The notes under the pieces: model-generated | Seen by the model: the letters and a program-made list of their open reading frames with translations, nothing else | Database searches by the model: none | What the model was told of the DNA's origin: nothing | Shown here: piece by piece, positions 1 through 64,000 of the stretch | How the letters are laid out: each line of letters begins with the position of its first letter | Position numbering within the stretch: position 1 is the first letter of the stretch | Made by a program: the position numbers and the translations under genes | Source: Candidatus Latescibacterota bacterium | GTDB lineage: Bacteria; Latescibacterota; UBA2968; UBA8231 | Length of the DNA stretch: 64,000 nucleotides | NCBI GenBank assembly: GCA_965248265.1 | Contig: CBDFJF010000002.1 | Span: 960,001-1,024,000, forward strand | Direction of reading: 5' to 3'

Positions 1-327
1 GGCGGCTACAACAGCTCCAACACCTCTCACCTGGTGGAGATCTGCTCGCAGGTGATGCCCAGCTACCTGATCGGTGGCCCTGAAGAGCTGCTGTCGCGCG
101 ATCGCATCCGCCATTTCGACATTCACGAGAAGAAGCTCGTGGTTGCCGATGATTGGCTGCCGAGCCAGTTACCGGCGACGATTGCCGTAACTTCGGGCGC
201 CTCGTGCCCGGACGTGCTGATGAACGGAGTGGTGCAGACGATTGCCGGCTATTTCGGCTACGGCGCCGATGACATCGAGACCGGTCTGGATCAGCTCAGC
301 CTGTACGGAGACGCGGCGCCGGCCTGA
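1..327 (+). CDS. ispH: 4-hydroxy-3-methylbut-2-enyl diphosphate reductase, C-terminal part (runs off the window start)
   Basis: Frame from base 1 reads GGYNSSNTSHLVEIC... and contains TSGASCPD; the SSN and GAS(T/C)P motifs are typical of IspH/LytB. Confidence 0.9.
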   Translation, partial: GGYNSSNTSHLVEICSQVMPSYLIGGPEELLSRDRIRHFDIHEKKLVVADDWLPSQLPATIAVTSGASCPDVLMNGVVQTIAGYFGYGADDIETGLDQLSLYGDAAPA

Positions 328-347
328 CCAGGTGTCTCTACCGGAAC

Positions 348-1151
348 TCAATCCGCCGCAATCACCGGGTTTACCAGCCGCCCGATACTCTCAATCTCGA
401 TCACGACCTCGTCACCAGCCTGAAGAAAGACCGGCGGTTTGCGGGCGAAACCGACGCCCTGGGGTGTGCCGGTCAGAATGACCGTTCCGGCCAGCAGGGT
501 CGTGTCCTGGCTCAGGAAGTGGATTAGATAGGCGACGGAGAAGATCATGTCACCGGTGGTATGCTCCTGCATGGTCTGGCCGTTGAGGATTGTCTTGATC
601 GCCAGGCTCTGAGGATCAGGGATCTCGTCGGGCGTCACCAGCACCGGACCGAGCGGGCAAAACGTGTCGAAGCCCTTGCCGCGGATCCACTGACCACCAC
701 CCCCGTGAAGCTGCCAGTGACGGGCCGACACATCGTGACCACAGGTATAGCCGGCCACGTACTGCAGGGCATCGGATTCGGCTACGTCGCGACAGTCCTT
801 GCCGATGACGACGGCCAGCTCACATTCGTAATCCACTTCCGAATCATGCTGGCAGGCCGGCAGTCGAATCGACTCGCCGGGTCCGAGCAACGTGCTGGTC
901 GGTTTCATGAAGACGACGGGATTCTCCGGCGCCGCCATGCCGGATTCGGCCGCATGTTCGCGGTAGTTGAGGCCGATGCAGAAGATGTTGGTGGGTTCCA
1001 GCGGGGCGAGTAGCTTGTGCACTGTCGCGCGATCGTCCGTGGATTGCAGTCCGCCGTACAGGCTGCCGGAGAGAATTCGGGCTTGACCGTCGTCCGTCTC
1101 CTCTCCCAGCAGGATGTTGCCGTTTTCGTCTTCGAATCGTATTACACGCAT
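348..1151 (-). CDS. Fumarylacetoacetate hydrolase family protein
   Basis: CIGLNYREH, VDYECELAVVIG, GKGFDTFCPLGP and ILTGTPQGVG motifs. Confidence 0.93.
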   Translation of the reverse strand: MRVIRFEDENGNILLGEETDDGQARILSGSLYGGLQSTDDRATVHKLLAPLEPTNIFCIGLNYREHAAESGMAAPENPVVFMKPTSTLLGPGESIRLPACQHDSEVDYECELAVVIGKDCRDVAESDALQYVAGYTCGHDVSARHWQLHGGGGQWIRGKGFDTFCPLGPVLVTPDEIPDPQSLAIKTILNGQTMQEHTTGDMIFSVAYLIHFLSQDTTLLAGTVILTGTPQGVGFARKPPVFLQAGDEVVIEIESIGRLVNPVIAAD

Positions 1152-1178
1152 GCCGCGCTCCTTATCGGGTATAGACTA

Positions 1179-1344
1179 TAGTGTCGCGTCTCAGGAATAC
1201 GTCGACATTCTTCCGCCGATCCATCCCTGCTCGCGGCGTTGCCTTCGCTCGTCGTATCCCACTGATACGACTCGCTCAGGCGCCTTGCGAGCAGGGCGCC
1301 TCGGCGGCCGAATTTTGTCAACCTATTCCTGAGACGCGACACTA
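1179..1344. repeat. ERIC/MITE-like fold-back element, 166 bp
   Basis: Perfect 21-bp terminal inverted repeat TAGTGTCGCGTCTCAGGAATA (1179-1199 / 1324-1344); nested stems CCGCCGA/TCGGCGG and CCCTGCTCGC/GCGAGCAGGG; central GTCGTATC-ccact-GATACGAC. Confidence 0.85.
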
Positions 1345-1440
1345 GTCTCTGAAAGTTGCAGATGAGGAAACTAATGAGAAATCTTTCGAGCGCACGATCG
1401 GAGCGGGAGTCGGCTGCCGCGAGGACGTGGTGATTCGGCC

Positions 1441-2547
1441 ATGACAGGTCCCAGTTTGCTGGTAGTCGGAGCTGGAATCGTGGGCCGCTCAGTCGCCTAC
1501 TACGCCTCCCGTGCGGGCGCTGAAGTCCATCTGGTTGACGCCGATGCCGATCCTTCGCCAACCACACGCGCGTCGCTGGGGGTTCTGACCCATTTCAACG
1601 GCGGCGACGACGCTTATGGCCTGCTGTATCGCGACGGTCATGTGCTGCATGAACACCTGGCCGCACAGCTGATGGAGGAAACCGGAGTGGATGTCGGTTG
1701 GCGCGCCCTCGGTGGCATCGATGTCGCCTTCAGCGAGGCGGACCTGCAGGCGCTGGTTGAGATGTGCGAGTTCAACAAGGCGCGAGGCTGCGTCGCACAG
1801 CTGCTGGATGGCGAGGGTGTGCGTGAGCTTGAACCGTTGTTGCGAGAGGACGCGCTTGGCGGGTTGTACTTCCCTGGTGATCATCGTGTCGATCCCGCGG
1901 CACTGGCTGACGCACTGCTGGCAGCAGCTCGCCGCCGAGGGATTCACATTTCATTCGATACGCCGCTCAGTCGCCTCGAGGGCAACGGCACCGGTGTGCG
2001 GGCCGTGTTCGCGGGTGATGCATCGGGCAACTTATCGAAGGAGTTCGACTGTGCCGTGGTAGCGGCCGGAGCCTGGACGGGCAAGCTACTGGCAGCCAGC
2101 GCTGGCGCGGAAGAGGTGGCGGTCCGTCCGGTGCGGGGGCAGCATTGCGTCTATGGGGCGGGAGGAGGCAGTCTGCGCCGTGTGCTGAGGTACGACGGCC
2201 ACCATCTGCTTCCGACCACTGAGGGAATCACGGTGGCGGCGACGGTCGAAGAGGTCGGCTTCGATCTCGGTACCACCGAAGCGGCAGCGACCCAGTTCGG
2301 GCTGACCCTGGAGCGGGTGTTGGGCATCCGTGACCGGCCCATACACCAGCGTGCGGGGCTGCGTCCCAAACCGCGCAAGGGTCGCCCGGTCATCGCGCCC
2401 CTGGATGACATGCCCGGCGTCTTCGTGGCCAGCGGTCACTACAAGAACGGGGTGCTTCTGGGTCCGATCACGGGACAGATCGTGGCTGCCTGGGTACTGG
2501 AAGGTCAGCCACCGCGCGACATGAGCCATTTCGCGATCGCGCGCTAG
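1441..2547 (+). CDS. FAD-dependent oxidoreductase, glycine oxidase ThiO/DAO-like
   Basis: N-terminal VVGAGIVG dinucleotide-binding motif, RPVRGQ, AGLRP, GHYKNGVLLGPITG. Confidence 0.85.
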   Translation: MTGPSLLVVGAGIVGRSVAYYASRAGAEVHLVDADADPSPTTRASLGVLTHFNGGDDAYGLLYRDGHVLHEHLAAQLMEETGVDVGWRALGGIDVAFSEADLQALVEMCEFNKARGCVAQLLDGEGVRELEPLLREDALGGLYFPGDHRVDPAALADALLAAARRRGIHISFDTPLSRLEGNGTGVRAVFAGDASGNLSKEFDCAVVAAGAWTGKLLAASAGAEEVAVRPVRGQHCVYGAGGGSLRRVLRYDGHHLLPTTEGITVAATVEEVGFDLGTTEAAATQFGLTLERVLGIRDRPIHQRAGLRPKPRKGRPVIAPLDDMPGVFVASGHYKNGVLLGPITGQIVAAWVLEGQPPRDMSHFAIAR

Positions 2548-2569
2548 TGGCTTTCAGCTTTCCATTTCG

Positions 2570-2598
2570 TTGACAGCTGCTGGTTATTCCGATAACGT
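2570..2598 (+). promoter_or_regulatory. Putative sigma70 promoter
   Basis: TTGACA-N17-TAACGT about 100 bp upstream of the DapA-like gene. Confidence 0.5.
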
Positions 2599-2701
2599 TG
2601 GGTAACCGGCACGAGACGATACTCGTGGCGTGCCGGCACCTGCAACCCTCCCTGACAATGATCCCGGTAGCACCTCTGACTCTCTCGACCGGAGCCCCTG
2701 A

Positions 2702-3643
2702 ATGCCACTGAGTAACGAAGAACTGATTGACGCCCTGGATTCTGTCACCTCCGTCATCATCCTGCCCTACCGAGACGGTGGACTCGACTTCGAGGGGATC
2801 GGCAAGAACGTCGATTACCTGATCCAGAACAACCATCTGGACGACGATCGACAGCGGGTGGTGGCGGTTGCCGGGACCAGCCTGATCCATCACGTGTCGC
2901 GCGCAGAGCAGACGCGGATCATGGATTTCATCGGCACCCGCATCGGTGGCAAAGGTGTGTTGATGTCGGGAATCGCGCCCAATCCGCTGGTGGATGCGGG
3001 AGAGTTGATCGAGACCCAAGCCCGATTGAGTCGTCCTCCCGATTGTTATTTGATCATGCCGGTGACCGGGGTCGCCGATCCCGCCGGTTTCTACGATACC
3101 TACATGCAGTTCGCCGAGCGCTACGCTGCCAGCTCGGGAGCACGTCTGCTCTATTATATGAGGGAATCGAGTCAAGCAGAGGGAGCCGTGCGCTTGGTCA
3201 ACGACTCGCCGCACTTTGTCGGCATCAAGGTCGGTACCAGCCAAGAGGATGTCAGCGCCATCGTCGAGGGGGTCAATGATGGTAGCGGCATCGTGATGTG
3301 GGGGATCGGGGACCGTTCCACGGGGCCTGCAACCAAGGGTACCAAGGGACATACTTCAGGCATCAATCTGGGCTTCGTCAAGGCTTCCGATGCGATCAAC
3401 AATGCCCAGCGAAAAGGGGATTACGAGACCGGGTTCAAGGTCGAGAGGGAGCTCACGCCCCTGGAAGAAATCCGTTTTCGCGATGCCAGAAGATACAATT
3501 ACTCCGCCGTAGTTGAAGTGATTCGCCACGCCGGTTGGGACGATGTAGTGGGAGGGGAAGGGGGCCCGTTCAATCCGCCGGTTCCGCCAGAGGTCTCCGC
3601 CGAAGTCGAGACGGCAATCTCGGGGATCCTGCACTACCACTGA
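2702..3643 (+). CDS. Dihydrodipicolinate synthase (DapA/class I aldolase) family protein
   Basis: TIM-barrel aldolase pattern: LPYRDGGLDFEGI, AGTS, LLYY, Schiff-base lysine in FVGIKVG. Confidence 0.75.
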   Translation: MPLSNEELIDALDSVTSVIILPYRDGGLDFEGIGKNVDYLIQNNHLDDDRQRVVAVAGTSLIHHVSRAEQTRIMDFIGTRIGGKGVLMSGIAPNPLVDAGELIETQARLSRPPDCYLIMPVTGVADPAGFYDTYMQFAERYAASSGARLLYYMRESSQAEGAVRLVNDSPHFVGIKVGTSQEDVSAIVEGVNDGSGIVMWGIGDRSTGPATKGTKGHTSGINLGFVKASDAINNAQRKGDYETGFKVERELTPLEEIRFRDARRYNYSAVVEVIRHAGWDDVVGGEGGPFNPPVPPEVSAEVETAISGILHYH

Positions 3644-3650
3644 GGTCGAC

Positions 3651-3863
3651 ATGCGCGGTATGCCCGGTAGGCGCAGTAACAGCAACTTCAGGATGTACGC
3701 ATTGATAACGGCCGTGTGCGGCCTTCTGGCCGTAATCGCCCATTTTCTCTTCGAGGCTCCGGATATGGTGCGTCAGTACGCCGAGGAAACCGTCGACAAC
3801 GCCGTTCAGGACGCCGTCAAGAAAGAGGTTCAGCGAGCGGCGGCCACACAACGGCGTCCATAG
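3651..3863 (+). CDS. Small single-TM hypothetical protein
   Basis: RBS-like GAGG upstream; one hydrophobic helix; fills the gap after the DapA-like gene. Confidence 0.6.
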   Translation: MRGMPGRRSNSNFRMYALITAVCGLLAVIAHFLFEAPDMVRQYAEETVDNAVQDAVKKEVQRAAATQRRP

Positions 3864-3896
3864 CGCAATGGGATTGAGTCGACACGAGGAATCCGC

Positions 3897-4193
3897 TCAG
3901 GCCTCGCTGTTCAGGCGGTTGAGGTACTCCTGCCATTCGACGGGGACCAGGTCGCGCTTGTTGGTGTTGCATTCTTTGCAGCAGGCAACCACGTTCGATT
4001 TCGTCGAGCGGCCGCCCCGCACGATCGGCACGATGTGGTCCATGGTAAGTTCTCGCACCGGAATCGAACGGTCGCAGTAATGGCACTTGCCGACACTCAA
4101 TCGGTTCTTCCACCACTGCGATCGCCGCAGCTCTCGGGCTTTGGCCTTCTCTCGGGTGATGTGCTCTTCGGAGGCTGGAGTGTAATAATCCAT
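3897..4193 (-). CDS. Small HNH endonuclease
   Basis: CHYC...TMDHIVPIVRGG...NVVACCKECN; start placed at ATG 4193 (MDYYTP). Confidence 0.9.
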   Translation of the reverse strand: MDYYTPASEEHITREKAKARELRRSQWWKNRLSVGKCHYCDRSIPVRELTMDHIVPIVRGGRSTKSNVVACCKECNTNKRDLVPVEWQEYLNRLNSEA

Positions 4194-4235
4194 GACAACT
4201 CTATGGTAGACTTCAGCTCCTAGGCGAGCAACCGC

Positions 4236-4931
4236 ATGTCGCAGCAGACCATCATTCCGTTGTTTCCGTTGCCGCTGGTCGTCTTCCCCGGACAAATTCT
4301 GCCGCTGCACATTTTCGAAGACCGCTACAAACAGATGATCGGTGACTGTGGCGTCGAGGCGGATGACACCATCGCCGAACCTTCCAGGCCCTTCGGCATT
4401 TCGTTCACGCATGACCAGGCGAGTGCCGAACTGTCCTCGCTGACGGAGCAGCCGATCGAAGAGGTGGGCTGCAGCGTCGTCGTCGCCCGCGTCGCCAGGC
4501 GCTATCCGGATGGCCGTCTGGATATCATCACCCGGGCCCAGCGACGCTACGATACGCTGGACGTGTTCGAGGACCGTCCGTACCTGACTGCTTCGGTGAA
4601 TTTCTTCAATGACGGGGACGTCACCGTCGATGCCGCCCTTTCACGGGCGGCTCGTGAGCGTTTCGCGCAACTGATGGAACTGGCTGGCGAAGGAGACCGG
4701 GAGGACGATACCAACAACGGGGGGGCCGAGGCCACGCCAGATCAGGGTTCCTTTGCCATGGCCGCGAATGCCGGGTTGGATCCACCCAAGAAGCAGCAAG
4801 TGCTCCAGATGCGTTCAGAGAACGAGCGGCTGCAGTTCCTGGTCGAGCACCTCGACGAGTTGCTGCCTGTCCTGCGCAACAAGGTGGAACTGCAGAAGCG
4901 GGTCAAGTCGAACGGACATCCCCGCGAGTGA
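4236..4931 (+). CDS. Lon peptidase N-terminal (substrate-binding) domain protein
   Basis: IPLFPLPLVVFPGQILPLHIFEDRYKQMI signature; no AAA+ or protease domain. Confidence 0.88.
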   Translation: MSQQTIIPLFPLPLVVFPGQILPLHIFEDRYKQMIGDCGVEADDTIAEPSRPFGISFTHDQASAELSSLTEQPIEEVGCSVVVARVARRYPDGRLDIITRAQRRYDTLDVFEDRPYLTASVNFFNDGDVTVDAALSRAARERFAQLMELAGEGDREDDTNNGGAEATPDQGSFAMAANAGLDPPKKQQVLQMRSENERLQFLVEHLDELLPVLRNKVELQKRVKSNGHPRE

Positions 4932-4958
4932 TCGGTCGTCCGACTTCAGTCGGACGAC

Positions 4959-5672
4959 TCAGTCGCCGTCGACAAACACGCTCTCGGCAACTTCGATTCC
5001 GATGTGGTGGCGGTGCTGGCCATCGATGCTGACCAGAATAGGACCTCGGAAGGGTGCTTTTTCCTCGACCATGACGAGGGCTCCCAGACGCAGTTGTTTT
5101 TCGTCCAGGTAGCGCAACAACTCAGCATTGCGGTCGCTCACCTGCCGGATGCGTGCCGCCTGACCCTCGTCCAGATCGGCCAGCCGCCTGAACTCGTGGG
5201 TGGCGATTGCCCCATCCTTGGTCGGAATGGGCTCGCCGTGGGCTCCGACGGTCGGGTATCCCAGCGCCGCGTCCATGCGCTCCTCGAAGTCTTCAGAGAT
5301 AGCATGCTCCAGCCGGTCGGCCTCAGCGTCGACTTCGTCCCAACCGAATCCCAATGCCTGTGACAGGTACAACTCCAGCAGCCGATGATGGCGGATGATC
5401 TCGAGGGCGATCTTCTCGCCCGATGAGGTCAGCGTCACCCCCTGGTACGGGGTGTGGTCGACCAGATTCATCTCCGCCAGCTTCTTGATCATGTTGGTTG
5501 CCGAGGCCGCTGATACCTTCATGCGTTCGGCAATCAAGGACGTCGTGACCGATCCCGGGGTCTCCCCCGCCGCCAGCTTGTAAATCGACTTGAGGTAATC
5601 CTGGACCGATTCACTGAGGACACTGTCCTGGCCGACGGTCGTCGTCTTCGACGGATCGTTGTGTTCACTCAT
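4959..5672 (-). CDS. DtxR/MntR family metal-dependent transcriptional regulator
   Basis: SVQDYLKSIY, IIRHHRLLELYL, EADRLEHAIS, C-terminal FeoA/SH3 domain; start ATG 5672. Confidence 0.92.
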   Translation of the reverse strand: MSEHNDPSKTTTVGQDSVLSESVQDYLKSIYKLAAGETPGSVTTSLIAERMKVSAASATNMIKKLAEMNLVDHTPYQGVTLTSSGEKIALEIIRHHRLLELYLSQALGFGWDEVDAEADRLEHAISEDFEERMDAALGYPTVGAHGEPIPTKDGAIATHEFRRLADLDEGQAARIRQVSDRNAELLRYLDEKQLRLGALVMVEEKAPFRGPILVSIDGQHRHHIGIEVAESVFVDGD

Positions 5673-5679
5673 TGGATCA

Positions 5680-7107
5680 TCACCCCGCAACAAGATGCCA
5701 TACCTGAGTAACAAAGAAACAGAGTGCAAAGCCCATGGCAATGGGGAGCAATCCGGAAATCGCCGTCCATTTGATGCTCTTCGTTTCCCGGTAAATGGTG
5801 TAAAGGGTTGTCGAGCAGGGATTGTGGACCAGGCTGAAGAGCATCAGGTTCACGGCCGTGAGCAAGGTCCATCCGCCGGCCGTGAAGATGGCGGCGGTAT
5901 CCGTTTCTGAATCCAATTCGAACATCACGCCGGCGCCATCTCCAAAACCCGCCACCCGTGCGCTCAACACGGTCAGCATCAAAATCGTCGGGATGACGAT
6001 TTCGTTGGCGGGGATGGCGACGATGTAGGCGAGCAGGATGACGCCGTTCAACCCCACCAGAAGGGCGAAGGTGTCGGAGCCGGATATGAAGCGCTCGGCG
6101 ATGCTGACGTCGGCGATGGTGACGTTGGAGGCCAACCAGATCGCGGCGCCCGCGGGAATGGCGAAGACGACGGCCCTCCACAGCACGATCAAGGTGCGGT
6201 CGATGATGGAGGTGTAGATGGTCCGCAGAATTCGTGGCGGCCTGTAGGGGGGCAGTTCCAGGCTGAACGCCGAGGCTTCGCCCTTCAAAATAGTGTGAGA
6301 CAGACCCCAGGAGACGACGAAAGACAGCACAATGCCGAGCACGGCGATGGAGACGACGGCCCCGGCGGAGACCAGGCCGGCCCAGTGCGCCGGCACCAGC
6401 CCGCCGATGAAGATGCTGGCGATGAGGATCTGCGTCGGCCAGCGTCCATTACACAGGGCAAAGTTGTTGGTGATGATGGCGATCAAGCGCTCTCTGGGGC
6501 TGTCGATGACACGCGTGGAAACTATGGCGGCGGCGTTGCAGCCGAATCCCATGGCCATGGTCAGGGCCTGCTTGCCGTGAGCGCCGCTTTTCTTGAACAG
6601 GTTGTCGAGGTTGAAGGCGACCCGTGGCAGGTAACCGAAATCCTCTAGGAGTGTGAACAGAGGGAAGAAAATGGCCATCGGTGGCAGCATGACCGCGATC
6701 ACCCAGGCCATGGCCAGGTACATGCCATCGATCAGCAGACCGTCCACCCACCAGGGCAGACCCACCGTCGCAGCCAGACCTTTGAGCAGCGGGTGAGTGT
6801 CATCGATCAGCAGCGTCGCCAGCATACTGGAAGGCGTGTTGGCCCCTTCGATGGTCAACCAGAATACGACCGCCAGCATCAGCAGCATCAGCGGAAATCC
6901 CAGCCAGCGGCTGGTGACGAGACGATCGATGGTGCGATCAAGGTGGAATCGGGGTTTTTTGTCCCTGCGTGTCACGGTGCGGTCGGCGATGCGTCCGGCA
7001 TCGGCGTAGATTGATTCCATCAGCGTGTCGTGCAGGTTGGCACCAGCCTCCCAGCGCAGGGTGTCTGCCGCGGCCAGGACGCTCTCGGGTGTGGTTTTCT
7101 CCGTCAT
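5680..7107 (-). CDS. feoB: Ferrous iron transporter FeoB, membrane (gate) domain as a separate gene
   Basis: [40 protein letters not shown] motifs; no GTPase domain. Confidence 0.9.
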
Positions 7108-7931
7108 GACGCGGTCTCCACAAGTTCGGGTGGCGCTGCTGTTGCCTCATTCAGATCGCCGAGTTCACCAGAGCGCACCGCCTCGACGATGCGACGGTCC
7201 CCCTCCAGCAGACGCATCGCTACCCAGCGGGCGTTGTCGAGCCCCGGAAAGGCGCGTCCGATTTCTCCTGAAAGCTTCTCGATGGCCTGCGTGAGTGGCT
7301 CTGATTCACGGGATTCTATTCGATGGGGCTTGCAGGCAACCTGCCCGCTGGCGACTTCGCTGATGGCCTGGATGAGTTCGGGAATGCCTTCGTTCTGGCG
7401 GGCCGCCGTGGGCACGACCGGAACCCCGAGGTCGCGTGCCAGGGTGCGCTCGTCCAGCGAAAAGCCGTGACGTTTGGCTTCGTCGATCAGGTTGAGGCAG
7501 ACGACCGCCCGGTCGGTGATTTCCAACACCTGCAGCACCAGGTTCAGGTTGCGCTCTAGACGAGTGCTGTCGACGACGACGACGGTGACGTCAGGTCGAC
7601 CGAAAAGGATGAAATCCCGTGCCACCTCCTCGTCGACGCTGGTCGAAAGCAGGGAGTAGGTGCCCGGCAGGTCAACGAGCTTATAGCGTTGGTCCTGATA
7701 GGCGAAGCCGCCCTCGGCGCGCACGACGGTTTTGCCGGGCCAGTTGCCGGTGTGCTGACGCAGTCCGGTGAGGGCGTTGAAGACGGTGCTCTTGCCCGTG
7801 TTCGGATTACCAGCCAGGGCGACGACATAGTCCCAGTTGGCCATGTTGACGCCCAGCTTGATCAGGTTGCCAGTGTGGTGGGCTGGACACGCCTCGCAGG
7901 CGCTGCCCGCAGGGTGCGATTGAGTTGCCAT
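7104..7931 (-). CDS. feoB: FeoB small GTPase domain as a separate gene
   Basis: G1 GNPNTGKS, G2 GNWPGKTV, G3 DLPGTYSL, G4 NLID; 4-bp overlap with the membrane-domain gene. Confidence 0.9.
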
Positions 7932-8968
7932 TACGCGGCCTCCATTGATCTTGTTATCAGCACGTGATCCGACTGCTCTCGACGCAGGGCGATCATGGCG
8001 CCGCGCACCCGGTAGGCGGTCGGATCGCCAACCGGACTGCGGAGCTCAGCTTCGACGACCGTACCGGGGATGATCCCCAGGTCCATGAGGCGCCTTCGTT
8101 CCAGGCCTCGGCAGGCCGGCGAGATGCGGACAACTCGGCCGCTTTCGCTCAGTCCCAGCGTCGACAGGGTTTCGTAGGGACCTTCCATTTCCTGGGTTGT
8201 CTGAATCGGCACAATGAAGACGTTGGCCGCCAGCGTAGGCGAGAGCTCGAGGACCTGTCCATCGGCGAGAAAGCGGATGATCTCGTCCGTGCTCTCGTGT
8301 ACCTCGACCTGTGTTCCCAAATGCAGACCGGCGTCGACGAGTTGGACATAGACTTCCTCCGGCTCATCCTCCATGTGGGCGATCGTGGCCAGGCGTCCAG
8401 GTTGCAGTTTGGTGATCGGAAGGCCCTGACGCGGGCCCACGTCTCCCGAGGCCGTCGGAATCGGATCGCCGTGAGGATCGTAGACCGGATAGCCCATCCG
8501 CTGGTCGAGTTGATCGACCTCGTCCGCCGAAAGGCGATGTTCCTCGCGCTCGGCCTCGCCGTGCCAGCTGGCATGACCCAATCCGGTTTCCTCAGCCAGA
8601 TGCTGTTCCCACAACCGGTGTACGCGCACGATTCGCAGGGCATAGTCACGGCCCGTCGAGGTGAGGCTCAACTCGCCTTCAGCCCGCGTCGTCAGGGCCT
8701 GTCTCTCGAGGTGGATGAGCAGTTCGGCCGCTTTGTTGCCCGAGATTTGCAAAGCGCCGGAGAGGCTCTCCACTGTGACGGGTTGCTTCCCGTACTCGCA
8801 GTGATAAAGGTGCTTGAGGGCATCTTCGATTACGGCGCGATCACCGACCCGGCGCAGCTGGCTCCAGCGAGAGAGTAGTCCGCGTTCGGGCCAAACGATA
8901 AAGAGGGCCACAGCCGTGAGCAGGGCAGCGACGATCAGCGCTGACAGTGGGTCTACAGGAGGGTTCAC
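7931..8968 (-). CDS. DtxR-family regulator with an N-terminal TM helix and two FeoA domains
   Basis: [29 protein letters not shown]; C-terminal [12 protein letters not shown]...[13 protein letters not shown] (FeoA). Confidence 0.85.
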
Positions 8969-9006
8969 GTCATGCTCTCCAGAGATGATAAACCGTGTGA
9001 AACTTT

Positions 9007-9028
9007 ATTTTTAGTCATGGCTAAAAAT
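9007..9028. promoter_or_regulatory. Palindromic operator, candidate DtxR/MntR box
   Basis: ATTTTTAGTCATGGCTAAAAAT, a 22-bp near-perfect palindrome overlapping the -10 of a minus-strand TTGACA(9052-9047)-N16-TAATTT promoter, about 40 bp upstream of the feo operon. Confidence 0.75.
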
Positions 9029-9091
9029 TATGGTTTGGGGGGGATCTGTCAAGATCTGGGGGGCCCGAAGGTGATGCATCGAAAAACGGGG

Positions 9092-9172
9092 AAACCAAAC
9101 ACCAAAACCAAACACCAAAACCAAGTACCAAAAATCGAAACCGAAGACCAACCAACACCAGACTTACCAGAA
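9092..9172. repeat. 13-bp tandem repeat (AAACCAAACACCA), degenerating downstream
   Basis: Two exact copies 9092-9117, third copy AAACCAAGTACCA, then a C/A-rich tail. Confidence 0.7.
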
Positions 9173-9290
9173 CTCCATGGCATGCATGTTGCATAGGGCT
9201 GTGTGACAGAGCGGTCACCATGCGAACACGATCGACCCAAGAGGAAAGCGAACATGACGAAGATGACGGCACATCAAGTCCCCATCGCTG

Positions 9291-10898
9291 CTACGGAGAT
9301 TGCATGACAGATCGCGGGTTGGCGTCAGTGTTTCCACCAATAGGCCATCCGAAGCCGGCGATGACCTCGAGCAGGGCCGGGTTGTCCGCTGACAGGGGTG
9401 GCAGGTAGGACCCAAGTTTTTGGCGTTTCCACCATCCGCCGGTGGCGAAGTCGGTGAATTCGTACTGGTAGAGGTCAGCACGGACGTAGGTCGGCTGTTC
9501 ACCTTGGAAGGGATCGGCTGCCAGCTGGCTGAGAACGCCCTGGTCCGCCAGCAGCAGCTTGTAGACCAGGTGCACGAGCCACGGTTGGCGAGAATAGTCG
9601 GACATAGCAGCAAACCAGATCTGCCAGTCAAGGCGATAGTGGTAAGGCGAAACGATACCGGGGCGTCGATCCGGGTTTCCGGGTTTGCCCTTGAATTCGT
9701 ACTCATGCCAATCGGACTCGCTGTCCGGAGCCGGGTCGGTCGTGCCAAGCAGAATGACCTCGCGGCGCACCTTGCCGACGCTGCCGAATGCGCCATATGA
9801 ATTGACCAGGTTGAGCGGGTCGAACGATGTATTCATGCGTTGTCGACTGGACCACATGTTGGCGATGGGGTCGATACTGAGCACGGCGATCACGGCGACG
9901 AGGGCGACTACAGTGACGCGCCGCGCATCCGAAGCCGGGACGGATGGCAGTGGACGATGACGTAGCGCTTGTGGTGCGATTCGCAGCAACAGGCCGTCGC
10001 TAAGACAGGGGATGCACAACACCAGCGTGATGTAGTTGAGCCACGAGAGATTGCCGCTGACGATGAGCATCAGCTGAAAGGCGATGATGAGGAGAGCGCC
10101 AGTGTGGCGGATATTTCTGGGGCCGAACAAGAGCCAGGGTGCGACCAATTCGACCATATGATTGAACAAGGCGCCTGCCTGGTGAAACAATTCCGGTGCT
10201 TGGTGCAGGTACCAGCTGAGCGGATTGGGGATGGGCTGGGTCTCGTAGTGGTAGAGCAGGCAGGTCAGATCGGTCCAGCAGGGATCGCCGCGGAGTTTGA
10301 TGAGGCCGGCCCCGAGCATGACCCGGAACAGGACCCAGCGCAGCAGCAGCAGGACCCAGCGGTCAGTCGTGCGGTTTTCCAGGCGCCATCCGCCCCTCAG
10401 CGGCGGGCACAGGAACAGTGCCAGGAAGCCGGTCTCCAGCAGTAGGGTCTCCCACCCGTAGGAATAGAACAGCTGGCCGGTGTGGACGAAGGAGGAGTAC
10501 AGCACCCATAGAGCGAACACCTGCAGGACGTTGGCGTGCCCGCACAGCAACAGCAGCGACAGCGCTAACCCGACCCAGGCCAGCGCCAGCATGAAGGCGT
10601 CACCGGAGTCGATCCACAGCAGGGTGGGGACCTGCAGGTAGGAAGGCCATCCACTGCCGACGCTGGTTTCCACCCGGCTCAAGAACAGGTGGACGGGCAG
10701 CAGGCCGTTGTGGCCCAGCAGTGGCCGCAGTTGCAGCACCAATCCGAGAAAGGCGACGCAGTAGACGAGACCGAGGGCGCGCAGAAAGGTGTAGCGCGTC
10801 AACACGTAGCTGGGCTGCGAGCCGTACCCGGGGATGTGGTCGCGTCGCAGGGATAGCTCACGCATGGTGCCGCCGAAATCAGGTCGTGGTGCCATCAC
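9291..10898 (-). CDS. Lipase maturation factor (LMF1) family membrane protein
   Basis: GWETLLLETGFL, GAGLIKLRGD, YHYETQPIPNP, SGNLSWLNYIT, YRLDWQIWFAA. Confidence 0.93.
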   Translation of the reverse strand: MMAPRPDFGGTMRELSLRRDHIPGYGSQPSYVLTRYTFLRALGLVYCVAFLGLVLQLRPLLGHNGLLPVHLFLSRVETSVGSGWPSYLQVPTLLWIDSGDAFMLALAWVGLALSLLLLCGHANVLQVFALWVLYSSFVHTGQLFYSYGWETLLLETGFLALFLCPPLRGGWRLENRTTDRWVLLLLRWVLFRVMLGAGLIKLRGDPCWTDLTCLLYHYETQPIPNPLSWYLHQAPELFHQAGALFNHMVELVAPWLLFGPRNIRHTGALLIIAFQLMLIVSGNLSWLNYITLVLCIPCLSDGLLLRIAPQALRHRPLPSVPASDARRVTVVALVAVIAVLSIDPIANMWSSRQRMNTSFDPLNLVNSYGAFGSVGKVRREVILLGTTDPAPDSESDWHEYEFKGKPGNPDRRPGIVSPYHYRLDWQIWFAAMSDYSRQPWLVHLVYKLLLADQGVLSQLAADPFQGEQPTYVRADLYQYEFTDFATGGWWKRQKLGSYLPPLSADNPALLEVIAGFGWPIGGNTDANPRSVMQSP

Positions 10899-10956
10899 TC
10901 CACCTTGGAACGGCTCATGCTGTGTAACAGGGTTGTCACCAGGTGGCCAACGGTTG

Positions 10957-11328
10957 TCAGGGCGCCTTGGGGTCGAGTTCCATCATGCCGAACTCGTTGC
11001 CTTCGGGATCGCGGCAATAGGCCAGGAAGCCGATGCCGGGAACGCTGGCACGCGAGCGGAATACCTGGCCGCCGTTGTCGGTGACGCGGATGAGGGCCTC
11101 GTCGAGGGAAGGGACTTCCACTATGTTGACCGGGCTGGAGGTAGCGGCGCTCTCCCGGTGAACCATGCCGCCATTGATCCCGGGTTGATCATCTTCCCCG
11201 GTGATGATTATCCAGTACTCCTGCGGACCGTCCCACCTTCTGAACTCCCAGCCGAAGGTGCTCTGGTAGAAGTTCACGGCGCGTTCGGGGTCGTCTGCGC
11301 ATATCTCGAAGTGCACGACTCGGGGCAT
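10957..11328 (-). CDS. VOC/glyoxalase family protein
   Basis: VVHFEI...DDPERAVNFY...GINGG...DPEGNEFG. Confidence 0.9.
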   Translation of the reverse strand: MPRVVHFEICADDPERAVNFYQSTFGWEFRRWDGPQEYWIIITGEDDQPGINGGMVHRESAATSSPVNIVEVPSLDEALIRVTDNGGQVFRSRASVPGIGFLAYCRDPEGNEFGMMELDPKAP

Positions 11329-11362
11329 CGTCGGCTCCAATCAACATCAAACGATTCTGCCA

Positions 11363-12721
11363 ATGACCTGTACGACGACAACGGGCGGCTGGCTGCGCCT
11401 TCTACTAGCGCGGGCAAGCCGACGAGCAACAACAGTACGACGATCACGGCCGAACCGCTACCAGAACAGGTGGGACACACTACCAGAATACCTCAAACTG
11501 CCACAGCAGTTGGCTGGAGTTGCGGCGGTGGCGTGCGGTGCCACGCACAGCATCATGGAAAAGTGCAACTTCGCCTGTACCAGCTGTTATCTGAGCGATG
11601 TGGCCAACTACACCAGGCCGCTGCCCTTCGAACAGGCGCAGGGGCAACTCGATGCACTTCGTGACCACCTCGGTCCCGGCGGCAAGTGTCAGATCACCTC
11701 GGGCGAAGTCACCTTGCTGGATCCGCATGAACTGGGTCGCATCATCGCCTACGCCAAACAGATCGGCCTCGACCCGATGGTGATGACGAACGGCCAGCGG
11801 CTTCTGCAGATTCCAGACTACCTGCCGACCCTGGTGGGTCGCTACGGACTCGAGAAGATCGGTTTCCACGTCGACGTGACCCAGAAGGGGCGTCCTGGAC
11901 TCACTGAGTCGACGCGCGAAGCAGATCTGCACGAGGTTCGCGACCGCTTCGCCGAGCTGATCCGGTCAACGAGAAGACAAACCGGCAAGCCGTTGCACGC
12001 CGGCAGCACGGTAACGGTGACGGAGCGCAACTATCGAGACATTCCAGATGTAGTCCGGTGGGTTCTCGACAACGCGGACAGCGTCAGGATCATCAGCTTT
12101 CTTCCGGCAGCGGAAGTGGGCCGCACCCAGGATCGCCGGATTCAACACCTTTCAATGGATGACGTGTGGGACAAGGTCTGCGAAGGTGTCGGCGTGAGGC
12201 TGAATCGCAACGCCATGCACTACGGTCATACCGAGTGCAACATAACTGTGCCCATCCTGCTGGTGACCGCCGGCGACCGGCATCGCGTGGTTGAAGTGGT
12301 GCGTGCGAGCAAGCGATGGGATCTGCGGGTGTTCAGCAGGGCGCTGAGAGAATTCAGCGAATGCGTCGATCTCAATCACAAGAATTGGCGCAACGTGGTA
12401 GCGGTGGTCATGCAGTTGATGGGGAAGCCATCGGCATTGGGCGAACTCATGCTGTACTCGCTGTACCGACTGTGGTCTGCCCGCAGTGCCGTGGCATCCT
12501 TCGTCTGGCACACTGTAACGCTCAGGCGCACGAGGGTGCGACCGCTATTGCTGGTCGTTCACCGCTTCATGAGCCCGGACGAACTGGACACGCCCCTGGG
12601 CAAGGAGCGCCTGCAAGCCTGCGTATTCAAGTTGCCCGTTGACGGCGAGATGGTGTCGATGTGCGAGATGAATGCGAAGCATCGTCTGAGTCTGAATCTG
12701 CGCTACACTTCCGATGAATGA
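11363..12721 (+). CDS. Radical SAM protein, function unknown
   Basis: CxxxCxxC (CNFACTSC), SGE, MTNG; extra cysteines in GHTECN and ERLQAC...SMCEMN. Confidence 0.85.
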   Translation: MTCTTTTGGWLRLLLARASRRATTVRRSRPNRYQNRWDTLPEYLKLPQQLAGVAAVACGATHSIMEKCNFACTSCYLSDVANYTRPLPFEQAQGQLDALRDHLGPGGKCQITSGEVTLLDPHELGRIIAYAKQIGLDPMVMTNGQRLLQIPDYLPTLVGRYGLEKIGFHVDVTQKGRPGLTESTREADLHEVRDRFAELIRSTRRQTGKPLHAGSTVTVTERNYRDIPDVVRWVLDNADSVRIISFLPAAEVGRTQDRRIQHLSMDDVWDKVCEGVGVRLNRNAMHYGHTECNITVPILLVTAGDRHRVVEVVRASKRWDLRVFSRALREFSECVDLNHKNWRNVVAVVMQLMGKPSALGELMLYSLYRLWSARSAVASFVWHTVTLRRTRVRPLLLVVHRFMSPDELDTPLGKERLQACVFKLPVDGEMVSMCEMNAKHRLSLNLRYTSDE

Positions 12722-12904
12722 GCAGGGCTTCTGTCTAACAGATAGCTAACAAACAGTGAGAAACGACGCCGACATCGAGAGCAAGCTGTAGGTTCTTCCC
12801 ATATGGGCAAAAAGTGTCAGAAATGGTTTCAGTCAGTAGTGACACGGGTACATCAATGAGGTGTCAACTGAATGCAATTCGTTCTCCTCCGGGTCTATAG
12901 ATAA

Positions 12905-13315
12905 TTGTACAGCGGAACAGCGGTGGTGAAGAGGGTTCGGATACGCCTCAACTACGTTGCTCCAGAGCGACAGGACGCCTTTCTCCGCCATCTCCGGGCA
13001 TCACGGCTGAACGTCACTGCGGCTTGCAGAGCGACCGGTCTGGCCGGTACAGCAGGGATCTATCTACAGCGAAAATTTGACCTGTCGTTTCGTCAGCGCT
13101 GGGGAGAAGTAGAGGCGGAAGTTCTTGATCACCTCGAAGAACATCAGTTCAAAGCCGCCCAGAACGATTCTACGGACCGCCGATTCACCCTGACCCGTAG
13201 ACGCGGTGAGCGCTGGTCACGCCCTCAGGTGGTCAATTTGGAAGCCAGAGCAGAATCCTCGGTCAGGCACATGAGTGACCAGGAACTGAAAGCGATCATC
13301 GAAGGGCAGAAATAG
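12905..13315 (+). CDS. Phage terminase small subunit-like HTH protein (orphan)
   Basis: AFLRHL...NVTAACRATG...F...W.E.EAEVLDHLE...MSDQELKAII resembles TerS proteins; start uncertain; AT-richer flanks. Confidence 0.6.
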   Translation: MYSGTAVVKRVRIRLNYVAPERQDAFLRHLRASRLNVTAACRATGLAGTAGIYLQRKFDLSFRQRWGEVEAEVLDHLEEHQFKAAQNDSTDRRFTLTRRRGERWSRPQVVNLEARAESSVRHMSDQELKAIIEGQK

Positions 13316-13898
13316 AGTGAAAGCCGAACGAAATTGAGGCAGGGCTTGAATCGGGGATGGGGAAGGGTCTCTGAGGTAGGGAGGCCGTCCCCACTCCCGC
13401 AGCCAAACTACCGGTAATCTGATTTATCGGTACTCAACCATCCTGTGTATCCAATCCGGGGTGGCCCCCTTTGAGAGTCCCTGGTCGGCAGGCGGAAAGG
13501 CTCCTATCGAAATTCAGGCGGCAAAAAGTACTGGCGCGCACTGCAGGAAAGGAAGAGCGACGCTCCGGCTTCGCTAGTCTTATAATTCCAACCTCGCCTA
13601 GGTATCCAGATGTTTGTACCGGTACCGTTTTGCCAATCACCCGTTATAGGTAGTCAAAGCCTCCTGTGGTCCGGGGTCTGCCCCCCCTCCAGGAGTCCCG
13701 GCGGATTATGCGGGAGACACTCCCCGCCGAGCAGTTCCCCCGTAAAAATCACCGTCAGACTACCGGTAATTGCTCCTTATCGTGCCCAACCGTTCCCGCA
13801 GTTTCCCCGCTCCAGTGTGATCACGTGAGCATCAGCGTCGACTGAACCAGCGAGATATCACGCCCGCTAACCGTCACAGTCACGACGTCCGCGGCGAC

Positions 13899-15254
13899 TC
13901 ACTTGCGCGTGTTGGCGAAGCGTCGCTCCGGTGTGGTGGGGGCCAGGTCGACGAGTCGGTTTGGGCCGTCAGCCTGTTTCAGTAGCTCGAAGGCGTCGTA
14001 GAGTTCTCCCGTGGCGGTGACGGCCCGGTAGCGCAATGTGTCGGTGTCGATGGTGACCAGCTGATAGAGCTGCGTGTTCTCGGCGCCCCGGTCCATCCAG
14101 CGATCCTCGGTCAGTTCATACATCTTGGGACCGCTGACGGAGACGACGTACATGGTGCCGCTCGAATCGTGCACAGCGGCTCCCGTGGGCAGATTGCGGC
14201 CGCGGCCGTAGGAGTGGTCGTGCCCCTGTAGTACGAGGTCAACGCCGTATTCGTCGTAGCGCGGCTTGAAGAGCTCTCGCAGGGCTTGGTTGTCGCGGCC
14301 CTTCGCCGAGGAGAACAGCGGGTAATGGTGCGTTACCACCGTCCACCGGTTCGGATTCGTTTGGAGTACGCCGTCCAGCCATTTCGCCTGTTCACCGAGA
14401 CGTTCGTTCGAGTTGAGGACGACGAAACGCACGCCTTGCACATCCAGCCAGTAGACGGATTCCTCGAGTCCGGGTGGGCCGTTTTCCGGCAGGGCGAACG
14501 TCGGCCGCCAGTGATGGGAAAGCCGCCGTTCATCGTCGACCGTCGAGTACTCGTGATTGCCGGCCACGGGAATGGCCGGCATCATGGCGTGGATGAAGCT
14601 CCCCGCGGCGAACCATTCGCCCCACTCCCGGTCGCTCTCGGCGCGGTTGACGAGGTCACCGGCGTGCAGCATTAGGTGGGCCCGTGGAGCCTCGCTGTAC
14701 GCCGCGCGGATCGTTCGTGACCAAAGCGAGAGAATCGAGTTCTGCGCGTCCCCGAAGTAGATGAAGGTGAAGGGTTCGGCCTGCCGACTTGCGGAGCGGA
14801 AGTGGAACCACTCGCTCCACGTCGAGTAGCCGTCGCCGACGCGGTAGGCGTATAGAGTCGCTGGCTCGAGGTCTGTGAATTCGACTTCGTGATAGCGCGC
14901 GGGACCGCTGTCAGCCCTCAGGATGTGGGAGGCGGAGGGCAAACGCCGCGCCGAATTGGCAAACTCTGGCGAGGCATCGGCCAGGGCGATTTCGGCGAAT
15001 CCACTGTCAGCGGCCGCGGCCGTGCGCCAGCTGACGGCCTGCGTCGTGGCCGGATCGGAGCGCCAGGTCAGACAGATGCGGTCCGGGCGCGTGCCGGGAG
15101 CACTCTCGGCGTCGATACCCGAGTCGCAGCCTGCCCAGCACACGCCCATGCAGACGAGTGCGGCCAAGAGTAGATGTGCCCGTAAGGGCTTTGAATCGCT
15201 CGTTTCCCGGCTTTCAAGATTCAGCGTTCGCGCAATTCTCAGGACCTGTATCAT
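13899..15254 (-). CDS. Purple acid phosphatase-like metallophosphoesterase with N-terminal FN3-like domain
   Basis: GDAQ, HAGDLV, GNHE, HHYP, GHDHSY motifs; lipoprotein-like signal LVCMGVCWAGC; start uncertain. Confidence 0.88.
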   Translation of the reverse strand: MIQVLRIARTLNLESRETSDSKPLRAHLLLAALVCMGVCWAGCDSGIDAESAPGTRPDRICLTWRSDPATTQAVSWRTAAAADSGFAEIALADASPEFANSARRLPSASHILRADSGPARYHEVEFTDLEPATLYAYRVGDGYSTWSEWFHFRSASRQAEPFTFIYFGDAQNSILSLWSRTIRAAYSEAPRAHLMLHAGDLVNRAESDREWGEWFAAGSFIHAMMPAIPVAGNHEYSTVDDERRLSHHWRPTFALPENGPPGLEESVYWLDVQGVRFVVLNSNERLGEQAKWLDGVLQTNPNRWTVVTHHYPLFSSAKGRDNQALRELFKPRYDEYGVDLVLQGHDHSYGRGRNLPTGAAVHDSSGTMYVVSVSGPKMYELTEDRWMDRGAENTQLYQLVTIDTDTLRYRAVTATGELYDAFELLKQADGPNRLVDLAPTTPERRFANTRK

Positions 15255-15566
15255 ACTGCTCAGCCTCCGAATATTGAGTCGGACATCTGCCGCCGAATCT
15301 TCAGCACCTCGCATCGTTTTCTGCTCGACCGCACCCCGAATAGTACTCCAAGAAGCCCTTACAAACACGTTCTGCTACACAATCGCCCCACCGGTCGGCC
15401 TCGCGGCGGAACTCACTCGGGTCACAGTCGTCGTCACCCTGGGACAGACCTCTGTCGGCGCCGCACGGCGCGTGCCCGCTTTGCCTCACCGATTCACAGA
15501 ATTCTCCCTGGATTCTTGTACCGGCTGTGATGTTCTATCAGTTAGGGTTATCCGAAAGGTTTCTTC

Positions 15567-15686
15567 ATGACAGCTCAGTCTGACAGTAGGAGACCAAATT
15601 TCCTCATCATCATGTCGGACCAGCATGCTCCGGAAACCCAGCGAATAAAACAATCGCTTGAGTATCGGCGTGGGTTGCCGCGGTGA
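15567..15686 (+). pseudogene. Truncated sulfatase N-terminus (39 codons)
   Basis: GAAAGG RBS, then MTAQSDSRRPNFLIIMSDQHAP (sulfatase PNxxxxxxDQ start), diverging to a stop before any CxPxR motif. Confidence 0.65.
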
Positions 15687-15784
15687 CCACGACGCTCCGA
15701 GTGTCGACAACGAGGTGATTGCCCCAGTTTTTTCTGCTGCGTGCATGATGCAGAAGATCATCGAGGCCATTCGAGACAGCGGTT

Positions 15785-16642
15785 CTAGTCCGCCACTCCC
15801 AGAGCCTGGTCGTTCAACCCCCAATCATACGGCATGGCGTTGATCTCGTAGTCGACAGCCCGGTCGAGCTCCGCGACCCGATCCTCTGCCAGGTACAGCC
15901 GCAGGTAGTTCACAAGAGTGGGGTTCTCCTCAGGGTATTTTCCCCGGTACCACGCCAGGTAGTCCTCTTCATACCAGGTAAAAATGGACGACAGGTGCAG
16001 AACCTGCTGCTCATGGTCAAAGCGCAGGTTGCGCGGCTCGTTGACGAATTTACGGGCCTCTGTCTCCAGCTGTTGTTCGAGGTCGTCGCCGGAGAAGGCG
16101 CGTCGTGGCAGTCGGGGGCAGCCGTTGGAGGCGCAGTTGATGGCAAAGTGGATCCGCGGCTCCGGGAAGCGTCCGCGGATGACGTCCTCTTCGAGGTCGT
16201 AGAGATTGTAAGATTCACCGCCGAACACGAGCTTGCGGAAGTAGAAGAAGCCGCTCTTATCTGGCGCGAAAAAGAGGACTCGGGGGGCTTTGACCTCACT
16301 GACGCTGGTGATCGGGTACTCCGAGAGGATGGCCGTCAGCGTCGCGGCGTTGTAGGCGTTGATCCAGTAGGCGAGTCGCTCGTGCTCGCTCGGGAAAAGT
16401 TCAGGGTGACTGTCCGGGCTGTAGGTTGCTACCAGCCGGTAGTAGGTATCCAGCTTGACGGGATCGGCCTGCAGCCCTTTGTAATCCACTCGGCCGTTGT
16501 CGTCGACATACTGGTGCTGTACCTGGTCAAGTAACTCATGGGAGAACGGGTCGGGTGTTTCGGCGGCAGGGACATCGCTCGCAGGTTCGATGGTCTTGAA
16601 AATCGTCAGGAAGGCGATGCCGAGGGTCATGAGCATGGGCAT
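15785..16642 (-). CDS. DUF547 domain exported protein
   Basis: GRVDYKGL, LAYWINAYNA, EPRIHFAINCASNGCPRL, LSSIFTWY, YDWGLN. Confidence 0.92.
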   Translation of the reverse strand: MPMLMTLGIAFLTIFKTIEPASDVPAAETPDPFSHELLDQVQHQYVDDNGRVDYKGLQADPVKLDTYYRLVATYSPDSHPELFPSEHERLAYWINAYNAATLTAILSEYPITSVSEVKAPRVLFFAPDKSGFFYFRKLVFGGESYNLYDLEEDVIRGRFPEPRIHFAINCASNGCPRLPRRAFSGDDLEQQLETEARKFVNEPRNLRFDHEQQVLHLSSIFTWYEEDYLAWYRGKYPEENPTLVNYLRLYLAEDRVAELDRAVDYEINAMPYDWGLNDQALGVAD

Positions 16643-16679
16643 GGTTGTTCAGTTTGATGCCGGCGCCGGAACGTTGGAT

Positions 16680-17453
16680 TCAGTCCATCGGGTATAGGCT
16701 GCATCCGCCATCCACGACGAGGACGGAGCCGGTCATATAATCGGCCATGGACGAGCACAGAAAGACGAAGGCGTCGGCGACGGACTCGGGCGGTTGCATG
16801 TCACCGAGTGGGATCGCCTTTGAGGCTCGAGCTCGATAGGAGGGATCGGTGTCCCACTGGCGCTTGGCGAGGCCGACGGCGACAATGCCCGGAGCCACCG
16901 CATTGGCGCGAATTTTTGGTGCCAGCTCGCGGGCGAAGCCGCGCATCATCGTTTTCAGAGCCGCCTTACTCGATGTGTAGGGAGTGATCTCTGGCCAGGG
17001 CACGTCCTGGACCCATGAGGTGGTGAATATGAGATGGCCCGGTATGCCACGGTTGATCCACCGTTTACAGGCTTCCTGGGCTACCACGAAGGCGCTGCGG
17101 ACGTTGACGTTGTAGAGCTTGTCGAAGCCTTCGATCGGGTAGTCCTCCACCGGATGAGCATCAACCATGCCGGCGTGGCAGCAGACGATATCGGGAATGC
17201 GGAGCTCGTCCTCAACTTTGTCAAACAGCCGTTTCACCTCCTCCGGCTCAGAAGCGTCGGCCTGGAAATAGCCGGTGTGATCGCCCGTTGCCTCGGCAAA
17301 GAGCAGGCTCAGGGCCGCCTCTTGCTGGCTGACGATGTCGTTGACGGCGACGCGGGCGCCGTGACGCAGCAGATGGTGGACGATTACCCGGCCGATGGCG
17401 CCGGCTCCGCCAGTGATGAGGACGGTCTTCTGACTCAGGTCCAGGGGGTCCAT
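16680..17453 (-). CDS. SDR family oxidoreductase
   Basis: TGGAGAIG, YTSSK (YxxxK), NAVAPG, YMTGSVLVVDGG; start ATG 17453. Confidence 0.9.
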   Translation of the reverse strand: MDPLDLSQKTVLITGGAGAIGRVIVHHLLRHGARVAVNDIVSQQEAALSLLFAEATGDHTGYFQADASEPEEVKRLFDKVEDELRIPDIVCCHAGMVDAHPVEDYPIEGFDKLYNVNVRSAFVVAQEACKRWINRGIPGHLIFTTSWVQDVPWPEITPYTSSKAALKTMMRGFARELAPKIRANAVAPGIVAVGLAKRQWDTDPSYRARASKAIPLGDMQPPESVADAFVFLCSSMADYMTGSVLVVDGGCSLYPMD

Positions 17454-17567
17454 GGTGCCTTCTCCTTTCGCGAGTCGAGGGAGGTAACACGTTGCGTCGG
17501 CGCCTGAAAAGATATTACTTCGGCGACTCTCAAGCACACCAAATTCTCAAGCACGGAACGGACCGAC

Positions 17568-17969
17568 ATGATCATCCGAACGCAAAAAGAAGCGCCGCGG
17601 TTTCAGGGGGATGGCACGATCTCCTATCTGCTGGTGTCGCCATGGACCGGCGGCTCCAGCCAGTTGACAACGTCTTTGGTTGAAATGGAGCCGGGGGGAT
17701 CGCAACGAGCTCATCGGCATGAGCCGGAGCAGATATACTACTTCATCTCGGGTACCGGCATGATGAGCGTGGAGGACGAAACGTGGGAGGTGACGGAGGG
17801 AGATTGCGTCCTGGTACCTGCCAATAGCACACACAGCATCCGCAATGATTCCGACGATGTCGGCCTGCGCTACTTTGGCGCTGCTGCTCCCGCTTTTTCC
17901 GTCGATCAGCTCAAGGTGCTGTGGCCGTTGCCGAGCGAGGAGCAAGCTGGCGAGGATCAGGCACCGTAG
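17568..17969 (+). CDS. Cupin domain protein
   Basis: PGG...[15 protein letters not shown]...[16 protein letters not shown]. Confidence 0.88.
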
Positions 17970-18028
17970 ACGACCTTGACCCTGGCGGCGAGGGGTGCGA
18001 AGGTACCTCCCAGGAGGATGACTCGGTT

Positions 18029-18685
18029 ATGAGCAAGAAAGCGCTCATCGTGTGGGGCGGTTGGGACGGCCATGAGCCCGAAGCCTGCACGAAGATTTTC
18101 GCCCCGATTCTGGAGCAGGACGGGTTCGAGGTCACGGTTTCCGATTCGATGGACAGCTACACGGACGAGGACTTGATGGCGTCCCTGGACGTGGTGGTGC
18201 CGATCTGGACCATGGGCACCATCGAGAACGAACAGGCGGACGGGTTGTTGAAGGCGATCGAGAGCGGGGTCGGTGTAGCCGGCTGGCACGGGGGCATGGC
18301 CGACTCGTTTCGCAACAACACACAATACCAGTTCATGGTAGGCGGGCAATGGGTGGCGCATCCGGACGGGGTCATCGACTACCGCGTCAACATCGCCGCG
18401 CACGACGACCCGATTGTTCTAGGATTGAACGACTTCGACATGCATTCGGAACAGTACTACATGCATGTCGATCCGGGCAACGAGGTGCTGGTGACGACGA
18501 CCTTCGAAGGCCGGCAAAGTGCGCCGTGGATCAACGGGGCCGTGATGCCGGTTGTGTGGAAGCGGGTATGGGGCAAGGGACGGGTATTCTACTCGTCGCT
18601 GGGCCATGTGGCTGCCGATTTCGATGTTCCGGAAGCTCGGGAGATTCAACGACGCGGTACGCTCTGGGCGGCCGGTGTCGCCTGA
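18029..18685 (+). CDS. ThuA (trehalose utilisation)-like domain protein
   Basis: [48 protein letters not shown]; start ATG 18029 after AGGAGG. Confidence 0.88.
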
Positions 18686-18737
18686 GATGACGGTGCTGGA
18701 CGGTGCTGGGCGATTTCACCATGGATGACTAGGGCCT

Positions 18738-18956
18738 ATGGATTTCACACACACCATCAAAAAACTGCAAGACGAAGGGGTCCACCGGGTCAGTGATGCG
18801 GTCGGCGACCTGAACGCACCGTGGATGACCCGCCGTAAGCGGCGTTCGCGCAAATTGAAAAGGGGTCTCATCGTCGCCGGTTTTCTGTTCGGGCTGGCGA
18901 CGATTGCCGCCCTGCTGGTCTACGCCATCGTCAACGAATCGTGGCGCACGGACTGA
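18738..18956 (+). CDS. Small membrane hypothetical protein
   Basis: Basic patch followed by one TM helix; co-oriented with neighbours. Confidence 0.55.
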   Translation: MDFTHTIKKLQDEGVHRVSDAVGDLNAPWMTRRKRRSRKLKRGLIVAGFLFGLATIAALLVYAIVNESWRTD

Positions 18957-18966
18957 TTGAGCGGGG

Positions 18967-19689
18967 ATGTCGAGGAAGCGCGTACTGATTACCGGTGCCG
19001 CGGGCAGGATCGGTAAAGCCTGTGCACGCGATCTGCGGGAACGCTATGATCTGCGCCTGATGTACCACCGCACCCCTCTTGAAGAGGATTTCGGCCATGA
19101 GGTCGTTCAGGGGGCAGCGAGCGATCTGGCGCGCATGGAGGAGATCGTCGATGGCATGGACGCCATCGTTCACATGGCCGGCGATCCCCGCGTCGGCGCG
19201 CCATGGGAGTCGATCCTGGAATCAAACATCGTCGGTCTGTACTGCCTGTACGAGGCAGCGCGCCGTCGACAGGTTCCCCGCATCGTCTTCGCCAGTTCCA
19301 ACCATGCAACCGGGTTTTACGAACAGGAGGGCACTTTCACGACGGTGGCCATGCCGGCGCGGCCGGACAGCTATTACGGTGTAAGCAAGGCGTTCGGCGA
19401 GGACCTGGGCCGCTACTACCACGACCAGCACGGCATGGAGATCATTTGTCTGCGCATCGGATCGTTTCAACCGGACGAGGCTGTGACCACACGCGACAAT
19501 GATCGCATCCTGTCCACATGGCTCAGCCACCGGGACTGCGTGCAACTGGTATGGCGCAGCATCGAATCGACGACGAAATACGGCATCTACTACGGCATAT
19601 CTGGGAACAAGCGCGCTTACTGGGACATCAGCAATGCCCGTGCGGAGCTTGGTTACGAGCCGGAGGATGATGCCGAGCGTCTGGTGTGA
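18967..19689 (+). CDS. NAD-dependent epimerase/dehydrogenase, uronate dehydrogenase-like
   Basis: TGAAGRIG, FASSNHATG, YGVSK, LRIGS, TWLSHRD. Confidence 0.85.
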   Translation: MSRKRVLITGAAGRIGKACARDLRERYDLRLMYHRTPLEEDFGHEVVQGAASDLARMEEIVDGMDAIVHMAGDPRVGAPWESILESNIVGLYCLYEAARRRQVPRIVFASSNHATGFYEQEGTFTTVAMPARPDSYYGVSKAFGEDLGRYYHDQHGMEIICLRIGSFQPDEAVTTRDNDRILSTWLSHRDCVQLVWRSIESTTKYGIYYGISGNKRAYWDISNARAELGYEPEDDAERLV

Positions 19690-19837
19690 GCATCTGCGGC
19701 TTGACGCCGCGATGACCCTTCTTAGGGACCTATTTTTTTAACAGTTGAATTGCCGGCGTCGCCGCCTATCTTACTAAAGCTCCCGTAGATCGAAACACCC
19801 TACACAACCTCAAATACATGCAAAAACCGGACTAAAC

Positions 19838-21169
19838 GTGACAGAGAAAGAAACCGTGAACCAGGAATTCGGTCTGATCGTCCTCGAACAAGGCAAGCCG
19901 CAGCAGGCCCTGGCCAAGTTTTTGAACCTGCTGCTCAACTACCAGTACGGCCTGTCGATCATGGTGGCGCCCGACTTGAAGAAAGCCGCTTCCCTGCTTT
20001 CAGAGAACGGCGGACGCATCCGTTGTGTGTGTTCGATTCAGAGCGATGTCATCAATAGTGAGATCACCATCAAGGGTTTGAGCCTGATGGGGAAGATTCC
20101 GCTGTTCCTGGTGCTGCCCACCAACAAGCTGGGTCTGCAGCGCATGGCCTGCGCCAAAGCCGAGTCCGTGTTCTTCTGCGCCTGGGAGCGCGCCTTCACC
20201 CAGACGGATGCATCTCTGCAGCATGTCGTCGGCCAGGCGCTGGAGCAGCGCGGCATCGGCAACCTGTTCGCCGACCTGGACACCGTGCCCTACCCGGTGC
20301 TACAGCAACAGGTCGATCGCCGCCTGCGCAGCCTGAATACCCTGCCGACCCTGCCCGAAATCGTCATGCGCATCATGCGCCTGGTGAATGACCCGAAGAC
20401 AACGCCGGATGAGTTGGAGAGGGTCCTCTGTATGGATCCGGCCATCGTCATGAAGTTGCTGCAGGTCATGCGCTCGCCCGTGTTCACTGGAACGGGTGGC
20501 CGCTCGGCGAAGTGGACGTTGAAGGAGATCATCACTCGATTGGGCGTGAAGAAGGTTGGAGCCATCGCCCAACAGGTGAAGATGATCAACAGTCTGGTCA
20601 AACCAGAAGAAAGCAAGTTCGACATGAAGCGGTTCTGGGAGCATTCGGTCGGCTGCGCCATCATCGCCGACAAGCTCTACACGGAACGTCATGTCAAGCT
20701 CAGGACCGATATCGAGTTCAACGACTACTGGATCGGCTCCCTCCTGCACGACGTCGGCAAGCTGGTGATCGGCTTCTTCTTCTGGGAATGGTTCGTCCGG
20801 GTCGAAGAGCATCGCAAGGAGACGGGCGGCAGTTTTCGCACGGCTGAGCAGGATCTGGGTGACGTGGCGAGCCACGAACGCATAGGCCAGTTGATGCTGT
20901 TGAACAACGACATGGGGGAAGATTCCGTGTCAGCCGTTGCCAAGCACCACGAAGCGGCTGAGGAGGCTGACCTGGTGCGCCTCGTCCACGTTGCCAACAA
21001 CCTGAGCAAGGATCTCGGTTTGGGGTACTTACCCGGAGAGGAGCCAGAGTACGATGCCGATGTGCTGAAGGCGTTGGCGATCGATGAGGGGAAACTCCAG
21101 GCTCTGCGAGACCAGTTGGCTGCAGAGGTGGTCGACGAGATCAAGGCGATGGTCGATCAGTGCTTGTAA
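19838..21169 (+). CDS. HDOD domain signalling protein with receiver-like N-terminus
   Basis: LPTLPEIV, DPAIVMKLL, FWEHSVGCA, LLHDVGKL, HERIG. Confidence 0.88.
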   Translation: MTEKETVNQEFGLIVLEQGKPQQALAKFLNLLLNYQYGLSIMVAPDLKKAASLLSENGGRIRCVCSIQSDVINSEITIKGLSLMGKIPLFLVLPTNKLGLQRMACAKAESVFFCAWERAFTQTDASLQHVVGQALEQRGIGNLFADLDTVPYPVLQQQVDRRLRSLNTLPTLPEIVMRIMRLVNDPKTTPDELERVLCMDPAIVMKLLQVMRSPVFTGTGGRSAKWTLKEIITRLGVKKVGAIAQQVKMINSLVKPEESKFDMKRFWEHSVGCAIIADKLYTERHVKLRTDIEFNDYWIGSLLHDVGKLVIGFFFWEWFVRVEEHRKETGGSFRTAEQDLGDVASHERIGQLMLLNNDMGEDSVSAVAKHHEAAEEADLVRLVHVANNLSKDLGLGYLPGEEPEYDADVLKALAIDEGKLQALRDQLAAEVVDEIKAMVDQCL

Positions 21170-21179
21170 GCGGCCGTCA

Positions 21180-21349
21180 CTAGGAGCCTGTCCGAGTATC
21201 CCATTTGGGCTGCGGGGGCGTCATTGCCGCCGCTGCCAGCGTTCCGTTTCTCTCTCTGAATTCATCAATTCAGATCGATCACGCGCCTTGCCATCGACGA
21301 CAATGACGCCCCCTCGCCTATCAAAGCGAATACTCGGACAGGCTCCTAG
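21180..21349. repeat. ERIC/MITE-like fold-back element, 170 bp
   Basis: Perfect 20-bp TIR CTAGGAGCCTGTCCGAGTAT (21180-21199 / 21330-21349); 13-bp inner IR GGGGGCGTCATTG; central TCTGAATT-catc-AATTCAGA. Confidence 0.88.
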
Positions 21350-22608
21350 CGTTTTTCCGCCCGTTCATTCAGGAACGCCTTCTTGAAGCGATAATCGCGC
21401 GAGGTGTCAACGGACACCAGTCCGGAACGGATCAGATGCCTGTTGACTGGGGTCCGGTTGCGCAAGTACACGTAGGCCAGCAGCGCTCCGTCCTCTTCCT
21501 GTTCCTCGTCCATTCGCAAGTACACGCGTTTTCCCCCCACGATCGACAGCAATTGTTGCACAGCGCGTCGGTTATGGCGCTTGATCGGCTTTACCCCAAG
21601 CAGGCGTACCCGCTTCCCTGACGACAGCAGCAGTTCATTCGGCGCGACAATCTTCTCAACTGAGAACAGCTCCTCGGGGCGGGTTTCGCCGCCGTCGACC
21701 TTGGAACCGTAGCGGGATGAGCGTGGATCGACCTTGAGATCGACGCGCACCGGGTCGCGGAACAGGTAGGGCAGGTCGTCGAGTACCGTCCCGTTGGTGG
21801 GGTGACTGTGGGAATGCTGGTATTCAATTCCATCCACGACCAGCTTGGATTTGATCACGGCCGCGAAGTCGGGGTTGATCTCGTATCCGATCGAATCGCG
21901 CTGCAGCCGGTGCGCGGCCAGAGAGGTCGTGCCGCTTCCGAGGAAGGGGTCGAGGACGGTATCGCCGACGAATGAGAACATCTTGATCAGCCGCCGGGGC
22001 AACTCCTCGGGAAACATGGCCAGATGCTGCTGTTGTCGCTCACCCGGAAAGTTCCAATGGCCGTTAAAGTAGGTATTCCACTCAGCATTCGACAGCTTCG
22101 AACGCTCTTTGAGGCTGGGGGAAACGACGGGCGCCTTGCCGGTTTTGCGGAACAGCAGGATGAATTCGTAATCGAGTTTGACGACGCCATTGCGTGGATA
22201 GGGGTAGGAACCCATTACACTGCCCCCGCCGGTGGTGTTCGTCGTCGTCACCTTCTGCCAGATGATGGCGCCCATGTAGTCGAAGCCGACGGTTTCGCAG
22301 AAACGGATGATCTCGGTGCGGATGGGGATGACCTTGTAACGGCCGTAAAAAGACGAGCGGGCGAATTGGTCGCCGATGTTGACGCACAGGCGGCAACCGG
22401 GTTGGAGCACCCGGTGGCAGTTGTTCCACACCACGTTCAAATGATTGACGTAAGTCTCGTAGGAATCGCTGAATCCCAGCTGGCTGTCGTGGCCGTAGTC
22501 CTTGAGTTGCCAGTAGGGTGGTGAGGTTATGATCAGGTGGACCGAGCGATCGGCGACCTCGTCCATGCAACGAGCATCCCCGAAGATGACGCGATGCTTC
22601 ACTGACAC
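21346..22608 (-). CDS. Beta-class N4-C/N6-A DNA methyltransferase with C-terminal thermonuclease (SNase)-like domain
   Basis: TSPPY (motif IV) precedes DPFLGSGTT (motif I); C-terminus VRLLGV...LLAYVYL...VNRHLIRSGL. Confidence 0.88.
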   Translation of the reverse strand: MSVKHRVIFGDARCMDEVADRSVHLIITSPPYWQLKDYGHDSQLGFSDSYETYVNHLNVVWNNCHRVLQPGCRLCVNIGDQFARSSFYGRYKVIPIRTEIIRFCETVGFDYMGAIIWQKVTTTNTTGGGSVMGSYPYPRNGVVKLDYEFILLFRKTGKAPVVSPSLKERSKLSNAEWNTYFNGHWNFPGERQQQHLAMFPEELPRRLIKMFSFVGDTVLDPFLGSGTTSLAAHRLQRDSIGYEINPDFAAVIKSKLVVDGIEYQHSHSHPTNGTVLDDLPYLFRDPVRVDLKVDPRSSRYGSKVDGGETRPEELFSVEKIVAPNELLLSSGKRVRLLGVKPIKRHNRRAVQQLLSIVGGKRVYLRMDEEQEEDGALLAYVYLRNRTPVNRHLIRSGLVSVDTSRDYRFKKAFLNERAEKR

Positions 22609-22611
22609 CCC

Positions 22612-23013
22612 CTAGCGCTTGCGTTGGGCGCGCAGCGTGCGTGCGCGTGTCAGCATGGCATCGGCCGACGTCTGTTCCCCGAGTGCCTTGTGGGTACGAC
22701 TGAGTGCGAGCAGGGTCTGGACGAGCTCCTCGCCACGTGGGTCGAGGCGTTCCGCTTCTTGCAGAGCTTCATCGTACATGCGTTGAGCGTAGGCGTAGTT
22801 ACCGCGGCCGTAAGCGCGGTCGCCAGCGTCCTGGAAGGCTGACCAATGTCGATCCTGGAAGCCGGCATAGGCCAGCCACAGCAAGAGGCACATCGCGATG
22901 GCGATCGCCACCCCCCAAAGAGCCGGGCTTGCAGCCGTCTTGTTGCCGCTGCGGGCGCGTCCGGGACGCGGTTTGCGCTTGCGCCGCGGTTTCTTGGCCC
23001 TTGCTTTGCCCAC
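22612..23013 (-). CDS. Membrane-anchored TPR-like protein
   Basis: Basic N-terminus, TM helix, GDRAYGRGNYAYAQRMY TPR-like helix pair. Confidence 0.65.
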   Translation of the reverse strand: MGKARAKKPRRKRKPRPGRARSGNKTAASPALWGVAIAIAMCLLLWLAYAGFQDRHWSAFQDAGDRAYGRGNYAYAQRMYDEALQEAERLDPRGEELVQTLLALSRTHKALGEQTSADAMLTRARTLRAQRKR

Positions 23014-23019
23014 GGGGTC

Positions 23020-23190
23020 TCATCCTCCCGGCGACCGCGCTTCGTAGCCTGGACACTCCCGCACAGGTAGAGCCGGATATCGGGGATACTCTGGGTCTGA
23101 CGCCGATCGCGAACACAGAAAGAAGAGGGAGCCTTTGGATGACTGGATCCGTCGCGCGTGGCGGCAGAGTTCACACAAACCGGGATCCAT
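23020..23190 (-). CDS. Small Cys-rich hypothetical protein
   Basis: MDPGLCELCRH...FFLC...YPRYPALPVRECPGY; four cysteines; co-oriented with the MTase. Confidence 0.65.
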   Translation of the reverse strand: MDPGLCELCRHARRIQSSKGSLFFLCSRSASDPEYPRYPALPVRECPGYEARSPGG

Positions 23191-23312
23191 TTCTGAAGTC
23201 TGGGAAGTTTCTGGTGTACCCACTCAGGCTAATATACCACATCGCCCGCGACACCACATGCAGGAGAGAACCCGTGTTGCCGGCATTAGAGCGTGAGAGC
23301 TATCTTCCCGCC

Positions 23313-26063
23313 ATGTCGAATATTCCAGAATATCCGAGTCAGGGCCATCCAGCCGACAGTGCATCAACGAGTGTCCGTGGCAAGATCGTGTGGCCGGCTA
23401 TCGTGGCCGCCGCCATCGCCGGTGCTGTGTGGGGCGTTGTCGGGATCATCCTCCTGCCGGCCGCTGGCTTCGGTCTGGCATGGACCCTGATAGCTGTCGC
23501 CACCACCGCTGGCCTCTCGATCGCGGTGACCAGCTGGCGGATCCGGCGGGTCGTCCTCGATCCCACTGCCGCGGTCGCCGCCGTCATGACTCAACGCATC
23601 GAGGGTGATTCTGGCGCCCTGGTGACGGTTGAGTCCAACGATGAGGTCGGCCGGCTCGCCGCCACCGTGAATGACTTGATCGCCTCGGCCTTCAACAGCG
23701 AGGCGCATACCCATGCGATTCTGGACACCGCTGCTGACGGCATCATAACCGTCGACGATCTCGGCCTGATCGAGATTTACAATCCGGCGGCTGAGCAGAT
23801 GTTCGGACACGCGTCTGATGAGATTGCCGGCCGCCACATCGGCACCCTGCTGCCGTCCTACGAGAAGCTGCCCATCATGTCGATGGGGCTGGATGATTTC
23901 AGTTTCGATGACGACGAAGGCGATCGACGCTACGAGACGGAAGGGTGTGATGCTGAGGGGAATATCATACCGCTCAGCGTGACCGTCGGCACCCTGCCTT
24001 CCGAAGAGTACACCCGATTCGTACTCGTTATGCGAGACATAACTGTACGTAAACAAGCCGAAGCCGCTCTGTTGGAAGCCAAGGAAGCAGCCGAGCAGAT
24101 GAGCCGGACGAAAAGCGAGTTTCTGGCCAACATGAGCCATGAGATTCGCACGCCGATGAACGGCATCATAGGTATGACTGAGTTGGCACTCGACTCCGAG
24201 CTCAACGCCGAGCAACGAGAGTACCTGGAAGCCGTAAAGATTTCAGCTGACTCGCTCCTGCAGATCATCAACGACATTCTCGACACCTCCAAGATCGAGG
24301 CTGGCAAACTCGAGCTGGAGGCCATCGACTTCGACACGGTCAGAAGCCTGAGAACGGCGCTGTTGCCACTGGAGCTCAAGGCCCGGCAGAAGGGCCTTCA
24401 GGTTCACTGCGATGTGGATTCTTCGGTACCCCGCATTCTGCGCGGTGATCCGACCCGGTTGCGTCAGGTCATCACCAACCTGGTCAGCAACGCGGTCAAG
24501 TTCACCCACGAGGGCAGCATCTCCGTTCATGTACGGGTGGAGGAGCGGGCGGATGACGAGGTGCTGCTGCAGTACAGTGTTCGCGACACAGGCATCGGCA
24601 TTCCCGCCGACAAGCAAGCCCAGGTCTTCGAGTCGTTCACCCAGGCGGACGGTTCCACGACACGGCAGTACGGTGGCACCGGCCTCGGTCTTTCCATCTG
24701 CGTGCAACTCGTCGATATGATGCACGGACGGATCTGGCTGGACAGCGCCGAGGGTGAGGGCAGCACCTTCCACTTCACAGCGCGCCTGGGTTGGACAGAA
24801 TCTGTTGAGACTGACCTCGTCGCTGAAGAATCCCTCGTGGGTCTGCGAGCGCTCATCGTGCGGGACGGAGAGTCTGAGACCGAACTGGGGCGTCGTCTCA
24901 CGACGACGTTGCAAGGCTGGGGACTCACGGTCGCCGAAGCAGCACTTCGTGATAAGCTTGGTGAATTGCTGGTACCCGCTGATGACCAGGCCGTTGCCCT
25001 GGTGTTGTTGGATATGGAAATCGACAAGGCGACGGAATCGGCCGACCGCATTCGTGCAACCACCGGAGATGGTGCTGGTGTCCTCCCCCACCTCGTGCTA
25101 CTGGCTCGGGCGGGACAGCGGGGCGACAGCTCAAGGTGCCGCGATCACGGTATCAATGCCTACCTCGCCTCAGGAGGAGACGACGTCGAGCTCCTCGAAA
25201 TGATCCGATTCCTGCGCAGTGGGGGTTCGGCGCATGGCGATGTCGTGACGCGCCATACCCTGGAAGAGCGACGACGACCATTGCGTCTGCTGCTGGCCGA
25301 GGACAATCCGGTCAACCAGCGCCTCGCCACCGTGCTGCTGCAGAAGGAGGGACACCAGGTCGTTCTGGCCGAGGATGGCGAACAGGCCGTTGCCCGCCTG
25401 GCAGACGACGAAGATTTCGATGCAGTTCTGATGGATGTGCAGATGCCGAACATGGACGGTCTGGAGGCCACTGCACAGATTCGCCGCCGTGAGCAGCAGG
25501 CCTCAACCGGTAAGCCGGGTATTCCGATCCTGGCGATGACGGCACACGCCATGGAAGGCGACCGCGAGATGTGTCTGAACGCCGGGATGGACGACTACAT
25601 CACCAAGCCGCTAAAGAAAGAGGAGTTGCTCGAGGCGCTTGCTCGTGCGGCAACGCGTCGAGCCGGACGTGTGCGGCCACCGATCGCGGACGGCGATTCC
25701 GTCGAGGAAGCTCCAGCGGCAGTGGTAGCGCGGGGAGAGAAACTAGATTTCGACAGCGCTATAACCCGCGTCGGTGGAGACATGGATCTGTTCCGCGAGA
25801 TCGCCGAGGTCTTTCTCGAAGATTGTCCGAATCAGCTGGCGCGTATCGAGTCAGCGATTGAGAAGGGCGACGCCGAGGCGTTGCGCAGCTCGGCGCATTC
25901 GCTAAAAGGCGCCGTAAGCAACTTCGGAGCTGACGCCGCACGGGAAACGGCCTTGCAGTTGGAAGAGATCGGCAAGGAAGGGCAGCTGGAGAAAGCCGCT
26001 GTCGTGCACGATGAGTTAAAGAAAAAGGTGGAGCAACTGGTAACGGCTCTGGGGGCGATGTAA
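23313..26063 (+). CDS. Hybrid sensor histidine kinase (2TM-HAMP-PAS-HisKA-HATPase-REC-REC-Hpt)
   Basis: FLANMSHEIRTPMNG, GGTGLGL, LLAEDNPVNQ, DVQMP, Hpt AHSLKGA; start ATG 23313. Confidence 0.93.
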   Translation: MSNIPEYPSQGHPADSASTSVRGKIVWPAIVAAAIAGAVWGVVGIILLPAAGFGLAWTLIAVATTAGLSIAVTSWRIRRVVLDPTAAVAAVMTQRIEGDSGALVTVESNDEVGRLAATVNDLIASAFNSEAHTHAILDTAADGIITVDDLGLIEIYNPAAEQMFGHASDEIAGRHIGTLLPSYEKLPIMSMGLDDFSFDDDEGDRRYETEGCDAEGNIIPLSVTVGTLPSEEYTRFVLVMRDITVRKQAEAALLEAKEAAEQMSRTKSEFLANMSHEIRTPMNGIIGMTELALDSELNAEQREYLEAVKISADSLLQIINDILDTSKIEAGKLELEAIDFDTVRSLRTALLPLELKARQKGLQVHCDVDSSVPRILRGDPTRLRQVITNLVSNAVKFTHEGSISVHVRVEERADDEVLLQYSVRDTGIGIPADKQAQVFESFTQADGSTTRQYGGTGLGLSICVQLVDMMHGRIWLDSAEGEGSTFHFTARLGWTESVETDLVAEESLVGLRALIVRDGESETELGRRLTTTLQGWGLTVAEAALRDKLGELLVPADDQAVALVLLDMEIDKATESADRIRATTGDGAGVLPHLVLLARAGQRGDSSRCRDHGINAYLASGGDDVELLEMIRFLRSGGSAHGDVVTRHTLEERRRPLRLLLAEDNPVNQRLATVLLQKEGHQVVLAEDGEQAVARLADDEDFDAVLMDVQMPNMDGLEATAQIRRREQQASTGKPGIPILAMTAHAMEGDREMCLNAGMDDYITKPLKKEELLEALARAATRRAGRVRPPIADGDSVEEAPAAVVARGEKLDFDSAITRVGGDMDLFREIAEVFLEDCPNQLARIESAIEKGDAEALRSSAHSLKGAVSNFGADAARETALQLEEIGKEGQLEKAAVVHDELKKKVEQLVTALGAM

Positions 26064-26082
26064 CGCCAAGAAGAAGCTGGCG

Positions 26083-28089
26083 CTACCCGCCCCCTTCGAG
26101 TTTACGCACCGTGAAGGTGCGGTCGTATTTCTCGCGGATATAGGCTGACAGGGTATCGCGAAGGCTCGCGAGGTCTTCGATCTGTTTGCGCAGGGGGGCC
26201 AGGCGTCTGACAGAGGCTTCGAGGTCGGCGTAGGTTTTCTTGTTGGCTTCTTCGAGTTCCGTCTTGGTGGCGGCGAGTTGGCGGATTCGGGTGCTGAGCA
26301 GTTCCAGTTGCTGGCGCTGCTGGGCAATGACGTCGCGAGTTTCTCCGCTGCTGGCGTCCGGTTTGTTTTCGGCCGCCTTATGCAACTCGCGCTCCTTCTC
26401 CAGTTCTTCCATCTCCTTCTGCAGAGACTCCATCTGTTCGGCCATCTGCTTCTGCTGCTCTTCGTACACCTTCTTGTTCTCTTCGAAGCTGTCCTTGATT
26501 GTATCAATGCCCTGGAGGCCTTCGTCCAGCGTCTGGCGTCGCACGTCCAGATCTTCAGCGACATCGCGGGCATAGTGCAACAGCTGGTTGGAATCCATCT
26601 GCTCGAGCTCTTCCGAGGGCCTGATCTCCACGTCGCCCGAGGTCAACTCCTTGAGTCTCTGTACCTCAGCCACCAACTGATCCCGCGCCCGGCTGAGATC
26701 CTCCTCGAATTGCTCCAATTGCCTCTTGAGTCCTTCGACGGTGTGCTCACTAGCCCGCAAATCCTTGCGCAGTTCCTGATTTTCCTTGAAGCGTTCGGCG
26801 GCTTCGGCAGCGGCATCTTCCCCTGAGTTCTCTGCCTGGGCCTTGATCGCGGACTCCAACCGCGTCTCGAGGCCTTCCTGGTCCTCTTTGAGTCCTTCGA
26901 TGGTGTGCTCGCGCGTCTTGACATCTTTCTGAAGCTGGTCGATCTGTTGCTGCGCCTCTTCCGCTGTCACTTCGGCCTGCCTCCGAACCTCTCGGAGTTC
27001 AGCAGCGGAGCTATCGGTCTGCTGGACCTGTTCCTCCAGACCGGCGACCGTGCGTTCCAGGACTTCGATGTTGTGTTCCTTGGCCTGGATCTCCCTTTTT
27101 AACTCCTCCAACTCCTGGGCCAATTCCACGGCGGCGGCGGAATCGTGGAGTCCAGGTTCACGGATCGATGAGGCTGCCTCTTCAGCGTCGGAGAACAATG
27201 CAGATTCGCCTCCGAGATCCTCGTCTACGAGATCCTCGACGCCGGCGTCCTCGAGGGTGGCTACCCCATCTTCGAAAAGGCTGTGGCCGTTGCCACTGTC
27301 CTCGGAGGTATCGAACAGACCTTCGGTGATATCACCCGAGTCGTCGTCGGTCTCGTACCCTGCCGGGATGTCGATACTTGCATCCCGTTCGCTTTCGCTC
27401 GGGCGCTGAGCAAGGGCGCGCTCCAACATGGCGATCTTTTTCTCGAGTCGCTGCATGCGCTCCAGCGCCTTCGAGCCACCTTTGCGAAATTTCTTGAGCT
27501 CGTGTCGCGCCTTTTCGAGTCGTTCGGCCTGGCGCCTGTAGGCGAGGCTGCTCTTGAGTTCCTCCTCCGTCGGGATGAACATCCCGGTGTCGGGATCGAA
27601 GCGTTGAACGAAGTCCTCGAAGATTTCGGGCTGGCTGGCCAACAATCGCTGAATGTCCTCATCGACGGCGGCTTCAATGTCGACGGACGAGATGCGGCCG
27701 TTGTTGCTGTTTGCCGAATGGTTGGAGTCGTCGGTCTCTTCCAGAAACTGGTCGACGAGTTTGCGAAAGGCCGGGAACCCGGTCGCCGTCAATCGCTCCC
27801 ATTTTTCGGTGCCGAAACCGCACACCTGGAGCATGTCAGAGACCGACTCGAGGTCCAGCTTGACGAATTCGTCAAGCTCCTGACGCATGTAGGACTCCCA
27901 GCCCGGTGTATAGCGGCGTGGCAGCTCCGGCAGATTGTCGAGCGAGGACTCGCGGAATTTGACGTAATAGCGGGCAAACACGCCGGAGACCAGAGAATGC
28001 CAACGCTGCTTCTTGGCAATAGCCTCTTTCAGCTGTTGCTGCGTAGACAGCCCCAGCATGCCCAAGAGGACATTTACACTGCTGGGCAT
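26083..28089 (-). CDS. Acidic long coiled-coil hypothetical protein
   Basis: 668-aa ORF with heptad-rich E/Q/L/K segments and a D/E-rich linker; no catalytic motif recognised. Confidence 0.75.
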   Translation of the reverse strand: MPSSVNVLLGMLGLSTQQQLKEAIAKKQRWHSLVSGVFARYYVKFRESSLDNLPELPRRYTPGWESYMRQELDEFVKLDLESVSDMLQVCGFGTEKWERLTATGFPAFRKLVDQFLEETDDSNHSANSNNGRISSVDIEAAVDEDIQRLLASQPEIFEDFVQRFDPDTGMFIPTEEELKSSLAYRRQAERLEKARHELKKFRKGGSKALERMQRLEKKIAMLERALAQRPSESERDASIDIPAGYETDDDSGDITEGLFDTSEDSGNGHSLFEDGVATLEDAGVEDLVDEDLGGESALFSDAEEAASSIREPGLHDSAAAVELAQELEELKREIQAKEHNIEVLERTVAGLEEQVQQTDSSAAELREVRRQAEVTAEEAQQQIDQLQKDVKTREHTIEGLKEDQEGLETRLESAIKAQAENSGEDAAAEAAERFKENQELRKDLRASEHTVEGLKRQLEQFEEDLSRARDQLVAEVQRLKELTSGDVEIRPSEELEQMDSNQLLHYARDVAEDLDVRRQTLDEGLQGIDTIKDSFEENKKVYEEQQKQMAEQMESLQKEMEELEKERELHKAAENKPDASSGETRDVIAQQRQQLELLSTRIRQLAATKTELEEANKKTYADLEASVRRLAPLRKQIEDLASLRDTLSAYIREKYDRTFTVRKLEGGG

Positions 28090-28278
28090 TGCCGCGAGGT
28101 CGAGGTCTTGAGGGGAGTCATTTCCACACCAATTGGCGGTCGGTCCGACAGGGCGTCCGAAAAACCATCATGTTTATCTATAGTATATCGACAGGAGCTG
28201 CAACCTCTTGGGGGTGGAGAATTTGAAGGCAGCAGGCGAATAACTTATAACTATTTAAAAATAAAACACTTGCGTAAG

Positions 28279-30093
28279 TTACTCCGGGCGCCAAATACCG
28301 TCGCGACCCTTCTCGACCACACGCTTGGCGCCACGTCTTTTGACAGGTTCAAGCTCTCCGGTTTCGGAGTCGCGTTGAGCGATTACACGGGCCTCCGGGT
28401 CATCCGGGTCGATGATGATCTTATAGGGAATGCGCCGCATTTGTCCGGCGACTCGAACCTCGACACGGCCGATGATGGCACCCTTGCCCTTTTCGTCTTC
28501 GGAGAGGTCGTCGGCAGCTGACAATTCGTCGTCTTCGGGCGCCGCCGCGGCGACGTCCTCGGAACTCTCCTCCTGCTGTTCCTGTCGCTCGGCGACCACT
28601 TTCTGTTCAATGGAGTCGATGATACTGCTGCCCCTCTCTTCGATCTCTTCCTTTTCGTCGCTCGTCAGATCCTTGAACACGCGCCGCAACCGTCGCTGAA
28701 GGAAATTCTCCGCCTGCTTTCGAGCCTCTTCCATGTCGTCAGTGGCATGGAAGAACTCCTCGACGGTCAGTTGAACCTTCAGCATCCGGATCTCTTTGCG
28801 CCACGGTGTCGGCTTGATCAGGTGGTTGATTATGGCGATCAGACAACGCATGTCGGCGGCGGGGCGCACGCGACTGGCGCTGTCCTCCCCATTCAATCTG
28901 TCCGACATCTCCTCAGAAGACTGTTCGCGTAACTGATCGACGAAATCTTCTTCGATGGTCAGGTTGCCGATGCGTTCGGCTCCGCGCTTGACGACGTAGC
29001 TGTAGGGAGGGAGGCCGACCGAAATCATGCGGACTTCCTGATCATTGCGGTCCATGATGTCGATGACCTCATGGAGCAGTTCCGAATCGGCGGCCAGGTC
29101 TGTCACCGCTCGAGTCATCGTTTCGCCACCCTTTTCCTCGTCCAGGAGGCCCTTGTTGAAGATCAGGAATCGAAGGGCTTCGTGGTTCGAGGGCGATATG
29201 CGTTTCATCGCCTCGAAGGTCTGGACGAAGCGCACGGCGTAGTCCACGGCGCTGGCCAGTTTGCGTTCGATCTCGTCCCTCGCATCCTGGCCCAGGACAG
29301 AGTTGCGCAGACGCTCTCCTTCGGCACGGTCGATCTCGCCACTGGCAACCCGTTCATCGATGTCGCTAAGCGCCCTGACCTTTTCACCCTCCTCGCTGGA
29401 TATGAAGCCCTGCTGGACATAGGAATCGACGTGTTTGCCGGCATTGGCGATCGCGCGTTCGGTGATGGCGGCTCGAGTCTGGTTCTCCGCTGACGAGCGC
29501 TCATCCACCTCGGTTTGGGACACGGTACCGTCGCTGACGGCCTCCTGGGCCTCCGGGCTCACAGGTAGCGGTGGCGCCTCCTCGGCACTCAGCGGTTCCG
29601 CTGGGTCGTGCGGCTGAATGAGTTCTTTGCTGCCGTTGACGACTTCGATGGCGTGACTGACGCAGATCTGAGAATCGATCATTGAGGGATCGACGCGGAC
29701 ATCCTCGAGAAACCCCTGCACCCATCCCCGAGTTTTGAAACGCTCGATGCTGTTTTCGCCGACCTGTTCTATCCTGATCGGGTCCCAGTCCAACTTGAAC
29801 ACACCGGACTGGAACGCCCTGGTGACACTATTCTGGACGCCGCGGGCGACGAGTCTATCGGGATGCTCAGTGTTGAAGCTCTGAATCGCCTGGCGGAACA
29901 GTTCCTTGAGGGTCTCCGTGGCACCGGATCCAGTTACGGCGAGGTACTCCGACTCGATGGCGAGTTGATAGTCCTGTGTCGTGATCAGCGAATCACCACG
30001 ATCCAGGCGTACAAAGATCCGCTCCCAGAGCTGGTCATGCACCTCGTCAGGGAGAATGGTGTAGGTGTCGGGTACGGTCGATCCGTTTATCAT
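28279..30093 (-). CDS. Acidic hypothetical protein
   Basis: 604-aa ORF with host-like codon usage; no family recognised. Confidence 0.75.
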   Translation of the reverse strand: MINGSTVPDTYTILPDEVHDQLWERIFVRLDRGDSLITTQDYQLAIESEYLAVTGSGATETLKELFRQAIQSFNTEHPDRLVARGVQNSVTRAFQSGVFKLDWDPIRIEQVGENSIERFKTRGWVQGFLEDVRVDPSMIDSQICVSHAIEVVNGSKELIQPHDPAEPLSAEEAPPLPVSPEAQEAVSDGTVSQTEVDERSSAENQTRAAITERAIANAGKHVDSYVQQGFISSEEGEKVRALSDIDERVASGEIDRAEGERLRNSVLGQDARDEIERKLASAVDYAVRFVQTFEAMKRISPSNHEALRFLIFNKGLLDEEKGGETMTRAVTDLAADSELLHEVIDIMDRNDQEVRMISVGLPPYSYVVKRGAERIGNLTIEEDFVDQLREQSSEEMSDRLNGEDSASRVRPAADMRCLIAIINHLIKPTPWRKEIRMLKVQLTVEEFFHATDDMEEARKQAENFLQRRLRRVFKDLTSDEKEEIEERGSSIIDSIEQKVVAERQEQQEESSEDVAAAAPEDDELSAADDLSEDEKGKGAIIGRVEVRVAGQMRRIPYKIIIDPDDPEARVIAQRDSETGELEPVKRRGAKRVVEKGRDGIWRPE

Positions 30094-30460
30094 GTCAATT
30101 TCAGCAAGTCGTACCGGGTGCCAGCGGCAAAACGCGCGCCGGAGAGCTACAAAATGGCATACCTGTACAATTAATGATTACAGTAGCGAATGCCAAGCCA
30201 GCTGGTTTTGATAACATGCAAAATTCTCTCAATTCAGATAAACAGCTCTCGACCGACATCCGTATGTTATGTAAATACAATGTGTTATAGATCTACGTGA
30301 AAGAGCAATCAAGACAAATTTGGGATCTCAGGTAAGGAAGTGGTCGCCCACTGAGCGATATAGTGGGGCAAGACGCACGACATAACAATGATCCAGGTCA
30401 CGTTTGGGGTGATATACCCAAAATAAGGTCAAATGGCCCACCCAGCTCGAGAGTACTCAA

Positions 30461-31165
30461 TCAGCATAGTGGAAGCTCCAGCTGGTTGCCACCCGAGAGT
30501 TCTGGAGGGCAGGGCAAAACGCATATCGGATCGTCGAATCCAGCCTTGTTGACCCCCACTCCGACTTCGTGAGCGGTAAGATCATCGTGGCCATATGGGT
30601 GCAGCAGGCTCTGCAGTACCGAGACATCGGAATGCGAGTCGAGCCATCGTTCGCCCTCCTCCCCGGTCAAAATCGCCGGCATGCGGTTGTGGATGGCCGC
30701 GGCAAACGAATTCGGCTCCGTCGTCAGGACGGCACAGGTGCGTACAACAGCGCCGCCGGGAGCGTTCCACTCCTCCCACAGGCCGGCCATGACGAACGGG
30801 TCCTCATCGGCACGGTAGATGTACTGTGGCAGGCTGCGCTCCCTGACTCGCTTCCACTCGTAATAACCGCTGGCCGGTATAAGGCAACGGTGCCGTCTGA
30901 AGGCGTCCCGGAAGGCCGGTTTCTCATTGGCGGATTCCGAGCGGGCGTTGATCATACCGTTGCCGACAGCCGGGTCCTGAGCCCAGGACGGGACGAGGCC
31001 CCATTTGAACTGCTCGAGGGTTCGGGATTCGCGCTGCACGATGGCGCTGACCGGTTGCGATGGCGCTATGTTGTAGCGCGGCACCAGGTCCATGAGGACC
31101 TGTTCAACCCCAAAACGTTCTGCTATATCTTCCGTGCTGTGATGAAGCGTGAACCGGCCACACAT
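30461..31165 (-). CDS. SOS response-associated peptidase (SRAP/YedK/HMCES)
   Basis: MCGRF start, RYNIAPSQ, INARSE, GYYEW, IHNRMP. Confidence 0.95.
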   Translation of the reverse strand: MCGRFTLHHSTEDIAERFGVEQVLMDLVPRYNIAPSQPVSAIVQRESRTLEQFKWGLVPSWAQDPAVGNGMINARSESANEKPAFRDAFRRHRCLIPASGYYEWKRVRERSLPQYIYRADEDPFVMAGLWEEWNAPGGAVVRTCAVLTTEPNSFAAAIHNRMPAILTGEEGERWLDSHSDVSVLQSLLHPYGHDDLTAHEVGVGVNKAGFDDPICVLPCPPELSGGNQLELPLC

Positions 31166-31425
31166 TTGGAGGCTCTTTCCTCCTTACGTTTCGTCGGTGC
31201 GAGGTGCGTCTGTGCCTGCTTCGCTTAATCTTTTCGATCCATCCTTGGATCGAAAAGAATCGGCTGCTGGCTCGCTACGCAATCCTGCTGCGCGAGCCAG
31301 CAGGCGACGCTGCACAGGCACAGACGCACCTCGCATCAGGTAACATCAGATATGAGTACCATAATCATGCGGGGGTGCAGGTTCCAGACACGGTTAGATG
31401 ATAGGGCGACCTGGAGAGGCCACGT

Positions 31426-32145
31426 ATGATGGGGGGATCGGAAGGAAAGGCAGCGGAGGCACTCGATCCGGGGGTTAGGGACGGGTTGATTGAGCATCTC
31501 GCCGGTTTTGTCAGCGATGCCAGACGGGAGCGGATTGATTGGGTGTTGGAGCGGCGGACTCGGTGTGTGACCGTGTTGTTGGAGGATGTGTATCAGCCTC
31601 ACAATGCGAGTGCGGTGCTGCGTTCCTGCGAGTGTTTCGGGGTGCAGGATGTGCATGTGTTCGAAGGGCGCAATGCGTACAGTCCGAGTCCGGATGTGGC
31701 TATGGGGGCGGCGCAGTGGTTGGATTTGGTGAAATATGCGACGAACACGGGTGACACGATTGCCAGTTGCTGCGACGAGCTGCGCTCGAGGGGGTATCGT
31801 GTGGTGGCGGCGACGCCGAGGGAGAGCGCAACGGGGTTGGATGATCTCGAGTTGAGCGAGGATCTGGCGATCATGTTGGGGACGGAAGAGGCTGGGCTGT
31901 CGGCGGCGGCATTGGCAGCGGCGGACGAGCATGTTCGCATTCCGATGCAGGGCTTCACCGAGAGCTTCAATGTATCGGTGTGCGCGGCGCTGATGTTGCA
32001 TCAGGTAACCGGTCGCATGCGCAGAGTGAGGGATGACTTCGGTCTTTCAGATGAGGAAAAGCAAGAATTGCGGTCGCGTTGGTACCGAAACTCGATAAAG
32101 AAGGTTCACTTGTTGGAGGCGCGTTACCTGGCAGACCACGAGTGA
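31426..32145 (+). CDS. trmH: SpoU/TrmH family tRNA (Gm18) methyltransferase
   Basis: HNASAVLRSCECFG, GTEEAGLS, IPMQGFTESFNVSV. Confidence 0.85.
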   Translation: MMGGSEGKAAEALDPGVRDGLIEHLAGFVSDARRERIDWVLERRTRCVTVLLEDVYQPHNASAVLRSCECFGVQDVHVFEGRNAYSPSPDVAMGAAQWLDLVKYATNTGDTIASCCDELRSRGYRVVAATPRESATGLDDLELSEDLAIMLGTEEAGLSAAALAAADEHVRIPMQGFTESFNVSVCAALMLHQVTGRMRRVRDDFGLSDEEKQELRSRWYRNSIKKVHLLEARYLADHE

Positions 32146-32157
32146 GTCATAGAGCAC

Positions 32158-34563
32158 TCACTCCCCGTCGCCTTCCTCGGGAGCTTGATTGCTGGTAGCG
32201 GTCGCAGTTTCCGGCGGTTCCACATGCTGCATCGTCCTCAGGCTATCCAGCAAGGCTCCTGAGCGCACTCTCAGGATGGGTCCCCGGCGGAGAAATTCGT
32301 CCTGTCCGTGCGGACCGCGGTACTGGCCGTGGATGATCGCCCGGTAGTTCCCGCTCGGCAACCTTGCTTGCGCGCTCAAGAACAACTGCTCCTCCGCATC
32401 TCCGCCGCCGAATGGCCACCATCGGCGGCGCTTTCCCTGACGAAGTTCGCCGAGGGGCCGCTTTTCTGCCCCATCCAGAGTCTGGATGCTGACAGCGCCG
32501 GTGGACCAGGAGATGTCCTCGTCATCCACCAAGCGAAAAGAAAGGCTCAGGGGCTTTCCTTCCGCGTAGTAGGCGCGTCCGGCGATCGAGTCCGTGCTGG
32601 CTGCAGCTGCCTTGGCGGTGAAGGTGACTGCTGGGCCGCGATGCGGGGGGGCGGTGGCCGACGATGTCGGTCCTCCGTGGAGGAGAGGCATGGTACGTTG
32701 CGCGATCTCGCGGTCGAGTTGAAAGAGGGCGAAGCCGTCAGCACCTGAGCGCCGAGTCGATCTGATCTGATTCACCAGATCTTCCGGGTGCAATTGCCAG
32801 GCGCCGATGCCGATGTAGAGGGGGGCTCGGCCGTCCATCCAGCTCACCTGACGCTGCACCAGGCTGTCGAACGCCGATTGGTCGGGCCTGTAGTCCATTG
32901 GAATCACGAAATCGAGGTAGCCATCCTCGATCCACTGCACCCAGTCCTGACCGAGCGTGACCCGGGTGCGCGGCCAGTCAGGGAATACGGCAGCCGAGAT
33001 CTTGACGCCGGGGCGGCTGTCGCTCAGATGCGCGCTGATTTCACGGACCAGGGCGGTGACCTGCTCCATCCTCCAGGTGGCAAAGGCCTCCGAGAGGGGA
33101 CCGTCGATGACGTCACGCGGCCAATCGGAGATGCTGTGTCCTGTTTGCTCGGAAAAACGCACTCGGCAGCCGTTGTCGAAGCAGGCCCCGTCATGCGGGA
33201 AGCGTATATAGTCGAGATGAAGACCATCGATATCATACTCTTCCGCAACCTCGACGGCCGCTGCCAGCTCGAGTTGGCGATTGGCGGGATGGGAAGGGCA
33301 AAGCCAGGCGATCTCCCGGCCCCGGGCGTCGGTTTGCAGTCGGTTCTCGAGACGCATGACATCCACGAACACGGAATCGGCCGTCCTCAGTTTGTAACAC
33401 ACCTTCCAGACGTGGAGCTCCAGGTCCTGAGCGTGGCAGGCTCTGATGGCGGTTTGCAGACGGTCCTTTCCGGCCATCGAGAGACCGTCGGCGGACAGTA
33501 CGGCACTGGGGTAGCTCGCTTCCGCCGCCCCCAGGAATCGTGCGAGTATGGCATTGAAACCGTTGCGGGCTACCAGTCTTGCCGTCTGCGGCCAGCCGAA
33601 GCCAGACAGACCCTCGGAATCGGCCAGCCAGACGCCGCGAAACTCGCCACGACGACTCGGGAGCGCCGTGGCCATTGCGGTAACGGCGTGGTCTCGTGAT
33701 TGCAGGGCGAACTCCAGCGCTTGCGGGTAGCGCTCCTGCGCCAGTGCCTGTCGTGCCCTGGCACCTGCCCGCCGAGAGTCGTGCAACAGGTCGTCAGTGT
33801 CGTCGTGCACGGCAACAACGGCTTCTGCTGCATTCAGGGTGCCAACCACAGCTTGGGGCCACGTCTCCGGGAAGAAATGACCAAGCAAGGTGGCATACAA
33901 CCGTCCGGATTCACCAGAATCACCATCCAGGAGCACATGCGTGAGATGGGCGCCAGCCGGTCCGACCAGCAGGGCGGGAAAGCCGGTGTCCTGCCCCTCG
34001 AGGTTGTGCCACCGGGCTGCGACCATGACGGAGTCTCCCTGCGGTTCGACGCGGTAAATGTTCCAGGAGCTCTGGTGGACGACCGGAGGCAGGTTGGGCA
34101 CAACGTCGATGGTGCGGATCTGGGCAAACTGTCCGCGATACTTCGGCGACACAAATTCGAGCTGGCGGATGCCAGTGAGGTGCTGGATTTCAGGTGGGAG
34201 CAAGAAATACGTAAACAGACGACCACCGGAAGCGCGGAAAGTTTGCAGCCAGGTCACAACCTCGGGGTCATCCGATACGTCGTAGGCCAAGAACAGGGCG
34301 TCGACTGAATCGGAAGGGACATCGCTCAGCGCGCCGTCCTCGATGCGTGAGTGCTCGAGGCCGACGTAGTCGAGTGACCGAGAGACCTGCTCAAGGTAGG
34401 ATGATCCGTAGAGGGCGATGACCGGACCGGACTCGGCCGGGCACACGAAGCCCACGAGCGCGAGCACGATCGCGCAAGCGCGGGTCGCGTAAACGCGGAT
34501 CACGTAAACGCGGGTCGTGCAAATGCGGGCAGCGCACGCGGGCCGAATTAGACGGGATCTCAC
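32158..34563 (-). CDS. Glycoside hydrolase-like family 10 (GHL10/DUF187) exported protein
   Basis: EFRGVW, CHAQDLELHVW, WLCPSHP, DGLHLDYIRFP, GQDW, PMDY; GTG 34563 overlaps the upstream stop. Confidence 0.85.
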   Translation of the reverse strand: MRSRLIRPACAARICTTRVYVIRVYATRACAIVLALVGFVCPAESGPVIALYGSSYLEQVSRSLDYVGLEHSRIEDGALSDVPSDSVDALFLAYDVSDDPEVVTWLQTFRASGGRLFTYFLLPPEIQHLTGIRQLEFVSPKYRGQFAQIRTIDVVPNLPPVVHQSSWNIYRVEPQGDSVMVAARWHNLEGQDTGFPALLVGPAGAHLTHVLLDGDSGESGRLYATLLGHFFPETWPQAVVGTLNAAEAVVAVHDDTDDLLHDSRRAGARARQALAQERYPQALEFALQSRDHAVTAMATALPSRRGEFRGVWLADSEGLSGFGWPQTARLVARNGFNAILARFLGAAEASYPSAVLSADGLSMAGKDRLQTAIRACHAQDLELHVWKVCYKLRTADSVFVDVMRLENRLQTDARGREIAWLCPSHPANRQLELAAAVEVAEEYDIDGLHLDYIRFPHDGACFDNGCRVRFSEQTGHSISDWPRDVIDGPLSEAFATWRMEQVTALVREISAHLSDSRPGVKISAAVFPDWPRTRVTLGQDWVQWIEDGYLDFVIPMDYRPDQSAFDSLVQRQVSWMDGRAPLYIGIGAWQLHPEDLVNQIRSTRRSGADGFALFQLDREIAQRTMPLLHGGPTSSATAPPHRGPAVTFTAKAAAASTDSIAGRAYYAEGKPLSLSFRLVDDEDISWSTGAVSIQTLDGAEKRPLGELRQGKRRRWWPFGGGDAEEQLFLSAQARLPSGNYRAIIHGQYRGPHGQDEFLRRGPILRVRSGALLDSLRTMQHVEPPETATATSNQAPEEGDGE
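34468..34527. repeat. Four imperfect 15-bp tandem repeats in the GHL10 5' end
   Basis: GATCGCGCAAGCGCG, GGTCGCGTAAACGCG, GATCACGTAAACGCG, GGTCGTGCAAATGCG. Confidence 0.7.
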
Positions 34564-35213
34564 TTGTCGATGACGAGCAGCCGGCCATGGATCAACGGCG
34601 CATCTCCCGGCCATGACAGCAGCGGTTCTTCCACTTGCCAGCTCATCTCGGTGGCACCGAGTTCGTCGACGCAGCGGGATGCCAGGTTTCTGAAGGCCAT
34701 GCGTCCCGGATCGGAAAGCACGATTCGCCCGGTGCCGGCGCGACAGGCCCTGGCAATGAGGTCGTACAGAGGTTGGACCATGCTGCTGCGGAAGCAGATA
34801 TCAGCGCCGATCACGACATCCTGCTTTTCCAGTATTGCCGTCTCCACCCGGTCGAAGCCGCCACTGAAATGCTGGATGTTTACCTCATTGACTTCCGCGT
34901 TGAGCTCCAGAAACGGAAACACCTGCGGGTCGAGATCCACGGATGTCACCGTTGCCGAACACACCCTCGCGCAATAGACGCTGGCCAGGCCCCAGCCGCA
35001 ACCAACTTCCATGATGTTGACCGGTTGTACCGGTTTGTGTTTCTCCAGATAGGACAGCAGCAGCCAGGTCGCGTTCCACAGTTTGTGACCCTGATAGGAA
35101 GGCGTATGGTGTCGGCGCAGCTCGCGAAGGCGTGGATGAGAGGAGCGCAGCACACGGATGCCGAAAACTTGACGCTCGTATGGCCCTGACTCAGTTTTCC
35201 GCGGTGCATCCAT
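34560..35213 (-). CDS. Class I SAM-dependent methyltransferase (family 16-like)
   Basis: GHKLW, MEVGCGWGL, IGADICF, SDPGR. Confidence 0.85.
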   Translation of the reverse strand: MDAPRKTESGPYERQVFGIRVLRSSHPRLRELRRHHTPSYQGHKLWNATWLLLSYLEKHKPVQPVNIMEVGCGWGLASVYCARVCSATVTSVDLDPQVFPFLELNAEVNEVNIQHFSGGFDRVETAILEKQDVVIGADICFRSSMVQPLYDLIARACRAGTGRIVLSDPGRMAFRNLASRCVDELGATEMSWQVEEPLLSWPGDAPLIHGRLLVIDK

Positions 35214-35302
35214 CGGGTCGGTCCCATGTCTTTCGTCGTCGTGACGCAGGGGTCTCCGACAAAGATAGCATCAGTCGCGACGGCACGTTTCCCCTGCCAT
35301 GA

Positions 35303-36403
35303 ATGATGTCTGAGTCTCTGCCGCTCACCAGGATCGTTGCCGAGCTGCCCCCGATGACTCCGTTCGTCGGGCCTGAAACGCTCGAACGCAGGATGGGGCG
35401 AGCGTTCGATGTCCGGGTAGGTGCCAATGAGAGCGCCTTCGGAATCTCGCCGAAGGCGACAGAGGCGATGAGCCAGGCTGTCGAACGGGTAGCCTGGTAC
35501 AACGACCCGGACAATTTTGATCTGCGCACAGCCCTCGGTGACCGCCACGGCATCGAGCTCGACCAGATCTGCGTCAGTGCTGGCATCGATGACCTGCTCG
35601 GGCTCATCGTGCGTATTTTCGTGGAGCGTGGAGATCCCGTGGTCGCTTCGCAGGGGTCCTACCCTACCTTCGCCTTTCACGTAAGCGGTTTCGGTGGACG
35701 TGCCGAACTGGTGCCCTACGTCGACGACCGGGCGGACCTGGATGGACTGTTGGCGAGGGTCGTGCAAACCGGTGCCCACGTCGTTTACCTGGCCAATCCG
35801 GATAATCCGATGGGCAGGTGGCATGAGGCCGACGAGGTGGAGGGGTTTCTCCGTGCCCTGCCGACCGATTGCATCGCCATAATAGACGAAGCATACGCGG
35901 ATTTTGCCCCCGCCACAGCGATCCCGGCGATGGACCCAGCCGATCGGCGTACCATCCGGACACGCACGTTCTCCAAGGCGCACGGCATGGCGGGAGCCCG
36001 TATCGGCTACGCCCTGGCGCACACCGCTCTGGTGGCCGAACTGGAGAAGGTCCGCAATCACTTCGGTGTGAACCGCGTGGCACAAGCTGGTGCGCTGGCT
36101 TCCCTGAAGGACGAAATTTTCGTGCAGGATGTCGTCGCAGCGGTCGCGGAAGGCAGAGCAGACTACGCGCGCATGGCACAGGATCTCGGTCTGGCCACGG
36201 TCCCTTCCGCCACCAACTTCCTCTGCTTCGATATGGGTTCAAACGAGCACGCTGTGGCCACGCTTCAATCGTTGCAGGAACGCGGCGTCTTCGTGCGCAT
36301 GCCAAGCTCCCCTCCGCAGAACCGGTGCATTCGCGTTACGGTGGGCCTGCCGCAAGAGCGTCGCCGGTTTGAAGCCATTCTGAAGGAGGTGCTGCAGACG
36401 TGA
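35303..36403 (+). CDS. PLP-dependent aminotransferase class I/II, HisC-like
   Basis: GANESAFG, NPDNPMG, DEAY, RTFSKAHGMAGARIGY, SATNF. Confidence 0.88.
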   Translation: MMSESLPLTRIVAELPPMTPFVGPETLERRMGRAFDVRVGANESAFGISPKATEAMSQAVERVAWYNDPDNFDLRTALGDRHGIELDQICVSAGIDDLLGLIVRIFVERGDPVVASQGSYPTFAFHVSGFGGRAELVPYVDDRADLDGLLARVVQTGAHVVYLANPDNPMGRWHEADEVEGFLRALPTDCIAIIDEAYADFAPATAIPAMDPADRRTIRTRTFSKAHGMAGARIGYALAHTALVAELEKVRNHFGVNRVAQAGALASLKDEIFVQDVVAAVAEGRADYARMAQDLGLATVPSATNFLCFDMGSNEHAVATLQSLQERGVFVRMPSSPPQNRCIRVTVGLPQERRRFEAILKEVLQT

Positions 36404-37293
36404 AGATTCTGGTTTCCGGATCCACGGGCTTCGTCGGTTCCGCGCTGTGCACGGTCTTGCGGGGTCGTCGCCATCAGGTCGTTCCGCTGGTGCGGGGAGG
36501 CACCGACGTGGACGGGGCTGCTGTGCTCTGGGATCCGCTGACCGGTAGCCTTGACCATCAGCAGCTCGAGGGAATCGATGCCGTCATCCATCTGGCGGGT
36601 GAGAATGTGGCCTCCGGGCGCTGGAACGCAGCGCGGAAGGAACGCATCCGCGCCAGCCGCGTGGAGGGGACGCGGTTGCTGGCCACCAGGCTGAGTCTGC
36701 TCGACCGTCCACCAGCCGTCGCGGTCTGTGCTTCCGCCATCGGCTACTACGGCAATCGGGCGGATGAAGTGATGACGGAGGAGAGCACTCCGGGAACCGG
36801 GTTTTTGGCTGAGGTCGTGCAGGAATGGGAACAGGCCACGATGCCGATGCGGGACAAGGGCATCAGAGTCGTCAACATGCGAATTGGCGTGGTGTTGTCG
36901 CCGATCGGGGCAGCCCTCGAGCGCATGCTGCTGCCGTTCCGCCTGGGCTTGGGGGGGCGTATTGGGGACGGGCGTCAGTACATGAGCTGGATCACGCTGG
37001 AGGACGTCATTGAGGCGATCGCTCTTGCTCTGGATAACGAGTCACTGAGCGGTCCCGTGAACACGGTGTCACCCGGGCACGTGACGAACCGGCACTTCAC
37101 CCGGGCCCTGGGCCGTGCCGTGCGTCGGCCGACGCTGCTACCGGTGCCGGCGTGGCTGGTGCGTCTGGCCATGGGGGAGATGGGGGAGGATCTTCTGCTA
37201 TCCAGCACGCGGGTTGAGCCGGTGCGGTTGTTGCAGGCCGGTTACGAGTTTCACTGTCCGACTATCGAGTCGGCGTTCGAGCACATGCTGTGA
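36400..37293 (+). CDS. TIGR01777 family (YfcH-like) NAD-dependent epimerase
   Basis: GSTGFVG, HLAGENVASGRW, SAIGYYG, GDGRQYMSWI. Confidence 0.9.
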   Translation: MKILVSGSTGFVGSALCTVLRGRRHQVVPLVRGGTDVDGAAVLWDPLTGSLDHQQLEGIDAVIHLAGENVASGRWNAARKERIRASRVEGTRLLATRLSLLDRPPAVAVCASAIGYYGNRADEVMTEESTPGTGFLAEVVQEWEQATMPMRDKGIRVVNMRIGVVLSPIGAALERMLLPFRLGLGGRIGDGRQYMSWITLEDVIEAIALALDNESLSGPVNTVSPGHVTNRHFTRALGRAVRRPTLLPVPAWLVRLAMGEMGEDLLLSSTRVEPVRLLQAGYEFHCPTIESAFEHML

Positions 37294-37329
37294 TATCGCC
37301 CAGTTCGGAGCCCCGCGAGTAGGTAAGCT

Positions 37330-38310
37330 ATGCGTGTCAGCTACACTCCCGATTACTACGTGGAACTCGCCTCAGGCCATCCCTTTCCGATGGGCAAGTT
37401 CCCTGCGTTCAAGCAGATTCTATGCGGTGAAGGACTGATCCGTCCACAGGATATCGTCGCGCCGGAGGAAGTTGGTTGGGATGCACTCGAACTGGTGCAC
37501 ACCAGGGACTACCTGCGCGAACTGCGGGATGGACAGATGAGCAAGTCGGCTGTGCGGCGCATGGGGTTGCCATGGTCTCAGGCGCTGGTACGACGGTCTC
37601 GTCTCGCCGTGCAGGGCACCCTTAGCGCCGCGCGTATGGCGCTGAAGGATGGAATAGCGGCCAACCTGGCGGGCGGTACTCATCATGCCTTTCCCGATCA
37701 CGCCGAGGGATTCTGCGTCCTCAATGACGTCGCGGTCACCATTCGCCTGTTGCAACGACAGCGCGAGATAGAGCGTGCTCTCGTCATCGATCTCGATGTT
37801 CATCAAGGCAACGGCAACGCGGCGGCCCTGCCGGATGGAACCGGCGCCTTCACCTTCTCCATGCACGGGGCGCACAACTATCCGTTCGACAAGGGGAAGT
37901 CGTCTCTGGATGTGCAGCTGGATGACGGTCTCACCGACGACGACTACATCGAGACCCTCGACCGCCACTTGCCGCTGGCATTGGATCGCGCGCGAGCCGA
38001 CATCGTCTTCTACCTCGCCGGGGTCGATCTGGTCGCCGGTGACCGCTATGGCCGGCTGGCGCTGAGCCGCGCGGGTCTGCACCGGCGTGACCGGGCCGTA
38101 CTGGAGGCCGTGCACGAGCGTGGACTCACCACGGTCCTGTTGATGTCGGGAGGGTACGCCCGGACACCTGAGGAGACCGCTGATCTGCACGCCATCGTAC
38201 ACCGGGAGGCCCACAGCCTGTCTTTCGCACCCATGCCAGGGCACGCGAGGGCTGCCAGCACTGATCTTGTCAAAAGTTTGTCTACGTCAGAAAGGGATCT
38301 GCTATCATGA
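37330..38310 (+). CDS. Histone deacetylase family protein
   Basis: HPFPMGKF, GGTHHA, GFCVLND, DLDVHQGNG, GGY. Confidence 0.93.
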   Translation: MRVSYTPDYYVELASGHPFPMGKFPAFKQILCGEGLIRPQDIVAPEEVGWDALELVHTRDYLRELRDGQMSKSAVRRMGLPWSQALVRRSRLAVQGTLSAARMALKDGIAANLAGGTHHAFPDHAEGFCVLNDVAVTIRLLQRQREIERALVIDLDVHQGNGNAAALPDGTGAFTFSMHGAHNYPFDKGKSSLDVQLDDGLTDDDYIETLDRHLPLALDRARADIVFYLAGVDLVAGDRYGRLALSRAGLHRRDRAVLEAVHERGLTTVLLMSGGYARTPEETADLHAIVHREAHSLSFAPMPGHARAASTDLVKSLSTSERDLLS

Positions 38311-39092
38311 CCGACACACCAGAGGACCAGACGCTTCTGTGGTCCGCGTTGTGCCAGAGTCAGCGACTGGAACTGGTCGGCGAGACCACCGGCGGGATGA
38401 TCCACGAATTGAACAACGGACTCAGCGTCGTCAACGGCCTTGTCGAACTGCTGCTGGAAAAGCTCAACGATAGCCCAGACACGGAAAACCTGTCGACCGC
38501 TGGTTCAGAGGATTTGCTCGACGTGGCGCGGCGAGACCTGGCCAAGGTGGTGGTGTGGATGGACTCCAGCATGGCGAGCGCCGAGCGCCTGCTGGCATAC
38601 GCTCACCGGATGACGGGAAGAAACGCAAAATTGGATGTCAATGAACTATGCGCTGCCGCCTTCGATGAGTCACGCTACCGGTGTGGGCGCGAAGGCATCG
38701 ACATGAAGCTGGATTTGGCTGACGGTCTTCCGCGCGTCAATGGTCACGCTGGTCAACTGCTCTCGGTGCTGTCGAATGTGGTGCGCAACAGCAGGGAGGC
38801 CTATGCCCGCGATGCCACCGCGACTGATTCGCGGACAATCCATATATCGACACACATGGACGGTGCCAACGTCGTCATCCACATCGATGACGAAGGACCC
38901 GGCATACCTCAGGGTATGAGTGAGCGTGTCTTCGAGCTGGCTTTTTCAACGAAAACGGACACAGATGCAGTCGTGGGATCGGGTCTGCCCGTTGCCCGGA
39001 TGATGGTACGCTGCCATGGTGGCGATCTGCGCGTGGGGGAGCGCGCCACGGGTACGCGGATTGTCATCGAGCTGCCCAAGGTCAAAGACTGA
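38307..39092 (+). CDS. Histidine kinase, HisKA-HATPase only
   Basis: IHELNN, NVVRNS, DEGPGI, GSGL; no sensor domain. Confidence 0.82.
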   Translation: MTDTPEDQTLLWSALCQSQRLELVGETTGGMIHELNNGLSVVNGLVELLLEKLNDSPDTENLSTAGSEDLLDVARRDLAKVVVWMDSSMASAERLLAYAHRMTGRNAKLDVNELCAAAFDESRYRCGREGIDMKLDLADGLPRVNGHAGQLLSVLSNVVRNSREAYARDATATDSRTIHISTHMDGANVVIHIDDEGPGIPQGMSERVFELAFSTKTDTDAVVGSGLPVARMMVRCHGGDLRVGERATGTRIVIELPKVKD

Positions 39093-39501
39093 GGTTCAGT
39101 CTCCATGGGATCAGCAGACTGGCAGCCAACAGGGTCAACGTGTAAAGGGCAGCAGCCAGCAGGGAATAGAGCTGAACTCGTCCAGCCTTGGCCTTGATGC
39201 GATCGACGAGTTGTTGGTCTTCGATGGGCTCCGTTCCCTGCTCAGTGGTGCGCGCACCGCGCGCGGCGAGAAACACTCAGGTAGAGCTGAAGGCCTGAAA
39301 CAGGAAGAGCATGCACATCCAGGCTGGGATGAAGACGATGACGCGCACCGGCAGCGGGAAATCACTCACCGTGAACAGGCCCATGGAGCCGAGGCAGAAG
39401 AAAAACAGCAGAATTCCAAAAAACACTCTGAACCGACGGCCGTCCTCGGTGATATTCGAGGAGGAGATCTCAGCCAGCGGGGGCCTCCTCCAGTATGGCA
39501 T
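39082..39501 (-). CDS. Candidate membrane selenoprotein (UGA at 39279-39277 read as Sec)
   Basis: ORFs 39277-39501 and 39082-39276 are in one frame separated only by TGA: ...LFQAFSST-U-VFLAARG...; GCGCGC-GGU-GCGCGC hairpin 12 nt downstream; three TM helices; alternative start CTG 39477 after GGAGGAGG. Confidence 0.7.
39250..39264 (-). promoter_or_regulatory. Putative bacterial SECIS hairpin
   Basis: UGA-N12-GCGCGC(GGU)GCGCGC with a possible lower CUC/GAG stem. Confidence 0.6.
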
Positions 39502-40372
39502 CGATGCGGGTCAGCTCATCTTCTGTAAATTCGACCGTTATCGCTCCGAGGTGATCCCGAACCTGCTCCGTATTCTTGGCACCAACGAGCACGCAGGTCA
39601 CGGTCTCCTGTCTCAAGATCCAGGAGATCGCCAGCTGCACCATGTTGATGTCCTTAGCCTGAGCCACTTCAGCGAGCCGATCGGCAACGGCGATCTGGGC
39701 GGCGAAGGTGTCTCCGGCAAATCGGTCCCTGCGTTCATCGCCTTCGGGAAATTCGTGGCCGGGGCGGTAGCGCCCGCTTAACAGCCCCTTGCCCAGCGGA
39801 CTGTGCGCGAGGATGCCGATGCCGTGCTCCTCGCAGTACGGAATATCGGCTTCCTCGATCTTCCGGTTGAACATGTTGTAGGCAGGTTGGTTTGAACTGA
39901 AGGTGGCGATGGCGCTCGCCCGCTGCATTTGATCGGCGTTGAAGTTGGAGACGCCGATGAAGCGCACCTTGCCCTCTTCCTGCAGTTCGGCCATGGCTTC
40001 CATGCTCGCCTCCACCGGGTATTTCGCGTTCCAGCTGTGGATCTGGTAGAGGTCGACGTACTCGACGTCCAGCTTGCGCAGACTATCGTCGATGGACTTG
40101 TGGATGGCCTCGGGAGAGTAGTCGTGGCTGACTTTGGTGGCCAGAAAACAGCGGTCGCGATAGCCGTCCTTGAGGGCCTTGCCGACGCGTTCCTCGCTGA
40201 CGCGATAAGCCTGCGCCGTGTCGACGAGGGTGACGCCCTCATCGATTGCCGTACGCACGATGTCGATGGCCGTCTGTTCATCCATGTCACCCATGCCACC
40301 GCCCAGGGGCCAGGCCCCGAGGCCGATGACGGGTACTTCAGGTCCGTCCGTTCCCAGTTGTCTGTATTCCAT
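39470..40372 (-). CDS. Aldo/keto reductase
   Basis: GLGAW, DTAQAY, LATK, DLYQIH, IGVSNF, HSPLGKGLLSG. Confidence 0.95.
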   Translation of the reverse strand: MEYRQLGTDGPEVPVIGLGAWPLGGGMGDMDEQTAIDIVRTAIDEGVTLVDTAQAYRVSEERVGKALKDGYRDRCFLATKVSHDYSPEAIHKSIDDSLRKLDVEYVDLYQIHSWNAKYPVEASMEAMAELQEEGKVRFIGVSNFNADQMQRASAIATFSSNQPAYNMFNRKIEEADIPYCEEHGIGILAHSPLGKGLLSGRYRPGHEFPEGDERRDRFAGDTFAAQIAVADRLAEVAQAKDINMVQLAISWILRQETVTCVLVGAKNTEQVRDHLGAITVEFTEDELTRIDAILEEAPAG

Positions 40373-40403
40373 TGCCGTTTGGTTGATCTGTGGTGTGAAA
40401 GGA

Positions 40404-41132
40404 TCAGAGTGTTAGGGTAATTTTAAGCCAATCTTCGAGCAGAAACGATATGCGGCCGATGAGCAGGGACAGGCGTGCCATGATGGTATAGCCGAAGGAG
40501 GCGCCGAAGGCGACCATCAGGAAGTAGATGCCGACTTTGGAAACGCCACCCACGATGCCGGTATGCTCCACAGAAAAGAAGAAATAAACCAGCACAGACA
40601 CCACACCGATGAGGACGACGAGAACGTCGAACCCTTCCATCGTCAGCGATAGCGGCCGCAACGTCGGTTCGATCTGCTGCAGGATGAAGGAAGAGATATA
40701 GCGCGGGATGGTCAATCCGGCGCCGAAACCGACGAAAAATGCGAAGGAAATTCGGCTCAACCACGCCCAGCGGCGGGAAAAGCGGGTCAGCATTAACACG
40801 CCCAGGATGGTGGGTATGAGAAGCAGCCACTTGGTGTGCGCCTCCGCCTCTTCCTTCATGAAGACGGGTTCGATGAGCATGCCGAAGAAGCCGCCGAACC
40901 AGTACTGGCCGAAGATGTAGGCGGCAGCGACGCCGACGTAGATGTGCTCGGCGAACTTGAAGAGAGGATTGTCCTTGTAGAGGAAGCTGTATATCAGCAG
41001 CGTGAGTCCGGCTCCCACGATGATACCGAAACCAGTCCAATCCGCCTGCAGCCGCCCCGTACCAAGGAAGACGACGTTGAGTGCCGCAAAGGCCAGGATG
41101 AGGCCGCCAAAGATGTAGCTGTCTCTGCTCAT
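40404..41132 (-). CDS. Uncharacterised multi-TM protein of the GlmL/DUF6754 cluster
   Basis: About 7 TM helices; SFLYKDNPLFKFAEH, YFFFS, FGASFGYTIMARLSLLIGR. Confidence 0.8.
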   Translation of the reverse strand: MSRDSYIFGGLILAFAALNVVFLGTGRLQADWTGFGIIVGAGLTLLIYSFLYKDNPLFKFAEHIYVGVAAAYIFGQYWFGGFFGMLIEPVFMKEEAEAHTKWLLLIPTILGVLMLTRFSRRWAWLSRISFAFFVGFGAGLTIPRYISSFILQQIEPTLRPLSLTMEGFDVLVVLIGVVSVLVYFFFSVEHTGIVGGVSKVGIYFLMVAFGASFGYTIMARLSLLIGRISFLLEDWLKITLTL

Positions 41133-41956
41133 GCGGTAGACGACCTGCGAGACAGGAAGAAGGTGATGTTGGCCAGCAGGATGAAGGCGATGATGATGAC
41201 GTGGGTGACTGATTGCGGTCGCATGCCCGACGAGGCTTTATCCGCCCGCCCGACTAAACTCTCGTATTCAGCGGCGCCGGCGAGGCCACCGATCATCCCT
41301 ACCATTTGGCCCGACTGGATGAAGGGAAACAGGTCAGGAGCCATGACGGCCGTGCATCCCCCTGCAAACGGGAATTTATAGCGCTCCTGCCCGTAGGGTA
41401 TCCACCAGTGGTCGATCGATTCACCGGCCGCGAGATCGAAGACGAAATCGAAGTCCGTGAGGCTGTGAACATCGCGGGTGATCGCCAAGGTGTCGGCGAG
41501 GGCGCCGAAGTTGTCCGTGGGATAGGTATTGTGAAAGTCCTGCCCCATACTCAAGATGACGGCGTAACCCCCTGGTTTGAACCCCATCAAGGCGTAGTCG
41601 ACGCCATATTTCCGGTCGGATTCCGCCCCGACCTCCTCCAATGCCGCCTGTGCCAGGCCGACGGCATCCGGCCAAAGACAGACGGCCACGACTTCGATCT
41701 CACGCTCGAACAGGTGTCGTAGCAGAGCGTGCGCCATTGGCTGCAATTCCGGTTCCGACCCTCCGCCATAGGCGAAGGAGAGCAGGACTTTGCCATCTTT
41801 CACAGCGGCGACGCGCTCGATCTGCTCATACACGGCACGCACGTTGTCCCTGGCCTGGATCGGGAATGAGAACTCCATCAGCAGCGGCACGGTAACACCG
41901 ACAAGGACGAACAGGAAGATGATGCGTCGATCGAAATTCATCAGGCGCTCGATCAT
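41129..41956 (-). CDS. Uncharacterised membrane-anchored alpha/beta protein of the cluster
   Basis: N- and C-terminal TM helices around a soluble domain; ELQPM, SGQMVGMIGGLAGAAEYE. Confidence 0.8.
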   Translation of the reverse strand: MIERLMNFDRRIIFLFVLVGVTVPLLMEFSFPIQARDNVRAVYEQIERVAAVKDGKVLLSFAYGGGSEPELQPMAHALLRHLFEREIEVVAVCLWPDAVGLAQAALEEVGAESDRKYGVDYALMGFKPGGYAVILSMGQDFHNTYPTDNFGALADTLAITRDVHSLTDFDFVFDLAAGESIDHWWIPYGQERYKFPFAGGCTAVMAPDLFPFIQSGQMVGMIGGLAGAAEYESLVGRADKASSGMRPQSVTHVIIIAFILLANITFFLSRRSSTA

Positions 41957-42612
41957 TCCCCTTTACCTCCTCCGAGATAGGAACGCTCGATGCCAAAAAT
42001 GATGCGCAACGCTGTGGCGATCGCACCGAGGCTGACTCCCAGCAGGATGCCGCGCTTGGCCGCCATGTTCGGAACCGCCATCAGCCAATCGGAGAACTGA
42101 GGGATTATGTCGGATATGTAAGCGCCGATCGGGACCCGTCCAAGCATAACGACGATGCCCGCGATCAGTAGCAGAGCCGCTTCTGTGCTTCGTGCCCGGA
42201 AGGTGCGGTAGGCTGCCGAGGCGATGAAGAAGGCGAGAATGGAGAACATGGTCGAAGTGCACGGCACGTAGACATTCAAAAACAGCCACTGGTACCCGCC
42301 GGTCTTGGCCTGGGCGTGGAAAGGGCCGCTGCCGTCGTTGTAGATGACGAAGGCGATCATCAAGCCGAAACTGACGAAAGCGACCAGGCTGTATCCCCAG
42401 CCGGCCTGCCGGGCGCGGATGCGGCTCCAGTGCAGGTTCTTGAGGCTGTAGAGACCGAGAACATAGGCGAAGGCGGTGATGATCATGAACCACTTGGCGA
42501 GGTCGCGCTCAAGCCCCTGGGCGACCGAATGCGGCACGTAGAAGACGAGAATTCCTATCACGCCCGACACAAAAGCCAGGATGAGTGGGAAGGTCCGACG
42601 CAGAAAGAGCAT
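41953..42612 (-). CDS. Uncharacterised multi-TM protein of the cluster
   Basis: About 6 TM helices; TMFSILAFFIASAAYRTFRAR, LRIIFGIERSYLG. Confidence 0.8.
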   Translation of the reverse strand: MLFLRRTFPLILAFVSGVIGILVFYVPHSVAQGLERDLAKWFMIITAFAYVLGLYSLKNLHWSRIRARQAGWGYSLVAFVSFGLMIAFVIYNDGSGPFHAQAKTGGYQWLFLNVYVPCTSTMFSILAFFIASAAYRTFRARSTEAALLLIAGIVVMLGRVPIGAYISDIIPQFSDWLMAVPNMAAKRGILLGVSLGAIATALRIIFGIERSYLGGGKGE

Positions 42613-42622
42613 ATCGATTGCC

Positions 42623-43843
42623 TTAAAGGGCCTTCAACAACTGGCTCAGGAAACTGACGTCGAGGGTAGCCAGGATGACGCCGGCGATGAGGACGGCCAG
42701 GAATATGGCTTTGCCGATATCCTGTCCCTTCAGACTTCCGAGCAGTCTGGGCTCTTTGGAAAGGTAGGCGCTGGCCGCGTACAACTCCTCGCCCATCAGG
42801 GTGTAGTCGCAAGTGGTGATGAAGAATGGGAGTTGGGTGTAGGAATCAGTGCCCGCAATCTGAATAGCTCCGGTCGTGGATCCGGTTTCGGCGAACAGCA
42901 GTGACTCGGCGAAGAATCCTCCCATCATGATGTGTGCTGCCGGCCGGTCGCGCAGCATGATGCCCTGCACCGCCGCGGCGTAGCTGAACTGATCGGTGCC
43001 GGCGACAAACACGTCATCCACGTTGAAGGCGTCCGGTCGACCTGCCTCGAGATAGGCCTCCTTGACCGTCTCCTGGCTGACCGACATGACGATGGGGTCG
43101 TAGTTGGTGACGCGCAGGCGGGCGTCGAAATCGGCGGTGCGCCTGGCGACGCGACTGAGAATGTTGATGGCGGCGATCGTCGGTATCTGGGACATATCTC
43201 GGAGGCCGTGGATGAACATGACGGCCCTGCCCATCTCGGTAGCTCGTCCCAAGGCTTCGTCCAGCGCTTCCAACCCGGCGATGCGCCGGATGTAAAACTC
43301 CCGCCGTCGGGCCATCGAGATCGACAACAGTATGATGATGGAAAACACCGAGCCCAGGATGAAATTGTTGAGCTTTGACCACTTGAAGAGGTTCTCTGCT
43401 GCCGTTACTGGAGGGCTCACGGAACCGCGCAGTTCACCGGATGGAGAGCGCACAACCAGGCGCACGAAGTAGGGCCGGCCGGCGACGATCTTCGTGGAGG
43501 ATTCCCCGCCGCTGCCGTCATAGCTGTCAATATGAGCGTAATGGTAGTTGGTGTTGTCCCCGGCGAAGCCGAAAACGGCCGGGTCGTCAGATTTGAAGCT
43601 GGTGCCCGCTTCGACCTCAGCTGCCAGATGAAAGGGGCCCTTTGCCGATTCCGCCACGTAAACGCGGTAGACGGTACCCGCAGGCGCCTGGTCAGCCGGT
43701 GGCCAGGTAACGGTTATGCTGCCACCGGCGTCGTCTGGCGTGTCGGACACTTCTATCTCGGGTACCGAGGCGGCCAGTTGGGCCGACGCCGGGTGGATCA
43801 GGACGCCAGTTGCGATCAGGCCAACCAGTACGGCGAAAATCAT
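42623..43843 (-). CDS. FN3-like plus DUF6754 domain membrane protein
   Basis: Signal peptide, DTPDDAGGSITVTW FN3-like domain, TM, IRRIAGLEALDEALGRATEMG, QLPFFITTCDYTLMGEELYAASAY. Confidence 0.75.
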   Translation of the reverse strand: MIFAVLVGLIATGVLIHPASAQLAASVPEIEVSDTPDDAGGSITVTWPPADQAPAGTVYRVYVAESAKGPFHLAAEVEAGTSFKSDDPAVFGFAGDNTNYHYAHIDSYDGSGGESSTKIVAGRPYFVRLVVRSPSGELRGSVSPPVTAAENLFKWSKLNNFILGSVFSIIILLSISMARRREFYIRRIAGLEALDEALGRATEMGRAVMFIHGLRDMSQIPTIAAINILSRVARRTADFDARLRVTNYDPIVMSVSQETVKEAYLEAGRPDAFNVDDVFVAGTDQFSYAAAVQGIMLRDRPAAHIMMGGFFAESLLFAETGSTTGAIQIAGTDSYTQLPFFITTCDYTLMGEELYAASAYLSKEPRLLGSLKGQDIGKAIFLAVLIAGVILATLDVSFLSQLLKAL

Positions 43844-45003
43844 TCCTGGATCAGCTCCACGTTGGCACGCGGGACCACGGCCGTCGAACCATCTTCGAAT
43901 TTTACTCGCAACACGCGCACGCTGGCTTCCGTCTCGATTGCTTGAAGGTCGGCGATGAGCTCGTCGACCATGCCGATGCGGCCGAAGTAGGGGGCGCGGA
44001 TGGCCCGCAGGGGATCGCCGAGTGCCAGGCCTCCCTGGTGGCTTTCACCGGGACGCTCTGGCACGCGCCCTTCTGTGTCATCATCTGTTTTAACGGCGGC
44101 TCGATTCGAGTCGATATTTGGCACGATGATCTCAGGACGCAGCACCCCGGCACGGATCTGGGTGGCGCCCGAAACGGAGGCTTCCCGACCGTTACACGAA
44201 GATAGGATATCGAAGGTCCGTGGCGCCATCGCCATTTTGCCGAAGCCCTCGGTGATGACGACGCTGACGCCGATGTCCTCCGAGCCGGTGATGGCCACGC
44301 CGAGGTCGTATCCCAGCAGATGGTGCAGGTCGCTGTCATGGATGCCGCCACCGATCACGGCAACGGCTCCAACCTCGGCCGCTTTGGCGATGGCGTCACT
44401 GGTCACCAGGCCGCCCCCTACGACGATCTTGCCGTTGCACTCGGAGTCGATCTGATCGGGCAGCAGGTCATCGTCCCGACTCGCCGCAACCTGACGAAGA
44501 GTTCCCCAGCGTTCGCCACCGACACCAAAAATGCCCTGCACCAGCGCACCCTCAACTTCAACGTGAACGCCCTCATCCTCGATCAGTTCGGTGACGACGC
44601 CATCGACGTAGGCGGAGATTTCCACCGGAGCCGGCGGGCGTCGCAGTATCACCTGTCCTGTCACCGGTGAAATGCTTTCAACGACACCATCGACCTCCGA
44701 TTTTATCACCGTCTTGAACCACTTGATCAGAGGATGGGTCTCAGCTAACGGCTCACCCACGGCGACAGCGTCACCCTCCTCCTTCAGCATGTAGCGTGAC
44801 AACTCCTGCGGCGTGATTCCAAGGCGGTTCACCAGGTTCACGGTGACGACATCACCCGGCATTTCGGTGCGGGCAACGACTTGGTCGCGCTGAACGAGGT
44901 CGCCGACCGATACCAGGACTTCGCCAAGCAGTGGCAGCCGTCGCTCCTTGACCAACCGAGTGCGAGGGGTAACCCGGAGTCCGGGGGTGTAGGCGTGCGC
45001 CAT
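43840..45003 (-). CDS. Uncharacterised soluble protein with barrel-sandwich-hybrid-like repeats and KOW-like C-terminus
   Basis: VLVSVGDLV, KEEGDAVAVGEPLA, QGIFGVGGE, ITEGFG, IRAPYFGRIG. Confidence 0.78.
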   Translation of the reverse strand: MAHAYTPGLRVTPRTRLVKERRLPLLGEVLVSVGDLVQRDQVVARTEMPGDVVTVNLVNRLGITPQELSRYMLKEEGDAVAVGEPLAETHPLIKWFKTVIKSEVDGVVESISPVTGQVILRRPPAPVEISAYVDGVVTELIEDEGVHVEVEGALVQGIFGVGGERWGTLRQVAASRDDDLLPDQIDSECNGKIVVGGGLVTSDAIAKAAEVGAVAVIGGGIHDSDLHHLLGYDLGVAITGSEDIGVSVVITEGFGKMAMAPRTFDILSSCNGREASVSGATQIRAGVLRPEIIVPNIDSNRAAVKTDDDTEGRVPERPGESHQGGLALGDPLRAIRAPYFGRIGMVDELIADLQAIETEASVRVLRVKFEDGSTAVVPRANVELIQE

Positions 45004-45005
45004 GT

Positions 45006-46850
<1,845 letters not shown>

Positions 46851-47143
46851 TGGTCTCGATGAGGAGATCCACGCTCCGGCGCTTTTCAAGCAATCCCACG
46901 AAGCGATCGTACTCGGTTGAAGCGAAGATCAGGGTGGCGAACGGAGACATGAACGCGAGAAGCTGGCTGCCGACGAAATTCAGGGGCCTGCCGCTTTCGA
47001 GCAGCATCAACGCCGGCGTCGTCAAGCGGCGCTCGACGACGAAATCAGCGAAACGACAGACCAGGTGCCGCTCCTCGTCGTCGAAGGAACCATCCCGCTC
47101 CTCGTCGATGGCGAAGGCGTGTGCCGCCCAGGCCTTAAAGCCG

Positions 47144-47557
47144 TCAAGAGCCGACATGCTGCTCCACGAATGACGATACGCTTTCCCGGTTGCCAGGGCA
47201 GCGGATGAACTCGCCACGGAAGGAATCGAGGCGGTGTGCATGTTCGAACGGACTCAGGAATAGGCCATCACGACGGATCCGGGCACGCCCGAAGTCGGAC
47301 CAGGTGCGGCGCTTCTTCCACAACAGGTGCTCCGTTTCGACGCCCGATGCGTCTAAACGGTAGCGCGTTGGAAACAGGTAGCGGGACATTGCGGTTATCA
47401 GAGTTATGAGGCTGATCACCCCGTAAACGACGCCACCGAAGCTGTGCGCCGCGAGCAAAGGAAAAGCCACCAATGCCAGGCACAGGGAGGCGGATTTAAA
47501 CCGTGTTTCTTCCACAAGGGGGTGGACGATCCACTGCAGTGTCTTGGCGTCGCTCAT
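47144..47557 (-). CDS. Two-TM protein with PH-like (YcxB-like) C-terminal domain
   Basis: Two TM helices, then FPTRYRLD...W...LSPF...RLDSFRG; ATGA overlap with the crp-like gene. Confidence 0.7.
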   Translation of the reverse strand: MSDAKTLQWIVHPLVEETRFKSASLCLALVAFPLLAAHSFGGVVYGVISLITLITAMSRYLFPTRYRLDASGVETEHLLWKKRRTWSDFGRARIRRDGLFLSPFEHAHRLDSFRGEFIRCPGNRESVSSFVEQHVGS

Positions 47558-48228
47558 TCGGCCGCGATGCTGTCCTCGGGCACGATCAGGATTTCCCGTC
47601 CCCGGCAGTGGATATACCCCTCGACCTCCAGCTGCTTGAGAGCCCGCGTGACCGTTTCTCTGGTTGTGCCGGCCATGTTGGCCAGTTGCTGGTGGGTCGG
47701 CCGGCGCTCGATCAGGATGCCGTCCGCCGTCTCGACGCCATCGTCGGTGGCCAATCGCAGGATCGTCTTGGCGACACGGCTGTACACGTTGAGCAACGCC
47801 AGCCCGCCGACCTGATCGTCAGTGCGTCGCAGTCTTCCGGCGAGCTCCTCGAGCAAGGTTACCGCGATAGCGGGAACGCGGTTGACGAGTTCCTGGAAAT
47901 CGGAGCGTTTGAGGATGATGAGCTCAGTATCTTCCGTGGCCACGACGTTGGCTGAGCGGGGACGGTCATCCAGCAGTGCCAGCTCGCCGAAGAACTCGCC
48001 TTCGCCCAACAGAGACAGAATAAACTCACGGCCGTCCTCGTGAAGCAGGCTGACCTTCACCTGCCCCTCGCGGATGATGAAGAGTGAATCCCCTGCCTCC
48101 GCTGCCAGAATGATGAGCTGGCCTTTGGTGAAGTTGCGTGTGAAGGAGAGCTCCGACAGCGCATCGATCTCGCTGTTACCGAGCGCATCGAACAGAGGAA
48201 CGCGGCGCAAAAAATCAGAGGTCGACAA
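47554..48228 (-). CDS. Crp/Fnr family transcriptional regulator
   Basis: cNMP site GELALLDDRPRSANV and HTH LANMAGTTRETVTR. Confidence 0.95.
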   Translation of the reverse strand: MSTSDFLRRVPLFDALGNSEIDALSELSFTRNFTKGQLIILAAEAGDSLFIIREGQVKVSLLHEDGREFILSLLGEGEFFGELALLDDRPRSANVVATEDTELIILKRSDFQELVNRVPAIAVTLLEELAGRLRRTDDQVGGLALLNVYSRVAKTILRLATDDGVETADGILIERRPTHQQLANMAGTTRETVTRALKQLEVEGYIHCRGREILIVPEDSIAAE

Positions 48229-48381
48229 CGGAACTCAACCTTTCAACGTGAACTGCGTCAACCGCACTGTTGGTCCCGCTGGTGCGTGCAAGTCACACAC
48301 GTGCGGGCCTTATGTCTGGCGGGTATTTGGTGGTTACTGACTAATATCGTCGCCATCACCCGTGATATCCAAGCATAGTGA

Positions 48382-49359
48382 TCAAGTTGTATCGGCGATC
48401 CCTCCGGCCTCGCGCACAAGAGCAGCCAGGTTGGCGCGTTCGTGCTGAGGATCCACCAGACCGCTCAGGTCCTTACAATGCTGTCTGAGGCTGTCGTAAA
48501 ACGCCGAATCCGTCTCCGTCCGCTGCAGCAACTCAGCAAGCGCCTGGGTGTCGGAGTACGGAAAATACCCAGAATAATCAGCTCCCAACAATCCCACGGA
48601 TCCGGATATTCGAGATGACAGTACGGGTGTGCCACAGGCCAGTGCTTCGCCGACGACATTGGCTCCTCCCTCCATCTGTGAAGACAGAATCAGCAAGCGG
48701 CTCTTCGCCAGCAGTCGCAAAGCGCGCCACCTGGGCAGCTCGCCGAGCCAGCGGTAGCGCGGGTTGGCCGCCTGCTCGTCGCGAGCCTGCGTCGCCATGG
48801 CCGTTTCGATCGCGCCGCCGGCATGCAGGATTCGAATCCTGGACGACGGCGGCAACAGTCGCGAGGCGGCGGCGGCCCGAAACGGATCCTTCACCGGCCT
48901 CAGGTGGCCCAACACGCAGGCGTCGAATGAACTGCCCCGCCTGGATGCCAGTGGGTCGTTGAGGACTGGTGGCCGCACCGACTGGAAGATCACCCGTGCA
49001 CGTCCACGGTGGCGCTGCGGCAGCTCGTCGATTCCGCACGGTTGCAAAACGATGAACAGATCGGCTAATTCCAGCGCCGTCCTGGCAGCCGCGTCGGAAT
49101 GAATGTCGCCGTAGAGATCGGTGCCGGTGAGGGCCAGTACCAATGGTCTGGTCGGATGCCGGTCGCGAAAATGCTGGATCGATTCGAAGCTGCGCCGTGC
49201 ATGCAGGGCGATGAGCAGATCGCATCGCTGCCGATCGAATGTCTGGGCGATGCGGACGGTGTGTCCCAACTCGCGCAGCAGGCGTGACCATCGCAAGGCG
49301 GTGACCCGATTGCCCGAACGCGAGCGTGGTGCCGCCGGCGTCACGATCAGGACGTTCAC
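48382..49359 (-). CDS. senB: Selenosugar synthase (TIGR04348 glycosyltransferase)
   Basis: GNRVTALRW, LHARRS, LTGTDLY, GHLRPVKDP, SSQMEGGANV; coupled to senA and next to selD. Confidence 0.9.
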   Translation of the reverse strand: MNVLIVTPAAPRSRSGNRVTALRWSRLLRELGHTVRIAQTFDRQRCDLLIALHARRSFESIQHFRDRHPTRPLVLALTGTDLYGDIHSDAAARTALELADLFIVLQPCGIDELPQRHRGRARVIFQSVRPPVLNDPLASRRGSSFDACVLGHLRPVKDPFRAAAASRLLPPSSRIRILHAGGAIETAMATQARDEQAANPRYRWLGELPRWRALRLLAKSRLLILSSQMEGGANVVGEALACGTPVLSSRISGSVGLLGADYSGYFPYSDTQALAELLQRTETDSAFYDSLRQHCKDLSGLVDPQHERANLAALVREAGGIADTT

Positions 49360-50675
49360 GGTACGGCACAGGTGCGGAATCCGGTCAGCACGTCGCGCCG
49401 GTCAGGCGTTTGGAAATTTCGATAGTTGGTGCGGATCAGCCGAGAACGCGTCGTCCAGCATCCGCCCCGCATCACCATGCGCGTAGCGAACCACGGTTCA
49501 GAATATTCCTTGTAGGAATCCACCTCGAAACCGGGAAAGGGTTCGAAGGTCGAGCTCGTCCATTCCCACACATTGCCGATCATCTGCCGGCAACCGAAGG
49601 CACTGTCCCCGTCGGGAAGGGCGCCGACATCGACGCAGCCCATGGCACGCCAGTCGAGGTTTGCGCGGGTCGGGTTGGGCACCTCATCACCCCATGGAAA
49701 GCGCCGTTTGACAGCGGCAAGCCCTCCCCCTGCAGCGGGTTCGGAGCTGGCTGCGGCTTCCCATTCTGCCTCACTGGGCAAACGACGGCCGGCCCAGCGA
49801 CAATAGGTGTCCGCCTCGAACCAGTTGACGTGAATGACAGGTTTGTCTGCCTCCAGTTCCACCCATTGATCGAAATTGCGCCGTTCCCAGCCACCGTCTG
49901 CTCTGCGTCGCCAATAGACATGACAATGCGCATTCTCCGCCTGCCGCCACTCCCAACCGGCATCGCTCCAACACGTGCGCTGGTCATAACCACCGTCGTC
50001 GATGAAGGCAGCGTACTCGGACTGGGTCACGGGGGCGTGGGCAATCCTGAACGGATTCAGTTCCACCGGATGGGCCCACTTCTCGTTGTCGAACACGAAC
50101 GGCTCCTCTGGAGTCGACCCCAGCAGGTAGGTGCCTCCAGGAACGTCGGCATCACCCGTGCATGGCCCGCCGCCGATGTCTCGGTCAGAGCGCGCAACAT
50201 TCAGCGCCGGCTCCGGATAAGACAGTGTCTGTCGCGTGTAGGTGAGGGCCTCCGTGTGCATGTCTTCATGCAGTACCGAGTACAGGGTGTGGTAAGCCAG
50301 GTTGTCATCCGGACCCTTGCTTTGTAGCTGTTCGATCAATTGATCACGGACGGTACGGACGTAATTGAGGGTTTCCTCACGTGATGGCAGCGGCAGGTCC
50401 CAGCGGGTGTCGTGTGCGATGGCGATCGAATCGTAGAGGGCGTCTTCGTCGTCTCTTACCGGGGCGAGGCCACAGGCATGGCGCAGGGCCCAGAAGGACT
50501 GGAACCAGGCGTGATGTCCGATCTCCCACAGCCCTGGGTTGACGGTCGGGAGCTGGGCACCGATGAGGTCTTCATTGGACAGGTCGGATACCAGCTCGAG
50601 GGTCCGCTCGCGGGCTTCAGCAACCCAATCGATCAAATCCTCGACGGAGACTGCTTTCGTTACGTCGGTAGTCAT
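49356..50675 (-). CDS. senA: Selenoneine synthase (EgtB-like DinB plus FGE-sulfatase domains)
   Basis: WEIGH, HEDMHTE iron ligands, FDNEKWAH, RLPSEAEWE, GNVWEW, GFRTC; context with senB and selD. Confidence 0.88.
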   Translation of the reverse strand: MTTDVTKAVSVEDLIDWVAEARERTLELVSDLSNEDLIGAQLPTVNPGLWEIGHHAWFQSFWALRHACGLAPVRDDEDALYDSIAIAHDTRWDLPLPSREETLNYVRTVRDQLIEQLQSKGPDDNLAYHTLYSVLHEDMHTEALTYTRQTLSYPEPALNVARSDRDIGGGPCTGDADVPGGTYLLGSTPEEPFVFDNEKWAHPVELNPFRIAHAPVTQSEYAAFIDDGGYDQRTCWSDAGWEWRQAENAHCHVYWRRRADGGWERRNFDQWVELEADKPVIHVNWFEADTYCRWAGRRLPSEAEWEAAASSEPAAGGGLAAVKRRFPWGDEVPNPTRANLDWRAMGCVDVGALPDGDSAFGCRQMIGNVWEWTSSTFEPFPGFEVDSYKEYSEPWFATRMVMRGGCWTTRSRLIRTNYRNFQTPDRRDVLTGFRTCAVP

Positions 50676-50848
50676 GGCAATAACTCAGGATGATCGCCGT
50701 AAGGATTGAAAGTGCAGGGACGCTGGGACCGCCGAATAATAGGGCCAAGGTTGAGCCCGATCAATGATAAATGGCTGTACTTGCACGAATTAGGAGTTGT
50801 GCGATTTTCGTATGTCTACATCAACTGCTAACACATGATGGGGGCACA

Positions 50849-51904
50849 GTGGCACTATTTTCCAAGAAAAAGACGCTGACCGGACTCGCCAAGACCTGCG
50901 GGTGAGCAGCCAAGGTGAGTCCGGTCGGACTCGACAAGCTGCTCCAGGCATTACCAAAGAAAGTCGACCCGAATCTACTGGTGGGTTTCGAGACGAGCGA
51001 TGACGCGGGTGTGTACCGATTGACCGACGATGTGGCCCTCGTCGTCACCGCCGACATCATCACTCCACCGGTAGACGACCCCTTCGTGTTCGGGCAGATC
51101 GGCGCCGCGAACTCAATCAGCGACGTGTACGCCATGGGCGGCAAACCAGTCACCTGCCTGAATCTGCTCGGTTTTCCTACGACCGAATTGGGGCCGGAGG
51201 TTCTGCAGGGGATTGTCGAGGGGGCGCTGACTAAGATCACGGAAGCCGAGGCGGTCCTGGCGGGGGGGCACACGACGGAAGATGAGGAGCCCAAGTTCGG
51301 CCTGGCAGTGACCGGAGTCGTGCATCCGAAAAAATACTGGCACAACAAGGGGGCCAGGCAGGGTGAGGTGTTGATTCTGACCAAGCGAATCGGCAGCGGC
51401 GTCTTGTTCAATGCCAATCTCAAGGGCTTGGTGCCGGAGGCGGCGATGAAGGCATGCATCGATTCGCTGATAACGCTGAACAAGTCGGCGGCGGAGGTGC
51501 TCCAGCACTACGACGTCAGTGCGGTCACGGACATAACCGGATTCGGCCTTGCCGGCCACGCTCTGGAAATGGCCAAGGGGTCGGATGTGACGCTGGAGAT
51601 CGACATCGATGCGATTCCGGTGATGGCAGAAGCTGCGAACATGTACGACAAGGGGGTTACTACCGGGTCCAATTTGAACAACCGCGCCCTGATCACCGGC
51701 CATACCCATTTCGATCGCGAGCTGCCCGGCAACAGCGGGGAGATTTTCGTGGACCCGCAGACCAGCGGCGGTTTACTGGCGGCGCTACCGGAGTCCCAGG
51801 CACAGGAGGCCCTTAGTAGAATGCACGACGCTGGGTTGGACGCCGCCTGCATCATTGGGCATGTTCGTCCACCCTCGGCGCCAGACTATCTGGTCTTCAA
51901 ATAA
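50849..51904 (+). CDS. selD: Selenophosphate synthetase, Sec-containing (SenC/SelD)
   Basis: GTG 50849, in-frame TGA at codon 19 (50903-50905) in TCG-U-AAK, the SelD active-site motif; DDAGVY, NSISDVYAMGG, TDITGFGLAGH, DPQTSGGLL. Confidence 0.95.
50917..50932 (+). promoter_or_regulatory. Bacterial SECIS hairpin of selD
   Basis: UGA-N11-GAGUCC(GGUC)GGACUC, perfect 6-bp stem with G-first loop. Confidence 0.8.
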
Positions 51905-51907
51905 TCA

Positions 51908-51970
51908 TCAACATCAATCTTAAACACCAATCATAAAACACCAATTATAAACACCAACTATAAACACCAG
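51908..51970. repeat. 13-bp-period tandem repeat (TAAACACCAAYYA)
   Basis: TCAACATCAATCT, TAAACACCAATCA, TAAAACACCAATTA, TAAACACCAACTA, TAAACACCAG, ending at the RBS of the next gene. Confidence 0.8.
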
Positions 51971-51984
51971 GGAGAGCGTTCTAC

Positions 51985-52839
51985 ATGAAGTGGATTTCCT
52001 TGCTGTCGTTGTTGCTGACCATCTCCACCGCCACCGCTGAACAGGCTTTTCGCTTCACCGCCATACCGGATCAAGACACTACCCGCCTGCAGGAGCGCTT
52101 TGACGGCATCGCCACCTATCTGTCCGGCAGGCTTGGGGTCACGGTCGGTTACATTCCTGTAAAGTCATACGCCGCTTCCGTGCAGGCTTTCAAAAACGAT
52201 GAAGTGCAGCTTGCATGGTTCGGGGGCCTGTCAGGCGTCAAGGCTCGCCGTGCAGTGCCCGGATCAAAGGCGATCGCGCAGGGGCAGGAGGATCTCGCCT
52301 TCGTGTCCTATTTCATCGCCCACGCCAGCACGGGACTGAAGGAGTCTGAGGAGTTCCCAGAGGGGATTCGGGGCAAGACCTTCACCTTTGGATCGAAAGG
52401 CTCGACCTCCGGCCGTCTGATGCCGGAATTCTACCTGCGCAAGCACCTGGGTGGCGCCCCCACCGAGGTCTTCGAGCGCCACGGCTTCAGCGGTGATCAC
52501 TCCAAGACCATCGCGCTGGTGCAATCGGGAAGCTGGCAGGTGGGCGCTCTCAACTACAAGGTGTGGGACACCGAGCTCAAGGAAGGCAAGATCGATACCA
52601 GCAAAGTCAGCGTCATCTGGCGGACACCGACGTACCCGGATTACAACTGGTCCATACGCGGGGATGTGGAGGGAAAGTACGGCAAGGGTTTTATCGATCG
52701 CGTCCAACAGGCGCTGTTGCAGATGGAAGATCGCAGCCTGCTGGATCGTTTCCCACGCACCAAGTTCGTACCCGCGAACAATGATATGTACGGTCCGATC
52801 CTCAGCACGGGCACGGCCATCGGCCTGTTCGAGAAATGA
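51985..52839 (+). CDS. Putative selenate ABC transporter substrate-binding protein (PhnD-like)
   Basis: Signal peptide, FTAIPDQD, LAWFGGLSGV, GSTSGRLMP, GDHSKT, YPDYNW; directly after selD. Confidence 0.85.
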   Translation: MKWISLLSLLLTISTATAEQAFRFTAIPDQDTTRLQERFDGIATYLSGRLGVTVGYIPVKSYAASVQAFKNDEVQLAWFGGLSGVKARRAVPGSKAIAQGQEDLAFVSYFIAHASTGLKESEEFPEGIRGKTFTFGSKGSTSGRLMPEFYLRKHLGGAPTEVFERHGFSGDHSKTIALVQSGSWQVGALNYKVWDTELKEGKIDTSKVSVIWRTPTYPDYNWSIRGDVEGKYGKGFIDRVQQALLQMEDRSLLDRFPRTKFVPANNDMYGPILSTGTAIGLFEK

Positions 52840-52862
52840 CCCTCCGACACACGTAGACCATT

Positions 52863-53516
52863 GTGTACGACATAGAAAACCTGACCGTCGCCTATGACGA
52901 AGCGCCCGTCCTGGAGAACATCTCCCTCCGCATCCGTGCGGGGGAGAAAGCCGTCATCATCGGTCCCAGCGGTGCAGGCAAGTCGACGCTGCTGAAGAAG
53001 CTCTATGAACTGAGGCAGGAGCACTGCGCTTTCATCCACCAGGACTACGCCTTGATCCCGCAGTTGTCCGCCTTCCACAATGTCTACGCCGGGAGGCTGG
53101 ACACGACGGCGACTTTCTCAAATCTGCTGAATCTGATACGCCCGCGGGACCACGCACTGGAGGAGATTCAGCCGATTTTCCAGGCGCTGGAGATGGGGGA
53201 CAAAATCAACGAGCGAGTCAGCAATCTGTCCGGTGGTCAGCAGCAGCGGGTAGCCGTCGGTCGCGCCATCTACCGACGCAGTGACATCCTACTGGGCGAT
53301 GAGCCGGTCTCATCCATTGACCCTCACCAGGCCGGCTCAGTGCTGCAACTCATCAAGGACAGTTCGCCGACCGTGGTCCTGGCCATGCACGATGTGCGGC
53401 TGGCGCTTGAGCACTTCCCCCGGGTGATTGGGCTGCGTGAGAAGTGCGTGGCCTTCGACCTCCCGGCCGCGGAAGTGGACGAGTCCGTACTGCGGGACCT
53501 GTACGCTGGTGAGTGA
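52863..53516 (+). CDS. ABC transporter ATP-binding protein (PhnC-like)
   Basis: GPSGAGKST, LSGGQQQRVA, DEPVSSID. Confidence 0.92.
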   Translation: MYDIENLTVAYDEAPVLENISLRIRAGEKAVIIGPSGAGKSTLLKKLYELRQEHCAFIHQDYALIPQLSAFHNVYAGRLDTTATFSNLLNLIRPRDHALEEIQPIFQALEMGDKINERVSNLSGGQQQRVAVGRAIYRRSDILLGDEPVSSIDPHQAGSVLQLIKDSSPTVVLAMHDVRLALEHFPRVIGLREKCVAFDLPAAEVDESVLRDLYAGE

Positions 53517-53570
53517 TGGAATCGCCGGCAGGCATCCTGGTAAGTCGAGCTGGCGCAGATCGGTAGCCGC

Positions 53571-55061
53571 ATGCTGAAGGTGAGTCTGTCGTTTCTGGCT
53601 GTCGCCCTGCTGTGTCTTGGACTGGCTGATGTTGAGGTAACGACGCTCGATCCCTGGCAGGAGATCGAGCGCATCGCCACGGGATTCGTTACCCCCGACC
53701 TGCCCGTTCTACTGGGGTTTCGCGAGGCCTTACTCAACACCGTCACCTTCGCCTTCTGCGGCATCGCCATCGGGCTCGGGTTCGGCTCCATTCTAGCCCT
53801 GTTCTTTCAATACACGGCCGTACGTCTGTTTTGCGCCTTCATCCGCGCCATACACGAGATCTTCTGGGCCTTCCTGTTCCTGCCCCTGGTGGGGCTGAAC
53901 CCCGTTTGCGGAGTGCTGGCCATCGGCATTCCGTACGCAGGGGTTTTCGGCAAGGTATTCGCCGAGATCCTACAGGAGGCGGACCAGAGACCGCTGGAGG
54001 GACTACCCGCAAACACCAGTCGCATGAGTCGCTTCCTGTACGGGGTGCTCCCCGTCATCTACCACGACCTCAAGAGCTACACGTCCTATCGTTTTGAGTG
54101 CGCCCTACGCTCAAGCGCCATTCTCGGATTTATCGGCTTGCCTACGCTCGGATTTCACCTGGAGACGGCATTCCGTGAGGGCCTGTACTCGGAGGCGCCG
54201 GCTCTCCTCTACGCCTTCTACCTGTTGATCGCGTCCCTGCGCTACTGGGTAAAGCCGAAACTCGTTCTCGTCTACGTGGCCGCTTCGTTCGCGCTGATCT
54301 CGACCGAAGTCAATATATCACTGCAGAACATCACGCGGTTTCTGACCTATGAGATCCTGCCATGGCCGATGCGGCGAGAGGGTTTTCTCAGCGGCAGCCG
54401 TGAGGTGTCCTTCCCCATTGAGCAGGTCTGGCAATGGGGCGTCGACCTCTTTACCAGCGAGGCGCTGCCCGGGATGTGGAACACGGTCATACTGACGCAG
54501 GTCGTGCTCGCAGGCACTGCCATCTTTACGCTGGTATTCTTCGGTGGGATCTGCCGGCACCTGACGTCACAGCGGCCAGCGCGCGGGTTGGCGCACTACG
54601 GGCTCATCGTTCTGAGGACAACGCCGGAGTACATCATGGCCTACGTGTTCTTGCAGATGTGGGGGCCGTCGATGCTGCCGGCGATTCTGGCGATTACTCT
54701 CCATAACGGCGCCATACTGGCCTACCTTACAGGTAAGAACGCCGATCTGGTGGAGCTGCGAATGGACGCCCCGAGCAAGCGGCGCAATCGCTATCTGTTC
54801 GAGATTCTGCCAAGGGTCTACGGCCAGTTCCTGGCCTTCCTGTTCTATCGCTGGGAGGTGATGATGAGGGAATCGGCCATGCTCGGAATCCTGGGCATAT
54901 TCACGATCGGTTTTTTCATCGACAGTGCGATCGCTGACGACAAGCTGGACAAGGCGGTGTTCCTCATCGCCCTGACGGCTCTCTTGAACATGGGTATCGA
55001 TTCCATTTCACAGCTGATTCGCAAACGTCTGCGCGTAACCACCGGGGCCGTGTACACTTGA
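53571..55061 (+). CDS. ABC transporter permease, duplicated PhnE-like domains
   Basis: Two repeats: YRFECALRSSAILG and YRWEVMMRESAMLG; RAIHE and RTTPE. Confidence 0.9.
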   Translation: MLKVSLSFLAVALLCLGLADVEVTTLDPWQEIERIATGFVTPDLPVLLGFREALLNTVTFAFCGIAIGLGFGSILALFFQYTAVRLFCAFIRAIHEIFWAFLFLPLVGLNPVCGVLAIGIPYAGVFGKVFAEILQEADQRPLEGLPANTSRMSRFLYGVLPVIYHDLKSYTSYRFECALRSSAILGFIGLPTLGFHLETAFREGLYSEAPALLYAFYLLIASLRYWVKPKLVLVYVAASFALISTEVNISLQNITRFLTYEILPWPMRREGFLSGSREVSFPIEQVWQWGVDLFTSEALPGMWNTVILTQVVLAGTAIFTLVFFGGICRHLTSQRPARGLAHYGLIVLRTTPEYIMAYVFLQMWGPSMLPAILAITLHNGAILAYLTGKNADLVELRMDAPSKRRNRYLFEILPRVYGQFLAFLFYRWEVMMRESAMLGILGIFTIGFFIDSAIADDKLDKAVFLIALTALLNMGIDSISQLIRKRLRVTTGAVYT

Positions 55062-55104
55062 TCCACTCACTTGTTTCTGTAATTGGGAGGAGAAGCATCA
55101 ACGT

Positions 55105-56100
55105 ATGAAAAGGGCAATTTTCTTTTTCGCGGTAGCGGGCCTGCTGGCCGCTGCTGACGGAGCTGCAGCTGAAAGCAAGCTTTCGGGCAACACCTTCGGT
55201 GACTACTACTGGTTCGCCGCAAACCACGACGCGGCCACGGAAGATCAGAATGGTCTGTGGATCCGGCGGGTATACCTGACCTATGACATGAACAAGAGTG
55301 ACAATGTGTCCCTGCGCTTTCGTCTGGAATCAGGGAGTCCCGGTGTTGGCGGCGCGGGCAAAATGGAGCCGTTCGCGAAGGACGCCTATTTGAAGTGGAC
55401 CCCTGGCGGGGGAAGCCGCACGTGGTACATCGGCCTGTCAGGAGCGCCGACCTTCACGGGAGTCGAAAAGGCCTGGGGTTACCGGCATGTCGAGAAAACG
55501 CCCGTCGACCTCTACAAGCTCGGCTCCACGCGGGACTTCGGCATTGGAGTCAAACACAAACTGAGTGAAAAAGCTGACCTCCACCTGATGATCGGTAACG
55601 GCAACAGCACGGGAGCCGAGAACAACAAGGGCAAGAAATACATGGCTTCCGCCGGGCTGGCGCTCACCGACGACATCACCGTGCGCGGGAACCTCGATTT
55701 CGACGACCAGGCGGGCGAGGCCACCTTCATGACCGCCCAGGTGCTGCTGTTTCAGAAGACGGATACCTACCGGTGGGGTCTGCAATACGTACTCAACAAT
55801 CAGGATAACGGCACGACCGACCAGAGCGTTAACGTGGCTGCCGGCTACGTCGTTTTCTATTTGAACGAGGGCACGTCCGCGCTGGTGAGGGTTGACGCGT
55901 TGCTGGACGAGAGTCCGAAGGTGGGCGGCGGTTACCTGCCGCTGGTCAATACCTCAAAGCACTACTTCATTCTGGCGGGTGTCGACTTTTCGCCCGAAGA
56001 GAATTTCCACGTGATCCCGAATGCTGAAATCGTCGTCTACGATCAGGGTGGCGTGGATACCGACATTGTGCCGCGGGTGACGTTCTCCTACACGTTCTAA
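55105..56100 (+). CDS. Outer-membrane porin-like beta-barrel
   Basis: Signal peptide, IRRVYLTYD, KDAYLKW, amphipathic strands, C-terminal Phe (VTFSYTF). Confidence 0.75.
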   Translation: MKRAIFFFAVAGLLAAADGAAAESKLSGNTFGDYYWFAANHDAATEDQNGLWIRRVYLTYDMNKSDNVSLRFRLESGSPGVGGAGKMEPFAKDAYLKWTPGGGSRTWYIGLSGAPTFTGVEKAWGYRHVEKTPVDLYKLGSTRDFGIGVKHKLSEKADLHLMIGNGNSTGAENNKGKKYMASAGLALTDDITVRGNLDFDDQAGEATFMTAQVLLFQKTDTYRWGLQYVLNNQDNGTTDQSVNVAAGYVVFYLNEGTSALVRVDALLDESPKVGGGYLPLVNTSKHYFILAGVDFSPEENFHVIPNAEIVVYDQGGVDTDIVPRVTFSYTF

Positions 56101-56145
56101 ACGCGAGGTGCTTGGCCTCCGATTGAACGGCGCCTGCTCACGATC

Positions 56146-57663
56146 TCACTTCGGGGTTTCGTCGGGGGACAGGATTCTGGCGACCAGACGTCTGAGATCT
56201 TTGCCTCTGACTGGTTTGGTGACGAAAGGCACGCGCGTTCGGTCCATGAACTCGCGCGCACGTGGAGTAAAGACTCCGCCGGTTATGACGACGAAACGGC
56301 CGTCCTTGTTGGCTGCTCCTGAGCAGAAGGCTTCATAGATATCGATGCCGTCTGCATTCGGCATCATCATGTCGCACAATACGAGATCAAAGGCCTCCTG
56401 CTTTACCAGGGCCATGGCCGCGGCGCCGTCAGTCTCGGCAATGACCTCGTGCTCGGCGAGGACGAGGGTGATGATACGGCAGATCTCCGGCTCATCGTCG
56501 ATAACGAGGATCTTCGCTCCTGTGACCGGTACTTCAGGCGATTGCTCTTCCCCCTGTGCGGTTGGTATGTCGACGGCCGGCAGTGCTGCCCGGAACGTGC
56601 TCCCACGACCGTGGGTGGATTCGACCTGCAAATCTCCGCCAAATTCGCGCATGGTTTGACGCGAGATGGACAGACCGAGTCCAGCGCCCTCATTGGGTCT
56701 ACGGGTGCTGAAAAAGGCGTCGAAGATGAGCTCGAGATCTGCGGCCGGGATGCCGACGCCGTTGTCGCTAACCTCGATCACGGCCTGTGAGTTCTCAAGC
56801 CTCGTGGCAACGCTGATGCAGTTGCTGGCCAGAGACGCTGTTTCGAAGGCCAGAGAGGCGTTCTGGACCAGATTGATGACTACCTGGCCCAGCCTCGCGG
56901 CATCGGCACACACGGTGAGTTCGTCTCGATGCGTACATGATAATTGAGCCCGGTGCGACACCACATTCTGCACCATACGCAGTGAAGAGTCGACGGTCTG
57001 ACAGAGGTCGATGACTGTGTTGACAGGGCGTTCGTCAGGCGCCAACTCCCTCAGACTGTCAACGATGCTCGCCATGCGATCGATGCCGGTCACCGCTTCC
57101 TTCAGGCTTTCCACGAGAGCAGTAAAACGGCCACCGTCGTCCTCTTTATCGAGATTATCGAGCGCATCCTGAACATGCTCCACATTCATCAGGGTGAACG
57201 TGAGGGGATTGTTGAGCTCGTGGGCGACACCCGCGGCCAGGGTTGAGATCGCAGAAAGCCGTCCCGTGGCGCGAGTGTGGGCCTCTCGCTCGATCTGCTC
57301 TCGTTGCTGCCGCAGATCAGTGATGAGCCCACCGATTTCCTCGCCGCCGGCATTCACCTGGAAAGCGAGAACGTCGGAGGGTGAGCCGTCCAAGCGGCGG
57401 GTTGCCTGGGAGCTGAAGTCGCCGGCAGCATGCCTGGACAGGACCTCTCCGAGTTCGAGCACGGTCTCCTCGAGACTTGCCCTCGAACGGTCGCGCTCAG
57501 CGAACAGTTCAGTGAGCTCCTCGGCGAGCACATTGACCAGGTAGGCGATGATGTCCTCGGTGTCGCGCCGGCCGTTGCGGGGCAGGCGGGCCGTCAGGTC
57601 TCCCTGCGACAAGCTGATGAATACGGAGACCAGCTGTTCATGGAAGCTGCTGGCATCACTCAT
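56146..57663 (-). CDS. Cytoplasmic hybrid histidine kinase (HAMP-like, HisKA, HATPase, REC)
   Basis: GVAHELNNP, NLVQNA, GAGLGLSIS, IDDEPE, CDMMMP. Confidence 0.9.
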   Translation of the reverse strand: MSDASSFHEQLVSVFISLSQGDLTARLPRNGRRDTEDIIAYLVNVLAEELTELFAERDRSRASLEETVLELGEVLSRHAAGDFSSQATRRLDGSPSDVLAFQVNAGGEEIGGLITDLRQQREQIEREAHTRATGRLSAISTLAAGVAHELNNPLTFTLMNVEHVQDALDNLDKEDDGGRFTALVESLKEAVTGIDRMASIVDSLRELAPDERPVNTVIDLCQTVDSSLRMVQNVVSHRAQLSCTHRDELTVCADAARLGQVVINLVQNASLAFETASLASNCISVATRLENSQAVIEVSDNGVGIPAADLELIFDAFFSTRRPNEGAGLGLSISRQTMREFGGDLQVESTHGRGSTFRAALPAVDIPTAQGEEQSPEVPVTGAKILVIDDEPEICRIITLVLAEHEVIAETDGAAAMALVKQEAFDLVLCDMMMPNADGIDIYEAFCSGAANKDGRFVVITGGVFTPRAREFMDRTRVPFVTKPVRGKDLRRLVARILSPDETPK

Positions 57664-58093
57664 CGTTCGTCACCGACCGCGCAGTGTTGTGCTGGCGAGC
57701 CCAAACCAGGGCCGCATCGAGCTCCGCGAACATCCTCGTTGGCACCGGCGGTTTTGCGAGTCCCAGGAAGATCGAGGCTATGGCGCGTCCGAACATCGAA
57801 CTCGTGACCAGCGCCACGCAGGTATACCAATCGGCATCGATTTCGTGCTGATAGACCCGCCGAGCGCCGGCTTCCTGATGCGAGATCGGGTCCATCAGCA
57901 CGATCGACGCGCCAGCATGTCCCGCGCGCTTCCAGTGATCGACCTGCAGGGCGATGGCCGCTCGTGCGGTCTGGGCCGTGTCGACGCAGTTGTCGTGTGG
58001 GATGACGACGATGATCCCGTTCTCGGGGGTGAAATACCGGGCCGAATCATTTTCGCCGACTTCGGACCACGTGTCCACTGCCGGCAGGTTCAT
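57656..58093 (-). CDS. STAS/SpoIIAA-like small protein, paralogue 2
   Basis: AGARRVY...VALVTSSMFGRAIASIFLGLAKPPVPTRMF; ATG 58093 overlaps the upstream stop. Confidence 0.7.
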   Translation of the reverse strand: MNLPAVDTWSEVGENDSARYFTPENGIIVVIPHDNCVDTAQTARAAIALQVDHWKRAGHAGASIVLMDPISHQEAGARRVYQHEIDADWYTCVALVTSSMFGRAIASIFLGLAKPPVPTRMFAELDAALVWARQHNTARSVTNDE

Positions 58094-58563
58094 GTATCGG
58101 TCCCCAGCCGTTCCTGGATCCACGGTGCGGCCGCTTCGGCTGAAGCGAACAACCGTGTGGGCACCGACGGCTTGTTCAAGCCCATGAAGAACGCACCCAA
58201 GGCACGCGTCAACAGCGAACCACCTATCAGGGCAATGCCCTCCGCCCAACTGGCGTCTGTCCTGGCGGCGTAGACCTGCCTTGCGTCGCGATCTTGTCCG
58301 AGGAGACGGTCGAAGTAGATGACGACGACCCCCGTCATACCAAGCTCGTTGAAGTAGCGAATCTGGTAGTCCATGTTTTCGGTGGCGGATTCACCTGTGT
58401 CCTGCGTGCCCGCATCTGGCCAGGCTATCAGACAACGCTCCGCGCCGGCATAGTACCTGGTGTTGACGGTGCGGCCCAAGTAGCTGCCCAGATCGCCGTT
58501 CGGGACCGCATTCTGACTGTTATTGTCTTCCGACAACTCAGTGTCTCCGAGGGATTGAATCAC
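58090..58563 (-). CDS. STAS/SpoIIAA-like small protein, paralogue 1
   Basis: RDARQVY...IALIGGSLLTRALGAFFMGLNKPSVPTRLF; similar to the adjacent gene. Confidence 0.7.
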   Translation of the reverse strand: MIQSLGDTELSEDNNSQNAVPNGDLGSYLGRTVNTRYYAGAERCLIAWPDAGTQDTGESATENMDYQIRYFNELGMTGVVVIYFDRLLGQDRDARQVYAARTDASWAEGIALIGGSLLTRALGAFFMGLNKPSVPTRLFASAEAAAPWIQERLGTDT

Positions 58564-58622
58564 AGAAGCTAAAACAACAATGCGAAAAGATCACGGTGGA
58601 CTACGAGCCGTGGTCGCCGCGG

Positions 58623-59627
58623 TCAGGGGACGGTGAGATTCTCGTCCCAAATGCGACGCCAGACCCAGCCGACCGTCATCAGGTCGGGTCCTGAATCCAG
58701 GCGCTGGTTGCCGACGGCGACGGTGCGGTCGCCACGCCTCTCGCCGACGAGGAAGCTGAATACGTAGGCCGGCTCGAAGCCCATGCGTAGATCGACGACG
58801 TGAATCTGCGCTCCGACCTGCCTGACCGCGTAGAACCCCTTCGTGAACCACTGGAGCCGCCGAATGGCATCGTCATCCTTGATGTCATCCACAAGCTCGT
58901 AGTTGCCGGCATAGCGCCCGAAGGTGATATCATCAGAGTCGTCAAACAGCGAGTAGTACCCCTCATAGTAACCGTCGTCGTCTACGACGACGACGACCCG
59001 CCACAGCAAGGCGTTGAACGGGCTGGCGATGGACAGGTAGTTTCGGTGCTCGATGGATTGAGCTGCAAGGGTACGCTCGGTCATCTGGTCCACGTACACC
59101 TTGGCCACGACAGTAAACAGCAGGTAGGCCGTACTGACCACCAATCCGAGGGTGTTGAGCCTGAACCCCCTGTTCCGCTTCCAGATCAGGGCGCCGGCGA
59201 TGCCGACGAGTAGTGGCGCAGTGTAGGCGGGGTCGATGATGAAGATGGTCGACCAGGTCGTCGGAGGCACCTTCAGGGGCCACCACAGCTGGGTGCCGTA
59301 CACGGTAAGGGCATCCAGCAGGGAGTGCGTGATCAAGCACAAATAGGTGAGTGCCAGCCGACCTCGCAAGAAGGGACGCGATGAGCCCTGGACGCGTCCT
59401 ATAACCCAGGCCAGGACAGGGGCCGCGAAGGCCTGTACGACGAGAGAGTGGCTGAAGCTGCGGTGTCCGGTAAAGTTTGCGACATCATCGCCCAGCGAAA
59501 CGAAGACATCGAGGTCCGGAAGAGTAGCGACAAGGGCCCCCCAGGCGAGCGCTTTGCCCCCCATCTGGCGGCCGAGCACGGTGTGGCCGACCGCGGCTCC
59601 GAGGGCTGCTTGCGTTACCGAGTCCAC
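58623..59627 (-). CDS. Membrane-bound metal-dependent hydrolase (YdjM/DUF457 family)
   Basis: MDSVTQAALG, PDLD, HRSFSHS, HSLLDALTVYGT, IFIIDP. Confidence 0.92.
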   Translation of the reverse strand: MDSVTQAALGAAVGHTVLGRQMGGKALAWGALVATLPDLDVFVSLGDDVANFTGHRSFSHSLVVQAFAAPVLAWVIGRVQGSSRPFLRGRLALTYLCLITHSLLDALTVYGTQLWWPLKVPPTTWSTIFIIDPAYTAPLLVGIAGALIWKRNRGFRLNTLGLVVSTAYLLFTVVAKVYVDQMTERTLAAQSIEHRNYLSIASPFNALLWRVVVVVDDDGYYEGYYSLFDDSDDITFGRYAGNYELVDDIKDDDAIRRLQWFTKGFYAVRQVGAQIHVVDLRMGFEPAYVFSFLVGERRGDRTVAVGNQRLDSGPDLMTVGWVWRRIWDENLTVP

Positions 59628-59655
59628 GATCGATCCACCGCACTATCGCTGACGA

Positions 59656-60387
59656 CTAAAGAAAACACAGTGCCCCCGCGACGATGAGCAACGCGCACAC
59701 GACACTCCGGAAGACTCGTTCGTCGAGGCGCGGGTGGATGAAGTGGCCGCCGACGGCGGCTGCCACAACCGCCGGCGCCAACCAGAGTGAGAATTCCAAT
59801 TCTGTTATCGTGTACAATCCGGCCCTGACAAACAGTGCCAGGCGCCAGGTGTACTCGATTGCGAAGAGGGTGATGAGGGTGGCTCGGAACACCTGCTTGT
59901 CCGATGTCTGGTACGCCAGGTAGGCCACATAGGCCGGGCCCGATGTGCCGAACACGCCACCCAGAACGCCGCCGATAACACCGGCAACGAGGCCCCACGC
60001 GCGAGAGATCGGCGGCGCTTCGCCGGACCGGTTTCTGTGCAGCAAATGGAGGCCGGCCAGAATGACGAAAACCCCGAGCGCGCTCTTCAGCGATCCATCC
60101 GTCACTGATTGCAATAACCTGACGCCAATGATGCTGCCTGCCAGAGCGCCAATCAGAAGGACAGCCAGATTTCGGCAGTCGACCAGTCGCCAAACACGGG
60201 GAACGAGGATCAGGCTGAGGACAACTTCGAGGGAGCATTCAACCGGGACGACGAACTGCATGTCGAAAAACAGCGCCAACAGGGGGACACACAGAAGCGC
60301 GCCGCCGAATCCGGTGAGGGCACGAGTAAAAAAGGCGAAAAGGACGATCAGGTTGGCGGCGAGTAGAACCGTGGTCGATGCTTCCAA
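59656..60387 (-). CDS. TauE/SafE (sulfite exporter) family protein
   Basis: TGFGGAL, GVLGGVFGTSGP, FRATL; about 8 TM helices. Confidence 0.88.
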   Translation of the reverse strand: MEASTTVLLAANLIVLFAFFTRALTGFGGALLCVPLLALFFDMQFVVPVECSLEVVLSLILVPRVWRLVDCRNLAVLLIGALAGSIIGVRLLQSVTDGSLKSALGVFVILAGLHLLHRNRSGEAPPISRAWGLVAGVIGGVLGGVFGTSGPAYVAYLAYQTSDKQVFRATLITLFAIEYTWRLALFVRAGLYTITELEFSLWLAPAVVAAAVGGHFIHPRLDERVFRSVVCALLIVAGALCFL

Positions 60388-60539
60388 GTTGCCTGTCGTG
60401 TGGGTAGGGGTGAGTGAGATCGGCCGTCATGCTCAGACGGTAGACGTGACGCTACAAGCTTCGATCGCCAGCGACTGCAAGATCAAGTTACTCTACTAGA
60501 GCGGGTCGTAGGCCTCTAGGACGATGACGACGATTTTTC

Positions 60540-61274
60540 CTACAGCGAAACAATGGCGTGGATCATCGTGTAACCGGATGCCCGGCGCGGAACGACCATG
60601 AGCCGTCGGCCACTCTTGTTTCGGCCAACCGTCGACCTGGTCACTGCCAACCCCGCCACGGTACCGAGGATGGCCCCACCGACGACGTCCGAGAAGTAGT
60701 GTTTCTCGCGCTCGATGCGAGCCGGTGGCACGAAGGCAGCAAGTGTGTATAGTGGCAATCCCAGGCGCCACCCATAGCGACGTGTCAGGACTGTAGTGAG
60801 TGCGAAGGCGTTGGCGGTATGTCCCGAAGGGAATGAGAGCTTGTTGCTGGCATCGGGGCGTTCCCGGCCAACACCGACTTTCAGTGGCGTCACGAGAACG
60901 TTGGCCAGCAGGATTGCCCGCAGTGTTTCGGAGGCTACGGGCCGCAGCGGACGAAGGTCGGCAGCACTGGCCACAGCCCACAAACCACCCGTTGCCAACA
61001 GACCATAGGTGGTCGAGCCGTAGATGTTGCCGACGTCCATCAGGCGCTGGATCGGCGCGGCGTCGCTGAGGTCTCCTCGAAACTCGTCGTCCCACCGGTG
61101 CCCGAGTAGGGCGCTGCCTATGCCGAGGACGACGAGTCCCACACCGCGAGGTTGGACCAGGTTGCGCAGGTCCTGGCGCAGGACATCCAGCTCGGAGGCC
61201 GCGCTGCCGGGCAGGAAGGGATTCATCCAACTCAGGCAGAGAGCACAACACAGGAATGGAATCCGAATTGCCAT
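60540..61274 (-). CDS. PAP2 family phosphatase
   Basis: KVGVGRERP, SFPSGH, RIEREKHYFSDV. Confidence 0.88.
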   Translation of the reverse strand: MAIRIPFLCCALCLSWMNPFLPGSAASELDVLRQDLRNLVQPRGVGLVVLGIGSALLGHRWDDEFRGDLSDAAPIQRLMDVGNIYGSTTYGLLATGGLWAVASAADLRPLRPVASETLRAILLANVLVTPLKVGVGRERPDASNKLSFPSGHTANAFALTTVLTRRYGWRLGLPLYTLAAFVPPARIEREKHYFSDVVGGAILGTVAGLAVTRSTVGRNKSGRRLMVVPRRASGYTMIHAIVSL

Positions 61275-61296
61275 TATACATCGATTGAGAGGATTC

Positions 61297-62037
61297 TCAT
61301 CGGTCCGCCTCGAGCATTTGTCTGAGTTGGTTCGCCACCCAGTCGATGGCTACGTCCGCCATCACGCGTCCCTTCTTCGCGGTGGCGTGGTCACGGGCGG
61401 CTTTGTGGTAGACCGGATCCGCGTCTCGGTATGATTCGCTCTTTATGTCGAACTGCTCAGCGTCGTAATCGACCCCCTCCCAATGGACGTTTTCGGGAAA
61501 CAATGCTTGCGCGAAGGAGGTCTCGAACTCGGCTGCATGGGCGGGGCAGTCATTGGATTCCATCTGCTCCTTCACCAACGCCGCGCTGTAGGCTTCCCAG
61601 TAACTGTGGAAGCGGACATCGATGTTCATTGTCTTGCCGAACTCGTCCATGTGTTCGCGCAGTGGGCTGTTGCCGGCGTGTCCATTGCAGATGAAGATGC
61701 AGTCGATGCCATGGCGCCGCAGGCTGTCACAGATTTCGCCAGCGACGGCGGCAAAGGTCTCCGGTTTCAACGTCAATGTCCCCGGCCACTCCATCCAGTG
61801 TTCGGAGATGCCGACGGGGATGGGGGTGGCTACGACCACCTGAGGATAGAGTGCCAGTGCCGCTTGCCACGCTACGTGTAAGGCGCTGACAGTATCGTGC
61901 TCGATCGCCAGGTGCTCATTGTGCTGCTCCGTACTTCCGGTTGGCAGGATGGCCGCTTTGAAGTGGCCCTGTCGCAGATGCTCGCGAATCTGCTTCCTTG
62001 TCAACTTCCACAACCTGACTTCACCGGTAATCATCAT
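61297..62037 (-). CDS. Creatininase family amidohydrolase
   Basis: GSTEQHNEHL, GISEHW, PGTLT, NGHAGN, HAAEFETS; start ATG 62037 after AGGAG. Confidence 0.9.
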   Translation of the reverse strand: MMITGEVRLWKLTRKQIREHLRQGHFKAAILPTGSTEQHNEHLAIEHDTVSALHVAWQAALALYPQVVVATPIPVGISEHWMEWPGTLTLKPETFAAVAGEICDSLRRHGIDCIFICNGHAGNSPLREHMDEFGKTMNIDVRFHSYWEAYSAALVKEQMESNDCPAHAAEFETSFAQALFPENVHWEGVDYDAEQFDIKSESYRDADPVYHKAARDHATAKKGRVMADVAIDWVANQLRQMLEADR

Positions 62038-62224
62038 GCTCTCCTGGAGCCGCGTTTGGTCCACTTTCGGGCAGTATAAGGTCATCACCGAATTGCGGCG
62101 ATTCCAAGGCTGCCACAGGGTCTCAACAGCATGGCTTCTCCTCGTCGGTGGCTGAAACTATGTTTGACTCCCTGTTGTCGGTGGCGCTTCGACCGCAAGC
62201 GTATTCTCTAACAACGAGCTGATC

Positions 62225-62536
62225 ATGAATTCATTCTCGCACATAGACGTGGATGTCGCCAGGGAAAAACTGGATGCCGACGAGGCCATCTTCGTCGACA
62301 TCAGGGACGGCGACTCGCGCCGGGACGGACACATCGCCGGCTCGGTGCATCTGACGGACGAGACCGTCGAAGGGTTTTTGAGTGCCACTGATACGGAGCG
62401 GCCCGTCATCGTCTACTGTTACCATGGCAACAGCAGCCAGATGGCTGCGCAGTTCCTGGTAGAGCGCGGCTTTTCGGAGGTGTACAGCATGGACGGCGGT
62501 TATGAGGCATGGGCGAGCAGGCATCCCGAGCTGTAA
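62225..62536 (+). CDS. glpE: Single-domain rhodanese (thiosulfate sulfurtransferase)
   Basis: VDIRD, GHIAG, YCYHGNSS active loop, SMDGGYEAW. Confidence 0.88.
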   Translation: MNSFSHIDVDVAREKLDADEAIFVDIRDGDSRRDGHIAGSVHLTDETVEGFLSATDTERPVIVYCYHGNSSQMAAQFLVERGFSEVYSMDGGYEAWASRHPEL

Positions 62537-64000
62537 TGAGCTCCTCGCCTCCAATGGATTCGAGCCGAGGATTGCGCATCGCCCGTCGGTACCGGGCCAC
62601 TGATGCCGTAGTGCCGTGGCTCACCGCGGCTCTGGTCTTGCTCGGAGCCCCATTGGGTGCACAGCACGCCGGCACTGGAGTCAGCATCCAGATTCTGGAA
62701 CAGCACCCTGACCGTCTGCGGTTGGTCTACTCCGTCGGATCTTCCGTAAACGACGCGATGCAGGAAGGTGGCCCGATTTCGGCCGGGTTGTTGGGGTCCC
62801 TGTGTGAGACCAGTGTGGTCGGGATCCCACTTGCTGGAGAGGTTGAGCTGGAGATCGTCGAGGTGAGTCCGGCCGGCACCTTCGGCATGCCTGTGTTACC
62901 TGACGGGGAATGGGATCTGCGACTGGATGGGCCGGTCTCCCTGGGCGAACCGGGCTTCGTGCGCAACCAACGCGTTGTCCAGGTGAATTTTACCCCCCGT
63001 GCCGCGGATGGTGGTAGTCAGGTGCAACTGTTCACGAGAGTGGTTGCAGACCTGCGTTTCGCCGTCGGGTCTCATCGTGCGGGCTATCGCCATCCGGTAT
63101 CCAGCTGGGAGGAGCAATTCTACAAACATGCACTCATCAACTACGAGCAGGCCATCGCCTGGCGGCAGACACCGGCAGTGGCCAAGCCAGTTGCCGAGGA
63201 AGGCACAGCCCCGGATCGAGTCAGAATCACCGTGCGGCAACAGGGGATTCACCGACTCACGGGAGAGGATCTGGCCGACGCTGGGGTCTCGCTGAGCGAG
63301 ATCGACCCTGACGCAATCCGCATGTGGTACGGAGGCGGAGTCACCCTCGGGTTATCCAGACAGCCCCATTTTGGCGCCCGCCTGCGCGAGATCCCGATCG
63401 CCGTGGACGATGACGACGGCCGTTTCGACAGCGCTGACGCCGTCATGTTTTACGGCGAGCCGACCGAACGCTGGGTGTTCTCCAGCAGCAACGGCGGTGA
63501 GTACTCCTGGCGGCAAAACCCCTACACTCGGGACAACGTGTACTTCCTGGAGTGGGCGGTTGAGGGCAGTGGCTTTCGCGCCGGAACCGTTTCCGGGGCT
63601 CTGTCGGAGCCGGATGTGATTCAGTCGGACCGCTACCGCGAGCGTGTCCATGAGGAGGATGACGGGGATACGATCATCGAACTGTTGGGTATCAAGTCCG
63701 GCTATGACTGGTATTGGGAAACATTTCGGGGCAACGTCAAGGAGTTCTCCTCGTCCCTTTGGGACGTGGTGCCGGAGCAACCGGTCGATGTCAACGTCAG
63801 CTTCTGGGGCTTCAGTGAGGGCAGGCACCAGTTCGAGATTAAGTGGAACGACAGGTCGATCGGCGTTCACAGCTTTTCGGGATCGGGTGTCGGGACCCTG
63901 ACTGCCATCGCCACACGGGGCACGCTGGAGGGGGCGAACCAGCTCAGCCTGTCTCACCGGGACAACACGGCGACCCGGCTGGATTGGTACGAACTGGAAT
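62536..64000 (+). CDS. C25 (gingipain/PorU-like) peptidase, N-terminal part (runs off the window)
   Basis: Open frame from ATG 62536, absent from the ORF track because it has no stop: LINYEQAIAWR, RITVRQQGIHRLTGEDL, IDP.AIRMWYGGG, DGRFDSADAVMFYG, NPYTRDNVYFL. Confidence 0.75.
   Translation, partial: MSSSPPMDSSRGLRIARRYRATDAVVPWLTAALVLLGAPLGAQHAGTGVSIQILEQHPDRLRLVYSVGSSVNDAMQEGGPISAGLLGSLCETSVVGIPLAGEVELEIVEVSPAGTFGMPVLPDGEWDLRLDGPVSLGEPGFVRNQRVVQVNFTPRAADGGSQVQLFTRVVADLRFAVGSHRAGYRHPVSSWEEQFYKHALINYEQAIAWRQTPAVAKPVAEEGTAPDRVRITVRQQGIHRLTGEDLADAGVSLSEIDPDAIRMWYGGGVTLGLSRQPHFGARLREIPIAVDDDDGRFDSADAVMFYGEPTERWVFSSSNGGEYSWRQNPYTRDNVYFLEWAVEGSGFRAGTVSGALSEPDVIQSDRYRERVHEEDDGDTIIELLGIKSGYDWYWETFRGNVKEFSSSLWDVVPEQPVDVNVSFWGFSEGRHQFEIKWNDRSIGVHSFSGSGVGTLTAIATRGTLEGANQLSLSHRDNTATRLDWYELE

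What the first reader, a model, noticed from the sequence alone, without database searches (positions are those of the whole stretch)
39082..39501. Hidden membrane selenoprotein: in-frame UGA with a SECIS matching that of selD
Seen: two abutting same-frame ORFs are separated by one TGA. Readthrough gives a coherent 131-139-aa, 3-TM protein (NI...GRRFR-TM-TM-FQAFSST-U-VFLAARG...-TM). The hairpin GCGCGC(GGU)GCGCGC begins 12 nt after UGA; the selD hairpin begins 11 nt after UGA with loop GGUC. A strong RBS couples it to the aldo/keto reductase. Known: bacterial SECIS elements lie just 3' of UGA with a G-led loop, and the Sec-type selD implies Sec decoding in this organism. From recall, unverified: homologues read FQA..xTCV.LAARG. 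Inference: a little-known or undescribed selenoprotein with a single Sec at the membrane interface and no CxxU motif.
Basis: partly seen in the sequence, partly recalled or inferred. Interest (0 to 1): 0.88.

Follow-up and report, generated by a model that had tools for sequence, protein, structure and literature searches.

The report
Undescribed membrane selenoprotein family gene
What looks like two tiny neighbouring genes is almost certainly one gene for a small three-helix membrane protein whose in-frame TGA encodes selenocysteine, and it belongs to a widespread, unnamed protein family that I did not find in a 2026 inventory of bacterial selenoproteins.

Summary
On the minus strand, 39085-39501 reads as one 139-codon frame with a single TGA (39279-39277, residue 75).

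The TGA aligns with a near-invariant Cys (FQA...T[C/U]V.LAARG) in a family of about 120-aa proteins: 514 clusters at E<=1e-3. Similarity continues on both sides of it.

TGA sits in the same column in 8 of the 28 genomes of the phylum that carry the family, and in 70 of 78 in-family metagenome loci fetched with a codon-neutral pattern.

A GC-rich hairpin with a GG(U) loop at about +22 to +24 follows TGA:
- 8 of 8 TGA forms against 4 of 20 Cys forms in genomes;
- 70 of 70 against 1 of 8 in the metagenome set, scored with a rule fixed beforehand.

The genome has selA, selB, tRNA-Sec and a Sec-type selD. dN/dS after the TGA is 0.2-0.5.

No Pfam or NCBIfam model matches, and none of the 119 families in a 2026 review fits. 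The closest known relative, weakly supported, is the YgaP-like TM domain (DUF2892).

One relative clade fuses the domain to DedA and to a rhodanese with a second Sec. This suggests, by inference only, a membrane-face thiol/selenol in sulfur or selenium transfer or redox chemistry.

Verdict: a real selenoprotein gene of an apparently undescribed family. Function is untested.

The parts
39085..39501 (-). Coding sequence of the membrane selenoprotein. It is 139 codons from ATG 39501; an alternative start at CTG 39477 would give 131 codons. The stop is TGA at 39084-39082.
   Evidence: Family HMM match with 1 internal TGA, E 2.6e-68. AF2 model pLDDT 93.6.
39277..39279 (-). In-frame TGA read as selenocysteine (residue 75), at the cytoplasmic end of helix 2.
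   Evidence: It aligns with a near-invariant Cys in homologues. The same column is TGA in 8 of 28 family-bearing phylum genomes and in 70 of 78 in-family metagenome loci.
39250..39264 (-). SECIS-like hairpin GCGCGC-GGU-GCGCGC: +16..+30 from the U of UGA, with the loop at +22..24.
   Evidence: Synonymous-recoding P = 0.03. The same placement is found in 70 of 70 TGA forms against 1 of 8 Cys forms in metagenome loci. The Ala codon is GCG in 66 of 66 distinct Sec forms against 2 of 7 Cys forms.
39484..39491 (-). Shine-Dalgarno-like GGAGGAGG, inside the end of the reductase gene. It lies 6 nt upstream of CTG 39477 and downstream of ATG 39501.
   Evidence: Read directly. Which start it serves is not resolved.
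39470..40372 (-). Aldo/keto reductase gene immediately upstream on the same strand. It overlaps the selenoprotein frame by 32 nt if the start is ATG, or by 8 nt if the start is CTG.
   Evidence: PF00248, E 6.9e-79. The same neighbour type occurs in 4 related loci: L032, L038, L039 and L040.
50876..51799 (+). Sec-type selD (selenophosphate synthetase), with TGA at 50903-50905 and a SECIS with a GGUC loop. It serves as an internal positive control for Sec decoding.
   Evidence: TIGR00476, 352 bits, 1 TGA.

Best explanation
Window 39085-39501 (minus strand) is one gene. Its UGA at codon 75 is most likely decoded as selenocysteine by SelB and tRNA-Sec. The guide is a short GC-rich hairpin that starts 12 nt downstream and presents GGU in its loop at +22..24.

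The product is a small inner-membrane protein. The AF2 model, together with the positive-inside rule (an inference), gives this layout:
- a cytoplasmic N-terminal NI..G.R.R segment;
- a helical hairpin (helices 1 and 2), with Sec at the cytoplasmic end of helix 2;
- a short helix plus beta-hairpin (LAARG.R..E.G.E.I.D) in the cytoplasm;
- a long third helix back through the membrane.

It belongs to a widespread unnamed family in which this position is Cys or Sec and nearly never anything else, so the residue is the functional centre.

Most likely role (inferred, about 35%): a membrane-face nucleophile that accepts or passes on sulfur or selenium (persulfide or selenosulfide), working with rhodanese-type transferases. 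This would parallel the pairing of rhodanese with the YgaP-like TM domain.

What is shown: the recoding signature, the family, the machinery and the fusion architecture. What is inferred: the topology and the chemistry.
For: Sec/Cys pairing
- Three close homologues (80, 54 and 49% identity) have Cys at U75, and similarity runs the whole length.
- A profile search finds 514 clusters at E<=1e-3. The consensus is FQA...TCV.LAARG and Cys is conserved in at least 90% of columns.

Recurrence of TGA in that exact column
- 8 of the 28 genomes that carry the family, out of 168 phylum genomes searched.
- 70 of 78 in-family loci from a metagenome scan whose pattern allowed TGA, TGC and TGT alike.
- Public protein sets hold halves that end just before, or start just after, this column.

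The part after the TGA is translated
- dN/dS is 0.21-0.51 in the C-half against 0.17-0.67 in the N-half, in 7 pairs of TGA forms.

Hairpin
- A rule fixed required a stem of at least 5 bp and a 3-7 nt loop with GG or GU at +20..25. It is met by 8 of 8 TGA forms against 4 of 20 Cys forms in genomes.
- Applied unchanged to loci fetched later, it is met by 70 of 70 against 1 of 8.
- Synonymous sites are frozen in Sec forms: GCG in 66 of 66 against 2 of 7, and CGC in 65 of 66.
- Recoding nulls give P = 0.0024-0.18 per lineage.

Machinery
- selD 352 bits with TGA, selA 561 bits, selB 333 bits, tRNA-Sec 68.9 bits with anticodon tca.
- selA is present in all 28 family-bearing genomes.

Function clue
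- 19 of the 78 metagenome loci fuse the domain to a VTT/DedA domain and to a rhodanese of the LYCAU selenoprotein type with a second TGA.
- PF11127 is the commonest weak Pfam hit (7 of 67 members). hhalign aligns the R..R..G and FQx...C motifs.
Against: - No experimental evidence of selenium incorporation exists.
- This gene's own hairpin is a 6-bp GC stem with a 3-nt loop. It is no more stable than dinucleotide shuffles (z +1.67), and it partly follows from the Ala-Arg-Gly-Ala-Arg codons.
- MFE over +10..+45 does not separate Sec forms from Cys forms (Mann-Whitney P = 0.11).
- 4 of 20 Cys forms, all in one genus, also show the hairpin.
- Kin are not independent, and the hairpin rule was made after seeing the first 28 sequences.
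- The 70:8 ratio probably overstates the Sec share of the family, because the SECIS constraint itself keeps LAARG, which the pattern required.
- The functional reading rests on one fusion clade and a weak profile match (hhalign probability 10-21%).
- Gene neighbours are heterogeneous: alpha/beta hydrolase, aldo/keto reductase, TraB/GumN, CBS, Rieske.
- The PDB fold search gave 0 hits at E<=1e-3.
Confidence: 0.85

Rival explanations
1. Split gene. Translation stops at TGA and restarts at the adjacent GTG, giving two small membrane proteins of 74 and 64 aa that work together without the Cys/Sec residue.
For: In the window, TGA is followed directly by GTG, a possible start codon. Gene callers in public data predict the halves as separate proteins.
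Against: - The break falls exactly on the most conserved residue, and it does so in 8 genomes and 70 metagenome loci.
- In 28 of 66 distinct Sec forms the next codon is GTC or GTA, which is no start codon.
- There is no Shine-Dalgarno motif before the GTG.
- The frozen synonymous sites and the hairpin are unexplained by a split.
Confidence: 0.04
2. UGA is read through without selenium, for example by near-cognate Cys or Trp tRNA, so the protein is full length but is not a selenoprotein.
For: Nothing here measures selenium. Low-level UGA readthrough is known in bacteria (own knowledge).
Against: - A complete Sec machinery is present.
- A hairpin in SECIS position with a GG(U) loop tracks TGA rather than Cys codons: 70 of 70 against 1 of 8.
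- TGA is used as an ordinary stop by the reductase and by this gene itself.
Confidence: 0.05
3. Pseudogene or assembly error: a Cys codon (TGC or TGT) mutated or misread to TGA in this genome.
For: A single base change turns TGC or TGT into TGA.
Against: - The same TGA occurs in 7 other genomes and 70 metagenome loci.
- Contigs of 4 runs show no other letter at that place, though they come from one sample and are not independent.
- There is purifying selection downstream of the TGA.
Confidence: 0.01
4. A rival about function, given that it is a selenoprotein. The Sec/Cys could be a redox or metal(loid)-binding site instead: a membrane-face peroxide or quinone reductase, a sensor, or a ligand for a soft metal. 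It would then not be a sulfur/selenium relay.
For: - Most known selenoproteins are redox enzymes (PMC13188914, section 7, as read).
- Many Cys forms carry a second Cys 10 residues later, which could serve as a resolving or chelating partner.
- Reductase, MsrB and Rieske genes occur nearby in some loci.
Against: - Sec forms lack the second Cys and have Arg there.
- There is no thioredoxin-like fold and no CxxU motif.
- The only domain fusion found is with a rhodanese and DedA.
Confidence: 0.3

Closest known systems
Bacterial SelB/SECIS-dependent selenoprotein genes; type example E. coli fdhF, and here the genome's own selD
   Same: - The in-frame UGA aligns with Cys in homologues.
- A stem-loop starts about 10-12 nt after the UGA, with G and U in the apical loop at about +22..24. 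selD has GGUC at +21..24 and this gene has GGU at +22..24.
- selA, selB, selC and selD are present.
   Different: - The hairpin is a minimal 6-bp all-GC stem with a triloop and no lower stem, whereas selD has a two-part 14-bp structure.
- The E. coli details (minimal upper stem-loop 11 nt from the UGA; G23 and U24 essential) are recalled, not tested here.
YgaP-like transmembrane domain (Pfam PF11127, DUF2892)
   Same: - An N-terminal basic motif (R..R...G) is followed by a two-helix hairpin and then FQ[AS]...C, with a conserved Cys just after helix 2. hhalign aligns exactly these features, Cys on Cys/Sec.
- It is the commonest weak Pfam hit in the family: 7 of 67 members.
- In E. coli YgaP the domain is joined to a rhodanese (recalled). 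Here one clade of the family is also joined to a rhodanese.
   Different: - The window protein has no PF11127 hit at E<=1.
- hhalign probability is only 10-21%.
- This family has an extra cytoplasmic helix/beta-hairpin module (LAARG.R..D.G.E.I.D) and a third helix, about 120 aa against about 65 aa.
- Membership is not shown.
[quoted passage not shown]
   Same: In 19 of the 78 metagenome loci the family domain sits in one reading frame with a rhodanese. That rhodanese carries TGA in LYCSU and has its own hairpin.
   Different: - This applies to fused relatives only; the window gene has no rhodanese part.
- The fused rhodanese scores 80.5 bits, below the model's cut-off of 115.
Known integral-membrane selenoproteins in the 2026 inventory: MerT-like (PF02411), YeeE/YedE (PF04143), SaoP (NF040733), SO_0444 family (NF033936)
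   Same: They are polytopic membrane proteins with Sec/Cys at a functional position (PMC13188914 Table 1, read).
   Different: None of these models matches the window protein or 7 other family members. Size, topology and motif (TUV.LAARG) all differ.

Membership tests
Bacterial selenoprotein gene (computational criteria as used in PMC12013277 and PMC13188914) | In-frame TGA aligned with Cys in homologues, with conserved flanks on both sides | tested here: met
   Cys is conserved in at least 90% of columns across 67 sequences; 20 Cys forms and 8 TGA forms in genomes are aligned in register.
Bacterial selenoprotein gene (computational criteria as used in PMC12013277 and PMC13188914) | TGA-containing homologues in other Sec-using organisms | tested here: met
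   7 other genomes, all with selA, and 70 metagenome loci.
Bacterial selenoprotein gene (computational criteria as used in PMC12013277 and PMC13188914) | SECIS-like stem-loop just downstream of UGA with G in the apical loop | tested here: met
   A home-made rule was used, not bSECISearch. The single hairpin is not significant against dinucleotide shuffles; the family-wide contrast is 70 of 70 against 1 of 8.
Bacterial selenoprotein gene (computational criteria as used in PMC12013277 and PMC13188914) | selA, selB, selC (tRNA-Sec) and selD in the genome | tested here: met
Bacterial selenoprotein gene (computational criteria as used in PMC12013277 and PMC13188914) | Selenium shown in the protein (75Se labelling or mass spectrometry) | not testable with these tools
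No RNA run was listed either.
YgaP-like_TM (PF11127 / DUF2892) | Match to the Pfam model at or above its gathering score (25.3 bits) | tested here: not met
   The window protein has no hit at E<=1. 7 of 67 family members have weak hits, best E 0.0023.
YgaP-like_TM (PF11127 / DUF2892) | Profile-profile homology to bona fide DUF2892 proteins | tested here: inconclusive
   hhalign probability 10.5% (6-sequence profile) and 21.3% (28-sequence profile). The alignment is sensible (R..R..G, two helices, FQx...C) but below any accepted threshold.
Any of the 119 selenoprotein families or subfamilies of PMC13188914 Table 1 | Match to the domain model listed for the family (Pfam, NCBIfam or TIGRFAM) | tested here: not met
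   There is no relevant Pfam or NCBIfam hit for the window protein, for 67 members against Pfam, or for 7 members against NCBIfam. Entries listed with cd, PTHR or no identifier could not be scanned. Supplements were not seen.

The most novel reading that the evidence does not exclude
The family may be the selenium-using branch of a YgaP/DUF2892-like superfamily of membrane 'thiol hooks'. In this reading, a single Sec or Cys at the cytoplasmic membrane face receives sulfur or selenium from a rhodanese and hands it to, or takes it from, a membrane process. The DedA-type fusion partner hints at such a process. That would define a new membrane-coupled sulfur/selenium trafficking step and would give a first function to the conserved Cys of DUF2892 proteins. 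In the fused relatives, two selenocysteines would act in series within one polypeptide.
Probability: 0.2. Interest if true: 0.8.

Novelty: new member of a known kind. Interest (0 to 1): 0.62.

Why it matters
- It adds an apparently unlisted family to the bacterial selenoproteome. The family is unusual in being a small integral membrane protein with a lone Sec and no thioredoxin-like fold.
- The family is common: 514 clusters at 50% identity. In the soil and sediment contigs sampled, the LAARG-type members are mostly Sec forms, so current annotation cuts them into two 'hypothetical' pieces and selenium use in these habitats is under-counted.
- The near-invariant Cys/Sec marks the active centre of a protein family with no known function.
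- The DedA-rhodanese double-Sec fusion gives a concrete, testable lead.
- A family model flagged for selenocysteine would repair many annotations.

Tried and rejected
- Pfam and NCBIfam scans of the window protein gave only noise: CHZ at E 0.016 and HtpX at E 0.075.
- The sequence search of solved structures gave nothing below E 0.13. The Foldseek search of the PDB gave 0 hits at E<=1e-3.
The natural Cys homologue P0004 returned only unnamed clusters, plus a fold-level look-alike in the fungal RAX1_C domain that I did not pursue.
- The search for related loci in genome contigs returned 1 locus, because its patterns were narrow. The same tool on metagenome contigs with the 67-row alignment failed for lack of a conserved stretch, so I used a degenerate DNA pattern instead.
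- The overall folding energy of +10..+45 does not separate Sec forms from Cys forms (P = 0.11), so I used hairpin placement instead.
- Neighbour-gene clustering was confounded by shadow ORFs in GC-rich DNA and, once cleaned, showed no partner common to all lineages.
- No RNA holder was listed among public runs.
- Earlier findings of this scan hold nothing on this family.
- Two literature searches, for selenoprotein + DedA + rhodanese and for YgaP/DUF2892 + selenocysteine, found nothing relevant. One search failed on term syntax.
- I ran no complex prediction, because I claim no binding.
Full report
**Observation**

On the minus strand, the ORF listing shows two ORFs in one frame. One runs 39277..39501 (74 aa, ending in TGA at 39279-39277). 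The other runs 39082..39276 (64 aa, starting with the GTG directly after that TGA). Reading TGA as U gives a single 139-residue product, MPYW...FQAFSST-U-VFLAARGARTTEQGTEPIED...LLIPWRLNLSL, which ends at a second TGA at 39084-39082.

The sequence after the UGA is GUGUUUCUCGCC GCGCGC GGU GCGCGC. That is a 6-bp stem starting 12 nt after the UGA, with the loop at +22..24.

The gene upstream on the same strand is an aldo/keto reductase (PF00248, E 7e-79). A GGAGGAGG motif lies at 39491-39484. It is downstream of ATG 39501 and 6 nt before CTG 39477, so the start, and with it the length of 139 or 131 aa, is open. A relative's N-half begins with the same MP.WRRPPLAEISSSNIT (P0010), which favours the ATG. 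The closest full-length homologue starts 11 residues later.

**Is the organism able to decode Sec?**

The window's genome (7.3 Mb, 2 contigs) has the full machinery:
- selD at 352 bits with one internal TGA; it lies in this window, with the TGA at 50903-50905;
- selA at 561 bits;
- selB at 333 bits;
- a tRNA-Sec at 68.9 bits, which ARAGORN calls tRNA-SeC with anticodon tca.

The selD UGA is followed by a two-part stem with apical loop GGUC at +21..24 (z -3.58). TGA also serves as an ordinary stop here, both for the reductase and for this gene, so no genome-wide reassignment is involved.

**Homologues**

A word-indexed protein search found three full-length relatives at 80, 54 and 49% identity. 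All three have Cys at position 75 and are similar along the whole length.

A profile search of 1.84 billion representatives found 514 clusters at E<=1e-3 and 107 at E<=1e-10, mostly 115-135 aa. A 67-sequence alignment gives the consensus NIGP..RR.R...G ... P...RL..F.P.W...LG.FQA...TCV.LAARG.R..D.G.E.I.D. Residues N16, R25, G29, R53, Q69, C75 and A79 are at least 90% conserved.

Among the hits are proteins of 63-74 aa that end ...ST just before the Cys column or begin M[FL]LAARG just after it (P0010, P0014, P0019, P0059, P0065, P0074). That is what gene callers produce from a TGA at that column. Every source name returned is 'hypothetical protein'.

**TGA recurs in the same column**

Searching all 168 genomes of the phylum with the family profile gave matches in 28. 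Relatives' names returned by tools point to the phylum Latescibacterota.

Translating the 28 matches in frame shows TGA exactly at the Cys column in 8 genomes: the window's own, three genomes of one genus, one of another, two of a third, and one from another family. The other 20 have TGC or TGT there. All 28 have selA, as do 131 of the 168 genomes, so co-occurrence is consistent with the reading but does not discriminate.

I then scanned metagenome contigs with a degenerate pattern for QAxxxT-[TGA/TGC/TGT]-VxLAARG. Of these, 78 match an HMM built from the 67-sequence alignment. Among the 78, 70 carry TGA and 8 carry a Cys codon.

This ratio should not be taken as the Sec share of the whole family. 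The SECIS constraint itself preserves LAARG, which the pattern demanded, and most full-length clusters in the protein library are Cys forms.

A quick maximum-likelihood tree was built from 104 rows, 76 Sec and 28 Cys; two short rows were dropped. It needs at least 9 Sec/Cys changes, of which at least 2 are forced by well-supported branches. The window's gene sits in a supported clade of 20 rows (15 Cys, 5 Sec).

**Is the downstream half translated?**

In seven pairs of TGA-bearing genes, dN/dS after the TGA is 0.21-0.51, much as before it (0.17-0.67). The frame stays open for 52-65 codons and ends where the Cys forms end.

**The hairpin**

Taken alone, the window's hairpin is unimpressive. Dinucleotide shuffles of this GC-rich stretch fold as well or better (z +1.67). 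The palindromic peptide Ala-Arg-Gly-Ala-Arg favours GCGCGC..GCGCGC. MFE over +10..+45 does not separate Sec forms from Cys forms (P = 0.11).

Placement does separate them. After inspecting the 28 genome sequences I fixed a rule: a perfect stem of at least 5 bp with at most one G-U pair, starting at +11..21, and a loop of 3-7 nt with GG or GU beginning at +20..25.
- In genomes, 8 of 8 TGA forms meet the rule against 4 of 20 Cys forms, and all four of those are in one genus.
- Applied unchanged to the metagenome loci fetched afterwards, 70 of 70 TGA forms meet it against 1 of 8 Cys forms, even though all of them encode LAARG.

Synonymous sites are frozen in the 66 distinct Sec sequences. The second Ala codon is GCG in 66 of 66, against 2 of 7 Cys forms. 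The Arg three codons later is CGC in 65 of 66, and the intervening codon ends in G in 65 of 66.

Recoding each peptide with local codon usage gives a stem at least as long as the observed one with these probabilities:
- P = 0.03 for the window;
- 0.014-0.088 for the three-genome genus;
- 0.083, 0.0024 and 0.07-0.18 for the other lineages.

Lineages with other residues keep a hairpin at the same place with different bases: ALRGTRN uses UUGCGUG/CACGCAA, and AASGRRN uses GCCUC/GAGGC. Many metagenome forms have the loop GGUC(U), like selD.

**Alternatives**

- Stop and restart at the adjacent GTG. This is contradicted by GTC or GTA at that codon in 28 of 66 distinct Sec forms, and by the break falling on the one invariant residue.
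- Sequencing error or pseudogene. This is excluded by the recurrence, by purifying selection, and by contigs of four runs (one sample, not independent) that carry the TGA with no variant.
- Selenium-independent readthrough. This cannot be excluded without experiment, but it does not explain why the hairpin tracks TGA.

**What the protein looks like**

AlphaFold2 on the 67-row alignment gives pLDDT 93.6 and pTM 0.83. It shows:
- helix 19-45;
- helix 50-72;
- U75 in the turn after helix 2;
- a short helix at 76-81;
- a beta-hairpin at 83-86 and 89-92;
- a long helix at 96-130.

By the positive-inside rule (an inference), the basic N-terminus and the AARGAR segment are cytoplasmic. That puts Sec at the cytoplasmic membrane face. 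No solved structure resembles the model (0 Foldseek hits at E<=1e-3; the sequence search is also negative).

**Closest known family**

Pfam and NCBIfam give nothing for the window protein, nothing for 7 other members against NCBIfam, and no Pfam family above noise for the 67 members. The commonest weak Pfam hit across those 67 is YgaP-like_TM (PF11127, DUF2892), in 7 members with best E 0.0023.

Profile-profile comparison with DUF2892 proteins taken from related genomes and from the protein collection aligns the R..R..G motif, both helices and FQ[AS]...C, with Cys on Cys/Sec. The probability is only 10.5% and 21.3%. I treat this as a lead, not as membership.

**A functional clue**

Nineteen of the 78 metagenome loci form one tight clade (support 100) in which the frame continues past the third helix. 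For example, L074:9098-10453 encodes 452 aa made of:
- this domain, with U69;
- a VTT/DedA domain (PF09335, E 4e-17);
- a rhodanese (PF00581, E 2e-12). Its active-site loop reads LYCS-TGA-PNEATS, and the domain continues in frame after that TGA, which has its own hairpin.

The best NCBIfam match of that rhodanese is NF041203, 'rhodanese-related (seleno)protein' of the LYCAU type, at 80.5 bits, below its cut-off of 115. These relatives are therefore probable double selenoproteins.

Together with the YgaP resemblance (rhodanese plus DUF2892 in E. coli YgaP, recalled), this makes a role in sulfur or selenium transfer at the membrane my preferred reading, at roughly one in three. A redox or metal-binding role is the main rival. 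Many Cys forms carry a second Cys 10 residues on, which Sec forms replace by Arg.

Gene neighbourhoods do not decide the matter:
- an alpha/beta hydrolase lies directly upstream in about a dozen loci of the phylum;
- an Ig-domain protein of 495 aa lies upstream in eight loci;
- aldo/keto reductases lie nearby in the window, in four related loci and in three metagenome loci;
- other lineages have TraB/GumN, CBS, DUF520, Rieske and MsrB genes nearby.

**Novelty**

I read the whole of Table 1 of the 2026 review PMC13188914, which lists 119 prokaryotic selenoprotein families or subfamilies with domain identifiers. None corresponds:
- the membrane entries (MerT-like, YeeE/YedE, SaoP, SO_0444) have models that do not match;
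- the 'hypothetical' entries carry NCBIfam models that do not match either.

I also read passages of the deep-Sep paper PMC12013277 and of the bioRxiv preprint 10.1101/2022.07.06.499078; neither mentions such a family. Full-text searches for selenoprotein + DedA + rhodanese and for YgaP/DUF2892 + selenocysteine found nothing relevant.

Supplementary tables were closed, and entries with cd, PTHR or no identifier could not be scanned. The family may therefore appear somewhere under another label.

**Verdict**

This is a genuine, mis-split selenoprotein gene by every computational criterion in current use. It belongs to a widespread family that appears to be undescribed as a selenoprotein and has no assigned function. 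The decoding mechanism is ordinary. The protein family, its membrane setting and the double-Sec DedA-rhodanese fusion are the new parts.

Noticed in passing
L074:9098-10453 (+); likewise L067, L068, L093, L098, L106, L120, L137 and others: A probable double selenoprotein in metagenome contigs. The family domain (Sec 1), a VTT/DedA domain and a rhodanese lie in one frame. The rhodanese has a second in-frame TGA in LYCSU and its own downstream hairpin. 19 of the 78 in-family loci form this clade.
   Followed up: partly
window 50876-51799 (+), TGA at 50903-50905: Sec-type selD. Its SECIS has a lower stem starting at the UGA and a 7-bp upper stem with loop GGUC (z -3.58).
   Followed up: yes
L044, L045, L048, L049 (genomes G150, G151, G153, G149): Four of the five Cys forms of one genus still carry a SECIS-like hairpin after the TGC/TGT codon. 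This may be a trace of a recent Sec-to-Cys change, or simply the Ala-Arg-Gly-x-Arg codons.
   Followed up: no
Family alignment; proteins such as P0020, P0024, P0044, P0058: Many Cys forms have a second Cys 10 residues after the conserved one (TCV..A.RG.C). All Sec forms seen have Arg there instead.
   Followed up: no
L026, L030, L032, L033, L036, L048, L049, L051, L052, L053 and others: An alpha/beta-hydrolase gene (PF00561) lies directly upstream of the family gene on the same strand in about a dozen loci of the phylum. In the window it is missing, and the aldo/keto reductase that precedes it elsewhere abuts the selenoprotein gene.
   Followed up: partly
window 40404-41956 (-): Two adjacent membrane-protein-like ORFs (242 and 275 aa) upstream of the reductase have no Pfam match at E<=1e-3.
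   Followed up: no
ESM Atlas result for homologue P0004: The Atlas model of a Cys homologue resembles the C-terminal three-helix domain (RAX1_C, PF27892) of fungal RGS-domain proteins, with TM 0.82 by query. This may be a generic helical look-alike.
   Followed up: no
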